Of a stretch of DNA of 64,000 bases, positions 1 through 64,000 are shown piece by piece; within the stretch, counting starts at the first letter, position 1; the number at the start of each line of letters is the position of its first letter. Below the pieces are notes generated by a model. That model searched no databases. It saw only the letters and a list, made by a program, of their open reading frames with translations, and was not told the DNA's origin. Position numbers and translations under genes: made by a program. The stretch lies in assembly GCF_009914755.1 (NCBI RefSeq), contig NC_060945.1; one strand, 5' to 3'. This DNA comes from the human T2T-CHM13v2.0 reference genome, Homo sapiens.

Positions 1-870
1 CTTATATATGGAATCAATTCAAATGTACAGCAACAGATAAATGGATAAGGAAAATGTACTATATATACACAGCGAAATACTATTCAGCCATAAGAAAGCA
101 TAAAATTCTGTCAGTTAAAAAGAGCATGGATGAACCTTGAGCATACCATGTTAAGTAAAATAAGCCACACAGAGAAACACAAATACTTTATGATCTTATT
201 ATCTCACTCATTTGAGGAACCTGAAAAAAAGGGTTGATAGAAGCAAAGAGTACAACAGGGGTTACCAGAGACTGAAGCAGGAGGATGGGAAAAGGTTGCT
301 TCACAGGTATTGTGTTATGATTAGATAGGGGAAATAAGTTTTTGTTTTTTATTACACAGTAGAATAATAATAATTAATGAAAAGTTATCTCATATTACAA
401 AATAGCTAAAAGAGACCAGTTTTGGTGGCATATTCTCGCAATCCATACATTTTGGGAGATTGAGGTAGGAGAATCACTTGATGTCAGAAGTTCAAGATGA
501 GCCTGGACAACATAGTGTGACCCCGTCTGTATGAAAAATTAAAACATTAGCCAGGCATGGTGGCAGCTTCCTGTAGTCTCAGCTAATTGGGAAACTAAGG
601 TTAGAAGACTGTTTGAAGTTACAGTGAGCTAGGATTGCACCACTGCACACCAGTCTGGGTGTTAGAGCAAGATCCTGTCTCTAAAATAATTAATACATAA
701 AGATAAAATAAAATAGCTAAAGAAGGAGCTTTTGAATATTCTCACCACAAAAATAACAAATGCATGAGGCAACAAATATAGAAGTACTGATTTTTATTGT
801 TATACAACACATATATATAATTGTTTCCCCAAAATATGCACAATTACATGTGTCAATTTTAAAAAATGAA
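1..870 (+). mobile_element. Old L1 (L1MA-like) 3' end, interrupted by an Alu
   Basis: Typical L1 3' motifs (aatggataaggaaaatgt..., tactattcagccata, atggatgaaccttgag, aaataagcca); homology resumes after the Alu and ends near tgtgtcaattttaaaaaa. Confidence 0.75.
415..710 (+). mobile_element. Diverged Alu (AluJ-like)
   Basis: Two-arm Alu (gagaatcacttga...agttcaagatgagcctgg...ttgcaccactgcac), flanked by a TSD-like repeat aaaatagctaaa at ~399 and ~710. Confidence 0.85.
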
Positions 871-1324
871 TGAAGACTATAATGTAAAACCTATAGCTGT
901 AAAATTCCTAGCACAATACAGAAGGGTGAAGCTTCATTACAACTGGTCGTGGCAATAATTTGGGGGACGTAGCATCAACGGATGAGACAACAAAAGCAAG
1001 GGAATACACATGGTACTGAATCAGTGTATGAAAAATATCCCAAACAGACAAAGCAGAACATGGAATAGATATATGCACATTGTAGTATTACTCACAAACA
1101 TGTTACCTGGAAGCAAATGTACCCTTAAGGATGAGTAGATTCAGCAAACAGGGCACGTACAATCACTGGGATAGCATTCAGCCTTAAAAATAAGGAAATC
1201 TTGAAAAGTACTACAATAAGGACAAATCTTCAAAACATTCTGTTAAGTAAAATAAGACAGTCAAAAAGGAAAGCTGTATAATTACACTCATGTAAAATAT
1301 TTAGTCAAAGTCAAAGAAACCAAG

Positions 1325-2523
<1,199 letters not shown>

Positions 2524-2829
2524 TAAGTAATGAGTATTCACTTTTACTTTTGTAAGACACAAATTATCTAAAACCTACTGCAAAACAATAGAACTATACT
2601 AACCACTTCTAAACCATATACTTAAAATGTCAGAAATGACAATGGCATGTTTTTAACTACAATTAGAAATTTAAGACTAACTAAAAGGCACAGTTAGAAA
2701 ATCTTTCAAACATCACCTTCAAATAACAAAGGGTTCTTCTCACACAATTAAATGGATTTAAACTATATGTTGATTGTAAATTTAAGATTATTTCCCTGAT
2801 GACTCACCAAGATAGAATAAAATAATCAC

Positions 2830-5800
2830 TGGAAACCAAGAAAAGAGGGAAATTTATAGCACTAATGTCCACATCAAAAAGATAGAAAGGGCTGGGTGTG
2901 GTGGCTCATGCCTGTAGTTCCAGCACTTTGGGAGGCTGGGGTAGGCAAATCACTTAAGGCCAGATGTTCAAGACCAGTCTGGACCACACAACAAAACCCC
3001 ACCTCTACAAAAAAAATTCAAAAATTAGCTGGTTTTTGTGATGCACATCTGTAATCCCAGCTACTCAGGAAGCTGAGACAGCAGAAATCACTTAAAACTG
3101 AGAAGTGGAGGTTGCAGTGAGCGGAGATCATGCCACTGTACTCCAGCCTGGGTGACAGAGTGAGACTCTGCCACAAGAAGAAAAAAAAGAGAAACTAGAA
3201 GATCTAAAATTAACAGCCTAACATCTTGATTAAAAGAACTAGAAAACCAAGTGAAAACTAACCAGAAAGGTAGCAGAAAACAAGAAATAACCAAGATCAA
3301 AGTAGAGCTGAGGGAGATAGAGACACTGAAAACTCTTCCAAAAAAAAAAGTCAACAAATCCAGGAGCTGTTTTTATGAAAAAAATTAATAAACTAGATGG
3401 AACACTAGCTAGGCAAATAAATAAGAAAAGAAAGGAGAACCAAACACAATTAGAAATAATAAGGGAGATATCATCACTGATCCCATGGAAATATGAACAA
3501 CAATCAGAGAACACTATAAACATATGTATGCACATAAACCAGAAAATCTAGAAGAAATAGACAATTTCGTTGCAAAATAAACCCTCCACAAGACTGAACC
3601 CTGAATAGATCAATAATGTGTTCTGAAACTGAGGCAGTAAAAACTAGCCTACCAAGCAAGCTGAATTTGAGCAGAGGTACAAAGAGGAGATGGTACCTTT
3701 TCTCCTAAAACCATCCAAAAAAAATTGAAGACAAAGAAGTTCTCTCTAACTCATTCTATCAGGCCAGCATCATCCAGATACCAAAACCTAACATAGATAC
3801 TACAACAACAACAACAACAACACATCATGCCAATGTCTTTGGTAAACACTGTGCAAAAATCCTCGATAAAATACTGGCAAACCAAACCCAGCAGCACATT
3901 AAAAAGTTCATCTGCAACAATGGAGTTGGCTTTGTCCCCAGGATGCAAGGTTGATTCAACATATGCAAATCAATAAATGTGACTCATCACATAAAGAGAA
4001 CTAAATACAAAAACCACATGATTATCTCAATAAATGCAGAAAAAGCATCCAATAAAATTCAGCATTCCTTCAGGTTTAAAATTCTCAGTAAACTAGGAAG
4101 TGAAGAAGCATATCTGAAAATAATAAGAGCCTTATACAACAAACCCACAGCCAATATCATACTGAATGTGCAAAAGCTGGAAACGTTCCACCTGAAAACT
4201 GGCACAAGAAAAGAATGCCCTCTCTCACCACTACCATTCAATATAGTATCAGAAGCCTTGGCCAGGAAAATCAGGCCAGAGGAAGAAATAAAGAGTATTC
4301 TAATAGAAAGAAAGGAAGTCAAATTATCTTTGTTTGCAGATGACCTGATCCTACATCTAGAAAACCTCATTGTCTCAGGCCCAAAGCTTCTTAAGGTGAT
4401 AAGCAACAGTAGCAAAATCTCAGGATATAAAATCAATGTGCAAAAGTAGCTAGCATTCCCATACACAAACAACAGGCAAGCAGGGAGACAAATCATGAAT
4501 GAACTTTCATTCACATTTGCTACAAAGAGAAAAAAATACCTAGGAATACAGCTAAGAAAGAAAGTGAAGGACCTCTTCAAGGAGAACCACAAACAACTGC
4601 TCAGAGAAATCAGAGTGGACACAAAACAGATGGAGAAACATTCCATGCTCATGGAGAGGAAGAATCAGTATCATTAATATGGGCATATTGCCCTAAGTAA
4701 TTCATAGATTCAATGCTATTCCCATTGAACTACTGACATTCTTCAGAGAATTAGAAAAATAAAAACTTTTAAAGTTCATATGGAACCAAAAAAGAGCCCA
4801 AATAGCCAAGCCAACCTTAAGAAAAAAAAAAAAAAAAGCTGGAAGTGTCACTCTACCTAACTTCAAACTATACTAGAAGAGTACAGTAACAAAAACAGCA
4901 TGGTACTGGTATAGAAACAGACACATAGACAAATGAAACAAAGTAGAGAACCTAGAAATAAAGCCAAAACCCTACAACAACCTGATTTTTGACAAAGTCA
5001 ACAAAAACAAGGAATTAGGGAAATGTCTCCCTATTCAAAAAATGGTGCTAGGAGAACTGGCTAGCCATATGCAGAGAATTTAAACTGGAACCCTTCCTAA
5101 CACCATATACAAAAATTAACTCAAGATGGATTAAAGACTTAAATGTACAACCCAAAACTATAAAAGCCTTAGAAGACAAAATCTAGATAATACCATTCAG
5201 GATATAGGCATGAGAAAAGACTTTATGACAGAAAGGCAAAAAGCAATAGCAACAAAAGCAAAAATTGACTAATGGGGTCTAATTAAACTAAAGAGCTTCT
5301 GCGGAGCCAAAGAAACTATCATCAGAGCAGACAACCTAGAGAATGGGAGAAAAATTATGCAACCTATCCATCTCACAAATGTCTAATATCCAGAATCTAG
5401 GAGGAATTTAACAAAATTTACAAGAGAAAAAAAAAAGGCCCCATTAAAAAAGGGTCAAAGAACATGAACAGACATATCTCAAAAGAGGACATACATGTGC
5501 CCAACAAACATGAAGAGCTCAACATCACTGATAACTGGATAAATACAAATCAAAACCATAATGAGATACCATCTCACACAAATTATAATGGCTATTAATA
5601 AAAAGTAAAAAAAAAAAAAAACAGATGCTGGCGAGGTTGTGGAGAAAAGGGAACACATTTACACTGTTGGTGGGAGTGTAAATTATTTCAAGCATTGAAG
5701 AAGAGAGTGTGGAGATTCCTCAAAGACCTAGAAGCAGAAATACCGTTTGACCCAGCAATACCATTACTAGGTATACACCCAAAGTAATATAAATAATTCT

Positions 5801-6354
5801 ATTTTAAAAATACATGTATACATATGTTCATTGCAGCACTATTTACAATAGCAACATCATGTAATCAATCTACATGCCCATCAATGATACACTGGATAAA
5901 GAAAATGTGGTACACATACACCATGGAACACTATGAAGCCATAAAATGTAATGAGATGATGTCCCTTGCAGGGACATGGTTGGAATTTGAAGCTATTACT
6001 CCCAGCAAACTAATGCAGGAACAGAAAACCAAACACCACCTATTATTATTCTAACTTATTAGCAGAAGGAGATCAATGAGAACACATGGACACATCAGGA
6101 AGAACAACACACACTGGACACCTGTTTCATGGCATGGGGGAGGGGAAGGAGAGCAGCAGGAAGAATAGCTGCGGATACTGGGCTTAGTACCTGGGTGATG
6201 AGATGATCTGTGCAGTAAACCACAGTGGTACGCATTTATGTATGTAAGAGACCTGCATACTCTGCACATGGACCCCTAAACTTAAAATAAAAGTTGAAAA
6301 ATAAACTTTATCACATATGGACCCCTGAACTTAAAATAAAACTTGAAAAAAAAA
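2830..6354 (+). mobile_element. 5'-truncated, inactive L1 (old L1PA-like): ORF2 plus 3' UTR
   Basis: ORF fragments match L1 ORF2 RT and C-terminus ([56 protein letters not shown]), broken by stops and frameshifts; 3' UTR and A-tail at 6050-6354. Confidence 0.95.
2889..3190 (+). mobile_element. Alu (AluJ/S) inserted in the L1
   Basis: ggctgggtgtggtggctcatgcctgtag...ctgggtgacagagtgagactctg plus A-tail. Confidence 0.92.
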
Positions 6355-8286
6355 TGTGTTTCTGGTGGATTCTCTATGTTAGACCCAAACTGAGGATCTT
6401 GAAGCTCTCGCTGGGGGAATCGGGGCTGGGGGCACACTGGGGAGCCGCTGCCAAGGCCATCCACCCTCCCTACAAGCCACCTCCCTTCCCGGCCAGTATG
6501 GAAAGGAGAAGGGTTATGTGAACAGCTGTGGAGGTCAGAATCTCGGGAACTGAATCAGGCCCCAGCCCATGCCCCCCAGCCCAGTCCAGCCAGCGTGCTT
6601 GCCAGTCTTCCCACACAGCCAGCCCAGCCCTCAGGATTGTTAGATGGAACAAGGCTCCATCATCACCCAGGCATGGATGGAAGATGCCCTGGTCCTTACC
6701 AAGCAAGGCCTGGTTTCCAAAGTCCTCTCCGAAGAGGCCTCATGTTTGTCACATCTTAAAAGTCCCCTTTCTGCTGTTCTTGCACCCAGCATGTTGGACA
6801 GTCAAGTTCCCCCGCTGAGCAATCCACACATAAGGAGGGAGTCAACACTATTGCTATGTCAGATCAGCTCCAGCGTCTCCAGTATCAGTTTTATCAGATC
6901 CCAGGAACCTGCCTGCTCCCAGAGGTGACAGAGAAAAATCAAGGAAGGATCTGTATGGTCACTGACCTAGATGAAAACCTTGTGCATAGCTCCTTTAAGC
7001 CAATCAGCAATGCTGACTGCCTAGTGCCTGTAGAGTTTGAGGGGACCATGCACCAGATCCATGTGCTCATGAGGCCTTATATGGATGAGTTCCTGACATG
7101 AATGGAGGAAATGTTTAAATGTGTTTTCGTCATTGCTCTCTTCTTCCCAGCCTGAACAAGTAGGCAGATCCTGTGATGGGTGAGCTGGACGGGTATGGGA
7201 TGGTCTGGGGCTGCCTGTCCCATGAGTCATGTTTGTTTCACCAGGGCTGCTATGTCAAGGACATCAGCCGTCTGGGTAGGGACCTGAGGAAAACTCATCC
7301 TGGACAACTCGCCTGCTTCTTACCTCTTCCACACAGAGAATGCAGTGCCTGTGCAGTCCTGGTTTGATAACATTCCAGACAGCAGCTGCTGCACCTGATA
7401 TCATTCTTTGAGGAGATGAGTGGAGGAGCAGAGGGCCTCTGCACTAGCCTTGGGCAGCAGTGGGCCCTTAACCTTCCCTGCTTCCCAGCAATGGCCATCA
7501 CAGTAGGGGATTTTCCCACACTGTGCCTCTATGATCAGCCTGAAAGAGCGAAGGCTGGAACACCTACCCACATGGGCCTGGAAAGAGTGAGAAGTGATTG
7601 AAAAGAGCTTTAGGACAGCTTAGATTCCCAGTGGGTGAATGCCAGACCAAGGATACCCAGAGCTACCTGCCATCAAGTTGTTGGGTTCCCAAGATGTGGG
7701 TGTGAGAGAAAGAAAGAGAGCATGTGTGTTTTGTGATGAACTGTGGCCCCAAGTATATAGTGTTTCAGTAGGGGAGAAGCTGAAGGACAAAGACTCTTCC
7801 CAAGCTAGCTTGTCTCCTCTCCTGTCACCCTATGAGCCCCTGAGATCTATAGGGATGAAGAGTATTGAAGGCTCCATTGCAAACCTGGTCTTTCTACAGT
7901 GCTACAAGGCCTATGCCAAAGAGAAAGGAAAGGTACGTCTTTGGGTGTTCCAGGCACACATCTTTCTGAAATATTTCTCCAGCCAGTTGTTGCAGACAAA
8001 AGACGACATTTCTGGGAAGATGGGGACTTATGTTCAGACGAGTACCCAAACTATCAGGTCTTCTGGTCCAAAGGCTATTTTTACTTACCTCTAGCCAAGT
8101 GCCTGGGATGGATCCTTCCTGCATCTCCCCAAGGCTCACCACTTAGCCATAGCCTCAAACCCGTGGGGAAGGAAGGTCTACCCGCCCTGCAAGAGGACAA
8201 ATAACTGATTTTTGTTCATTTGACTCTGTTTTAAAATTCTCTTTAAAAAAAAAAAAAAAAAAAAAAAGAAAAAGAAAGCGTATCTG
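6355..8286 (+). pseudogene. CTDSP2: Processed (intronless) pseudogene of CTDSP2 (SCP2 small CTD phosphatase); coding remnant 6644-7471
   Basis: Frames give [87 protein letters not shown] and [10 protein letters not shown], matching CTDSP2 across its exon junctions without introns. Frameshifts and an in-frame TGA at 7099-7101. GC-rich 5'UTR-like leader and an A-run from 8246. The symbol names the parent gene. Confidence 0.95.
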
Positions 8287-8604
8287 AAACTTAAAAAAAA
8301 AAACAAGGAAAAAAGATGAAAAAAATGACATACATAGGTGAAAAACACATAGATATATGTATAAGCAACAAACACGGCTAATTCACATATAAATTAAATA
8401 TCACATTGTCATAAAGTGTACCGAGTTAAAAAATTATCATTCAACTCATGATATCAAGCTTTAAAAGCAAAAATACAATTAACTGATCTGAGAAAACATA
8501 CCCCCCCAAGAAAAGAAACACAACAACACAGAATTGAACATAAGAAGAGAGATTAAATGCATAAAATCCTGAATACAACATAAATATACAATGAAAAATA
8601 AACC

Positions 8605-8907
8605 CTTTTTTTTTTTTTTTTTTTTTGAGACAGAGTCTCACCCTGTCGCCCAGGCTGTAGTGCAGTGGTGCCATCTCGGCTCACTGCAAGCTCCGCCCAC
8701 TGGGTTCACTCCATTCTCCTGCCTCAGCCTCTCGAGTAGCTGGGAATACAGGCACCCACCACTATGCCCGGCTAATTTTTTCTATATTTAGTAGAGACGG
8801 GGTTTCACCGTGGTAGCCAGGATGGTCTTGATCTCCTGACCTCGTGATCCACCCACCTTGGCCTCCCAAAGTGCTGGGATTACAGGCGTGAGCCACCATG
8901 CCGGGCT
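8605..8907 (-). mobile_element. AluY
   Basis: AluY-type diagnostics (gcaagctccgcc, ccattctcctgcc, agccaggatggtc); TSD tgaaaaataa(a)ccc on both sides. Confidence 0.93.
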
Positions 8908-10157
8908 GAAAAATAACCCTTTAGATATCTACAGCTTTAAACTGTGTGCAGTCATGAAAAGCAGACATTGGAAGTCATTGGCATTTAATAAATTGCAGAA
9001 AAATTATACAGTAAATACATTACAATCATTAATAATAGGCTCTAATGAGAAGAATTTAATAAATAATCATTAAAAAGACAGCAGAATTTTATCTGTTCTC
9101 AATATGTTGCTGCTCTTCTTATCAAATACTATAATAAAACTATATGACTATAATATAGCTTTCAGGAGCTAAAAAAAGCCTTATATTTTCAAATAAAAGA
9201 ACAATATAAATTTTGCAAAATACAATGAGCATTACTGAAGTATAAAGTAAATATTTGGAATTAAAATATATGGTCATTTAGATACAGACTAAAAAAGAAT
9301 AGAAATCTTAATGATTCCTTTCTGCCTACAGTGAGCTTAAAATTACAACCAAAAATTTTAACAAATATGTAGCACCTACAAGAAATTTTATTAACAGCTT
9401 ACATAATGTGTAAATTTGAGCAATTTATTTTAGAACTTTTGAATCTGAAAATCACCTGCTTGACATTCATTTGAGAAAGTGAAACATAAAGGAGAGTAAC
9501 ATAAGCAAGACGACAGAATGTGAGGTTCTGCATCCACATCCCCCACGACATAATGCAGCTGCCACAGCAAACATAAGTGCATTCATGAAAGCCTTGGAAT
9601 CCAGTTCAGAGTTTGTGGCACCCAGCTGGAGGCAAAGACCAAGGAAGACATTTTCAGAGGGTGAGCACTTGACCAAGTGGCAAGCTTGCCAATCATGGTC
9701 CCGGCTTCAAAACAGAATACTGCCACATCTTACTGTAGACTTGGCTATAACTCATTTGACCTTGGTCCTGCCACTGCAACAATCTGTGAAAAACACAAGA
9801 GAATTCATACTCACCTGAGACTTAGGTGACAGGCCTGCAGAACTTGGTTCTCTCTATAGTCACTGAGTCAGGCAAAACACACCTTCTTTCCTTCTCCAGC
9901 CATGGTCTGGAAGAAATCTTCACATTGATATGATGAAATGCTAACTAACAATATGAAAAATACTAAAGTATAAATGTCACTAAAATGGTAAATACATACT
10001 GAATTTCAGAATACTCTAAATTGTTATCATCTTAAACTAGACTATTAAAATACAAGATGTTTTACCTAAGTCTCATGATAACCACTAGGAAAAAAAAACT
10101 GCAGTAAAGAAAAAGAGAAAGTAATTAAAGCATACACAAACAACAAAAATTACACAT

Positions 10158-10378
10158 TGGATATGGTGTCTCCTGCTTATAATTCCAACACTTTGGGAGG
10201 CCAAGGTGGAAGAATGAAATCTCCTTGGGTGTTGTGGTACGTGTCTGTAGTCCAAGCTACTTGGGTGGCTAAGGTGGGAGGATTATTTGAGCCCAGGAGG
10301 TTGAAGCTACAGTGAGCTGTGATATGCCACTGCACTTCAGTCTGAGCAAGAAAGCATAACTTTGTCTCAACAAAAATG
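10158..10378 (+). mobile_element. Internally deleted AluJ-like element
   Basis: Left-arm start (cactttgggaggccaaggtgg) joined to a right arm (tgagcccaggaggttgaagctacagtgagc). Confidence 0.8.
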
Positions 10379-10518
10379 AACAATACCACAGGAAAGACAG
10401 AACCAGAAAAAAAAGAAGCAAACTTAAAATGCACAGAAAACTACAAATTTACAATAGTAACTCCTTACCTATCACTACCTTACAAATAAAAAGATTAAAG
10501 TATCTACTAAACAGATAC

Positions 10519-10890
10519 TGCTGTACACTGAATGTCATCTCCAAAATTTAGGATAAAATTTAATAGCCAACATGTTAGAATTAAGAGGTGGAACCTTTAA
10601 AAATTAATTAAGCTCTAAGAACTCTGCCCTCATGAATGGATTAATGTTCTTATTATGGGAATGGGCTAATTTTAACAAGAATGGATCTGTTATATATTAA
10701 AAAAAAAAAGCTCTCTCTCCCTCACATCTTTGTCTATGTTATTATCCAGCAACTAGACCTTCAACATATACCAGTATCATGTTGTTTTGGCTTCCCAGCC
10801 TCCAGAATCATAAGTCAAATAAAATTCTATTCTTTATTAATTACCAGTGTGTGATATTCAGTTATAGCAGCCAAAAGAGACTAAAGCAGA
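10519..10890 (+). mobile_element. MaLR LTR (MST/MLT1A-like)
   Basis: ctctgccctcatgaatggattaatg ... cttcccagcctccagaa...aataaa...ttatagcagc...actaa. Confidence 0.8.
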
Positions 10891-11250
10891 CAGAGTGGAT
10901 AAATTAATCTTTCAAACCTAGTAATATGCTGCTTACAAGAGACTCAATTATGAATTAAGAGCATAGGCTAAAAGTGAAAGGATAGAAAATGATATTCCAT
11001 GCAAACAATAACCAAAGGAGTGCAACGGTAATGCTTAAATTAGACAAAATAGACTTTCTAGCAATGTCTCTCACAAGCATGAAATGAGTTTACCATACAA
11101 TAATAATAGAGGTTAATTTCTCAAGAGAATATAGCTTTATATATTTATGCACCCAAAAGGGAGGCTTCTAAATATAAAAAGCAAATATTGCCAGAACTGT
11201 AGGGAGAAGTAGAAAGAAACCAAATAATAGAAAACTTTAATGAAATGTAT
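10891..11250 (+). mobile_element. Old L1 ORF2 endonuclease-region fragment
   Basis: tatgctgcttacaagagactca...aagtgaaaggatagaaaatgatattccatgcaaa...gacaaaatagacttt. Confidence 0.7.
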
Positions 11251-11453
11251 AATAAAGGACATATAGTTAACAGCATTGTAAATTGGCAAGGGAAAGCTGG
11301 TCTCATGTGTTGCATTTGAGAATGCAGCAAAGAAAGTGGGAACTGATAATTTTACTGCAAGCCTGAGTTAGGATGAAAAACAGGGTGGTCGATTAGAGGT
11401 TCCACTTGCCATACATTAAAAAAACACAGGAGAAAACCAGTCCTCCTCTGGAG

Positions 11454-11867
11454 TGTTAAAATAATTAAAGATCAGAAAATTAGTCTAAAGTGGCTCTAGT
11501 GCCCTGTGTTCATAGGTAAAAAGCAAAAAACAAACAAAAAAAAATCTAAAACCTAACTCAAATATATTTCCTATAAAACACTATCTTAGCCTGAAGCAAA
11601 ATGCAGGTTTAACCCATGACAAACATGCAATTAACCTCTGAATATGTAACCAGGACATTTCCATCTGGATAGTTCAAATAAGGCTACCATATAACTGGAA
11701 CCAATTCTTGAATTTGGGTTGCTTTCTCATGCATCTTATAAAAGCCTTTCCTTTATGCCCCTCTGGTGGACCAGAAATCATGGCTGGGTGCTTTCCATTT
11801 CACCAATCACTCTTTGTTCAGATAAACTGATGAACCTTTTAACATAGACTCCCGTTAATTTTTAACA
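11454..11867 (+). mobile_element. ERV1 solo LTR (MER93-like) in intron 1 of the ZNF-type unit
   Basis: Starts TGTTAAAATAATT, ends TTTAACA; internal tataaaa; flanks ggag/agag. Confidence 0.65.
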
Positions 11868-11869
11868 AG

Positions 11870-12515
11870 AGAGACTGGGGACCCCACGGGCCGCAGCTCC
11901 TCCCACGCAAACATCCAGTCGCGGTTTTTCCCTGATGACCCACCAGGCCTCCCTGAACAATCTGGGAAATACTCATGGCTGTGGGCGCAGAGCAGGGCGC
12001 TGCCCAGGGACAGGACCGGATGGGCCGGACGGGACGTGGGGGCCCTCGCTGCTGGCCCAGCGGCCATCTTGCAGCCACAGGGGACTGAGGGCCAAGCTGC
12101 GGGAGACTCGGAGCTAACCGTGGGGAGGCCGGTCCTGCCGGTTTCACAGTCTGTTCTCCCCTCTCGGGATGGCGAACCCCGTATACTCACCATTTCCCAG
12201 CTTCCAGGATGTCCTGGCACCTTAACTATGCGTCCCCAAGGACCTACAGATCACAGGGCAACAGGGGCTGTGAGAGAGTAGCCCGGGGCTCCCAAGGTGC
12301 AGGAGGCGAAAGAGGAGACGGATCCCAAGCTCTTGTGCCAGCACCAGCGAGAGACACAGATCCCGCCAAATGCTGGAAGCCACGCCCTCCTTTCCTCTCC
12401 TCTGCCACCGCGCGCCTGATTGGGCGGTTCCCACATCAGTGTCAATGACTGGATAAAACTCCAGGACGCACCCACCCGAGCCTGACTCCTGCCCTTACCC
12501 CCACTCCCCCTCAGC
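11870..12515 (-). promoter_or_regulatory. CpG-rich KRAB-ZNF (ZNF91-subfamily)-type promoter, left copy, firing leftward
   Basis: High CpG density in AT-rich surroundings; minus-strand CCAAT box (gaaccgcccaatcaggcgcg, ~12411-12430); YY1-like cggccatctt at 12061-12070; followed by a ZNF-type exon 1. Confidence 0.8.
12191..12370 (-). pseudogene. ZNF91-family-like exon 1, probably now the first exon of a lncRNA (left copy)
   Basis: Ends GTG CCA GGA CAT CCT GGA AGC TGG GAA ATG|GTGAGT (VPGHPGSWEM, compare the ZNF91-family leader MPGxPGSxEM|gtgag). The upstream ATG is GTG here. The 5' boundary is approximate. Confidence 0.75.
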
Positions 12516-13137
12516 CTTAGTGCATTTTTGTTAGTTTGTTTTTCTTTAAGTTCTGGAATACATGTGCAGAAAGTGCAGGTTTGTTACATAGTTTTACATG
12601 TGCCATGGTGGTTTGCTGCACCTATCAACCTGCCATCTAGGGTTTAAGCCCCACATGCATTAGGTATTTGTCCTAATTTTCTCCCTCCCCTTGACCTCAA
12701 CCCCTTAACAGGCCCCAGTGTGTGATCTTTGGTTCCCGGTGTCCATGTGTTCTCATTTTTCAACTCCCACATATGAGTGAGAGCATATGGTGTTTGCTTT
12801 CCTGTTCCCGTGTTAGTTTGCTGAGGTTAATGGTTTCCAGCTTCATTCACGTCCCTGCAAAGGACATGAACTCATTCTTTTTATGGCTGCTTATTATTTC
12901 ATGGTGTAGATGTGCCACATTTTCTTTTTCCAATCTATCAATGATGAGCATTAGGGTTGGTTCCAAGTCTTTGCTATTGCAAACAGTGCTGCAATACACA
13001 TATGAGTGCATGTGTCTTTATGCTAGAATGATTTATATTCCTTTGGGTATATATCCAGTAATGAGATTGCTGGATCAAATGGTATTTCTGGTTCTAGATC
13101 CTTGAGGAATCACCACACTGTCTTCCATAATGGTTGA

Positions 13138-13758
<621 letters not shown>

Positions 13759-15303
13759 AATATCTTCTTTTGAAAAGAGTCTGTTCATATTCTGTGCCCA
13801 CTTTTTGATGGTTTTTTGTGTGTGTGTGTGTGAATTTGTTTAAGTTCCTTGTAGATTCTGGATATTAGACCTCTGACACATGGATAGAGTGCAAAAATTT
13901 TCTTTCACTCTGTAGGTTGCCTGGTCACTCTGGTGATAGCTTCTTTTGCTGTGCAGAAGCTCGTTAGTTTAGTTAGATCTCATTTGTCAATTTTAGCTTT
14001 TGTTGAGATTGCTTTTTGTATTTTATTCATGAAGTCTTTGCTCATGCCTATGTCCTGAATGGTATTGCCTAGGTTTTCTTCTAGGGTTTTTATGGTTTGG
14101 TGTTTTACATTTAAGACTTTAATCCATCTTAAGATAATGTTTGTATAAGGTGTAAGGAAGGGGTACAGTTTCTGTTTTCTGAATGTGGCTAGCCAGTTCT
14201 TTCAGCACCATTTGGTAAGTAGGAAATCTTTCCCCATTGCTTGTTTTTGTCAGGTTTGTCGGAGATCAGATGGTTGTAGATGTGTGATGTTATTTCTGAG
14301 GCCTCTGTTCTGTTCCATTGGTCTATATATCTGTTTTGGTATGAGTACTGTGCTGTTTTGATTACTGTAGCCTTGTAGTATAGTTTGAAGTCTGGTAGCA
14401 GGATGCCTCAAGCTTTGTTGTTTTTGCTTAGGATTGTTTTGGGTTGACCGGCAAACAGGCTCGTATATTTGGGTTCACATGCCCAGAGTATCACAGCTAA
14501 TTAAGACGTGAGCTGAGACTTGAAATGCACATGCTCTTTCCCTTACCTGGGTCTGTTGTATAATGCATCTTAGCAGCTATGTAACAGTAGGAATTAGAAT
14601 ATTTAGACATGTTTTTAGCAACTTTTTAACCTGCATTTTGGTAACGCGGTAAAGACCTTCATCCCGTCCTTGAGCCCCTCTCTCACAACACTGCACCCCA
14701 CTGCTGACCACACTGTGGAGTGGCCATTAGGAATCAGGGGGGCAGCGGGGGCTGGAAATAAATAAGAAAGGATTATGTTGCCCAAATTTGCTCACCTTAG
14801 AAAGTCTCTTCAACCATTCTGTGTGAGGTGATTTTTCCAAGGTAATTGTGCCCTGACTGCGCTGGATGTCAGTGTGTCTTGTCTTTTTGAAAATCACTGG
14901 ATTACTCTCATGAACGGGGTATTTCTCTTTCTATTTGAAAACGGTCAACTGTCCTCTGCAGGTGTCCTGATTTGCTAGTTTAGACACTGAAGGTAGCGGT
15001 GAGAAAATATTTGGGCCACATCAGAATACCTATTCTCAGCTGGAGGATATATAGAAATTTCTTAATAATATCTAACCATTTTCTCAATAACCATTATATT
15101 TAACATTGATAGCTTGGAGGGCAGGGAAGGACACAGATGACACAATCTTCAAAGTTTAATTTATTTATAAGGTTTTTTTTTTGTTCTTGTTCAGTTTTGC
15201 TTAGTTTTTGGATACAAGGTCTTGCTCTGGTGCCCAGGCTGGAGGGCAGTGGCATAATGATAACTCATAATTTGGTTGTAACGGTTCTTTAAAATATATT
15301 TTT

Positions 15304-15565
15304 GCTGAGAGTGCTAGCTCACACCTGTAATGTAAACACTTTAGGTGGCCAAGGTGGGATTATCGCTTGATCCCAGGAGTTCAAGATGAGTCTGAGCAAC
15401 ATAAGTAGGCTCAGTCTCTAGAAAAAAATTAAAAAATTGTCTGGGTGTAGCTTTGCATGCCTGTAGTCCCAGCTACTTGAGAGGCTGATTTGAAAGCATC
15501 ACTGGAGCCTAAGAATTTGAAGATGCAGTGACCCATGATTCAGCCACTGCATTGACAGAGTGAGA
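15304..15565 (+). mobile_element. Diverged AluJ (a minus-strand Alu 3' fragment precedes it at 15173-15270)
   Basis: gctcacacctgtaat...cccaggagttcaag...cctgtagtcccagctacttgagaggctga. Confidence 0.8.
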
Positions 15566-17736
15566 TATGTGTGTGTGTGTCTGTGTGTGTGTATAAAGAA
15601 TTTGTATGTGAAAAAAATTCAAGCACAGGATAAAAGTGAAAGCCCATGGTGGGGGATGTGGAGAAGGGTCAGTGTGGCTCCAGCACCTCAGTGAGACTTG
15701 GTTTTCCATCTTGAAGAATTGCCCATCCACACTGAAACCATAGCCTAACATATGCCAGTTCTCACACTACACCTGCTGGGATACCAGTATGTAGCCTTTT
15801 GAAAAAAATAAAATCTTTCACCTAAGAGAAGGACAAGAGAAAACGAGGGTTTCACATCTAAAGCCTTCATTTTGTTTATGAATCAACAGCCACTTGTCAT
15901 TTGAATTGTCCAGAGGCGACTGACAGCACCAATACACTTAATGAATCAACCAGGAAAAATGGGCCTCTCAGGTGAGGAGGAGGCACAATGGTCACAAAAC
16001 CCAATCCGTTCTCAGCTTTGCATGGTGCTCGCATCTCAAGAAGTGGTGTTAGCCATGTGAACCGTGTTCACTGGACAAGGCCAGAGGAAAGAATATTTAG
16101 TACAACACAACTATGGGGCTGCAAATCAAACTGGTAGTGAGAGCATGCATGAGGCTTCAGTGGCCGAGACACTGGTGGCTACCCTTCGGTGTCACTTAAA
16201 CCTTTGAGGTGAAGGACATCTTTTTTCCCAACTGGCTCAGAGAAACCAATCAACATTAAAATTGAGATTTGTTTTTCTTTTCAAAATTTCTAAGACATAG
16301 AGGACTCTCTAACACTCCAAAAGAGATTCAGCTATACATGCAGCTGAGGACCTGCCTGCTCTGTAGAGGGATGGCAGAGCAGCGGCCACCAGCTTTAGTA
16401 GCTTTAAGCTCCTCTTCTCATAGGGACAGGTCACCCCCACACAACCCCCCTAACTTCATAGGCTCTGGCTGTCAGGTGCACCTGGGGGACTGTCTTCCTC
16501 CCATCTCATTAGCTCTCGAAGACAGTTCAGCTCAATCTAAAACCTACCTTAGGATGGTGAGTTGTAGGCTCTCCTCCATTCTCCCAGCGCAGTGTGACTT
16601 CTGGAGAGTGCTTCTCCATCCTCTTACCTCAGATGATGTGAAAAGAGCTGCTTCCCGGGTAGTTAGATGTTCAGTGACATAACAGGCCCAGCATGCGCAG
16701 GGCCTGGCCCCACAGCCTGGCACGTCTCCCCTACCTGGCCTTCACGCTGGACTTTTCTCTTCTGCCACAAATATCAGGTGATGATCACCTCTGCCACACT
16801 CTCATGAGCTTGGTAAGTAGCAGGGGTGTAAACCCCAACAGATTTCCTGTGACTCTACCCTCTTACCACACACTCAAGTGACATTATAAGCATACTTTTA
16901 CATTTGATCTTATTTATGCATAATTTTTTTATAACATTTCTGACAACAGCCCACACAACGAAATGAGTCTGGCTTACAGAACACACGGGCGAGGCTGGGG
17001 TAGCATGTTTCAATTACTTTATTCCAATGTGAAATGAAGACTGATGATTTAAAAACAAGACAAAGTTGTTTATCAGCTGTGGGGTGGCTACACTTGCTAG
17101 CTCATGCTCACTTCCTTTGAAACAAGGTATCTGGACAGACCATATTCATAAGTAGCTCTTCGCAAAACCCCAGACAGAAGCCCCAGTCAGACACAGCTCC
17201 CTCAGGCTCACAGGGCAGCAACCTCCTCCTCCATGTTAGGCTCTGACAGCAGGCAAGGGAAGAAGCACAGGCCACAGGGGACAGGGAGATGTCCCGGACT
17301 GTAGGAATCCCCAAATGCCCCAGAAGTATTCTCTGTAGAAAGGCACACGCAGGTCTCACTGTGTCAGTGCAGTGGCTGAATCATGGGTCACTGCAGCCTC
17401 AAACTCTTAGGCTCCAGTGATGCTTTCACCTCAGCCTCTCAAGTAGCTGTATGGCAAAAAGCCTCCCATTTTTTTACTTAAAACCTGGACTTTAAGCCAG
17501 TTTGGACCTGTGGATAGTGGCAGCAAAAGCAGCAGCCAAATGTATACACTCCAGATGTCTACACTCATGGGCACAGGCATATTCCACACTTGCTGGAGCA
17601 CGAGAGGCCTGAGAGGCACCTGTTTCCCAGTTGCTAACTGATGTCCATACACCCCATTCACGTGTCTTCATTTAGGTTTCTGCATAGTGTATTTGCTCAG
17701 CCACTGTAAACACATCTTCTGGGGGGCATCATTAAT

Positions 17737-20700
17737 TGCAGCACCTGCCCCACTTGTTCTGGGAGGGAGTCAGGAGGAATCTGGTCAGCTCCTAATCCCC
17801 CAGGACAAAGGTACTGCCCCCTTTTCAGCACTCACATCCAGCAATGCCATCTCTGGATGGGTTTTTCAAACACAAGCAGTATGAGGTAGCAAGAATGGTG
17901 TGACAGGCTCAGGGCCATGGGCAGCCGGTTGCTGGAGAAGCAGCACAGGGCAGGCACATCTGTGGGTGGCACTATGACAAGCCAAGGCAGCCACAGACCC
18001 TAATCCCAACAGCTCCAGCCCAGATGGCATTCAAATCTTCCCAGATAGTATTGGGGTACCCTATGCCCATCACTTGCCTGCTCATTAGCACGGCCTTGTT
18101 GGTTACTCAGGGACTAAGGAGAGAGGGTGGGGGATGTAGATCCAGGGTGGGCACCGCCTCACAGCCAGAGTCCACCTGACTGCAGGCCAGCAAGCAAGCC
18201 CAAGCAGCTCAGCTCTAGTCACCTCTGGCTGTACTTTATGTGTATACATTACATAAAGGTAGCAAACAGAGGTCAACATTAGCTGTTGTGACATGAAAGT
18301 CTATGCCTCATTAAGACCTTAAAATGCTGTTGTCTTAAGCTCTCTTTATTCTAATAAAATTTATACAAATAAACACATGCAAGCTGAAACTACTATAAAT
18401 GAAATATTAGGATTTTTTAAACCCATAAACAGACACGAAGACAGTCACTGTTTGATTGCAGAGAAAGTGAGCTTCTAAAGCAGCTGACCACAAAACAGCC
18501 TCACCAAACCCCAGGCAGGCCAGGCAGTCTGAACACTACAAGGCCACGTGATGGTCACAGAGGATGACAGCTCCCGTGAGTATTGCAAGGCACTGTGTTA
18601 GCTTCTCACTCACAGTCTCAGAAAACCCTGTGAGGGGAGGCCCCGTCTCACTAGAGCACAGGAGGTTCCTGAGCTTTTCCCAGAAAATGGTCATCAAACG
18701 ATGGAGCAGGGGGAAGCCCAGACAGAACAAGTGAGTCCCTAGGGTCTCCTTAACCTCCCTCAGCTCCTCCACATGGGTCCCTGAGGGAAAGTGAGCAGCC
18801 TCCTAACCCCCTTGATAGGGTTCCAGTCCTGCAGGTCGGACTCTCTTATTTTATGCTACCATAGCGGGTGACAATGCAACCCCAGGCCCCTTATTTGCCA
18901 TCCCTCAATGCCAGGCCAGGCCCAGAGTCCTTTGCTAACACAGCCCAGGGGATGCTCAAGGCCCACCTCGGCACAGTCACCTGTAGTGTACTGAGATGAG
19001 CAAGGAGGTGCAAGTAGACACAAATCCCCATGGGCTTGGCCTCAGGCATGTTCCACAGGCTCAGGGCCTCGCTGATGAGCTCACAGCCCTCCTTCAGGAA
19101 GCCTGCAGATCACACCCTCAGGGAGCAGTGCTCAGATGAGCAGGCAGGCCCCACATCCCCCACCCCATGACGCTCTGTTCCACTTTGCAGGCTTCTGCAT
19201 TGGCCAGTCCCCACTGCTTTCTGGTGAGATGTCCGAGTTGAAGTGAGTGTTGAATGCCACACAGCTGATGGGGCTCACTGCCTTGCCCATGTTGTAAATC
19301 ACCTCCTGGCTTCAAGGGTCAGCTGCGGAGACACAGCTTGATGGGAGGTAGGCCCACTCCACCATCAGTAGTGCTGGGTTGCCCTGATCTGCACCTTCCA
19401 GGTCCTTCCTGAGATGTCTGCATGCTTCTCTAAGGGACTGGGTCACGAGACACCCCTGGCAAGAGTCAGCTGGCAGAACAGGCTGGACATTCTCCCTCAG
19501 CCTCCCCAGCAGCCCCGCCTGTGCTGTCATCTGTGCTGATGATCTCCGTGGTATGATTATGGGAAATTTTTTAAAGCATCTTTTCCCCGTTCATTTCCCT
19601 ATCTTAATAACAGCACTGATAACTTTTAAGCCCTAGCAAGCTGAAACTGCAAGACACATGATCTTCTGCCTTAGAAGGGCCATGTTTGGGCAGTGTGTGC
19701 CCAGGTGAGAGCCCCATGGTTGTTAGTGGCAGCCGGGAGCTGGATGGGCCTGGCCCCATAGCCTAGTGAAAAGTGGGACCCTCTCCTTCCAGAGCATGGA
19801 AGTCTCAGAGGCTGGAAAAAGGTGCCTGAGTGGCCTGCCAAGAAGCAGAAGGCTAGAAGGCCTGGAAAGAACCCCAACAGCCTTCAAGCTGCCTGAGAGG
19901 GCTGGGCTCATTCCAGCTTTCTTTGCTTTCATCCTGTTAGCAAGAAAACCTGCTCACAGATGGCAGGCGGGCCTGAGGCTGCCATTCCCTCATCAGGGGC
20001 TATAGGCACCTTTAATGTGGCTCTTTCTTGAAGCAGCTGCTCAGGCCGGTTCTCGAAGAGCAGTTCCCTCATTATCCACAGGTCCTTCTTCCAGCCCCGT
20101 GCCTGCAGAGGGACTAGGGAGGGAGAAAATCTCTCAGCCTGTGCCCCACAACCTGCTTTGAGACATCTCTTTTGTTACTTCCTCACAGACAGCCTGAAAC
20201 TTCCAAATGAACAGACCAGAATGGAGCCTCCAGGAAAGTGTACAGAATTCTGTCTAGTACCCAGAAGGAAGGGGGTTCCCAGTGAAGGCAGGGCCAGGCT
20301 GCATGCACCTCTTCAAAAATATTCTCCTCATAGTCCACCCTCAAGGTGTACATCCTCTGTGTGCTTGCAGTCCATGGCAGCCTCTGCCTTGGGAACCGTC
20401 CAGCTGCACACCTGCAATATGGTGGTGACCCTCTTGAATGGATGGTTCTGGGCCCCATTGCAGGCAGCAGATAGGGAGATGCTCAGCCCATCAAGCCCAG
20501 AGCCCTGCCACAGGCTTCTTTGAGGCCTCCACCTGCTCTGGGTTCTTGCCCTGAGAGGCTGCCCTGAAGTCAAACAGAAGCAGGTGGGACTCTCTTCCAC
20601 AGCTGCTCTCTCTCCCACTGACAGCTCCCTAGAGGGTAACTCAGACAGAGAAGATAGAATTCTCAGGCAGAAGGACAGGAGTTTCGGCTGCCGATTCATT

Positions 20701-21621
20701 CCATACCCCCACATGACATGACACAAGGCAGGGGCTGTGGGACAAAGTCATTGCCTTTCCTTCTGGCATGAGGAATGCCTTAGGAAGCAGGTCTGGTGGG
20801 GCTAGGGTTGAGCGATAGGCTTCAGACCACAAGGAGTGGATGGACACTGAGCAAGTATCCTGGTTATCTGTCCACAGATCCAGAACAAGTGGCATCCCAG
20901 GAGCCTGGGAGGGGCTGGCAGAGACTTACTGTGTCCAGCAAAAGCCCCATGTGGATGCGGTAATGCTGCCTGCTGGTCCTTGGCTGTAATTACAAACAGG
21001 TACATGAGGTCCCCATGGATCTTGCAGCTCTCAGGGAGTGGGTTCCAGCTGCTCATGGTAGGCACTTTTAGTCACTGAACGTGCTTCAGGAATGGCCAAG
21101 CTTGATTAAGCCAGGCGTCTTGCTGTGAGACCCTCCACCCAACTGAGGACCCTCTTCCTTGTCCCCCCTGACAGTTTACCTTCCAGTTCTGGTTCTGGAG
21201 ACACGATGGCCCTTCTTGGGCCCCTGGGAGAATGTGCTCAGATGACACACAGTCGACAGGACCCATTTCCAAGCCATTCTTCCATTTCCCACTGTTTGAG
21301 GGGCCGAGGCCGGTGATCAGCACAGGGCCACCCAGGGCCAGCTGTCTGCACCTAAACGTCATGTTGGTCTGGATGTCTCAGGGCCAGAACTCTCCAGGTA
21401 AGATGGCCTGGTCCTCAGCACCTGGCCTCCATGCTCCTTTTTCCTCTGTTCAATCCTGGCCCCAATGCCTCCCGCAACTCTCAGGTCACCATTGGAGAAG
21501 ATGCTCAGGAAGAACAAGGAGCTGCAGTCAACCCTGCTGAAGGTGGCATATGGGTCCAGGCTCTTGAGCTGGTCTTTGACATGGTACATGTGGATGCAGG
21601 CTTTGAGCAGTGTGAGTAGCT
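17737..21621 (-). pseudogene. CLUH: Unprocessed, exon-depleted CLUH pseudogene (left copy)
   Basis: Exon remnants in CLUH order: 21478-21621 (HVKDQLKSLDPYATFSRVDCSSLFFLSIFSNGDL vs CLUH [34 protein letters not shown]), 21180-21295 (GLEMGPVDC..EHILPG), 20930-21083 (TMSSWNP...HGDLMYLFVITA), 20309-20456 (HPFKRVTT.LQVCSWT...AMDC), 20010-20102 (93 nt), ~19222-19323, 18967-19102 (GFLKEGCELI), ~18035-18113, 17836-17959. Many have splice-like borders; stops and frameshifts are present. Confidence 0.92.
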
Positions 21622-21789
21622 CTTTCCGGAAGGAGGGGAAAACGGTGTTACCAGGGTCCTACACCCTAGAACGACCCATCTAGCACAGAAAACAGTTTGC
21701 AACGTGCTATTATGTGTGATTTTAATTTTGGGCTTTAGGCTTTCATTTCCAAATTCCACAATAAACACATAAGGTGGAGTTCTGATTTC

Positions 21790-21852
21790 AACACACACAC
21801 ACACACACACACACAAGCACACACACACATTCTCTCTCTCTCCCTCTCTCTT
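21790..21852. repeat. (CA)n-(CT)n compound microsatellite
   Basis: Seen directly; much shorter in the mirror copy at ~54235-54266. Confidence 0.9.
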
Positions 21853-23624
21853 AGAATCTTCCAGTGCATTCACACTGAAAGCCGAAGTCCTCCCAGAATC
21901 TTGTGAGAACCTAAATGATCTGAATAGTTTGTCATTGCTTTTGGGGATCTGGGAAAATCTCTGCACATTTCTGGACACCGCTGTTATGCCATTTTTAATA
22001 AATCTGTTGTGCTTCAATTCAGAAGTGTGTGAGGGGAGTTGTGGAGGAATTGGCATTTGGGTTAGAAATTCCAGGAACAACAGAGACAGATGACACCTGT
22101 TTTCTGCTTCATAATGTCAAGTTTTATGAAGGCTAAAACCTAATTCTACAAAAAAATTAGACTGAAAAACTTTATAGGCAAAAATTATCTTATTAAATAG
22201 GAAAATCTAATTATTTTATTTTAAAATTTTCTTTTCTTTAGTAGGACCTAATCATAGAAATTTAAACACTGTATGCCAACAGCCTCTACTGTAGGATGGT
22301 TTATTGTAAGTACTCATTTTACAGATTTCTTACAAAAACTTTTTCCGTAAGGGAAATTAGAATATTGTTCAACATATATTGAATTCACAATTATTACCTT
22401 ATTTCTCACTTATTATTTTATGATTCTGTTTTCTTTAATATGAAGATTACTATGACTGTGTTTTCACTTTCTGAATGATCATGTGTCACATTTTTCTGTA
22501 ATTTCAGTTTGAGAAGTTGTAAAACAGCATGCTCAAATGTATATGTTATGTATCAATTATATAATTAATTATTAAAATATTTGGCTTGTATGTTTAATTG
22601 ACTCTAGGCACAATATTACTATTAGCATTTTCTTCCAGTTTTCCCAACTTTTATTTGACTAATAGTACAATTTATTTCCAGTTTTTATTTTATCTGTCAA
22701 TGTTTTATACTGTATTTACAATATTTATATTGTTACCATATGTAAAAATGTAAGACCTTTCTATTAAAGGCTAGATTACAGCCTTACCCTTTTGGGTAAG
22801 GAAAGAAGCAATGCATCAGTAGCATAATTTAAAACTTTCTCTAGTATTACTTAAATTTTTATTCCTTAAAACTTTCTCATCACATCTCTTTTTAATAATT
22901 ATAATATGGTTTCTTTGAAATGTTGTTGCCCTAATTGTATCCAAATAATTCAAAATTTATACTTTTTATGGATTCAAAGGAAGAGTTGAAAATTGTAGTT
23001 ACCTAGGATTCTTTTTCAGTTGGACACTATGTTTATTCAGGATTTTATAGATCAAAGTTTCTCTTAATTATGTTTTAGAATTTATGTTTCTGTATTTTTT
23101 AGAGTAGGCTGTCTCACAGCAGTTAATTGTGTTTTTACTTTCTACCTATTTATTATGATTTTGAATTACATTATTCAAGTAAGAATTCGGGGAAGGTTTC
23201 TTTTAAGTTTGTTTTGCAATTTTGCATTTCTGTGTTTCGTGTTTTAGGGTAGGGCACCTTACATCAGTTTATTGTTTTTAGTTTGAATTTATATAATATA
23301 ATTTTCTATGACAATATTCAAATCTGTACAGCTTAAGACAGTGTGAGGCAAAAAATATGAACCATCCCTATGGTCTTTTGTTAATATAATGATTTAATTG
23401 TTTGTTTGCTTGTATAAATATTGCCCCTATTTTGTTTATGACTTGTGTTATTTTCTTCTTGTTTGATGGACAATAATTGATTCTGTCTAAGTGAGTAATC
23501 ATGGAAATTGTCTTAATTTCAACATCTATTGTTTATATTATCCTAGTGTGAAAGAAAGACTTATGCGATTTGAAGATAATTTTTCAAAAACTTTGTAACT
23601 CTCTCTCTTCAGGTGTCTTTACTT

Positions 23625-23912
23625 ATTTATTTATTTTTTGACAGACTCTCACCCTGTCGCCAAAGTGCAGTGGCACAATCTTGGCTCACTGCAACCTCCA
23701 CCTCCCAGGTTAAAGCAATTCTCCAGCTGCTGCCTCTTGAGTAGCTGGCATTAAAAGTGTGCACTACCACGCCTGGTTAATTTTTGTGTTTTTCATAGAG
23801 CTGGGGTTTCACCATGTTGGCCAGGCTGGTCTTGAACTCATGGCCTCAAGTAATCTGCATGCCTCAGCCTCCCAGAGTGCTGAGATTACAGGCATGAGCC
23901 ATCTCTCTTGGC
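23625..23912 (-). mobile_element. Alu (AluJ/S)
   Basis: gtgcagtggcacaatcttggctcactgcaacctcc...ggtttcaccatgttggccaggctgg. Confidence 0.9.
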
Positions 23913-23924
23913 CCTTGGGTGTCA

Positions 23925-24840
23925 TTTTTAATTTCGATTGTGGTAAAAATACATAACATAAAATTTAGAATCTTTAATATTTTTTCTTATACAGTTCAGT
24001 CATGTTAATGTATTTACATTGCTTTGCAACATATTTGTAAAACTTTTTTCTTTTGCAAAACTGAAACTCAGGACACATGAAATGACAACTACCCATTTTC
24101 CTTACAACCTGGCTCCTGATAAAAATCATTCTATTTTCTGTTTCTAAGTTTCAATACTTTAGATATTACATATAAGTAGAATCATAGAGTATCTGTTTTA
24201 TTGTGACTAATTTTACTTAGCATCATGTTCTCAAGATTTCTCTTTATTGTGGATGGTACAAGATTTTCTGCCTTTAAAAGCTGAGTAATATTCCATTACT
24301 TTTGTATTACAAATTATATTTATTTATTCATTCTATGAGGAAAGTTTGTGTTGCTTTCACCTATTGGCCTTTGTGAATAATGCTGCAATGAATATTGGTA
24401 TGCAAATAGCTATTTGCTCATATGTGTGAGGTTTACATGTGTGCTACCTTCTGTTTTATTGGAAAAATTGTCTGTCTTTATGCTAGAAACAAACTGTTTT
24501 CATTGCTGTTGCTTTGTAATGTGCTTTGAAATCAGAAAAGTTGAGGCCGCTAACATTGTTTTTTTTTAAAACATTTTTGGGCTCTTTATGGTCGCTTGAC
24601 ATTCCATATAATTTGTTGGTTCCTTTTTCTATTTCAAAAACATTGCTAATTTAAAAGGGATTGCATTGAATCTGTAACTCGCTTTAGGCATCATGAGCAT
24701 TCTTCATAATATCAAGTCTTACAACCCTTAAACATGAGCATGCTCAAAAGTGAGTTGTTTAATTTCCATATATATGTTGCTATTTTTGTTTTCATCTGTT
24801 ATTCATTTCTAGTTTTATTCCATTTTGATCAGAAATAATA
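23925..24840 (-). mobile_element. L1MB-like 3' region
   Basis: ttgtggtaaaaatacataacataaaattt...aaactgaaactc...catataagtagaatcata...gggattgcattgaatctgta. Confidence 0.75.
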
Positions 24841-26561
24841 GTCACTGAAAGGCTAAACCACTCTGGGAAGTGACCCCCATTATAGAACATTACAAAGAGA
24901 TGTGAGGGCACCACTTCTGCCCTGATGGGCTAGAGGGATGTGTTCTCTGAGATGACACGTTGCAGACAAATGCAGGGAACAATATAACCCCCTTTTCATG
25001 TAAACTCTTCCCTATTTTTCTAGAGTATTAGTGATAGTGGTGGCTTTGAAGTCTTGGGGAAGGTCTGGCAGTGCCATGAAGCTGCCTGCTACAGGTGATA
25101 CCAGGGGGGAAAAATTAAAACCATACAAACTGTAGTAACATGAATAAATACAGCCTAGTGTAAAGTAAAAACAACACAAAGGCCTTCTCTGATATTTCTA
25201 CAAGAATGTAAAAAGGGACTTTACACTTAAGCAAGCTGCCTTTGGGACTAGTTAAGGCTAGATTTTTGGGAGGCAGATCTTTGGGTCACTCATGGAAATC
25301 CCCTAAGAGAGAGCCCAGAGAAATTCCATATTTGGGTCTGGATCCTGGGCCCATCCTGGTTTTGTCAGATCCCTGTCTGTAGAGACCCCCATGTGCCTGC
25401 TCTCACCGTAACTCACTGTATGCCATGCTTGGGGGTGTGGTGAACCTGCCAGTTGTCCAAGGAGATGGGGGACTTGAACCCATCAAATATCTGCTCAATG
25501 ATTTCAATGAAACTCTACAAAGAGTGTTCCCAGCAGCGAAGCAGAAAAAAAAAAAGAAAAAAGAAAAAAAATTAATTATCTCCTTTGTTTTTACCACCAG
25601 GTGACATCTCCATTAGAAATTCTGTTTCCTAGATCAGGAACATAGGAGTATCTGCATAGACCCCCAGCCAATGAGGAAACCCGAGGACAGCTTAAGGCCT
25701 TGGGATTCACATCTGAGTAGACACACTTGGTCCACAATGCTCAACTTTTTATTCCACCAGCCATGACCTGGGTACGAACATGACATACCTGCCAGGGTTC
25801 CAATGCCTTACAACCTGCCCCTGTGAGAAAGAGCCCCCTCCTTTCCTGCTCCCCCTGCAACACATGATAATGGTAGGCAGGGTCGGGTTGCCCAGATTAG
25901 ATGAGACGGTTGGCCTGGCATGGACGGACCTGACCTGGGCTTCACTGTGTTACCTGTGTTTGCCTCTTGTCGAATGGCCAGTGGTATCAAGGATGTGGGC
26001 TGATCCAATATGTATATTGCCAGAAAAAGCTCTCACTTTGAGCCTTTCTCAGGCAACAGATTAGGAATATAGCACACAATGAGAACACAGTGATCTCTCA
26101 AGCATCTCCCATGAAATTAGCTAGATACAGGGCTGTCTCTAGAATGTGGGTGTCTGGTTCCCAAAGTTCTAAATTCTGTTAGGTTCTGTCACAAGGGAAG
26201 TCTGTTAACTTCTTCAAGGTTTTATCCCCTGAGCACTTTTCCTCCATAAATCTATGCGAAGGCCCTGCTGGGCTGCTGATTGCTCACCCTAATCTCCCAT
26301 GTCAACTCTTTTCCTGTAAACAGTTATGCAAACACAATTATGCCCCTTACTCCCCAAAAAGATCTAAATACAGCCAGGGCCCCAGGTTTGAGAGAACAGA
26401 GTTGGGTTAAAATCTTCTTTTCCTTTTCATTTCTGTGACCATATGAAAATGACTGTGTGCTTCCGGTCTCCCCAGCCCTGAAGTATGCATAATGGGATTA
26501 TGCTAACATCAACTTCCAAAAACAGTCTTTGGTGATATATGAGATAGAATGAATCAAAATC

Positions 26562-26854
26562 AGTTGGATGCAGTGGCTCTTGCCTGTAATCTTAGCAGAT
26601 TGGTAGACCAAGGCGACGGGTGGAACACTTAAGGCCAGGGGTTTGAAACCAGCCATGGCCAGCATGGCAAAAACCCTTCTCTACTAAAAATCCAAAAATT
26701 AGCCAGGTGTGTTGATGCATGCCTGTAATCCCAGCCACTCAGGAGGCTGAGGTGTAAGAATCACTTGAGCCCAGGAAGCAGAAATTACATTAAGCCATGA
26801 TCGTGCCTCTGCACTCCAGCCTGGGTGACAGAGCGAGACTGTGTCTCAAAAAAA
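26562..26854 (+). mobile_element. Alu followed by a (TA)n-rich tract to ~27035
   Basis: Full dimeric Alu ending gactgtgtctcaaaaaaa, then TA repeats. Confidence 0.9.
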
Positions 26855-26860
26855 TATATA

Positions 26861-26911
<51 letters not shown>

Positions 26912-27220
26912 GTATATATATATAATATATTTATATATTATATATAATATATAAACTTATACATATACACCTTTATGTATAAAAGATACATATTTCATAT
27001 ATCTGTATACATAAAAGATATATATTTTATATATATGGCCTTATTTTTCCATTCTACAGCAGAAGAGGTTGAAATCAAAAGAAAATCAGATACTGTCTTC
27101 TGGCATTAAATATTCCAGTGCTGTGCATTATATTTGGAATCACATGTATATGCCTCATCTCAGCCTATGTGGTGGGCGCCCCCAACAAAGTCTCACAACA
27201 ACACTAAGTTGTGAGTGACT

Positions 27221-27718
27221 CTGTTATTTAAAAACGCAGCTCACCGCTCAGTGCCTCAGAAGCCGATACTATAACACCGGGTTTCCAACAAAGACATTGG
27301 ATTCCAGCTGAAGCCTCTTTCCCTGTGCTTACTTAAAGGTAGTAATATTCTCAGAAAGGTTTAGGAGGTGGCTTCTTGTTTAGCAGGGAATTGCTGAAAG
27401 GAAAAATGTATGGAAAGTCACTGGGCATGAACAGCCATCTTTTCTTGCTACACACAGGTCATGTGCAAATTTGGGGACAGTTAGTACAAAACATGTGATG
27501 GAAATTTGGGCTCTTACATCAGTGAGCTTATTTCACACAGACTCTAGTTGACCATATTGGTTCCGACCAATTTTAGCCACTTTTTAGAAGTCTCATAAGT
27601 GGAATAAATTTCAGTCTTTCGACAAGTTCTATCTTTTCTTATCCGTCATTCTGCAAACTGAAGAATTTCTGCTAGTCATTGGTTGAACTCTTTGGGGACC
27701 TGTTTCTAGTTTCTGTCA
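27221..27718 (-). mobile_element. ERV1-class LTR (subfamily uncertain)
   Basis: TG...CA termini; the mirror copy reads TGACAGAAACTAG...ctaaaattggtcggaaccaatatgg...AATAACA. Confidence 0.5.
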
Positions 27719-27753
27719 AAGAGAATACAACAAATGTGATAGGTTATCACTTC

Positions 27754-28091
27754 TGACTTAGTTCAGACTTCTATACCAAAAAACATAGACTAGGCAACTT
27801 ATAAACAAAAGAATTTAGTTCTGGAGGCTAGAAATTTGAGATAGGCTTCCAGCATGGTTGGGGTCTGGTAAGGACTCTCTTGTGAGTTTCAAACTCCAGA
27901 CTTCAGGTTGTATTCTCATTTAGCAGAGAGAGGGAGAGACAGCCTTCTGCAGTTTCTTTTACAAAGCCGGTAATCGCTATCATGAGGTCCTCATGCTTTG
28001 GACTTAATTACCTCTGACCTGCTAAGGCCATTACACTGGGGATTAATGTTCTGGAATGTGAATATGGTGGGGAATCACATAGTCTACTGCA
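27754..28091 (-). mobile_element. MLT1A-like MaLR LTR
   Basis: catagactaggcaacttataaaca...agttctggaggctag...taattacctc...cactggggatta. Confidence 0.75.
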
Positions 28092-28269
28092 ACTTCCAAA
28101 GTTATATTTCTAAAACAGCTATTATTTTCCTCCCACTTGCTCTGTCCTGTGCGTCCTCTCTCAATCTCTCTGTCTCCCTTTCTCTTTTTCTGTGCATACG
28201 TCTGTCTATCTCTTTCATTTTCCATCTCTGTATTGTAATCCTCAAGATGAGGAAGCGATCTCCAGTGTC

Positions 28270-28580
28270 CTAAGATGCTCTAGGCACAGACCCACATGAT
28301 AGAGAACTGAAGAACTGCCCAGGCCAATCAAAAGAAAGAAACTGGGGTTCTCAGTTCACACTGAATCTTGCCAATTTCCATGAGGCAGATTGGAGGCTGA
28401 TCTCTCCCCAAATCCAGCTTCAGTTGAAATCACAGTCCCAGCCTCATAGGGGACCTTGAGGCAGAGGCACCCAACTAAGCTATATCGAGATTCTGGTTCA
28501 CAAAAGTTGTGAGATAGTATTTGTTGTCAAAATGTGCTAAAATTCAGAGCAATGTTGTCACAGACGGGCAAATGACTAAC
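28270..28580 (+). mobile_element. MLT1(E/F)-like MaLR LTR 3' part
   Basis: gaccttgaggcagaggcacccaactaagc...tgtgagata...tttgttgt...gcaaatgactaac. Confidence 0.6.
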
Positions 28581-30789
28581 CTCCTCTTTCAGGCCCCAGG
28601 ATACACCCTCCCCTCTGTTCCTTTCTTTCTCAGGCTGCCTGCAGCCACACTTGTCCCGTTATAACCTCCTCTGCTAAACTGACTTGTGCCTCTGAGTCTT
28701 TTCACAAAGAGTGGCTTTTCCCTGACACACTTTCCACACCTGCGCAGTTGTCATTCTCATCACAACATAATGCCAGCTCAGTGAGGTATTCATGTCCCCT
28801 CCAGGCAACCTCTCTCCAGCCCTCCCTCCCAACATTCTACTTTATTTCCATTATAAAATGCTCTTTTCTTTCGCATGTACTTGCTTTAGTGTTTTTGTCC
28901 TGCAGTCCTCAGACTGTAGGCTCCCCGCGGGGATGCAGGGATAACATAATCGTTTTTGGTACCACATGGTGAACCTACCAAGGTAGCTGCCACAGGGTGA
29001 GTGCTAGGGGAAGAGCCGCTGAGTAAAATAACATGGAAAATCACAAAGTCTTTCCTGCTTTCGGTCACCCAATAATGTGGAGATCAAGAATGATAACAGG
29101 AGCTGCAGGACCTCAGCCTGTCTCTCCCCCGGCTCCAGCTACTCCAGTAAAGTCCAGCGGGCACAAGAAACACGGGGTCTGCCGCCACCTAGAGGCCTCC
29201 GCTAGCACTGTAGTCCCAGGCAGAAGCATCACAAAACAGGTACCTGCACTGGGGAATTCTCAAGGCAGTGGCTCTTCAGGGACCCCTGGGAAAAGGAGCA
29301 GTATCTGAAGACTCCAAGGGCCATAAAAGTGACCTCGGAAGCCTCCCTTGATTCCTATTTTCCTCAGCCTCGTTGGGTGTGCTGTGCACTCATTAAACAT
29401 TTTAACAGCATTCGGCGACATTATTTTCTTCCACTTCCGAATGAGGACCTCAAGGACAGCCCAAAAAACTAGTATTTTTTTCTGGGCCCCACACTCCAGA
29501 GCCCAGTGCATTGTCACATTCTGCTTTATTCCAAGTCCTCATCCGCCCAAGTCTCTAGGCCTCTCTCTTCTCTGAAGGACCTCTAGAAACTGAAAAGCCT
29601 CTTCCCAGAGTCTCAAAGCACAGTGATTTACCAATGAAAAGCCAAGGGCGGCAGACACCTATGAGTATCTAGAATCCTTGGTATTATTCCTTCTCAGTAC
29701 CCCTATTTATGAGGGAGAAAACAAAGGCTTTCTTTCCCGTAGCCTGTCTTTATATCACACGGGGTGGTGGGTGGAGGGCATAGCTCATTTTAGTTCCAGG
29801 TGCCCACAGAAGTGGGAGTCACAACCCCAGTCCTGTCCTCTTGAAACAGCTGGGAAAGTCCCCAGGCTTGGAAGAACCCAGGGAACCTGGAGGATCCTTC
29901 ATCGCATGCTGTCAGCTCCTGGTCATGTAGCTGGGGGAGTGGATGCCTCTGCCTCATGGCAAAGCTGCATCTACTGTTTCTTCCCCTTTTGTCACTTCTT
30001 TGGTTTCCTCTTCCCTAACCTCACTTTAGAATCTCCACTTTAGATCTCCACTTTAGAAGCCTGTGTGTGTGTGATGTGTTTGTGTGTGCATGCCTGCACG
30101 CCTATGTGACAACATTGAAGAGTAGAAAGCCCAGGTAGAAAGTAGAGCACAGGGTTTTCCAGGACTCATGGGCTCTCATTTCCAAAGCAAACCTGATGGG
30201 TGGGGTGCATGCAAGGCCTAGGAAGCTGGATCCCTCCCTAATACTCTGTGCTCTGCCCAATTTCTGGGATCTGGACCAGTCTTTGCCTTTTTGGGAGGTC
30301 TCAGTCTTCCTGTTGTAAAATGAAGAGTTGGCTACAAAACTGTATGAGCACATGCTCAGTGAAGACAGGGTGTCATGCTCAATACCACAGAGAATATTGG
30401 GATGGGGAAAGTTTGGGCAGACTTAGGTGTCCATGCGTGCTCAGGCCTCTGAACAGGGCCAGTGCAGGCAAACATAAAGCACGGCACAGCCAGGTTTTCT
30501 TTCCAGGGCTACAGGATGAAACAGTGCACCACAGGATCTGCTCTTGAGGTCGGTCCCGCAAGATTTTCCCACCTTCAACCAGCAACTGTTTGATGAATTT
30601 CATGTCCTGTGAAGCCCATATCCACCCCCATTACAGTGAGGGGCACAGGGCACTAGACCTGTAAAATAATGTCTTTTGCCTTTTTTTCTTTTCTTTTCTT
30701 TTTCTTTTTTTTTTTTAATGAGTGGATGTTTCTTCTTTCTCCTTTTCTGTTTTGTTTGTTTTTTAACTAATTTTTAAGAGGTCTTTACA

Positions 30790-31086
30790 GGTCAGCTGTG
30801 GTGCCTCGCACCTGTAATTTCAACACTTTGGGAGGATGAGGCAGGTGGATTATTTGAGGTCAGGAGTTCAAAACCAGCCTGGCGAACCTGGTGAAAATCC
30901 GTCTCTACTAAACTTACAAAAAAATTAGCGGGGAATGGTGGCCCAAGCCTGTAGCCCCAGCTACTCAGGAGGCTGAGACAGAAGAATTGCTGAAACTTGG
31001 GAGGCGGAGGTTGCAGTGAGCCGAGATTGCACGACTGCACTCCAGACTGGGTGACAGAGTGAGTCTCTGTAAAAAAAAAAAAAAAA
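30790..31086 (+). mobile_element. AluS with A-tail and (GA)n
   Basis: gaggtcaggagttcaaaaccagcctgg...ggaggcggaggttgcagtgagccgagattg. Confidence 0.92.
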
Positions 31087-31239
31087 GAGAGAGAGAGAGA
31101 GAGGGAGAGAGAGAGTGCTCTTCATGGAAACATGAGCCCCTTTGTAATTTCATGTGTTGAAAATATTTATTCCAATTTTGCAATTTCTTTTCTTATTGTG
31201 GTGTTCTCTTTAAGTTTGGTTTAGATGTTATTAGTGTTT

Positions 31240-32760
31240 CTCCCCAAATTGATTTATTGATTTCCATTTTCACAATACAATATTTTGGCAGAAATCTTGT
31301 GGAAACTGTCTAATCAGTTTAAAATTTTAAATACATATTAAAAAATCAAAGAACTGTAAAAACTGTCCTGAAGAATGACAAAGTTTGTGAGCTTACAATG
31401 CCATATATTCAGACTTAGATTAAAGCTATAGTAATAAAAGCTATCTATGGTAGTAATGAAAAAATAGGCACAAAGAAAACTAGAAAAACTCGAGAGTCCA
31501 ACTCAGACTCACACATTTAGACATTTTGTATATTACAAAACAGGCACAGAAGAGCAGTGGAGAGAAGACAGCATCTCGGTAATTAGCCTTGGGTCATCTG
31601 GTTATTTATGTGAGAAAGAAATGAACCTATCTTATATTGTTAACAAATTTCGAGACAAGTGGATTTTAAATTTTAAGGTGAAAATTGAAAACAATATTTC
31701 TAGTAGATAACATAGATAAGTATGTCCATGACTTTGGCACAGGCCAAGATTTCTTGGGACACAAAATGCATAAATTATCAAGACAAAAATATGACAAATT
31801 GGACTTTATTAGAATTAAAACCTTCTCTTCATAAAAAAAAAAAGCTTCAGGAGAGCTGAAAGGCAAGAACAAAGTGGAAATCAACATTTGTCATATATTG
31901 ATCTGGCAAAAGCTTTTTATCTAGATTATTAAGCTAAATCCCATCACTTAATAAACAAAGATGCATACATTGAACAAAATTGGCAAAGATATGACTAGGA
32001 GTTCCACATACAGAACCGAAGGGCCAACAAGTAGATGAACATATCCACATTCTTATGCATCAGAACAATGCATATGAAAACTACAATTGAATACCACTAT
32101 GCAATCATTAACATTTTTGAAAACTGACAAAATTAAGTACTAGTGATGATGTCAAGCAACTGGAACTTTCTTATACCATTCTGTGTGCAAACTGTTATAA
32201 CCACATTCAAAACCACTTGAGTAGTAACTCCTTACATACACGATGTACATAAGCACACTCTAGAACCCAGCAACTCTGCTACTAGGTATATACACCCAAT
32301 AGAATTGCCAGCATATTTTCCAATGTAGTAAAGTGCTCGAAGTAGCATTATTTGGTACTTTTCCAAACTGAAAAAAACTCAAATGTGCATCAATAATAAA
32401 ATAACTAAATAAAACAGCTACATATTCCTTTATAAGGGGACATTATACAGATATAAAATTAATTGGAGACATATTAAAATATACAAAAATCTAACAAATA
32501 CAATTTAATTAGATTTAAAAGTCCTATCCACAGCAATCGGCCAATAGAAAAGAAAAAGGCATACAAATAGAAAAAGAAATTGAATTCTCTTTCTCCATTT
32601 GCAATATGAGTCACTACGTAGAGAATGCTAAAGCCTCTCCAAAACTACTTTTGGGGAAAACTTGAAAAGCCTCCTGAAACGGATAAGCAAGTAAAGTTTT
32701 AGGACACAAAACCAATGTACAAAAATCAGTAGCATTTCTATGCATCAACTACTTTGAATT
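31240..32760 (+). mobile_element. Highly diverged L1M fragments
   Basis: taaagctatagtaataaaa, ttggactttattagaattaaaaccttct, cccagcaactctgctactaggtatatacacccaa, caaaaatcagtagcatttctat. Confidence 0.65.
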
Positions 32761-34245
32761 CCTGAACATCTTCTGGTTTTATTGCATTTTCAATTTTTTC
32801 CCTCCATTAACTATACATTTTTTCTTTTCTCAGCTAAACTAATTTATTCTTCTGTATAATTTCACCTTGTTAATAAACCCCAGGCCAAAAAGTGGGAATA
32901 AAGTATTTGTCTGCATCCTGTTTCCTCATTTTGAAAACTAGTCTAGATGAAACCTATACTTGTTCTAGGGAGTTGGCATAGACAGCATTTATTTCCATTC
33001 TCAGCAGTGATGCCAGCCAGAAAGAGGGAGTTCCCCATTTTCACTTTGGTTAGACAGGACTCTGGATGGTTGAAGGGGAAAAGTTTCAGACTCTAAGGGA
33101 GCCAAATAGGATATTACAAAGATTTATGCATTTACTCCGGGAGCAATTAATGTGTTAAATTTTGTGCAAAACACTGCGCAAAGAGCAATTAAAGTGAAAA
33201 TTATTAAGGCATTACCTTTACCTTGGGAAACTCACACTAGTCAGATTCTCCGAACCCCAGAACTTAACAACAACCTAGTAAAATCTTGTTCAGAGTGAAG
33301 AGAGGGTGGGATCAGGAAGGTAAGTTTAAAAATTAGGCTGGGTGAATGAGATAATTACCCCTAGTAATGCATTGGAAGTATGGATGGCTTTGGGATGGGT
33401 GAAGACAAAAGAATCTCAGCAGAGGGTGCAGATAAAAAAGGGCAGAAACACAGGAGGCTTATGCAGAAAGAGGAATGAGTTTGCTGGACTGGGGAGAGTG
33501 ACAGTAAAAAGCAGAGGATAATAGGCCTCTGTGGTCATCTAGGGACTATAGGATGGATTAGTTGGGGGTTACAAAATCAGTGAGGTACTTTTTAACAGTA
33601 GGATGGATAAAGAAGAGCTATATTTTGGAATAATTATGTAGCAATGGTGGTTAGGAGCAATAGAAACTCAAAGTATTACATAAATATGTTTTTTTCTTAT
33701 TCTCCCACACAAGCCTTTCGCCTTCCCTCTTAAACTGAGAACGGAGTGGTTTGCTATGATGTTTTTAAATTCTCACAGACAAGCATTACTCTGTGCTGCC
33801 TTTTAATAAAGGCTAATTTTAACCAAATTAAAGAAGATTGAATGGATTTTCTTGCTTATAATGGTTGAGTACAACATCTCTTACCTTCTACTAGTTTTCA
33901 GTATAACTGAAGTAACAGAATGTCAATACTCCATGGAGGGGTGTTCCTATTGCTAAGGCTCCCTCCTCTGGGCTAGGCCTTCTACACCATGGCTGTCCTG
34001 CTGTGGCTGGAGCTGGAATTTGGATTGACCTCTGTGTGTCTTCCTAGCACACAACAGGTGTCCAATTAGCATGGGCAGAATCAAGCTCCTCCCTCTCACC
34101 ATTTATTTCTCCATTTGTCCCTTGTTGGGAATGGAGAGTCCTGCCACTGAGTTCAGCCCAGGGTTGAAGTTCAAATCTCAGCTGATACTTGGTGGATGTT
34201 GACTTTTTTGAGAAGAACTTGGGAGAATAAAACATTATAAAGGCG

Positions 34246-34545
34246 CTGGCCAGGCACGGTGTCTCATGCCTGTATTCCTGGCATATTGATTGGCTGAGGA
34301 GATAGAATTGCTTGAGGCCAGGAATTTGATACCAGCCTTGTCAACATAGTGAGACCCCATTTATACAAAAAACTTGAAGCATTAAAAACATTTAGCCAGG
34401 TGTGATAGTTCCAAACTGTTGTCTCAGCTATGCTGGACATTGAGGCAGAGGATCACTTGAGCCAGGAGTTCTAGGCTACAGGGAGCTATGATCGTGCTGC
34501 TGCATTCCAACCAGGGCAACTATGCAAGATGTTTCAAAAATAAAA
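34246..34545 (+). mobile_element. AluJ-like
   Basis: ctggccaggcacggtgtctcatgcctgta...caacatagtgagacccc...gaggatcacttgagccaggagtt. Confidence 0.85.
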
Positions 34546-35050
34546 TCTTTTATTATTCTTCACCCCTATAGTCTCTCCAGAACTTGTGCACTATGTAGCA
34601 GAAAGAATCAAACTCCCCAAGAGTTTGGTTCTTGCTTATGATTCGGTTTTCTGCTGCTTGGCTGCCCCGTCATGTCCCCATTTTGTATAAATAAGAACCC
34701 CCAGGTGAAGTGGAGTTTCTCCCCAGCAGAGGGTCTCACCAAGGCCCCAGGACTGGCACTTTAGGTGGAGGCTTGCTTTTCAACCTCTGAATAATAATTG
34801 ATACTAAAATTGAGAAGTTTTCCAGACACCAGCTTCCTGAAAGGAGCACTCAGTCGAGACAAGATGAGGTCAGTAGCGAAGGTGACTCAGGCTGAGTGGG
34901 CCGTACATTCCTCTACTTTTCCCAAACTTCCCTCTGACATCCTCCAAACTTTCTGTCTTCCCAGGACTTTCTTGCCAGGGAGTCTAGTGAAGTAAAAGCT
35001 TTAAAATTGCTTTGATTTTAAAAATAATTTTATTGGTTCTTAAAATGTAC

Positions 35051-35483
35051 TGTTAAATATTACTGTTTTTCTTCCCCCAGGGGCTACGTGAACATAAGCT
35101 CATTTTTCACACTAGCAGCATTTAGAAATGTCTCTTCTGGAGGAACACTGATGCTCTCAAATCACACGTGGTAATTCTCTCCTCCAGGCACAAAATGCAG
35201 TCTCAGCATCTCTGTATCAGGAGTCACTGTCTAAGAGTCTCTCCAGAGAAATAAGCTACCCAGGCCATCCAGCTGCTGGTGAGTTGCTTTGTGGTCATGA
35301 ACTGGGTAGATTTCCTCATCTCTTGCTCATTGGCCACATTCAGGATTAATGATTCAATGCTTTTGTTGTTCCAGAAGCTGTGGTCAGTGGCTATGCAGGA
35401 ATCAGTCTTTCAGTGCTGATCTTTGCTGAGAAAATAATAGTATTGTTCAAACAGTATATAGGATTTGCACTCAATATTTAATA
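35051..35483 (+). pseudogene. VN1R: 5'-truncated vomeronasal type-1 receptor (V1R) pseudogene fragment, about TM5-TM7
   Basis: Manual translation: YC.SSP.GY...FFTLAAFRNV...; VVILSSRHKMQSQHL....LRVSPEK*ATQAIQLLVSCFVVMNWVDFLIS; then after a frameshift VSGYAGISLSVLIFAEKII. These match V1R hallmarks (RH..Q.QHLH, SPE.RAT.TI.LLVS.FV, YA..SP.VLI). The symbol is family-level only. Confidence 0.85.
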
Positions 35484-38400
35484 ATTTAGTGACAAAAACC
35501 TCTTAAATACACATTATACTGATATAAAATAAGTTATTCATCTATTACCAAATTTACTCTTTTATTTAATATAACCCTTGGGATAACATTTTCTTTTATG
35601 CTTCCATAAATATGCTTCACATGGATATATCACATATTGTGTATAATTTCACACAGTGTTAACATAGTTTCCATCTATTTAGATGTTTGCACATTTATTT
35701 TATCTCAATGTTTGTTCTCAGGAAGAGTATTTTTCTTCATAAACTAAATTTTCAGCAAATTTTAAATGCATTTCACTGACATAATTATACTGTTTACATT
35801 GTATTTGTGTATTAAGTTACATTTTGTCCTTAAACCTGAAAATAACTTTTCAAATATATGTAATTTTAAATTTACATGTTTTTCCCTCAGAACTTTTAAA
35901 ACCGTAACCTATTGGATTCTTGATCTTATTCACATATTGAGAAATGTGTTTCTTTTCATTGCTTTATAATTAATTTGAATTTTATCTTAGATAGCTTTAC
36001 GTGATTTTCTCTATTATGGTATTATGCTTTTAACTATTGTTTTTCTTTTGATCAGAATGCCTTTAAGCTATTATAATTAATTATTTTAATAATTATATAT
36101 TTTTATTCCCTATTTGACATTCACTCCATTTTATTTATTCAAACTTGCACTTAAACAACATGACTTATTCTAGATTTTTATGTATTTTAATTTTTCATAT
36201 TGTTTATTTGTTTTATCCCTATTGGGACTTCTAAATATTCACTTCATCATATCTTCTAATTCATAATTTCTTTTTCAATTATGTAATTTTTCTATGTATT
36301 CTATCCTTTAAATTTAAAATTTTTACCTAATTATTTTGATAATATACCTTATTTTGATCTTACTTTTAAACTTTTCCTCTAATATATTTAAACATTATAA
36401 CTACTTATATTATTTCTACAGTATATATACAATTTTGGGATTTATTAAGATGTAATGGTACAGCTGTGTTTTTCTTATAATTTTATTTCTTAATAACTTT
36501 GATCTTGATGACTTTAACTTTGTATATTTTAAAAAGAATAGTAGACTTCATTTTATTATAAATGACTGACCTCAATTGATGGGGCCATAGAAGATTCTGG
36601 GTCGAGGTATTTTATTCCAGTGAAAAGTTATCTGTAATGTTAATAATGCACCCTTTACAGACACCTGAAAATGATTAAGTCTATATATTTACCTAAATTG
36701 TCCTGAGTAAAACACATAGTGTACATATGAACCAGAAACTCATATGATGATTGGTGTTAATTCCCAAATCAACCAAAGAGGAGAAATACCACCTCCACTA
36801 ACTAACCTATTTTTCTAAACTTTTGAAAATGTAAGGATTCTAGCTTTAGATAGCATAGTCAGATCCAAGTACTCCTGCATCTATGCTGCTGTGACATTAT
36901 ATTCACCAATCAGACATGTTAAATTCTAACAAACTGTGCTTCCATTATTAGCAATTCCCACAGGTAGCATCAACTTCCAGCCTAATTTTTCTCCTACAGC
37001 TGTGCTTCTTTATCCTTTCCTGAAAAATTATTTGTGGAGGTGCATGCCTTTGAAGTTTCTCAGCATATATTGTTATTTGAGGTTGAAAAGATAAGATTAT
37101 CTAAATTTTTGCCAGAAACTCTGATACCCACATTATATCTTTGAAAGCATTGGTTGTCACACTGCTGCTGACATGTGCATTTAGGAGAAGCATGTAAATG
37201 TCAGTGCATTGCAGTCTCTGAGGGGTTGAAATAAACAATACCGGAAATCTTGGCCACTGAGGCTCACATGTAGATTTTCATTCCCAGTCCAGGCATCTAG
37301 ATTCAGGGGCACCTAACTGAGGGGCTTTTGGTTGAGGCCTTCTTCAGAAACTTTTGTTCAGATCCCTGTTTCTGGAGAAGAAATGGAACTTTGATAATAA
37401 TTTTCATACATTCCTATTAATATTCAATTCTCTTTAATCTTGCTCATACATTCTCCTCTACGCTCTCCTGCCCCCTTTTCCACAAAATTGCGGGCCTGTT
37501 TTTTATGAGGGTGCCACCTCGGCAGTGAGACAGTGCCCCATGTTTGTGCTGATCCATCTGACCCTTTCCTGGTGCTTTTCCATGAGGAAAAAATGGAACA
37601 ATTAGGAGTCGGTGCTTGATCTAATGTTGCCTGTTGTTTAACACAATCACAGAAAGGAAGACAAAAAGGCGTAACTATTTCTTTGATGTGGGCCTCTTGC
37701 TTTAATTTAAAACTCTGATATTAAGCAGGTTAGCTCTTCCCAGCTCAGCTCAGCTCTTGAAATTTCATGGAAGAAATTCTGTTTTTATTGGTCTAAATTT
37801 TGTGTCTTTTATATAGAAAAACGGTAATAAAATTGCATCGTATATTTAAAAATTGAATGCCTTCTGTTTTGCCATTTTACTGAAGAGAAAATTTGTGTAG
37901 CCTATTGGCATTATTAACAGTGAAGCTCCAAGTACTAATATTCAGAAAAAATAATGAATCAAAATCCAACTATTTCTCAGTAGCATTTTCTTTTTTATAA
38001 ACTTTCTATTTTATTGTCTGTAATTAAAAAACTTCTGTAGAAAAGAGTTTAAAATTTTCAAAGTTAATACAAAATTATTTTTAGAATTTCTTTTTGCATA
38101 ATGTTTGTCGTAAGTAGCTAATATTAATAAATTGTAATCATCAATTCTTATCTAAGCTGCACGTTAAAAAATATGTTAATATTTGCTGCTGCCTAAAATA
38201 TAATACATATTTACATAATCTAAGCTACTAAAAATAGTAATAAACACACATATAAATAATCAACATACACAGGTCATTTTTTCTATTTCTTACTTATATT
38301 TTATGTTTCATATTTGTATCAGCACACTTTATGTCCTACTATCATATATGGAAACTTGCCTATTTTGCATCTTGTTATATTAAATAATAAGACATATGCT

Positions 38401-40564
38401 TAGCTTCCCCTAGGTTAAATTTTTTACATAATTGTTATTAATGTAAATAATCCAGAAATGAAAGTTTTTTAAAAAATTTCCAGTGCCCTCACTGTGCATG
38501 ATATAATTCTATTTTTTAAAGTGTTAGTGCTGTTTGCATTATATAAAAGAATATTTTAGTGTATCAACTAACTACATACCTGAAAGCATGGCTTACTTTT
38601 TCATTAGTATATACTTTTGGTTGTACTCGGCTATTTTTCTAAAAGTGCTTGCAAATCAGTTCCAGGCCACAGGGCTTTGTCTTCAACAAAATAAGAATGT
38701 CTCAGAGACCCACAGAAATAACTGTGCCAAGTACTCCTATAAACAGGCTTCTGATAGAATGACTTATATAACTTTGAAACACTATCAGTGGACTAATTTA
38801 TTTCTCTAATTCTAGCAGAGAAGCATATGTGCTTACAAGATAGAGTAAAACAAGTATGAGTAAAACAGGACTAAATGAACTGACGATGAATGATAATAGG
38901 TTTTGTTTGGAATGTGAACATAAAACATTCCTGCTATTATTTCCTTGGTATCTAAACATGAGCTAATGGGAGCCGTTGTTACATGTTGTACACCCTTAAG
39001 AAGGTTTACAGTTTTTCGTCTCACCTATATTCGTAGTTGTCTGTATTTGTGGTTTAGAATCTCAGCTATTTTCATAGTTGTAGCTATATTTATAGTTGCA
39101 TGCAATGAGTTGCATGGTTGCACTCAGTAGCCAGGGGATGGGCAGGGAGATGCAAACAATTCTTCAGAGTAAGTTATTATCTTCTGTTGCAGTGGAAGTT
39201 CTTGAGGCTTCATAGCTACCTGGCACTCATCTCGTATGAGCTCCTTTGTGTTTCTGAAGCCTCTGGCATACACCGAGGGTGTGGGTTTGCCTGGAATGTA
39301 GCATCAACCTGTAGAGAACAGGATTTTCCATGACCCAGTCATTGAATAAACTTGATATCTGCTTCTGCTGTTGAGAAAACATTATTTCTCCTTCAGGAAT
39401 ATCCACCCTCTTCATCAAGAACATCGTGTCATTCTTCAGGGTCACAGAATGCTCTACAGCCTACTTCCTGGTGTCCACCAAGGAGGAGATTAGTTGCATC
39501 TGAATTGAAGGAAGATTCGAGAGGGGTCACAGCTGCAGAATTCCAATCACGCTCAGTCTGACTGTGCTGATTTTAGAAAGACACATGGGGATCTGCCACA
39601 AGGAAGGCACTTTGCAGGGAGGCCTCAACCCCATGGCACACCCCTTCAGGAGGGCTCTTCTCCTTGTAACAGTCACTTAGCCACTTATAGAAAGGCAACT
39701 CTTAGAAAATTTAAATGGGGACCAAAATACTAACCCTAACCAGTTTATTATCTCAAAGAATTGGAAAAACAAAGTTTTCAAATACTACAGGATTAGAAGA
39801 GTAAACAAGATATGCTTTTTCTTTGGAGCTACATATATGTATTAAAAATGGGATGTACAAAGAATTTTTTATCACATGGAGAAGTGCTTATGAGATGATA
39901 TACCATTAAACATATTAATGAAAGGCATACATTAAAAAGTATAACCAAACTTATACATTAGAACCCAAAATTTAAAATGTGTAGAAAAATGATTGAGAGG
40001 AAATATGCCGAATTATAGGAATTGATGTGTTTCTTATAGGAAACAGGATCCTGTGAGAAATTAAATTGCTTTATTGATTCTCTTGTACTTTTATAGTTTC
40101 CAAAAGTTCTACAGAGAGTGTAATGTAGGACCTTAGTCAGGAATAAACATCTCTTTAAATAAGCAGCAGAGAATTTCAAAGGAAGTGTGTGGTATGGGTT
40201 TATGTGTTTCTTTCAAGATCTAATATTTTCCACGTAGTGCTTCAGAAAAGACAAGGTAATTTCAACAACTTAACCCCATCATCAAGAGGGTGTTACTTAA
40301 GTACATTATGGGAGGTCATAGATAAACAACCAGTCAGCCTCTAAGCATCAGAAAATCCGTGATGTCCATTGGCCTGAGAGATGGTCTGCATTTCTTTGAA
40401 GGAAAAAAGCAGGTTTTAAAACACTAGAGCCGAATCAAATCCTAAATTTGAATAGAAAGATTAGAAAGGCTTATGCATGGGAAAAAGATTCAGGGTATCC
40501 AATGGTTAATTCTGACTATTTCTGAGTAATTTAAATTTACCTATAATTTAAAAAAAAAAATTAA

Positions 40565-40864
<300 letters not shown>

Positions 40865-41532
40865 TTAGTTAGGAATCAAATAAGATAATTAAATGTAAAC
40901 TTACACTTAATTTACTTTTTAAGCATTTTAAGAATTGGTATTCTAATTTTGTGTCGGTACATTTTAAGAATCAATAAAATTATTTTTAAAATCAAAGCAA
41001 TTTTAAAGCTTTTACTTCTTTAGACTCCCTGGCAAGAAAGCCCTGGGAAGATAGAAAGTTTGGAGGATGTCAGAGGGAAGTTTGGGAAAAGTAGAGGAAT
41101 ATATGGAGGGCAGAAGGAGTGAACATTAGGGAAACCCTCCCCTAGCTCAGTCTTCAGATACGCTGGTGGACTTCCCCATTCAGCCTGAGTCACCTTCGCT
41201 ACTGACCTCATCTTGTCTTCTGACTGGATGCTCCTTTCAGGAAGCTGGTGTCTGGAAAACTTCTCAATTTTAGTATCAATTATTATTCAGAGGCTGAAAG
41301 GCAAGCCTCCACCTAAAGTGCCAGTCTTGGGGCCTTGGTGAGACCCTCTGCTGGGGAGAAACTCCACTTCACTGGGGGGTTCTTATTTTATACAAAATGG
41401 GGACATGACGGGGCAGCCAAGCAGCAGAAAACCAAATCATGAGCAAGAACCAAACTCTTGGGGAGTTTGATTCTTTCTGCTACATAGTGCACAAGTTCTG
41501 GAGAGACTATAGGGGTGAAGAATAATAAAAGA

Positions 41533-41830
41533 TTTTATTTTTGAATCATCTTGCGTGGTTGCCTGTTTGGAGTGCAGTAGCGTGATCATAGTTCACCGCA
41601 GCCTAGAACTCCTGGCTCAAGTGATCCTCTGCCTCAATATCCAGCATAGCTGAGACAACAGTTTGGAACTATCACACCTGGCTAAATGTTTTTAATGCTT
41701 CAAGTTTTTTGTATAAATGGGGTCTCACTATGTTGACAAGGCTGGTATCAAATTCCTGCCCTCAAGCAATTCTATCTCCTCAGCCAATCAATATGCCAGG
41801 AATACAGGCATGAGACACCGTGCCTGGCCA
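41533..41830 (-). mobile_element. AluJ-like (mirror of 34246-34545)
   Basis: Reverse complement of the left-arm Alu. Confidence 0.85.
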
Positions 41831-44800
41831 GCGCCTTTATAATGTTTTATTCTCCCAAGTTCTTCTCAAAAAAGTCAACATCCACCAAGTATCAGCTGAG
41901 ATTTGAACTTCAACCCTGGGCTGAACTCAGTGGCAGGACTCTCCATTCCCAACAAGGGACAAATGGAGAAATAAATGGTGAGAGGGAGGAGCTTGATTCT
42001 GCCCATGCTAATTGGACACCTATTGTGTGCTAGGAAGACACACAGAGGTCAATCCAAATTCCAGCTCCAGCCACAGCAGGACAGCCATGGTGTAGAAGGC
42101 CAAGCCCAGAGGAGGGAGCCTTAGCAAGCGGAGCACCCCTCCATGGAGTATTGACACTCTGTTATTTCAGTTATACTGAAAACTAATAGAAGGTATGAGA
42201 TATTGCACTCAACCATTATGAGCAAGAAAATCCATTCAATCTTCTTTAATTTGGTTAAAACTAACCTTTACTAAAAGGCAGCAAAGAATAATGCTTGTCT
42301 ATGAGAATTTAAAAACATCATAGCAAACCACTCCGTTCTCAGTTTAAGAGGAAAGGCAAAACGCTTGTGTGGGAGAATAAGAAAAAAAATATTTATGTAA
42401 TACTTTGAGTTTCTATTGCTCCTAACCACCATTGCTACATAATTATTCCAAATTATAGCTCTTATTTACCCATCCTACTGTTAAAAAGTACCTCACTGAT
42501 TCTGTAACCCCCAACTAATCCACCCTATAGTCCCTAGATGACCAGAGATGCCTATTATCCTCTGCTTTTTACTGTCACTCTCCCCAGTCCAGCAAACTCA
42601 TTCCTCTTCCTGCATAAGCCTCCTGTGTTTCTGCCTTTTTTTATCTGCACCCTCTGCTGAGATTCTTTTGTCTTCACCCATCCCAAAGCCATCCATACTT
42701 CCACTGCTTGACTAGGGGTAATTATCTCATTCACCCAGCCTAATTTTTAACCTTACCTTCCTGCTCCCACCCTCTCTTCACTCTGAACAAGATTTTACTA
42801 GGTTGTTGTTATGTTCTGGGGTTCGGAGAATCTGACTAGTGTGAGTTTCCCAAGGTAAAGGTAATGCCTTAATAATTTTCACTTTAATTGCTGTTTGCGC
42901 AGTGTTTTGCACAAAATTTAACACAATAATTGCTCCCAGAGTAAATGTATAAATCTTTGCAATGTCTGATTTGACTCCCTTAGAGTTTGGATCTTTTCCC
43001 CTACAACCATCCAGAGTCCTGTCTAACCAAAGTGAAAATGCGGAACTCCCTCTTTCTGGCTGGCATCACTGCTGAGAACGGAAATAAATGCTGTCTATGC
43101 CAACTCCCTAGAACAAGTATAGGTTTCATCTAGACTAGTTTTCAAAATGAGGAAACAGGATGCAGACAAATACTTTATTCCCACTTTTTGGCCTGGGGTT
43201 TATTAACAAGGTGAAATTATACAGAAGAATAAATTAGTTTAGCTGAAAAAAGAAAAAATGTATAGTTAATGGAGGGAAAAAATTGAAAATGCAATAAAAC
43301 CAGAAGATGTTCAGGAATTCAAAGTTGTTGATGCATAGAAATACTACTGGTTTTTGTACATTGGTTTTGTGTCCTAAAACTTTACTTGCTTATCCATTTC
43401 AGGAGGCTTTTCAAGTTTTCTCCAAAAGGAGTTTTGGAAAGACTTTAGCATTGTCTACGTAGTGACTCATAATGCAAATGGAGAAAGAGAATTCAATTTT
43501 TTTTTCTATTTGTATGCCTTTTTCTTTTCTATTGGCTGATTGCTGTGGATAGGACTTTTAAATCTAATTAAATTGTATTTGTTAGATTTTTGTATATTTT
43601 AATATGTCTCCAATTAATTTTATATCTGTATAATGTCCCCTTATAAAGGAATATGTAGCTGTTTTATTTAGTTATTTTATTACTGATGCACATTTGAGTT
43701 TTTTTCAGTTTGGAAAAGTACCAAATAATGCTGCTTAGAGCATTTGTCTGCATTGGAAAATATGCTGGCAATTCTATTGGGTGTATATACCTAGTAGCAG
43801 AGTTGCTTGGTCCTAGAGTGTGCTTATGTACATCGTGTATGTAAGGAGTTACTACTCAAGAGGTTTTGAATGCCGTTATAACAGTTTGCACACAGAATGG
43901 TATAAGAAAGTTCCAGTTGCTTGACATCATCACTAGTACTTAATTTTGTCAGTTTTCAAAAATGTGAATGATTGCATAGTGGTATTCAATTGTAGTTTTC
44001 ATATGCATTGTTCTGATGCATAAGGATGTGGATATGTTCATCTACTTGTTGGCCCTTCGGTTCTGTATGTGGAAATCCTAGTCACATGTTTGCCAATTTT
44101 GTTCAATGTATTGCATCTTTGTTTATTAATTGATGGGATTTAGTTAAATAAACTAGATAAAAGGCTTTTGCCACATCAATATATGACAAATGTTGATTTC
44201 CACTTTGTTCTTGCCTTTCATCTCTCCTGAAGCTTTTTTTTTATGAAGAGAAGGTTTTAATTCTAATAAAGTCCAATTTGTCATATTTTTGTCTTGAGAA
44301 TTAATGCATTTTGTGTCCCAAGAAATCTGGGCCTGTGCCAGTCATGGACATATTTATCTATGTTATCTACTAGAAATATTGTTTTCAGCTTTGACCTTAA
44401 AATTTAAAATCCACTTTTCATTGGAATTTGTTAATAATATAAGATAGGAGTGTTTTTTCTCACATAAATAACTGGTTGACTCAAGGCTATTTACCGAGAA
44501 GACTGTCTTCACTCCTCTTCTGTGCCTGTTTTGTAATATACAAAATGTCCAAATGTGTGAGTCTGAGTTGGACTCTCGAGTTTTTCTAGTTTTCTTTGTG
44601 CCTATTTTTGCATTACTACCATAGATAGCTTTTATTACTATAGCTTTAATCTAAGTCTGAATATATGTCATTTTAAGCTCACAAACTTTGTTATTCTTCA
44701 GGACAGTTTTTACATTTCTTCGATTTTTTATATGTATTTAAATTTTTTAAACTGATTAGACAGTTTCCACAAGATTTCTGCCAAAATATTGTATTGTGAA

Positions 44801-45002
44801 AATGGAAATCTATGAATCAATTTAGGGAGAAGTTACATAGAAACAAAGCAAAACAAAACACTAATAACATCCAAAACAAACTTAAAGAGAACACCACAAT
44901 AAGAAAAGAAATTCCCAAATTGGAATAAATATTTACAACTCATGAAATTACAAATGGGCTCGCATTTCCATAAAGGGCACTCTCTCTCTCCCTCTCTCTC
45001 TC

Positions 45003-45297
45003 TTTTTTTTTTTTTCCACAGAGACTCACTCTGTCACCCTGTCTTGAGTGCAGACGTGCAATCTCGGCTCACTGCAACCTCTGCCTCCCAAGTTTCAGCA
45101 ATTCTTCTGTCTCAGCCTCCTGAGTAGCTGGGGCTACAGGCTTGTGCCACCATTCCCGGCTAATTTTTTGTAATTTTAGTAGAGACGGGGTTTCACCAGG
45201 TTGGCCAGGCTGGTTTTTAACTCCTGACCTCAAATGATCCGCCCGCCTCAGCCTCTCAAGTGTTGAAATTACAGATGTGAGGCACCACAGCTGACCT
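45003..45297 (-). mobile_element. AluS (mirror of 30790-31086)
   Basis: atctcggctcactgcaacctctgcctccc...tagtagagacggggtttcacc. Confidence 0.92.
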
Positions 45298-47529
45298 GTA
45301 AAGACCTCTTAAAAATTAGTTAAAAAACAAACAAAACAGAAAAAGAGAAAGAAGAAACAGCCACTCAGTTAAAAGAAAAAGATAAAGAAAAAGAAAAAGA
45401 AAAGAAAAGAAAAAAAGGCAAAAGACATTATTTTACAGGTCTAGTGCCCTGTGCCCCTCACTGTAATGGGGGTGGATATGGGCTTCACAGGACATGAAAT
45501 TCATCAAACAGTTGCTGGTTGAAGGAGGGAAAATCTTGCGGGACCAGCCTCCAGAACAGAGCCTGTGGTGCACTGTTTCATCCCGTAGCCCTGGTAAGAA
45601 AACCTGGCTGTGCCGTGCTTTATGTTCACCTGCATTTGCCCTGTTCAGAGGCCTGAGCTACCGTGAACACATAAGTCTGCTCAAACTCTCCCCATCCCAA
45701 TATTCTATCTGGTATTGAGCATGACACCCTGTCTTCACTGAGCATGTGTTTATGCAGTTTTGTGACCACCTATCCATTTTACAACAGGAAGACTGAGGCC
45801 CCCAAAAAAGGCAAAGACTGGTCCATATCCCAGAAATTGGGAAGAGCACAGAGTATTAGGGAGGGATCCAGCTTCCAAGGCCTTGCATGCACCCCACCCA
45901 TCAGGTTTGCTTTGGAAATGAGTGCTCCTAAGTCCTGGAAAACCCTGTGGTCTACTTTCTACCTGGGCTTTCTACCCTTTCTTATTCTCACATAGGTGTG
46001 CAGCCATGAACACACAAACACACCACACACACACACACACACAGGCTTCTAAGGTGGAGATCATGGAGGTGAGGTTAGAGAAGAGGAAACCAGAGAAGTG
46101 ACAAAACGGGAAGAAATAGAAGAGGCAGCTTTGCCATGAGGCAGAGGCATCCACTCCCCCAGCTACATGACCAGGAGCTGACAGCATGCGATGAAGGATC
46201 CTCCAGGTTCCCTGGGTTCTTCCAGGCCTGGGGATCTTCCCAGCTGTTTCAAGAGGACAGGACAGGGGTTGTGACTCCCACCTCTATGGGCACCTGGAAC
46301 TAAAATGAGCTATGCCCTCCCCCAACCACCCCATGTGATATAAAGTGGGGCTACGGGAAAGAAAACCTTCGTTTTCTCTCTCATAAATAGGGGTACTCAA
46401 AAGGAATAATACCAAGAATTCTAGATACTCATAAGTGTCTGCTCCCCTTGGCTCTTCATTGGTAACTCACTGTGCTTTGAGACTCTGGGAAGAGGCTTTT
46501 CAGGTTCTAGAGGTCCTTCAGAGAAGAGAGAGGCCTAGAGATGTGGGCAGATGAGGACTTGGAATAAAGCAGAATGTGACAATGCACTGGGCTCTGGAGT
46601 GTGGGGCCCAGAAAAAATACTAGTTTTTTGGGCTGTCCTTGAGTTCCTCATTCAGAAGTGGAAGAAAATAATGTCTCTGAATGCTGTTAAAATGTTTAAT
46701 GAGTGCACAGCACACTCAAAGAGGCTGAGGAAAATAGGAATCAAGGGAGGTTTCCGAGGTTACTTTTATGGCCCTTGGAGTCTTCAGATACTGCTCCTTT
46801 TCCCAGGGGTCCTTGATTAGCCACTGCCTTGAGAATTCCCCAATGCAGGTGCCTGTTTTGTGATGCTTCCACCTGGGACTTCAGGGCTAGTGGAGGCCTC
46901 TAGGTGGCGGCAGACCCCGTGTTTCTTATGCCCGCTGGACTTTACTGGAGTAGCTGGAGCTAGGGGGGAGAGTCAGCCTGAGGTCCTGCAGCTCCTGTTA
47001 TCATTCATGATCTCCACATTATTGGGTGGCCAAAAGCGGGCAGAAGGGCTTTGTGATTTTCCATGTTATTTTACTCAGCGACTCTTCCCCTAGCACTCAC
47101 CATGTGGCAGCTACCTTGGTAGGTTCACCTTGTGGTACCAAAAATGATTATGTTATCCCTGCCTCCCGGCGGGAGCCCACGGTCTGAGGACTGCAGGACA
47201 AAAACACTAAAGCAAGTACATGTGAAAGAAAAGAGCATTTTATAATGGAAATAAAGTAGAATGTTGGGAGGGAGGGCTGGGGAGAGGTTGCCTGGAGGGG
47301 ACATGAATGCCTCCCTGAGGTGACATTATGTTGTGACCAGAATGACAACAGAGAGCCAGTCCTGCGCAGGTGTGGAAAGTGTGTCAGGGAAAAGCCACTC
47401 TTTGTGAAGAGACTCACAGGCACAGGTGAGTTCAGCAGAGGAGGTTATAACGGGACAATTGTGGCGGCAGGCAGCCTGAGAAAGAAAGGAAAAGAGGGGA
47501 GGGAGGATCCTGGGGACTGAAAGAAGAGA

Positions 47530-48891
47530 TTAGTCATTTGCCCCTCTCTGACAAAATTTCCCTGAATTTTAGCACATGTTGACAACAAATACTATCTCAC
47601 AACTTTTGTGAACCAGAATCTCGATATAGCTTAGTTGGGTGCCTCTGCCTCAAGGTCTCTTACGAGGCTGGGGCTGTGATTTCAACTGAAGCTGGATTTG
47701 AGGAGAGATCAGCCTTCTATCTGCCTCATGGAAACTGGCACGATTCAGTGTGAACTGAGAGCCCGAGTTCCTTCCTCTCGATTGGCCTGGGCATCTCCTC
47801 AGTTCTCTATCATGTGGGTCTGTGCCTAGAGCATCTTAGGACACTGTAGATCACTTCCTCATCTTGAGGATTACAATACAGAGATGGAAAATGAAAGAGA
47901 TAGACAGACATATGCAGAGAAAAAGAGAGAAAGGGAGACAGAGAGATTGAGAGAGGACGCACAGGACAGAGCAAGTAAGAGGAAAATAATAGCTGTTTTA
48001 GAAATATAAATTTGGAAGTTGCAGTAGACTATGTGATTCCCCACCATGTTCACATACCAGAACCTTAATCCCCAGTGTAATGGCCTTAGCAGGTCAGAGG
48101 TAATTAAGTCCAAAGCATGAGGACCTCATGATAGCGATTACGGGCTTTGTAAAAGAAACCGCAGAAGGTTGTCTCTCCCTCTCTCTGCTAAATGAGAAAA
48201 CAACCTGAAGTCTGGAGTTTGAAACTCAGAAGAGAGTCCTTACCAGACCCCAACCATGCTGGAAGCCCAATCTCAAATTTCTGGCCTCTAGAACTAATGT
48301 CTTTTATTTATAAGTTGCCTAGTCTATGTTTTTTGGTATAGAAGTCTGAACTAAGTCAGAAGTGATAACCTATCACATTTGTTGTTTTCCCTTTGACAGA
48401 AACTAGAACCAGGTCCCCAAAGAGTTCATCCAATGACTAGCAGAAATTCTTCAGTTTGCAGAATGACAGATAAGAAAAGATACAACTTGTTGAAAGAATG
48501 AAATTTATTCCACTTATGAGACTTCTAAAAAGTGGCTAAAATTGGTCGGAACCAATATGGTCAACTGGAGTCTGTGTGAAATAAGCTCACTGATGTGAAA
48601 GCCCAAATTTCCATCACATGTTTTGTACTGACTGTCCCCAAATTTGCACATGTGACCTGTGTGTAGCAAGAAAAAATAGTTGTTCATGCCCAGTGATTTT
48701 CCATACATTTTTCCTTTAAGCAATTCCGTACTAATCCAGAACCTACCTCCTAAACCTTTCTGAGAATATTACTACCTTTAAGTAAGCACAGGGAAACAGA
48801 CTTGAGCTGGAATCCCATCTCTTTGTTAGAAACCCGGTGTTATAGTACCTGCTTCTGAGGCACTGAGAGGTGAGCTGCGTTTTAAAATAAC
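47530..48891. mobile_element. LTR cluster: MLT1E/F-like (-), MLT1A-like (+, 48019-48358), ERV1 LTR (+, 48393-48891)
   Basis: Mirror of 27221-28580. Confidence 0.6.
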
Positions 48892-49251
48892 AGAGTCACT
48901 CACAACTTAGTGTTGTTGTAAGACTTTGTTGGGGGCGCCCACCACATAGGCTGAGATGAGGCATATACATATGATTCTAAAAATAATGCACAGCACTGGA
49001 ATATTTAATGCCAGAAGACAGTATCTGATTTTCTTTTAATTTCAACCTCTTCTGCTGTGGAATGGAAAATTAAGGCCATATATATAAAATATATATCTTT
49101 TATGTATAAAGATACATAAACTATGTATCTTTTATATATAAAGATATATATGTATAAGTTTATATATTATATATAGTTATATATAATTGATATATATATA
49201 GTTATATATAATATATAAATAAAATTATTTATATACATTATATATATATAT

Positions 49252-49540
49252 ATTTTTTGAGACACAGTCTCGCTCTGTCACCCAGGCTGGAGTGCAGTGG
49301 CAGGATCATGGCTCAATGTAATCTCTGCTTCCTGGGCTCAAGTGATTCTTACACCTCAGCCTCCTGAGTGGCTGGGATTACAGGCATGCATCAACACATC
49401 TGGCTAATTTTTGGATTTTTAGTAGAGAAGGGTTTTTGCCATGCTGGCCATGGCTGGTTTCAAACCCCTGGCCTTAAGTGTTCCAGCTGCCTTGGTCTAC
49501 CAATCTGCTAAGATTACAGCAAGAGCCACTGCATCCAACC
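49252..49540 (-). mobile_element. Alu preceded by a (TA)n tract 49078-49252 (mirror of 26562-27035)
   Basis: tgagacacagtctcgctctgtcacccaggctggagtgcagtgg. Confidence 0.9.
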
Positions 49541-51239
49541 GATTTTGATTCATTCTATCTCATATATCACCAAAGACTGTTTTTGGAAGTTGATGTTAGC
49601 ATAATCCCATTATGCATACTTCAGGGCTGGGGAGACCTGAAGCACACAGTCATTTTCATATGGTCACAGAAATGAAAAGGAAAAGAAGATTTTAACCCAA
49701 CTCTGTTCTCTCAAACCTGGGGCCCTGGCTGCATTTAGAACTTTTTGGGAAGTAAGGGACATAATTGTGTTTGCATAACTGTTTACAGGTAAAGAGTTGA
49801 CATGGGAGAGGAGGGTGAGCAATCAGCAGCCCAGCAGGGACTTTGCATAGATTTATGGAGGAAAAGGGCTCAGGGGATAAAACCTTGAAGAAGTTAACAG
49901 ACTTCCCTTGTGACAAAACCTAACAGAATTTAGAACTTTGGGAACCAGAAACCCACATTCTAGAGACAGCCCTGTATCTAGCTAACTTCTTGGGAGATGC
50001 TTGAGAGGGCACTGTGTTCTCATTGTAGGTTATATTCCCAAGCTGTTGCCTGAGAAAGGCCCAAAGTGAGAGCCTTTTCTGACAGTATACATACTGGCTC
50101 AGCCTACATCCTTGATACCATTGGCCATTCGACAAGAGGCACCCACAGGTAACACAGTGTAGCCCAGGGCAGTTCCGTCCATGCCAGGCCACCTGTGTCA
50201 TCTAATCTGGGCAACCCGACCCTGCCTACAATTACCCTGTGTTGCAAGGGGAGCAGGAAAGGAGGGGGCTTTTCCTCACAGGGGCAGGTTTTAAGACACA
50301 GGAACCCTGGTGGGTCTGTCATGTTCATACCCAGGTCACGGTTGGTGGAATAAAAAGTTGTGAGTTGCGGACCAAGTACGTCTACTCAGATGTGAATCCC
50401 AAGGCCTTAAGCTGTCCTCGGGTTTCCTCATTGGCTGGGGGTCTATGCAGATACTCCTATGTTCCTGATCTAGGAAACAGAATTTCTAATGGAGATGTCA
50501 CCTGGTGGTAAAAACAAAGAAGACAATTAACTTTTTTTGCTGCTGGGAACACTCTTTGTAGAGCTGCATTAAAATCAGTGAGCAGATATTTGATGGGTTC
50601 AAGTCCCCCATCTCCTTGGACAACTGGCAGGTTCACCACACCCCCAAGCATGGCATACAATGAGTTATGGTGAGAGCAGGCACATGGGGGTCTCTACAGA
50701 GAGGGACCTGACAAAACCAGGATGGGCCCAGGATCCAGACCCAAACATGGAATTTCTCTGCACTTTCTCCTAGGGGATTTCCATGAGTGACCCTCAGATC
50801 TACCCCCCAAAAATCTAGCCTTAACTGGTTCCAGTGGCAACCTGGTTAAGTGTAAAGTCCCTTTTTACATTCTTGTAGAAATATCAGAGAAGACCTTTGT
50901 GTTGTTTTTACTTTACACTAGGCTATATTTATTCATGTTACTACAGTTTGTATAGTTTTAATTATTCCCCCCGATATCATCTGTAGCAGGCAGCTTCACG
51001 GTACTGCCAGCCTTTCTCCAAGACTTGAAAGCCACCACTATCACTAATACTCTACAAAAATAGGGAAGAGTTTACATGAAAAAGGGGTTATATTGTTTCC
51101 TGCATTTGTCTGCAATGTGTCATCTAAGAGAACTCATCCCAGTAGCCCATCAGGGCAGAAGTGGTGCCCTCACATATCTTTGTAATGTTATATAATGGAG
51201 GTCACTTCCCAGAGTGGTTTAGCCTTTCAATGGCTATTA

Positions 51240-52458
51240 TTTCTGATCAAAATGGAATAAAACTAGAAATGAATAACAGAACAAAACAAAAATAGCAACA
51301 TATATATGGAAATTAAACAACTCACTTTTGAGCATGCTCATGTTTAACGGTTGTAAGACTTAATATTATGAATAATGCTTATGATGTCTAAAGCGAGTTA
51401 CAGATTCAATGCAATCCCTTTTAAATTAAGAATTTTTTTTTGAAATAGAAAAAGGAACCAACAAATTATATGGAATGTCAAGCGACCATAAAGAGCCCAA
51501 AAATGTTTAAAAAAAAAACAATGTTAGTGACCTCACCTTTTCTGATTTCAAAGCACATTACAAAGCAACAGCAATGAAAACAGTTTGTTTCTGGCATAAA
51601 GACAGACAATTTTTCCAATAAAACAGAAGGTAGCAAACATGTAAACCTCACACATATGAGCAAATAGCTATTTGCATACCAATATTCATTGGAGCATTAT
51701 TCAGAAAGGCCAATAGGTGAAAGCAACACAAACTTTCCTCATAGGATGAATAAATAAATACAATTTGTAATATAAAAGTAATGGAATATTACTTAGCTTT
51801 TAAAGGCAGAAAATCTTGTACCATCCACAATAAAGAGGAATCTTGAGAACATAATGCTAAGTAAAATTAGTCACAATAAAACAGATACTCTATGATTCTA
51901 CTTATATGTAATATCTAAAGTATTGAAACTTAGAACCAGAAAATAGAATGATTTTTATCATGAGCCAGGTGGTAAGGACAATGGGTAGTTGTCATTTCAT
52001 GTGTACTGAGTTTTAGTTTTGCAAAAGAAAAAATTTTACAAATATGTTGCATAACAATGTAAATACACTTAACATGACTGAACTGTATAAGAAAAAATAT
52101 TAAAGATTCTAAATTTTATGTTATGTATTTTTACCACAATGGAAATTAAAAATGACACCCAAGGGCCAAGAGTGATCACTCATGCCTGTAATCCCAGCAC
52201 TCTGGGAGGCTGAGGCATGCAGGTTACTTGAGGCCATAAGTTCAAGACCAGCCTGGCCAACATGGTGAAACCCCAGCTTCATGAAAAATACAAAAATTAG
52301 CCAGGCGCGGTGGTGCACAACTTTAATGCCAGCTACTCAAGAGGCAGCAGCTGGAGAATTGCTTTAACCTGGGAGGTAGAGGTTGCAGTGATCCAAGATT
52401 GTGCCACTGCACTTTGGCAACAGGGTGAGAGTCTGTCAAAAGAAAAAAAAAAAAAAAT
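51240..52458 (+). mobile_element. L1MB-like 3' region followed by an Alu (52163-52458)
   Basis: Mirror of 23625-24840. Confidence 0.78.
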
Positions 52459-54435
52459 GACACCCGAAGAGACAGAGTTACAAAGTTTCTGAAAAATTAT
52501 CTTCAAATCGCATAAATCTTTCTTTCACACTAAGATAATATAAACAATAGATGTTGAAATTAAGACAATTTCCATGATTACTCACTTAGACAGAATAAAT
52601 TATTGGCCATCAAATAAGAAGAAAATATACAAGTCATAAACAAAATAGGGGCAATATTTATACAGGCAAACAAACAGTGAAATCATTATATTAACAAAAG
52701 ACATAGGGATGGTTCATATTTGACTTCTGCCCCACACTGTCTTAATGCATACAGAGTTGAATATTGTTATACAATATTATATTATACAAATTAAAACTTA
52801 AAACAATAAACTAATATAAGGTGCCCTACCCTAAAACATGAAACACAGAAATGTAAAATTGCAAAACAAAGTTAAAATAAACATTAACCCCCAAATTCTT
52901 ATTTGAATAATGAAATTCAAAATCATAATAAATAGGTAGAAAGTAAAAACACAATTAACTGATGTGAGACAGCCTACTCTAAAAAATACAGAAACATAAA
53001 ATTATAAAACATAATTAAGAGAAACTTTAATCCATAAAATCCTGAATAAACATAGTGTCCAAATGAAAAAGAATCCTAGGTAACTACAATTTTTAACTCT
53101 TCCTGTGAATCTATGAAAAGTATGAATTTTGAATTATTTGGATACAGTTAGGACAACAACATTTCAGAGAAAACACATTATAATTATTACAAAGAGCTGT
53201 GATGAGAAAGTTTTAAGGAATAAGCATTTAAGTAATACTAGAGAAAGTTTTAAATTATGCTACTGATGCATTGCTGCTTTTCTTACACAAAACGGTAAGG
53301 CTGTAATCTAGCTTTTAATTGAAAAGTATTACATTTCTAAATATGGTAACAATATAAATATTGTAAATATAGTATAAAACATTGACATATAAAATAAAAA
53401 TTGGAAATAAATTGTACTATTAGTCAAATAAAAGTTGGGAAAACTGGAAGAAGATGCTAATAGTAACATTGTGCCTAGAGTCAATTAAACATACAAGCCA
53501 AATATTTTAATAAATTATAAATTATATAATTTATACATAATATATACATTTGAGCATGCTATTTTACAACTTCTGAAAGGAAATTACAGACAAATGTGAC
53601 ATATGATAATTTAGAAAGTGAAAACACAGTCATAGTAATCTTCATATTAAAGAAGACAGAATCATAAAATACTAAGTGAGAAATAAGGTAATAATTGTGA
53701 ATTCAATATATGTTGAACAATATTCTAATTTCCCTTACGGAAAAAGTTTTTGTAAGAAATCAGTAGAATGAGTACATACAATAAACCATCCTACAGTAGA
53801 GGCTGTTGGCATATAGAGTTTACATTTCTATGATTAGGTCCTACTAAGAAAAAGGAAATTTTAAAATAAAATACTTAGATTTTCCTATTTAATAAGATAA
53901 TTTTTGCCTATAAAGTTTTTCTGTCTAATTTTCTTGTAGAATTAGGTTTTAGTCGTCGTAAAACTTGACATTATGAAGCAGAAAACAGGTGTCATCTGTC
54001 TCTGGTGTTCCTGGAATTTCTAACCCAAATGCCAATTCCTCCACAACTCCCCTCACACACTTCTGAATTGAAGCACAACAGATTTATTAAAAATGGCATA
54101 ACAGCGGTCTCCAGACATGTGCAGAGATTTTCCCAGATCCCCAAAAGCAATGACAAACTATTCAGATCATTTAGGTTCTCACAAGATACTGGGAGGACTT
54201 TGGCTTTCAGTGTGAATGCACTGGAAGATTCTAAGAGAGAGGGAGAGAGAGAGAATGTGTGTGTGTTGAAATCAGAACCCCACCTTATGTGTTTATTGTG
54301 GAAATTGAAAATGAAAGCCTAAAGTTGAAAATTAAAATCACACATGATAGCACATTGCAAACTATTTTCTGTGCTAGATGGGTCGTTCTAGGGTGTAGGA
54401 CCCTGGAAACACCGTTTTCCCCTCCTTCCGGAAAG

Positions 54436-57400
54436 AGCTACTCACACTGCTCAAAGCCTACATTTACATGTACCATGTCGAAGACCAGCTCAAGAACCTG
54501 GACCCATATGCCACCTTCAGCAGGGTTGACTGCAGCTGCTTGTTCTTCCTGAGCATCTTCTCCAATGGTGACCTGAGAGTTGCGGGAGGCATTGGGGCCA
54601 GGATTGAACAGAGGAAAAAGGAGCACGGAGGCCAGGTGCTGAGGACCAGGCCATCTCACCTGGAGAGTTCTGGCCCTGAGACATCCAGACCAGCATGACG
54701 TTTAGGTGCAGACAGCTGGCCCTGGGTGGCCCTGTGCTGATCACCGGCCTCGGCCCCTCAAACAGTGAGAAATGGAAGAATGGCTTGGAAATGGGCACTG
54801 TCGACAGTGTGTCACCTGAGCACATTCTCCCAGGGGCCCAAGAGGGGCCATCGTGTCTCTAGAACCAGAACTGGAAGGTGAAACTGCCAGGGGGAACAAG
54901 GAAGAGGGTCCTCAGTTGGGTGGAGGGTCTCACAGCAAGACGCCTGGCTTAATCAAGCTTGGCCATTCCTGAAGCACGTTCAGTGACTAAAAGTGCCTAC
55001 CATGAGCAGCTGGAACACACTCTCTGAGAGCTGCAAGATGCATGGAGACCTCAAGTACCTGTTTGTAATTACAGCCAAGGACCAGCAGGCAGCATTACCG
55101 CATCCACATGGGCTTTTGCTGGAAACAGTAAGTCTCTGCCAGCCCCTCCCAGGCTCCTGGGATGCCACTTGTTCTGGGTCTGTGGACAGATAACCAGGAC
55201 ACTTACTCAGTGAAGCCCATCGTTCAACCCCAGCCCCACCATACCCTGTCTCCTAAGCCATTCCTCATCCCAGAAGGAAAGGCAATGCCTTTGTCCCACA
55301 GCCCCTGCCTTGTGTCATGTCATGTGGGGGTATGGAATGAACCCGTCAGCCTAAACTCCAGTCCTTCTGCCTGAGGAATCTGTCCCCGCTGTCTGAGTCG
55401 CCCTCTAGGGAGCTGTCAGTGGGATAGAGAGCAGCCCTGGAAGAGAGGCCCACCTTCTTCTGTTTGACTTCAGGACAGCCTTTCAGGGCAAGAACCCAGA
55501 GCAGATGGAGGCCTCACAGAAGCCTGTGGCAGGGCTCTGGGCTTCGTGGGCTAAGCATCTCCCTCTCTGATGACTGCCATGGGGCCCACAACCACTCATT
55601 CAAGAGGGTCACCACCACATTGCAGGTGTGCAGCTGGACGGTTCCCCAGGCAGAGCCTGCCATGGACTGCATGCACAGAGACGATGCACACCTTGAAGTT
55701 GGACAATGAGGAGAACATTCCTGAAGAGGTGCATGCAGCCTGGCCCTGCCCTCACTGGGAACCCCCTTCCATCTGGGTACTAGACAGAATTCTGTGCACT
55801 TTTCTGGAGGCTCCATGCTGGTCTGTTCATTTGGAAGTTTGATGCTGTCCGTGAGGAAGTAACAAAAGAGATATCTCAGAGCCGGTTGTTTGTCACAGGC
55901 TGAGCGATTTTCTCCCTCCCTAATCCCTCTGCAGACACGGGGCTGGAACAAGGACCTATGGATAATGAGGGAATTTCTCTTCGAGAACCTGCCTGAGCTG
56001 CTGCTTCAAGAAAGAGCCACATTAAAGGTGCCTATAGCCCCTGATGAGGGAATGGCAGCCTCAGGCCTGCCTGCCATCTGTGAGCAGGTTTTCTTGCTAA
56101 CAGGATGAAAGCAAAGAAAGCTGGAATGAGCCCAGCCCTCTCAGGCACCTTGAAGACCGTTGGGGTTCCTTCCAGCCCTTCTAGCCTTATGCTTTTTGGC
56201 AGGCCACTCAGGCACCTTTTTCCAGCCTCTGAGACTTCCATGCTCTGGAAGAAGAGGGTCCCACTTTTCACTAGGCTATGGGGCCAGGCCCATCCAGCTC
56301 CCGGCTGCCACTAACAACCATGGGGCTCTCACCTGGGCACACACTGCCCAAACATGGCCCTTCTAAGGCAGAAGATCATGTGTCTTGCAGTTTCAGCTTG
56401 CTAGGGCTTAAAAGTTATCAGTGCTGTTATTAAGATAGGGAAGTGAGAAAGGAAAACTTGCTGTAAAAGTTTCCCATAATCTTACCACGGAGATCATCAG
56501 CACAGATGACAGCACAGGCAGGGCTGCTGGGGAGGCTGAGGGAGAGTGTCCAGCCTGTTCTGCCAGCTGGTCCTTGCCAGGGGTGTCTCGTGACCCAGTC
56601 CCTTAGAGAAGCATGCAGATATCTCAGCAAGTATCTGGAAGGTGTAGATCAGGGCAACCCAGCACTACTGATGGTGGAGTGGGGCTACCTCCCATCAAGC
56701 TGTGTCTCCACAGCTGACCCTTGTAACCCGGAGGTGTTTTACAACATGTGCAAGGCAATGAGCCCCATCAGCTGTGTGGCATTCAACACTCACTTCAACT
56801 CGTACATCTCACCAGAAAGCAGTGGGGACTGACCAGTGCAGAAGCCTGCAAAGTAGATCAGAGCATCATGGGGTGGGGGATGTGGAGCCTGCCTGCTCAT
56901 CTGAGCACTTCTCCCTGAGGGTGTGATCTGCAGGATTCCTGAAGGAGGGCTGTGAGCTCATCAGGGAGGCCCTGAGCCTGTGGAACATGCCTGAGGCCAA
57001 GCCCATGGGGATTTGTGTCTACTTGCACCTCCTTGCTCATCTCAGTACACTACAGGTGACTGTGCCGAGGTGGGCCTTGAGCATCCCCTGGGCTGTGTCA
57101 GCAAAGGGCTCTGGGTCTGGCCTGGCATTGAGGGATGGCAAATAAGGGGCCTGGGGTTGCATTGTCACCCCCTATGGTAGCATAAAATGAGAGAGTCCAG
57201 ACCTGCAGGACTGGAACCCTAACAAAGGGGTTAGGAGACTGCTCACTTTCCCTCAGGGACCCATGTGGAGGAGCTGAGGGAGGTTAAGGAGACCCTAGGG
57301 ACTCACTTGTTCTGTCTGGGCTTCCCCCTGCTCCATCGTTTGATGACCATTTTTTGGGAAGAGCTCAGGAACCTCCTGTGCTCTAGTGAGACGGGGCCTC

Positions 57401-58300
57401 CCCTCACAGGGTATTCTGAGACTGTGAGTGAGAAGCTAACACAGTGCCTTGCAATACTCACGGGAGCTGTCATCCTCTGTGACCATCACGTGGCCTTGTA
57501 GTGTTCAGACTGCCTGGCCTGCCTGGGGTTTGGTGAGGCTGTTTTGTGGTCAGCTGCTTTAGAAGCTCACTTTCTCTGCAATCAAACAGTGACTGTTTTC
57601 ATGTCTGTTTATGGGTTTAAAAAATCCTAATATTTCCTTTATAGTAGTTCACCTTGTATGTGTTTATTTGTATAAATTTTATTAGAGTAAAGAGAGCTTA
57701 AGACAATAGCATTTTAAGGTCTTAATGGGGCATAGACTTTCATGTCACAACAGCTAATGTTGACCTCCTTTTGCTGCCTTTGTGTAAATTACACATAAAA
57801 AGTGCAACCAGAGGTGACTAGAGCTGAGCTTCTTGGGCTTGCTTGCTGGCCTGCAGTCAGGTGGACTCTGGCTGTGAGGCAGTGCCCACCCTGGATCTAC
57901 ATCCCCCACTCTCTCTCCTTAGTCCCTGAGTAACCAACAAGGCCGTGCTAATGAGAGGGCGAGTGATGGGCATCGGGCACCCCAATACTATCCGGGAAGA
58001 TTTGAATGCCATCTGGGCTGGAGCTGTTGGGATTACGGGCTGTGGCTGTCTTGGCTTGTCATGGTGCCACCCACAGATGTGCCTGCCCTGTGCTGCTTCG
58101 CCAGGAGCCGGCTGCCCATGGCCCTGAGCCTGTCACACCATGCTTGCTACCTCATGCTGCTTGTGTTTGAAAAACCCATCCCGAGATGACGCTGCTGGAT
58201 GTAAGTCCTGAAAAGAGGGCATCACCTTTGTCCTGGGGGATTAGGAGCTGACCAGATTACTCTTGACTCCCTCCCAGAACAAGTGGGGCAGGTGCTGCAA
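54436..58300 (+). pseudogene. CLUH: Unprocessed, exon-depleted CLUH pseudogene (right copy)
   Basis: Exon remnants: 54436-54579; 54762-54877; 54975-55127 (gtaagt donor); ~55213-55281; 55581-55728; 55935-56027 (TRGWNKDLWIMREFLFENLPELLLQERATLK vs CLUH [31 protein letters not shown], both 31 aa); ~56714-56815 (DPCNPEVFYNMCKAMSPISCVAFNTHFN); 56934-57069 (GFLKEGCELIREAL); 57923-58001 (RVMGIGHPNTI); 58077-58200; and the start of the next exon at 58278. Confidence 0.93.
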
Positions 58301-60454
58301 TTAATGTTGCCCCCCAGAAGATGTGTTTGCACTGGCTGAGCAAATATACGATGCAGAGACCTAAATGAAGACACGTGAATGGGGTGTGTGGACATCAGTT
58401 AGTAGCTGGGAAACAGGTGCCTCTCAGGCCTCTCGTGCTCCAGCAAGTGTGGAATATGCCTGTGCCCATGAGTGTAGACATCTGGAGTGTATACATTTGG
58501 CTGCTGCTTTTGCTGCCACTATTCCCAGGCCCAACCTGGCTTAAAGTCCAGGTTTTAAGTAAAAAGTAGGAGGCTTTTTGCCACACAGCTACTTGAGAGG
58601 CTGAGGTGAAAGCATCACTGGAGCCTAAGAGATTGAGGCTGCAGTGACCCATGATTCAGCCACTGCACTGACACAGTGAGACCTGCGTGTGCCTTTCTAC
58701 AGAGAATACCTCTGGGGCATTTGGGGATCCCTACAGTCCCGGACCCTCCCTGTCCCCTGCTGCCTGTGCTTCTTCCCTTGCCTGCTGTCAGAGCCTAACA
58801 TGGAGGAGGAGGTTGCCGCCCTGTGAGCCTGAGGGAGCTGTGTCTGACTGGAACTTCTGTCTGGGGTTTTGCGAAGACCTACTTATGAATATGGTCTGTC
58901 CAGATACCTTGTTTCAAAGGAAGTGAACATGAGCTAGCAAGTGTAGCCACCCCACAGCTGATAAACAACTTTGTCTTGTTTTTAAATCATCAATCTTCAT
59001 TTCACATTGGAATAAAGTAAGTGAAACCTGCTACCCCAGCCTCTCCCGTGTGTTCTGTAGCCCAGACTCATGTGGTTGTGTGGGCTGTTGTCAGAAATGT
59101 TATTAAAAGGTTATGCATAAATTAGATCAAATATAAAATTATGCTTATAATGTCACTTGATTGGGAGGTAAGAGGGTAGAGTCACAGGAAATCTGTTGGG
59201 GTTTACACCCCTGCTACTTACCAAGCTCATAAGAGTGTGGCACTGGTGACCATCACCTGACATTGGTGACAGAAGAGAAAAGGCCGAAGTGAAGGCCAGG
59301 TAGGAGAGAGGTGCCACGCTGTGGGGCCAGGCCCTGCGCATGCTGGGCCTGTTAGGTCACTGAACATCTAACTACCCGGGAACCAGCTCTTTTCACATCA
59401 TTTGAGGTAAGACGATGGGGGAGAACTCTCCAGAAGTCACACTGCGCTGGGAGAATGGAGGAGAGTCTACATCCCGCCTTCTTAGGGTAGGTTTTAGATT
59501 GAGCTGGACTGTCTTGGAGAGCTAATGAGATGGGAGGAAGACAGTCCCCCAGGTGCACCTGACAGCCAGAGCCTATGAAGTTAGGGGGGTTGTGTGGGGG
59601 TGGCCTGTCCCTATAAGAGGAGGAGCTTAAAGCTCTTAAAGCTGGTGGCTGCTGCTCTGCCATCCCTCTACAGAGCAGGCAAGTCCTCAGCTGCACGAAT
59701 ATCTGAATGTCTTTTGGAGTGTTAGAGTCCTCTGTGTCTTAGAAATTTTGAAAAGAAAAACAAATCTCAATTTTAATGTTGATTAGTTTCTCTGAGCCAA
59801 TTGGGAAAAAAAACGTCCTTCACCTCAAAGGTTTAAGTCACACCGAAGGGTAGCCAACAGTGTCTCGGCCACTGAAGCCTCATGCACGCTCTCACTACCA
59901 GTTTGATTTGCAGCCCCATAGTTGTGTTGTACTACATATTCTTTCCTCTGGCCTTGTCCAGTGAACACGGTTCACATGGCTAACACCACTTCTTGAGATG
60001 CGAGCACCATGCAAAGCTGAGAACGGATTGGGTTTTGTGACCATTGTGCCTCCTCCTCACCTGAGAGGCCCATTTTTCCTGGTTGATTCATTAAGTGTAT
60101 TAGTGCTGTCAGTCGCCTCTGGACAATTCCAATGACAAGTGGCTGTTGATTCATAAAGAAAATGAAGGCTTTAGATGTGACACCCTCGTTTTCTCTTGTC
60201 CTTCTCTTAGGTGAAAGATTTTATTTTTTTCAAAAGGCTACATACTGGTATCCTAGCAGGTGGAATGTGAGAACGGGCATTTGTTAGGCTATGGTATCAG
60301 TGTGGATGGGCAATTCTTCAAGATGGAAAACCAAGTCTCACTGAGTTGCTGGAGCCATAGTCACCTTTCTCCACATCCCCCACCATGGGCTTTCACTTTT
60401 CTCCTGTGCTTGAATTTTTTTCACATACAAATTGTTTATACACACACAAACACG

Positions 60455-60716
60455 TCACACTCTGTCAGTGCAGGGGCTGAACCTTGGTTCACTGCAGCCT
60501 CAAACTCTTAGGCTCCAGTGATGCTTTCACCTCAGCCTCTCAAGTAGCTGAGACTACAGGCATGCAAAGCTACGCCCAGACAATTTTTAAATATTTTTCT
60601 AGAGACTGAGCCTACTTATGTTGCGCAGACACGTCTTGAACTCCTGGGATCAAGCGATCATCCCACCTTGGCCACCCAAAGTGTTTAGATTACAGGTCTG
60701 AGCTACCACTCTCAGC
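60455..60716 (-). mobile_element. AluJ (mirror of 15304-15565)
   Basis: Reverse complement of the left-arm element. Confidence 0.8.
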
Positions 60717-61574
60717 AAAAATATATTTTAAAGAACCGTTACAACCAAATTATGAGTTATGATTATACCACTGCCCTCCAGCCTGGGCACCAGAGCAAGA
60801 CCTTGTATCCAAAAACTAAGCAAAACTAAACAAGAACAAAAAAAAACCTTATAAACAAATTAAATTTTAAGATTATGTCATCTGTGTCCTTCCCTGCCCT
60901 CCAAGCTATCAATGTTAAATATAATGGTTATTGAGAAAATGGTTAGATATTATTAAGAAATTTCTATATATCTTCCAGCTGAGAATAGGTATTCTGATGT
61001 GGCCCAAATATTTTCTCACCACTACCTTCAGGGTCTCAACTAGCAAATCAGGACACCTGCAGAGGACAGTTGGCCGTTTTCAAATAGAAAGAGAAATACC
61101 CCCGTTCATGAGAGTAATCCAGTGATTTTCAAAAAGACAAGTCAGACTGACATGCAGCGCAGTCAGGCCACAATTACCCTGGAATAATCACTTCACACAG
61201 AATGGTTGAGGAGACTTTCTAAGATGAGCAAATTTGGGCAGCATAATCCTTGCTTATTTATTCCCGGCCCCCGCTGCCCGCCTGATTCCTAATGGCCACC
61301 CTACAATGTGGTCAGCAGTGGGATGCAGCGTGGTGACAGAGGGGCTCAGGGATGGGATGAAGGTCTTTCCTGCATTATCAAAATGCAGGTTAAAAAGTTG
61401 TTAAAAAGATGTCCAAATATTCTAATTCCTACTGTTAAATAGCTGCTAAGATGCATTATACAACAGACCCAGGTAAGGGAAGGAGCATGTGCATTTCAAG
61501 TCTCAGCTCACGTCTTAATTAGCTGTGATACTCTGGGCATGTGACCCCAACTATACGAGCCTGTTTGCCTGTCA

Positions 61575-63547
<1,973 letters not shown>

Positions 63548-63555
63548 TGCACTAA

Positions 63556-64000
63556 GGCTGAGGGGGAGTGGGGTAAGGGCAGGAGTCAGGCGGGGGTGGG
63601 TGCGTCCTGGAGTTTTATCCAGTCATTGACACCGATGTGGGAACCGCCCAATCAGGCGCGCAGTTGGAGAGGACAGGAGAGGAGGGCGTGCCTTCCGGCG
63701 TTTGGCGGGATCTTTGTCTCCCGCTGGTGCTGGCACAGGAACTTGGGATCCGTCTCCTCTTTCGCCTCCTCCACTTTGGGAGCCCCGGGCTACTCTCTCA
63801 CAGCCCCTGTTGCCCTGTGATCTGTAGGTCCTTGGGGACGCACAGTTAAGATGACAGGACATCCTGGAAGCTGGGAAATGGTGAGTATACGGGGTTCGGC
63901 ATCCCGAGAGGGGAGAGCAGGCTGTGAAACCGGCAGGACCGGCCTCCCCACGGTTAGCTCCGAGTCTCCCGCAGCTTGGCCCTCAGTCCCCTGTGGCTGC
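63556..64000 (+). promoter_or_regulatory. CpG-rich KRAB-ZNF-type promoter, right copy, firing rightward
   Basis: GC-box-like ggcgggggtggg at ~63589, CCAAT box ccgcccaatcaggcgcg at ~63644-63660, ETS-like cttccgg at ~63692, then ttggcgggatctttgtctc. Confidence 0.82.
63700..63880 (+). pseudogene. ZNF91-family-like exon 1 with intact ATG (right copy), probably a lncRNA first exon
   Basis: ATG ACA GGA CAT CCT GGA AGC TGG GAA ATG|GTGAGT at 63851-63886 (MTGHPGSWEM). The 5' boundary is approximate. Confidence 0.78.

What the first reader, a model, noticed from the sequence alone, without database searches (positions are those of the whole stretch)
11870..12515. A KRAB-ZNF promoter/exon-1 cassette appears co-opted to drive mirror-image outward lncRNAs
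Seen: a ZNF91-family promoter (CCAAT box), leader exon (xxGHPGSWEM|GTGAGT), intronic YY1-like site and MER93-like LTR, duplicated at 63556-64000. I saw no KRAB-A exon or C2H2 array in the 11.8 kb downstream of the left copy; that stretch holds only repeats and an antisense CTDSP2 retrocopy. CpGs are retained despite the age of the duplication, which suggests germline hypomethylation. Inference: an orphaned zinc-finger gene promoter now drives paired lncRNAs and may keep the regulatory logic of KZFP clusters. This is my best candidate for an under-described system.
Basis: partly seen in the sequence, partly recalled or inferred. Interest (0 to 1): 0.72.

Follow-up and report, generated by a model that had tools for sequence, protein, structure and literature searches.

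The report
Nucleolar lncRNAs are a zinc-finger fossil
Two already known non-coding RNAs made beside the human ribosomal-DNA arrays start at the first exon of a broken zinc-finger gene that lacks its repressor and finger exons; this likely explains where they came from, and it suggests the oligo used to prove their function may also hit related zinc-finger genes.

Summary
Observation mostly confirmed, interpretation needs correcting. The two mirror promoters, 51 kb apart, are those of disnor238 and disnor187 in the acrocentric distal junction (DJ), published in 2013 with H3K4me3 and spliced RNA, and later knocked down. The zinc-finger origin is real, and I did not find it in print. It is not a free promoter cassette. 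Each arm holds a 22-23 kb decayed KRAB zinc-finger (KZFP) gene, collinear with KZFP genes on chr16 and a pseudogene on chr7: CLUH piece, promoter, exon 1, intron-1 LTR, a clean junction at 11241/11242 where KRAB-A/B are missing, intron-3 DNA, then the acceptor and 380 bp of the finger exon, cut by an L1 before any finger. CpGs are kept (32 of 38 versus 128 of 393 elsewhere). The finger exon that ZNF274 binds in KZFP genes is gone, so only the 5' regulatory half can survive. All 12 exon-1 20-mers shared by the ten DJ copies also match non-DJ paralogs perfectly, a testable caveat for the published antisense knock-down (oligo sequence not seen). Verdict: known RNAs; new member of a known kind (lncRNA from a decayed coding gene).

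The parts
12191..12373 (-). Exon 1 of LOC105379499 (disnor238): KZFP-type first exon ending in ATG|GTGAGT
   Evidence: A processed copy on chr15 joins this exon straight to KRAB-A (Pfam PF01352 22.2 bits)
12416..12423 (-). Proximal CCAAT box; the second, upstream CCAAT of the family is changed to CCAGT on chr21 and intact in the chr13 and chr22 left arms
   Evidence: NF-Y binding is inferred
12060..12071 (-). YY1-type motif in intron 1
   Evidence: 1 vs 0.03 expected; 10 of 10 DJ copies; binding is inferred
11870..12515 (.). CpG-rich promoter region (GC 0.62, CpG o/e 0.54) with CpGs protected from decay
11454..11867 (+). Solo-LTR-like element, antisense in intron 1, inherited from the KZFP family
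   Evidence: 27 of 32 non-DJ hits lie in chr19/7/16/11 KZFP regions, 11 within 1.5 kb of a regular exon 1 listed; same place in the chr16 gene
11241..11242 (-). Junction of intron-1-like to intron-3-like DNA; about 15 kb holding KRAB-A and KRAB-B in two chr16 genes is missing here
9665..11241 (-). DNA collinear with intron 3 (after KRAB-B) of chr16 KZFP genes, 72-82%
9815..9906 (-). lncRNA exon 2; its AG and GT are also present in the chr16 intron 3; donor lost in the right arm
6644..8183 (+). CTDSP2-like pseudogene (RefSeq); supplies antisense exons 3 and 4; lies in about 5.4 kb (L1 plus this copy) not matched in the chr7 paralog
   Evidence: Hub table
443..2848 (-). Blocks collinear with the chr7 paralog, including last exon 777-1182. 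The unit runs on past the window start: at C21:2842389 down to 2842009 (9.6-10.0 kb before base 1) lie the acceptor and first 380 bp of the terminal finger exon, then an L1-like 3' end; no fingers
   Evidence: remnant: 72.7% DNA, E 1e-44; tblastn E 1.7e-6
18000..21850 (-). Intron-containing CLUH-derived piece that travels with the promoter
   Evidence: 70% to C17:2.589 Mb; CLU domain in the chr17 source
35052..35481 (+). VN1R44P in the palindrome spacer; best relatives lie in chr16 and chr7 KZFP regions
   Evidence: Hub table
63648..63655 (+). Mirror CCAAT box
63698..63880 (+). Mirror exon 1 (disnor187 side, pointing to the rDNA); start inferred from the left copy. Its LTR (C21:2916203-2916605) and finger-exon remnant (from C21:2938896) lie past the window end
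   Evidence: remnant: 72.1%, E 3e-39; E 0.006

Best explanation
Each arm of the distal-junction palindrome holds a decayed KRAB zinc-finger gene that keeps its promoter region and first exon but lacks the KRAB exons and all fingers, and this surviving 5' end likely is what drives the known lncRNAs disnor238 and disnor187. Shown by sequence: the order CLUH piece, promoter, exon 1, LTR, junction, intron-3 DNA, start of the finger exon; its collinearity with chr16 KZFP genes; CpG retention. Shown in papers: H3K4me3 and spliced polyadenylated RNA from both promoters. Inferred history: a piece of a ZNF91/ZNF267-type cluster was duplicated to pericentromeric and subtelomeric sites, lost KRAB-A/B by internal deletion and the fingers at an L1, then was duplicated in inverted form. 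Inferred working: the island stays unmethylated, NF-Y and YY1 likely bind, Pol II runs outward, and the old exon-1 donor splices to whatever acceptors remain (a cryptic intron-3 exon, antisense CTDSP2 exons), giving a non-coding RNA. With the finger exon gone, ZNF274-type silencing is predicted to be absent. How the RNA or its transcription acts on the nucleolus is not settled by this work.
For: Exon 1 matches chr19p12, chr7 and chr16 KZFP regions at 67-81%. A processed copy joins it to KRAB-A. C16:32.09-32.12 Mb shows CLUH piece, upstream DNA, exon 1, KRAB-A (32110019; Pfam 87.5 bits), KRAB-B, intron 3, collinear with the DJ apart from the KRAB interval. C16:32.26-32.30 Mb repeats this and has a finger exon with 13 Pfam finger matches. 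Base-level junction at 11241/11242. Finger-exon start in both arms. The chr7 paralog is collinear through to a decayed finger exon, the positive control. Longest ATG ORF in the spliced 992-nt RefSeq model is 44 aa. Promoter spacing 51.3 kb fits 238 minus 187 kb, and the + strand promoter is nearer the rDNA on chr13. Expression: PMC3847771, PMC6942050.
Against: Identity to the intact genes is only 65-82%, so no single parent gene can be named. The exon-1 tree puts chr7 and chr16 outside the chr19 copies although they give the best downstream collinearity, so the unit could be a chimera of two family members. Only 42 kb beyond each donor was scanned, not 100 kb. No binding, methylation or CAGE data could be examined. 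RefSeq lists no gene at the right promoter on chr21, and two donors (exons 2 and 4) are lost in the right arm, so the RNAs are not mirror images in splicing.
Confidence: 0.85

Rival explanations
1. A small portable KZFP promoter/exon-1 cassette was inserted in unrelated DNA and co-opted to drive new lncRNAs.
For: Extra exon-1 units exist: 5 of the 8 closest chr19/chr7 copies lie 16-104 kb upstream of a regular exon 1 and its KRAB-A. The chr12/chrY copies break at 11693 and six others at 12217.
Against: The DJ copy is flanked by KZFP-locus DNA on both sides, from the CLUH piece 9 kb upstream to the finger-exon acceptor 22 kb downstream, in the gene's own order.
Confidence: 0.08
2. On function, compatible with the same origin: the RNAs are by-products of a leftover CpG-island promoter kept alike by acrocentric exchange, and the antisense phenotype comes partly from hitting KZFP paralogs.
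For: All 12 exon-1 20-mers identical in the ten DJ copies (of 206 tested) have 3-6 perfect matches among 23 non-DJ paralog loci. One has 6 perfect non-DJ hits genome-wide, 4 on chr19p12. Splice donors differ between arms. Deleting most of one DJ left that rDNA array active (PMC13726607, passages).
Against: The oligo sequence was not seen. 7 of 206 20-mers fit all DJ copies within one mismatch and no held paralog. CRISPRi of the inverted repeats also lowered EU incorporation (PMC11795452, passage). Non-CpG divergence in the island is lower than in flanks, 3.7% vs 4.9-6.4% (p 0.03, post hoc). Nine other DJs could act in trans in the deletion line.
Confidence: 0.3
3. An ordinary intact ZNF gene whose KRAB and finger exons lie further out.
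For: The chr21 right-arm exon 1 keeps an upstream in-frame ATG; only 42 kb per side was scanned.
Against: The places where KRAB and fingers belong are identified by flanking homology and are empty. No DJ hit among 150 of 693 and 150 of 558 scored KRAB candidates (lower bounds).
Confidence: 0.02

Closest known systems
disnor187 and disnor238 (Floutsakou 2013 PMC3847771; van Sluis 2019 PMC6942050)
   Same: The same two promoters and transcripts: outward, spliced, 51 kb apart, on all five acrocentrics.
   Different: Neither main text contains 'ZNF' or 'zinc finger'; origin and gene-body remnants are not described in the passages seen. Supplements were not readable.
lncRNAs derived from lost protein-coding genes, such as JPX (Hezroni 2017 PMC5577775, passages)
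   Same: Ancestral promoter and first exon retained, rest rebuilt from other sequence (their Fig. 7 modes); JPX also keeps a YY1-related element near its start.
   Different: Those are old mammalian gene losses; this is a segmental duplicate of a family whose members still have intact exons, present in ten copies in a palindrome.
ZNF91-subfamily KZFP genes; closest KRAB-bearing ones at C16:32.10 and 32.26 Mb (ZNF720/KRBOX5 and ZNF267 by recall from position)
   Same: CCAAT promoter, exon 1, YY1-type site, intron-1 LTR, intron-3 DNA and (tested for the 32.26 gene) finger-exon acceptor.
   Different: No KRAB-A, KRAB-B or fingers; an L1 sits just upstream of the promoter; no coding capacity.
Paralogous broken copies at chr7:66.48, chr12:38.05, chrY:18.52/19.20 and chr3/4/10/14/22 sites
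   Same: Same CLUH piece plus promoter duplicon.
   Different: Each set breaks at its own point; chr7 keeps decayed fingers but lost the LTR; the chr3/4/10/14/22 copies, sister to the DJ (96/93), end inside exon 1.

Membership tests
disnor187/238 | Promoters 51 kb apart in the DJ inverted repeat, pointing outward | tested here: met
   51.3 kb
disnor187/238 | Present in both arms of all five acrocentrics, distal to rDNA | tested here: met
   10 copies; rDNA side read on chr13 only
disnor187/238 | Exon identity with cDNAs AK026938 and BX647690 | not testable with these tools
   cDNA sequences not available
Functional KZFP gene | KZFP-type exon 1 with donor | tested here: met
Functional KZFP gene | KRAB-A and KRAB-B exons | tested here: not met
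   junction
Functional KZFP gene | C2H2 finger array | tested here: not met
   none in 137 kb of DJ records; control chr7 finger E 8e-6
Unprocessed KZFP pseudogene | Introns and flanks collinear with a KRAB-bearing family gene | tested here: met
Unprocessed KZFP pseudogene | Remnant of coding exons | tested here: met
   Exon-1 ATG and finger-exon spacer
ZNF91 subfamily | 5' end groups with chr19p12/chr7q11 cluster genes | tested here: inconclusive
   Homology and shared LTR are clear, but no KRAB is left to place on a tree, there was no outside outgroup, and the defining paper was not held
lncRNA derived from a coding gene | Spliced transcript without coding capacity from the old gene's locus | tested here: met
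   44 aa longest ORF, AG/GT sites at all four introns; expression from papers
ZNF274-regulated KZFP chromatin | Finger-coding exon that carries the ZNF274 motif | tested here: not met
   Fingers absent; motif location from PMC11397430; the motif itself was not scanned
MER93 LTR | Match to the repeat-library consensus | not testable with these tools
   No repeat library; only TG..CA ends and distribution seen
Germline-unmethylated CpG island | Low methylation in germ cells | not testable with these tools
   Indirect support only: CpG retention; o/e 0.54 is just under the usual 0.6 (threshold recalled)

The most novel reading that the evidence does not exclude
The nucleolar-anchor lncRNAs are a domesticated KZFP 5' end: loss of the finger exon freed it from ZNF274 silencing, the exon-1/YY1 module is now the selected part (21 of 21 intronic CpGs kept, half the flanking divergence), and because that module is shared with KZFP first exons, the antisense knock-down behind 'DJ transcripts are essential' may have depleted zinc-finger genes too.
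Probability: 0.2. Interest if true: 0.75.

Novelty: new member of a known kind. Interest (0 to 1): 0.5.

Why it matters
It gives an origin for the core of the DJ palindrome, described as predominantly unique to the acrocentric arms: a captured piece of a zinc-finger cluster. It yields direct predictions for how disnor RNAs are controlled (NF-Y/YY1 promoter, no ZNF274 site). It also exposes a checkable weak point in the evidence for their function, at a time when a DJ deletion left rDNA active (PMC13726607). The RNAs themselves and this kind of lncRNA birth are known, which caps the interest.

Tried and rejected
The finger tblastn (and the spacer tblastn in 49) used a wrong-frame query by my scripting error; it was redone correctly, and only that one is used (the DNA searches stand). 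A second deletion joining chr7 66501556 to 66504309 is withdrawn: the far side is an L1 at 69-72%, not shown to be orthologous. 'CLUH retrocopy' is withdrawn: the match to chr17 is contiguous across introns. Pfam found nothing in 9 of 9 short window frames of the CLUH piece; its identity rests on the chr17 source. A 12-kb search for the downstream origin returned only DJ arms and repeats, 21 of 78,496 candidates scored. Two of three retro-like copies do not join exon 1 directly to KRAB-A: one runs into L1-like sequence, one has a decayed KRAB further on. L1 matches downstream of the chr12 and chr19 copies were not taken as orthologous. The CCAAT octamer count is at chance level. The ZNF91-subfamily paper was not held and supplements of the two DJ papers could not be read.

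Full report
WHERE THIS IS. The window holds one inverted repeat, 12071-34900 against 41175-64000 at 93.2%. The promoter/exon DNA occurs ten times at 93-100%, twice on each of chr13, 14, 15, 21 and 22. On chr13 the first listed 18S gene lies at 5,777,958, on the side of the + strand promoter (which listed chr13 only). The two promoters are 51.3 kb apart. Floutsakou 2013 (PMC3847771, passages) describes DJ promoters at 187 and 238 kb with promoter chromatin marks and spliced polyadenylated RNAs running outward. So the left copy is disnor238 and the right is disnor187 (inference from spacing and direction). Van Sluis 2019 (PMC6942050, passages) depleted both with one oligo against exon 1 and saw nucleolar segregation in about 35% of cells. 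Ataei 2025 (PMC11795452, passages) saw lower EU incorporation after CRISPRi of the repeats. Giemza 2026 (PMC13726607, passages) deleted most of one DJ and the rDNA stayed active.

THE OBSERVATION. Of sites that are CpG in either arm, 32 of 38 are kept in both arms in 11870-12515 (4 transitions, 2 other), against 128 of 393 in the rest of 1-34900 (160 transitions, 105 other); Fisher p 2e-7 for kept vs transition. In the intronic half 21 of 21 are kept. Non-CpG divergence is 3.7% against 4.9-6.4%. This fits low germline methylation, though selection or local conversion could contribute.

THE EXON IS A KZFP FIRST EXON. Of 41 matches (40 of 52 candidates scored), 14 lie in KZFP regions of chr19p12, chr7, chr16 and chr1, and 8 are short retro-like copies. 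One of three such copies examined joins the exon directly to KRAB-A. At C16:32.26 Mb the same exon, two CCAAT boxes, the YY1-type site and the same antisense LTR precede KRAB-A by 10.6 kb, then KRAB-B and a finger exon. The LTR is a family heirloom: 27 of 32 non-DJ hits are in KZFP regions. Gene names (ZNF267, ZNF720, ZNF91 subfamily) are recalled from position and come from no call.

IT IS A BROKEN GENE, NOT A CASSETTE. Window 11241 to 9665 is collinear at 72-82% with the intron after KRAB-B in the chr16 genes. Intron-1 homology to chr19 copies stops, and intron-3 homology starts, at 11241/11242. At C16:32.09-32.12 Mb the order CLUH piece, upstream DNA, exon 1, KRAB-A, KRAB-B, intron 3 is in place and matches the DJ except for about 15 kb with the KRAB exons. 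At 21.8 kb (left) and 23.0 kb (right) past the donor, both arms keep the acceptor and start of the finger exon (72-73% DNA identity; tblastn E 1.7e-6 and 0.006), which runs 380 bp into an L1-like end. No KRAB or finger was found in C21:2822001-2957400 by tblastn, blastn or a finger profile, while the same profile found decayed fingers in the chr7 paralog. That paralog is collinear from the CLUH piece to the finger exon and lacks KRAB with other breakpoints, which suggests separate losses. The spacer pseudogene VN1R44P also has its best relatives in chr16 and chr7 KZFP regions.

RELATIVES. In a tree of 23 exon-1 regions (left out: 4 DJ copies, 1 chrY copy, 1 chr22 copy, the retrocopies; 5 rows only 42% filled), the DJ copies are sister to truncated copies on chr3/4/10/14/22 (96/93), and these to chr12 plus chrY (100/99); chr19 copies come next. 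These non-DJ copies share the L1 upstream of the promoter; the chr19 copies do not. Five of the eight closest chr19/chr7 copies are extra first exons 16-104 kb upstream of a regular KZFP exon 1; for three no intervening regular exon was among the 40 scored.

HOW IT LIKELY WORKS. The old promoter fires; exon 1 splices to an exon whose AG and GT also exist in the chr16 intron 3, then to antisense CTDSP2-like exons. The RefSeq model is 992 nt with a longest ORF of 44 aa. The right arm has lost two of these donors, so the RNAs share exon 1 but likely differ downstream. ZNF274 marks KZFP 3' ends (PMC2999557, abstract) through a motif in finger-coding exons and is linked to the nucleolus (PMC11397430, passages; review PMC12091869, passages). 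The DJ unit has no fingers, so that route is predicted not to apply. NF-Y and YY1 binding are inferred from motifs only.

CAVEAT FOR THE KNOCK-DOWN. The oligo is said to target exon 1 of both arms on all five chromosomes. Only 12 of 206 20-mers in 12191-12415 are identical in all ten CHM13 copies, and each has 3-6 perfect matches among 23 non-DJ paralog loci held. For one, a genome scan gave 16 perfect hits (10 DJ, 4 chr19p12, 2 others) and 9 with one mismatch, against 1 for the reversed control. Against this: the oligo sequence was not seen, 7 of 206 20-mers fit all DJ copies within one mismatch and no held paralog, expression of the matching paralogs was not checked, and the CRISPRi result is independent.

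NOVELTY. Six DJ or acrocentric papers have no 'ZNF' in their main text: PMC3847771, PMC6942050, PMC11795452, 10.64898/2025.12.22.696095, PMC13726607, PMC10097779 (term counts and passages). Library searches pairing DJ, disnor or locus names with KRAB, zinc finger, CLUHP, ZNF91 or MER93 gave no listing that states this origin (listings only, plus passages of PMC5456395). Subscription papers, the ZNF91-subfamily paper and the DJ papers' supplements, which list gene models and duplications, were not seen and could mention it. As a kind, it fits lncRNAs recycled from coding genes (PMC5577775, passages).

VERDICT. Known RNAs; well-supported and apparently unreported origin as a doubly broken KZFP gene; one practical, testable consequence. 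Interest 0.5.

Noticed in passing
G000:C24:18521677 and 19196955; G000:C12:38049067: The same promoter duplicon sits as an inverted pair on chrY (palindrome P5 by recall); chrY and chr12 copies both break at window 11693 and have fewer CpGs (o/e 0.32, 0.45).
   Followed up: partly
L016, L017 (C10:134.60 Mb, C4:193.42 Mb) and L014, L015, L018, L019: The DJ's sister copies, cut inside exon 1, lie near the 4q and 10q ends (close to D4Z4 by recall) and at chr3, 14 and 22 sites, with the CLUH piece at 87-89%; they link the DJ to that duplication family.
   Followed up: partly
L020, L022, L023, L027 (chr19p12), L026 (chr7): A set of extra KZFP first exons 16-104 kb upstream of regular KZFP genes; most keep CpG-rich promoters, while a related copy (L024) has decayed to o/e 0.21.
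   Followed up: partly
G000:C7:66472253-66503781: A KRAB-less KZFP pseudogene with decayed fingers, collinear with the whole DJ unit.
   Followed up: yes
G000:C16:32088460 and C19:23717173: Further copies of the intron-1 LTR imply another exon 1 upstream of the chr16 CLUH piece and a divergent promoter pair near chr19:23.71 Mb.
   Followed up: no
window 63851-63880: Three of five right arms (chr15, 21, 22) keep an upstream in-frame ATG in exon 1; chr13 and chr14 right arms carry the left-arm GTG, hinting at arm-to-arm conversion.
   Followed up: no
G000:C21:55741, C15:58827, C22:57418, C4:58865: An equal-scoring open KRAB-A exon lies about 56-59 kb from the p-arm end of three acrocentrics and chr4.
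   Followed up: no
L029: The processed KZFP copy on chr15 is followed within 1.5 kb by what looks like a ribosomal-protein L5 retrocopy (recalled resemblance).
   Followed up: no
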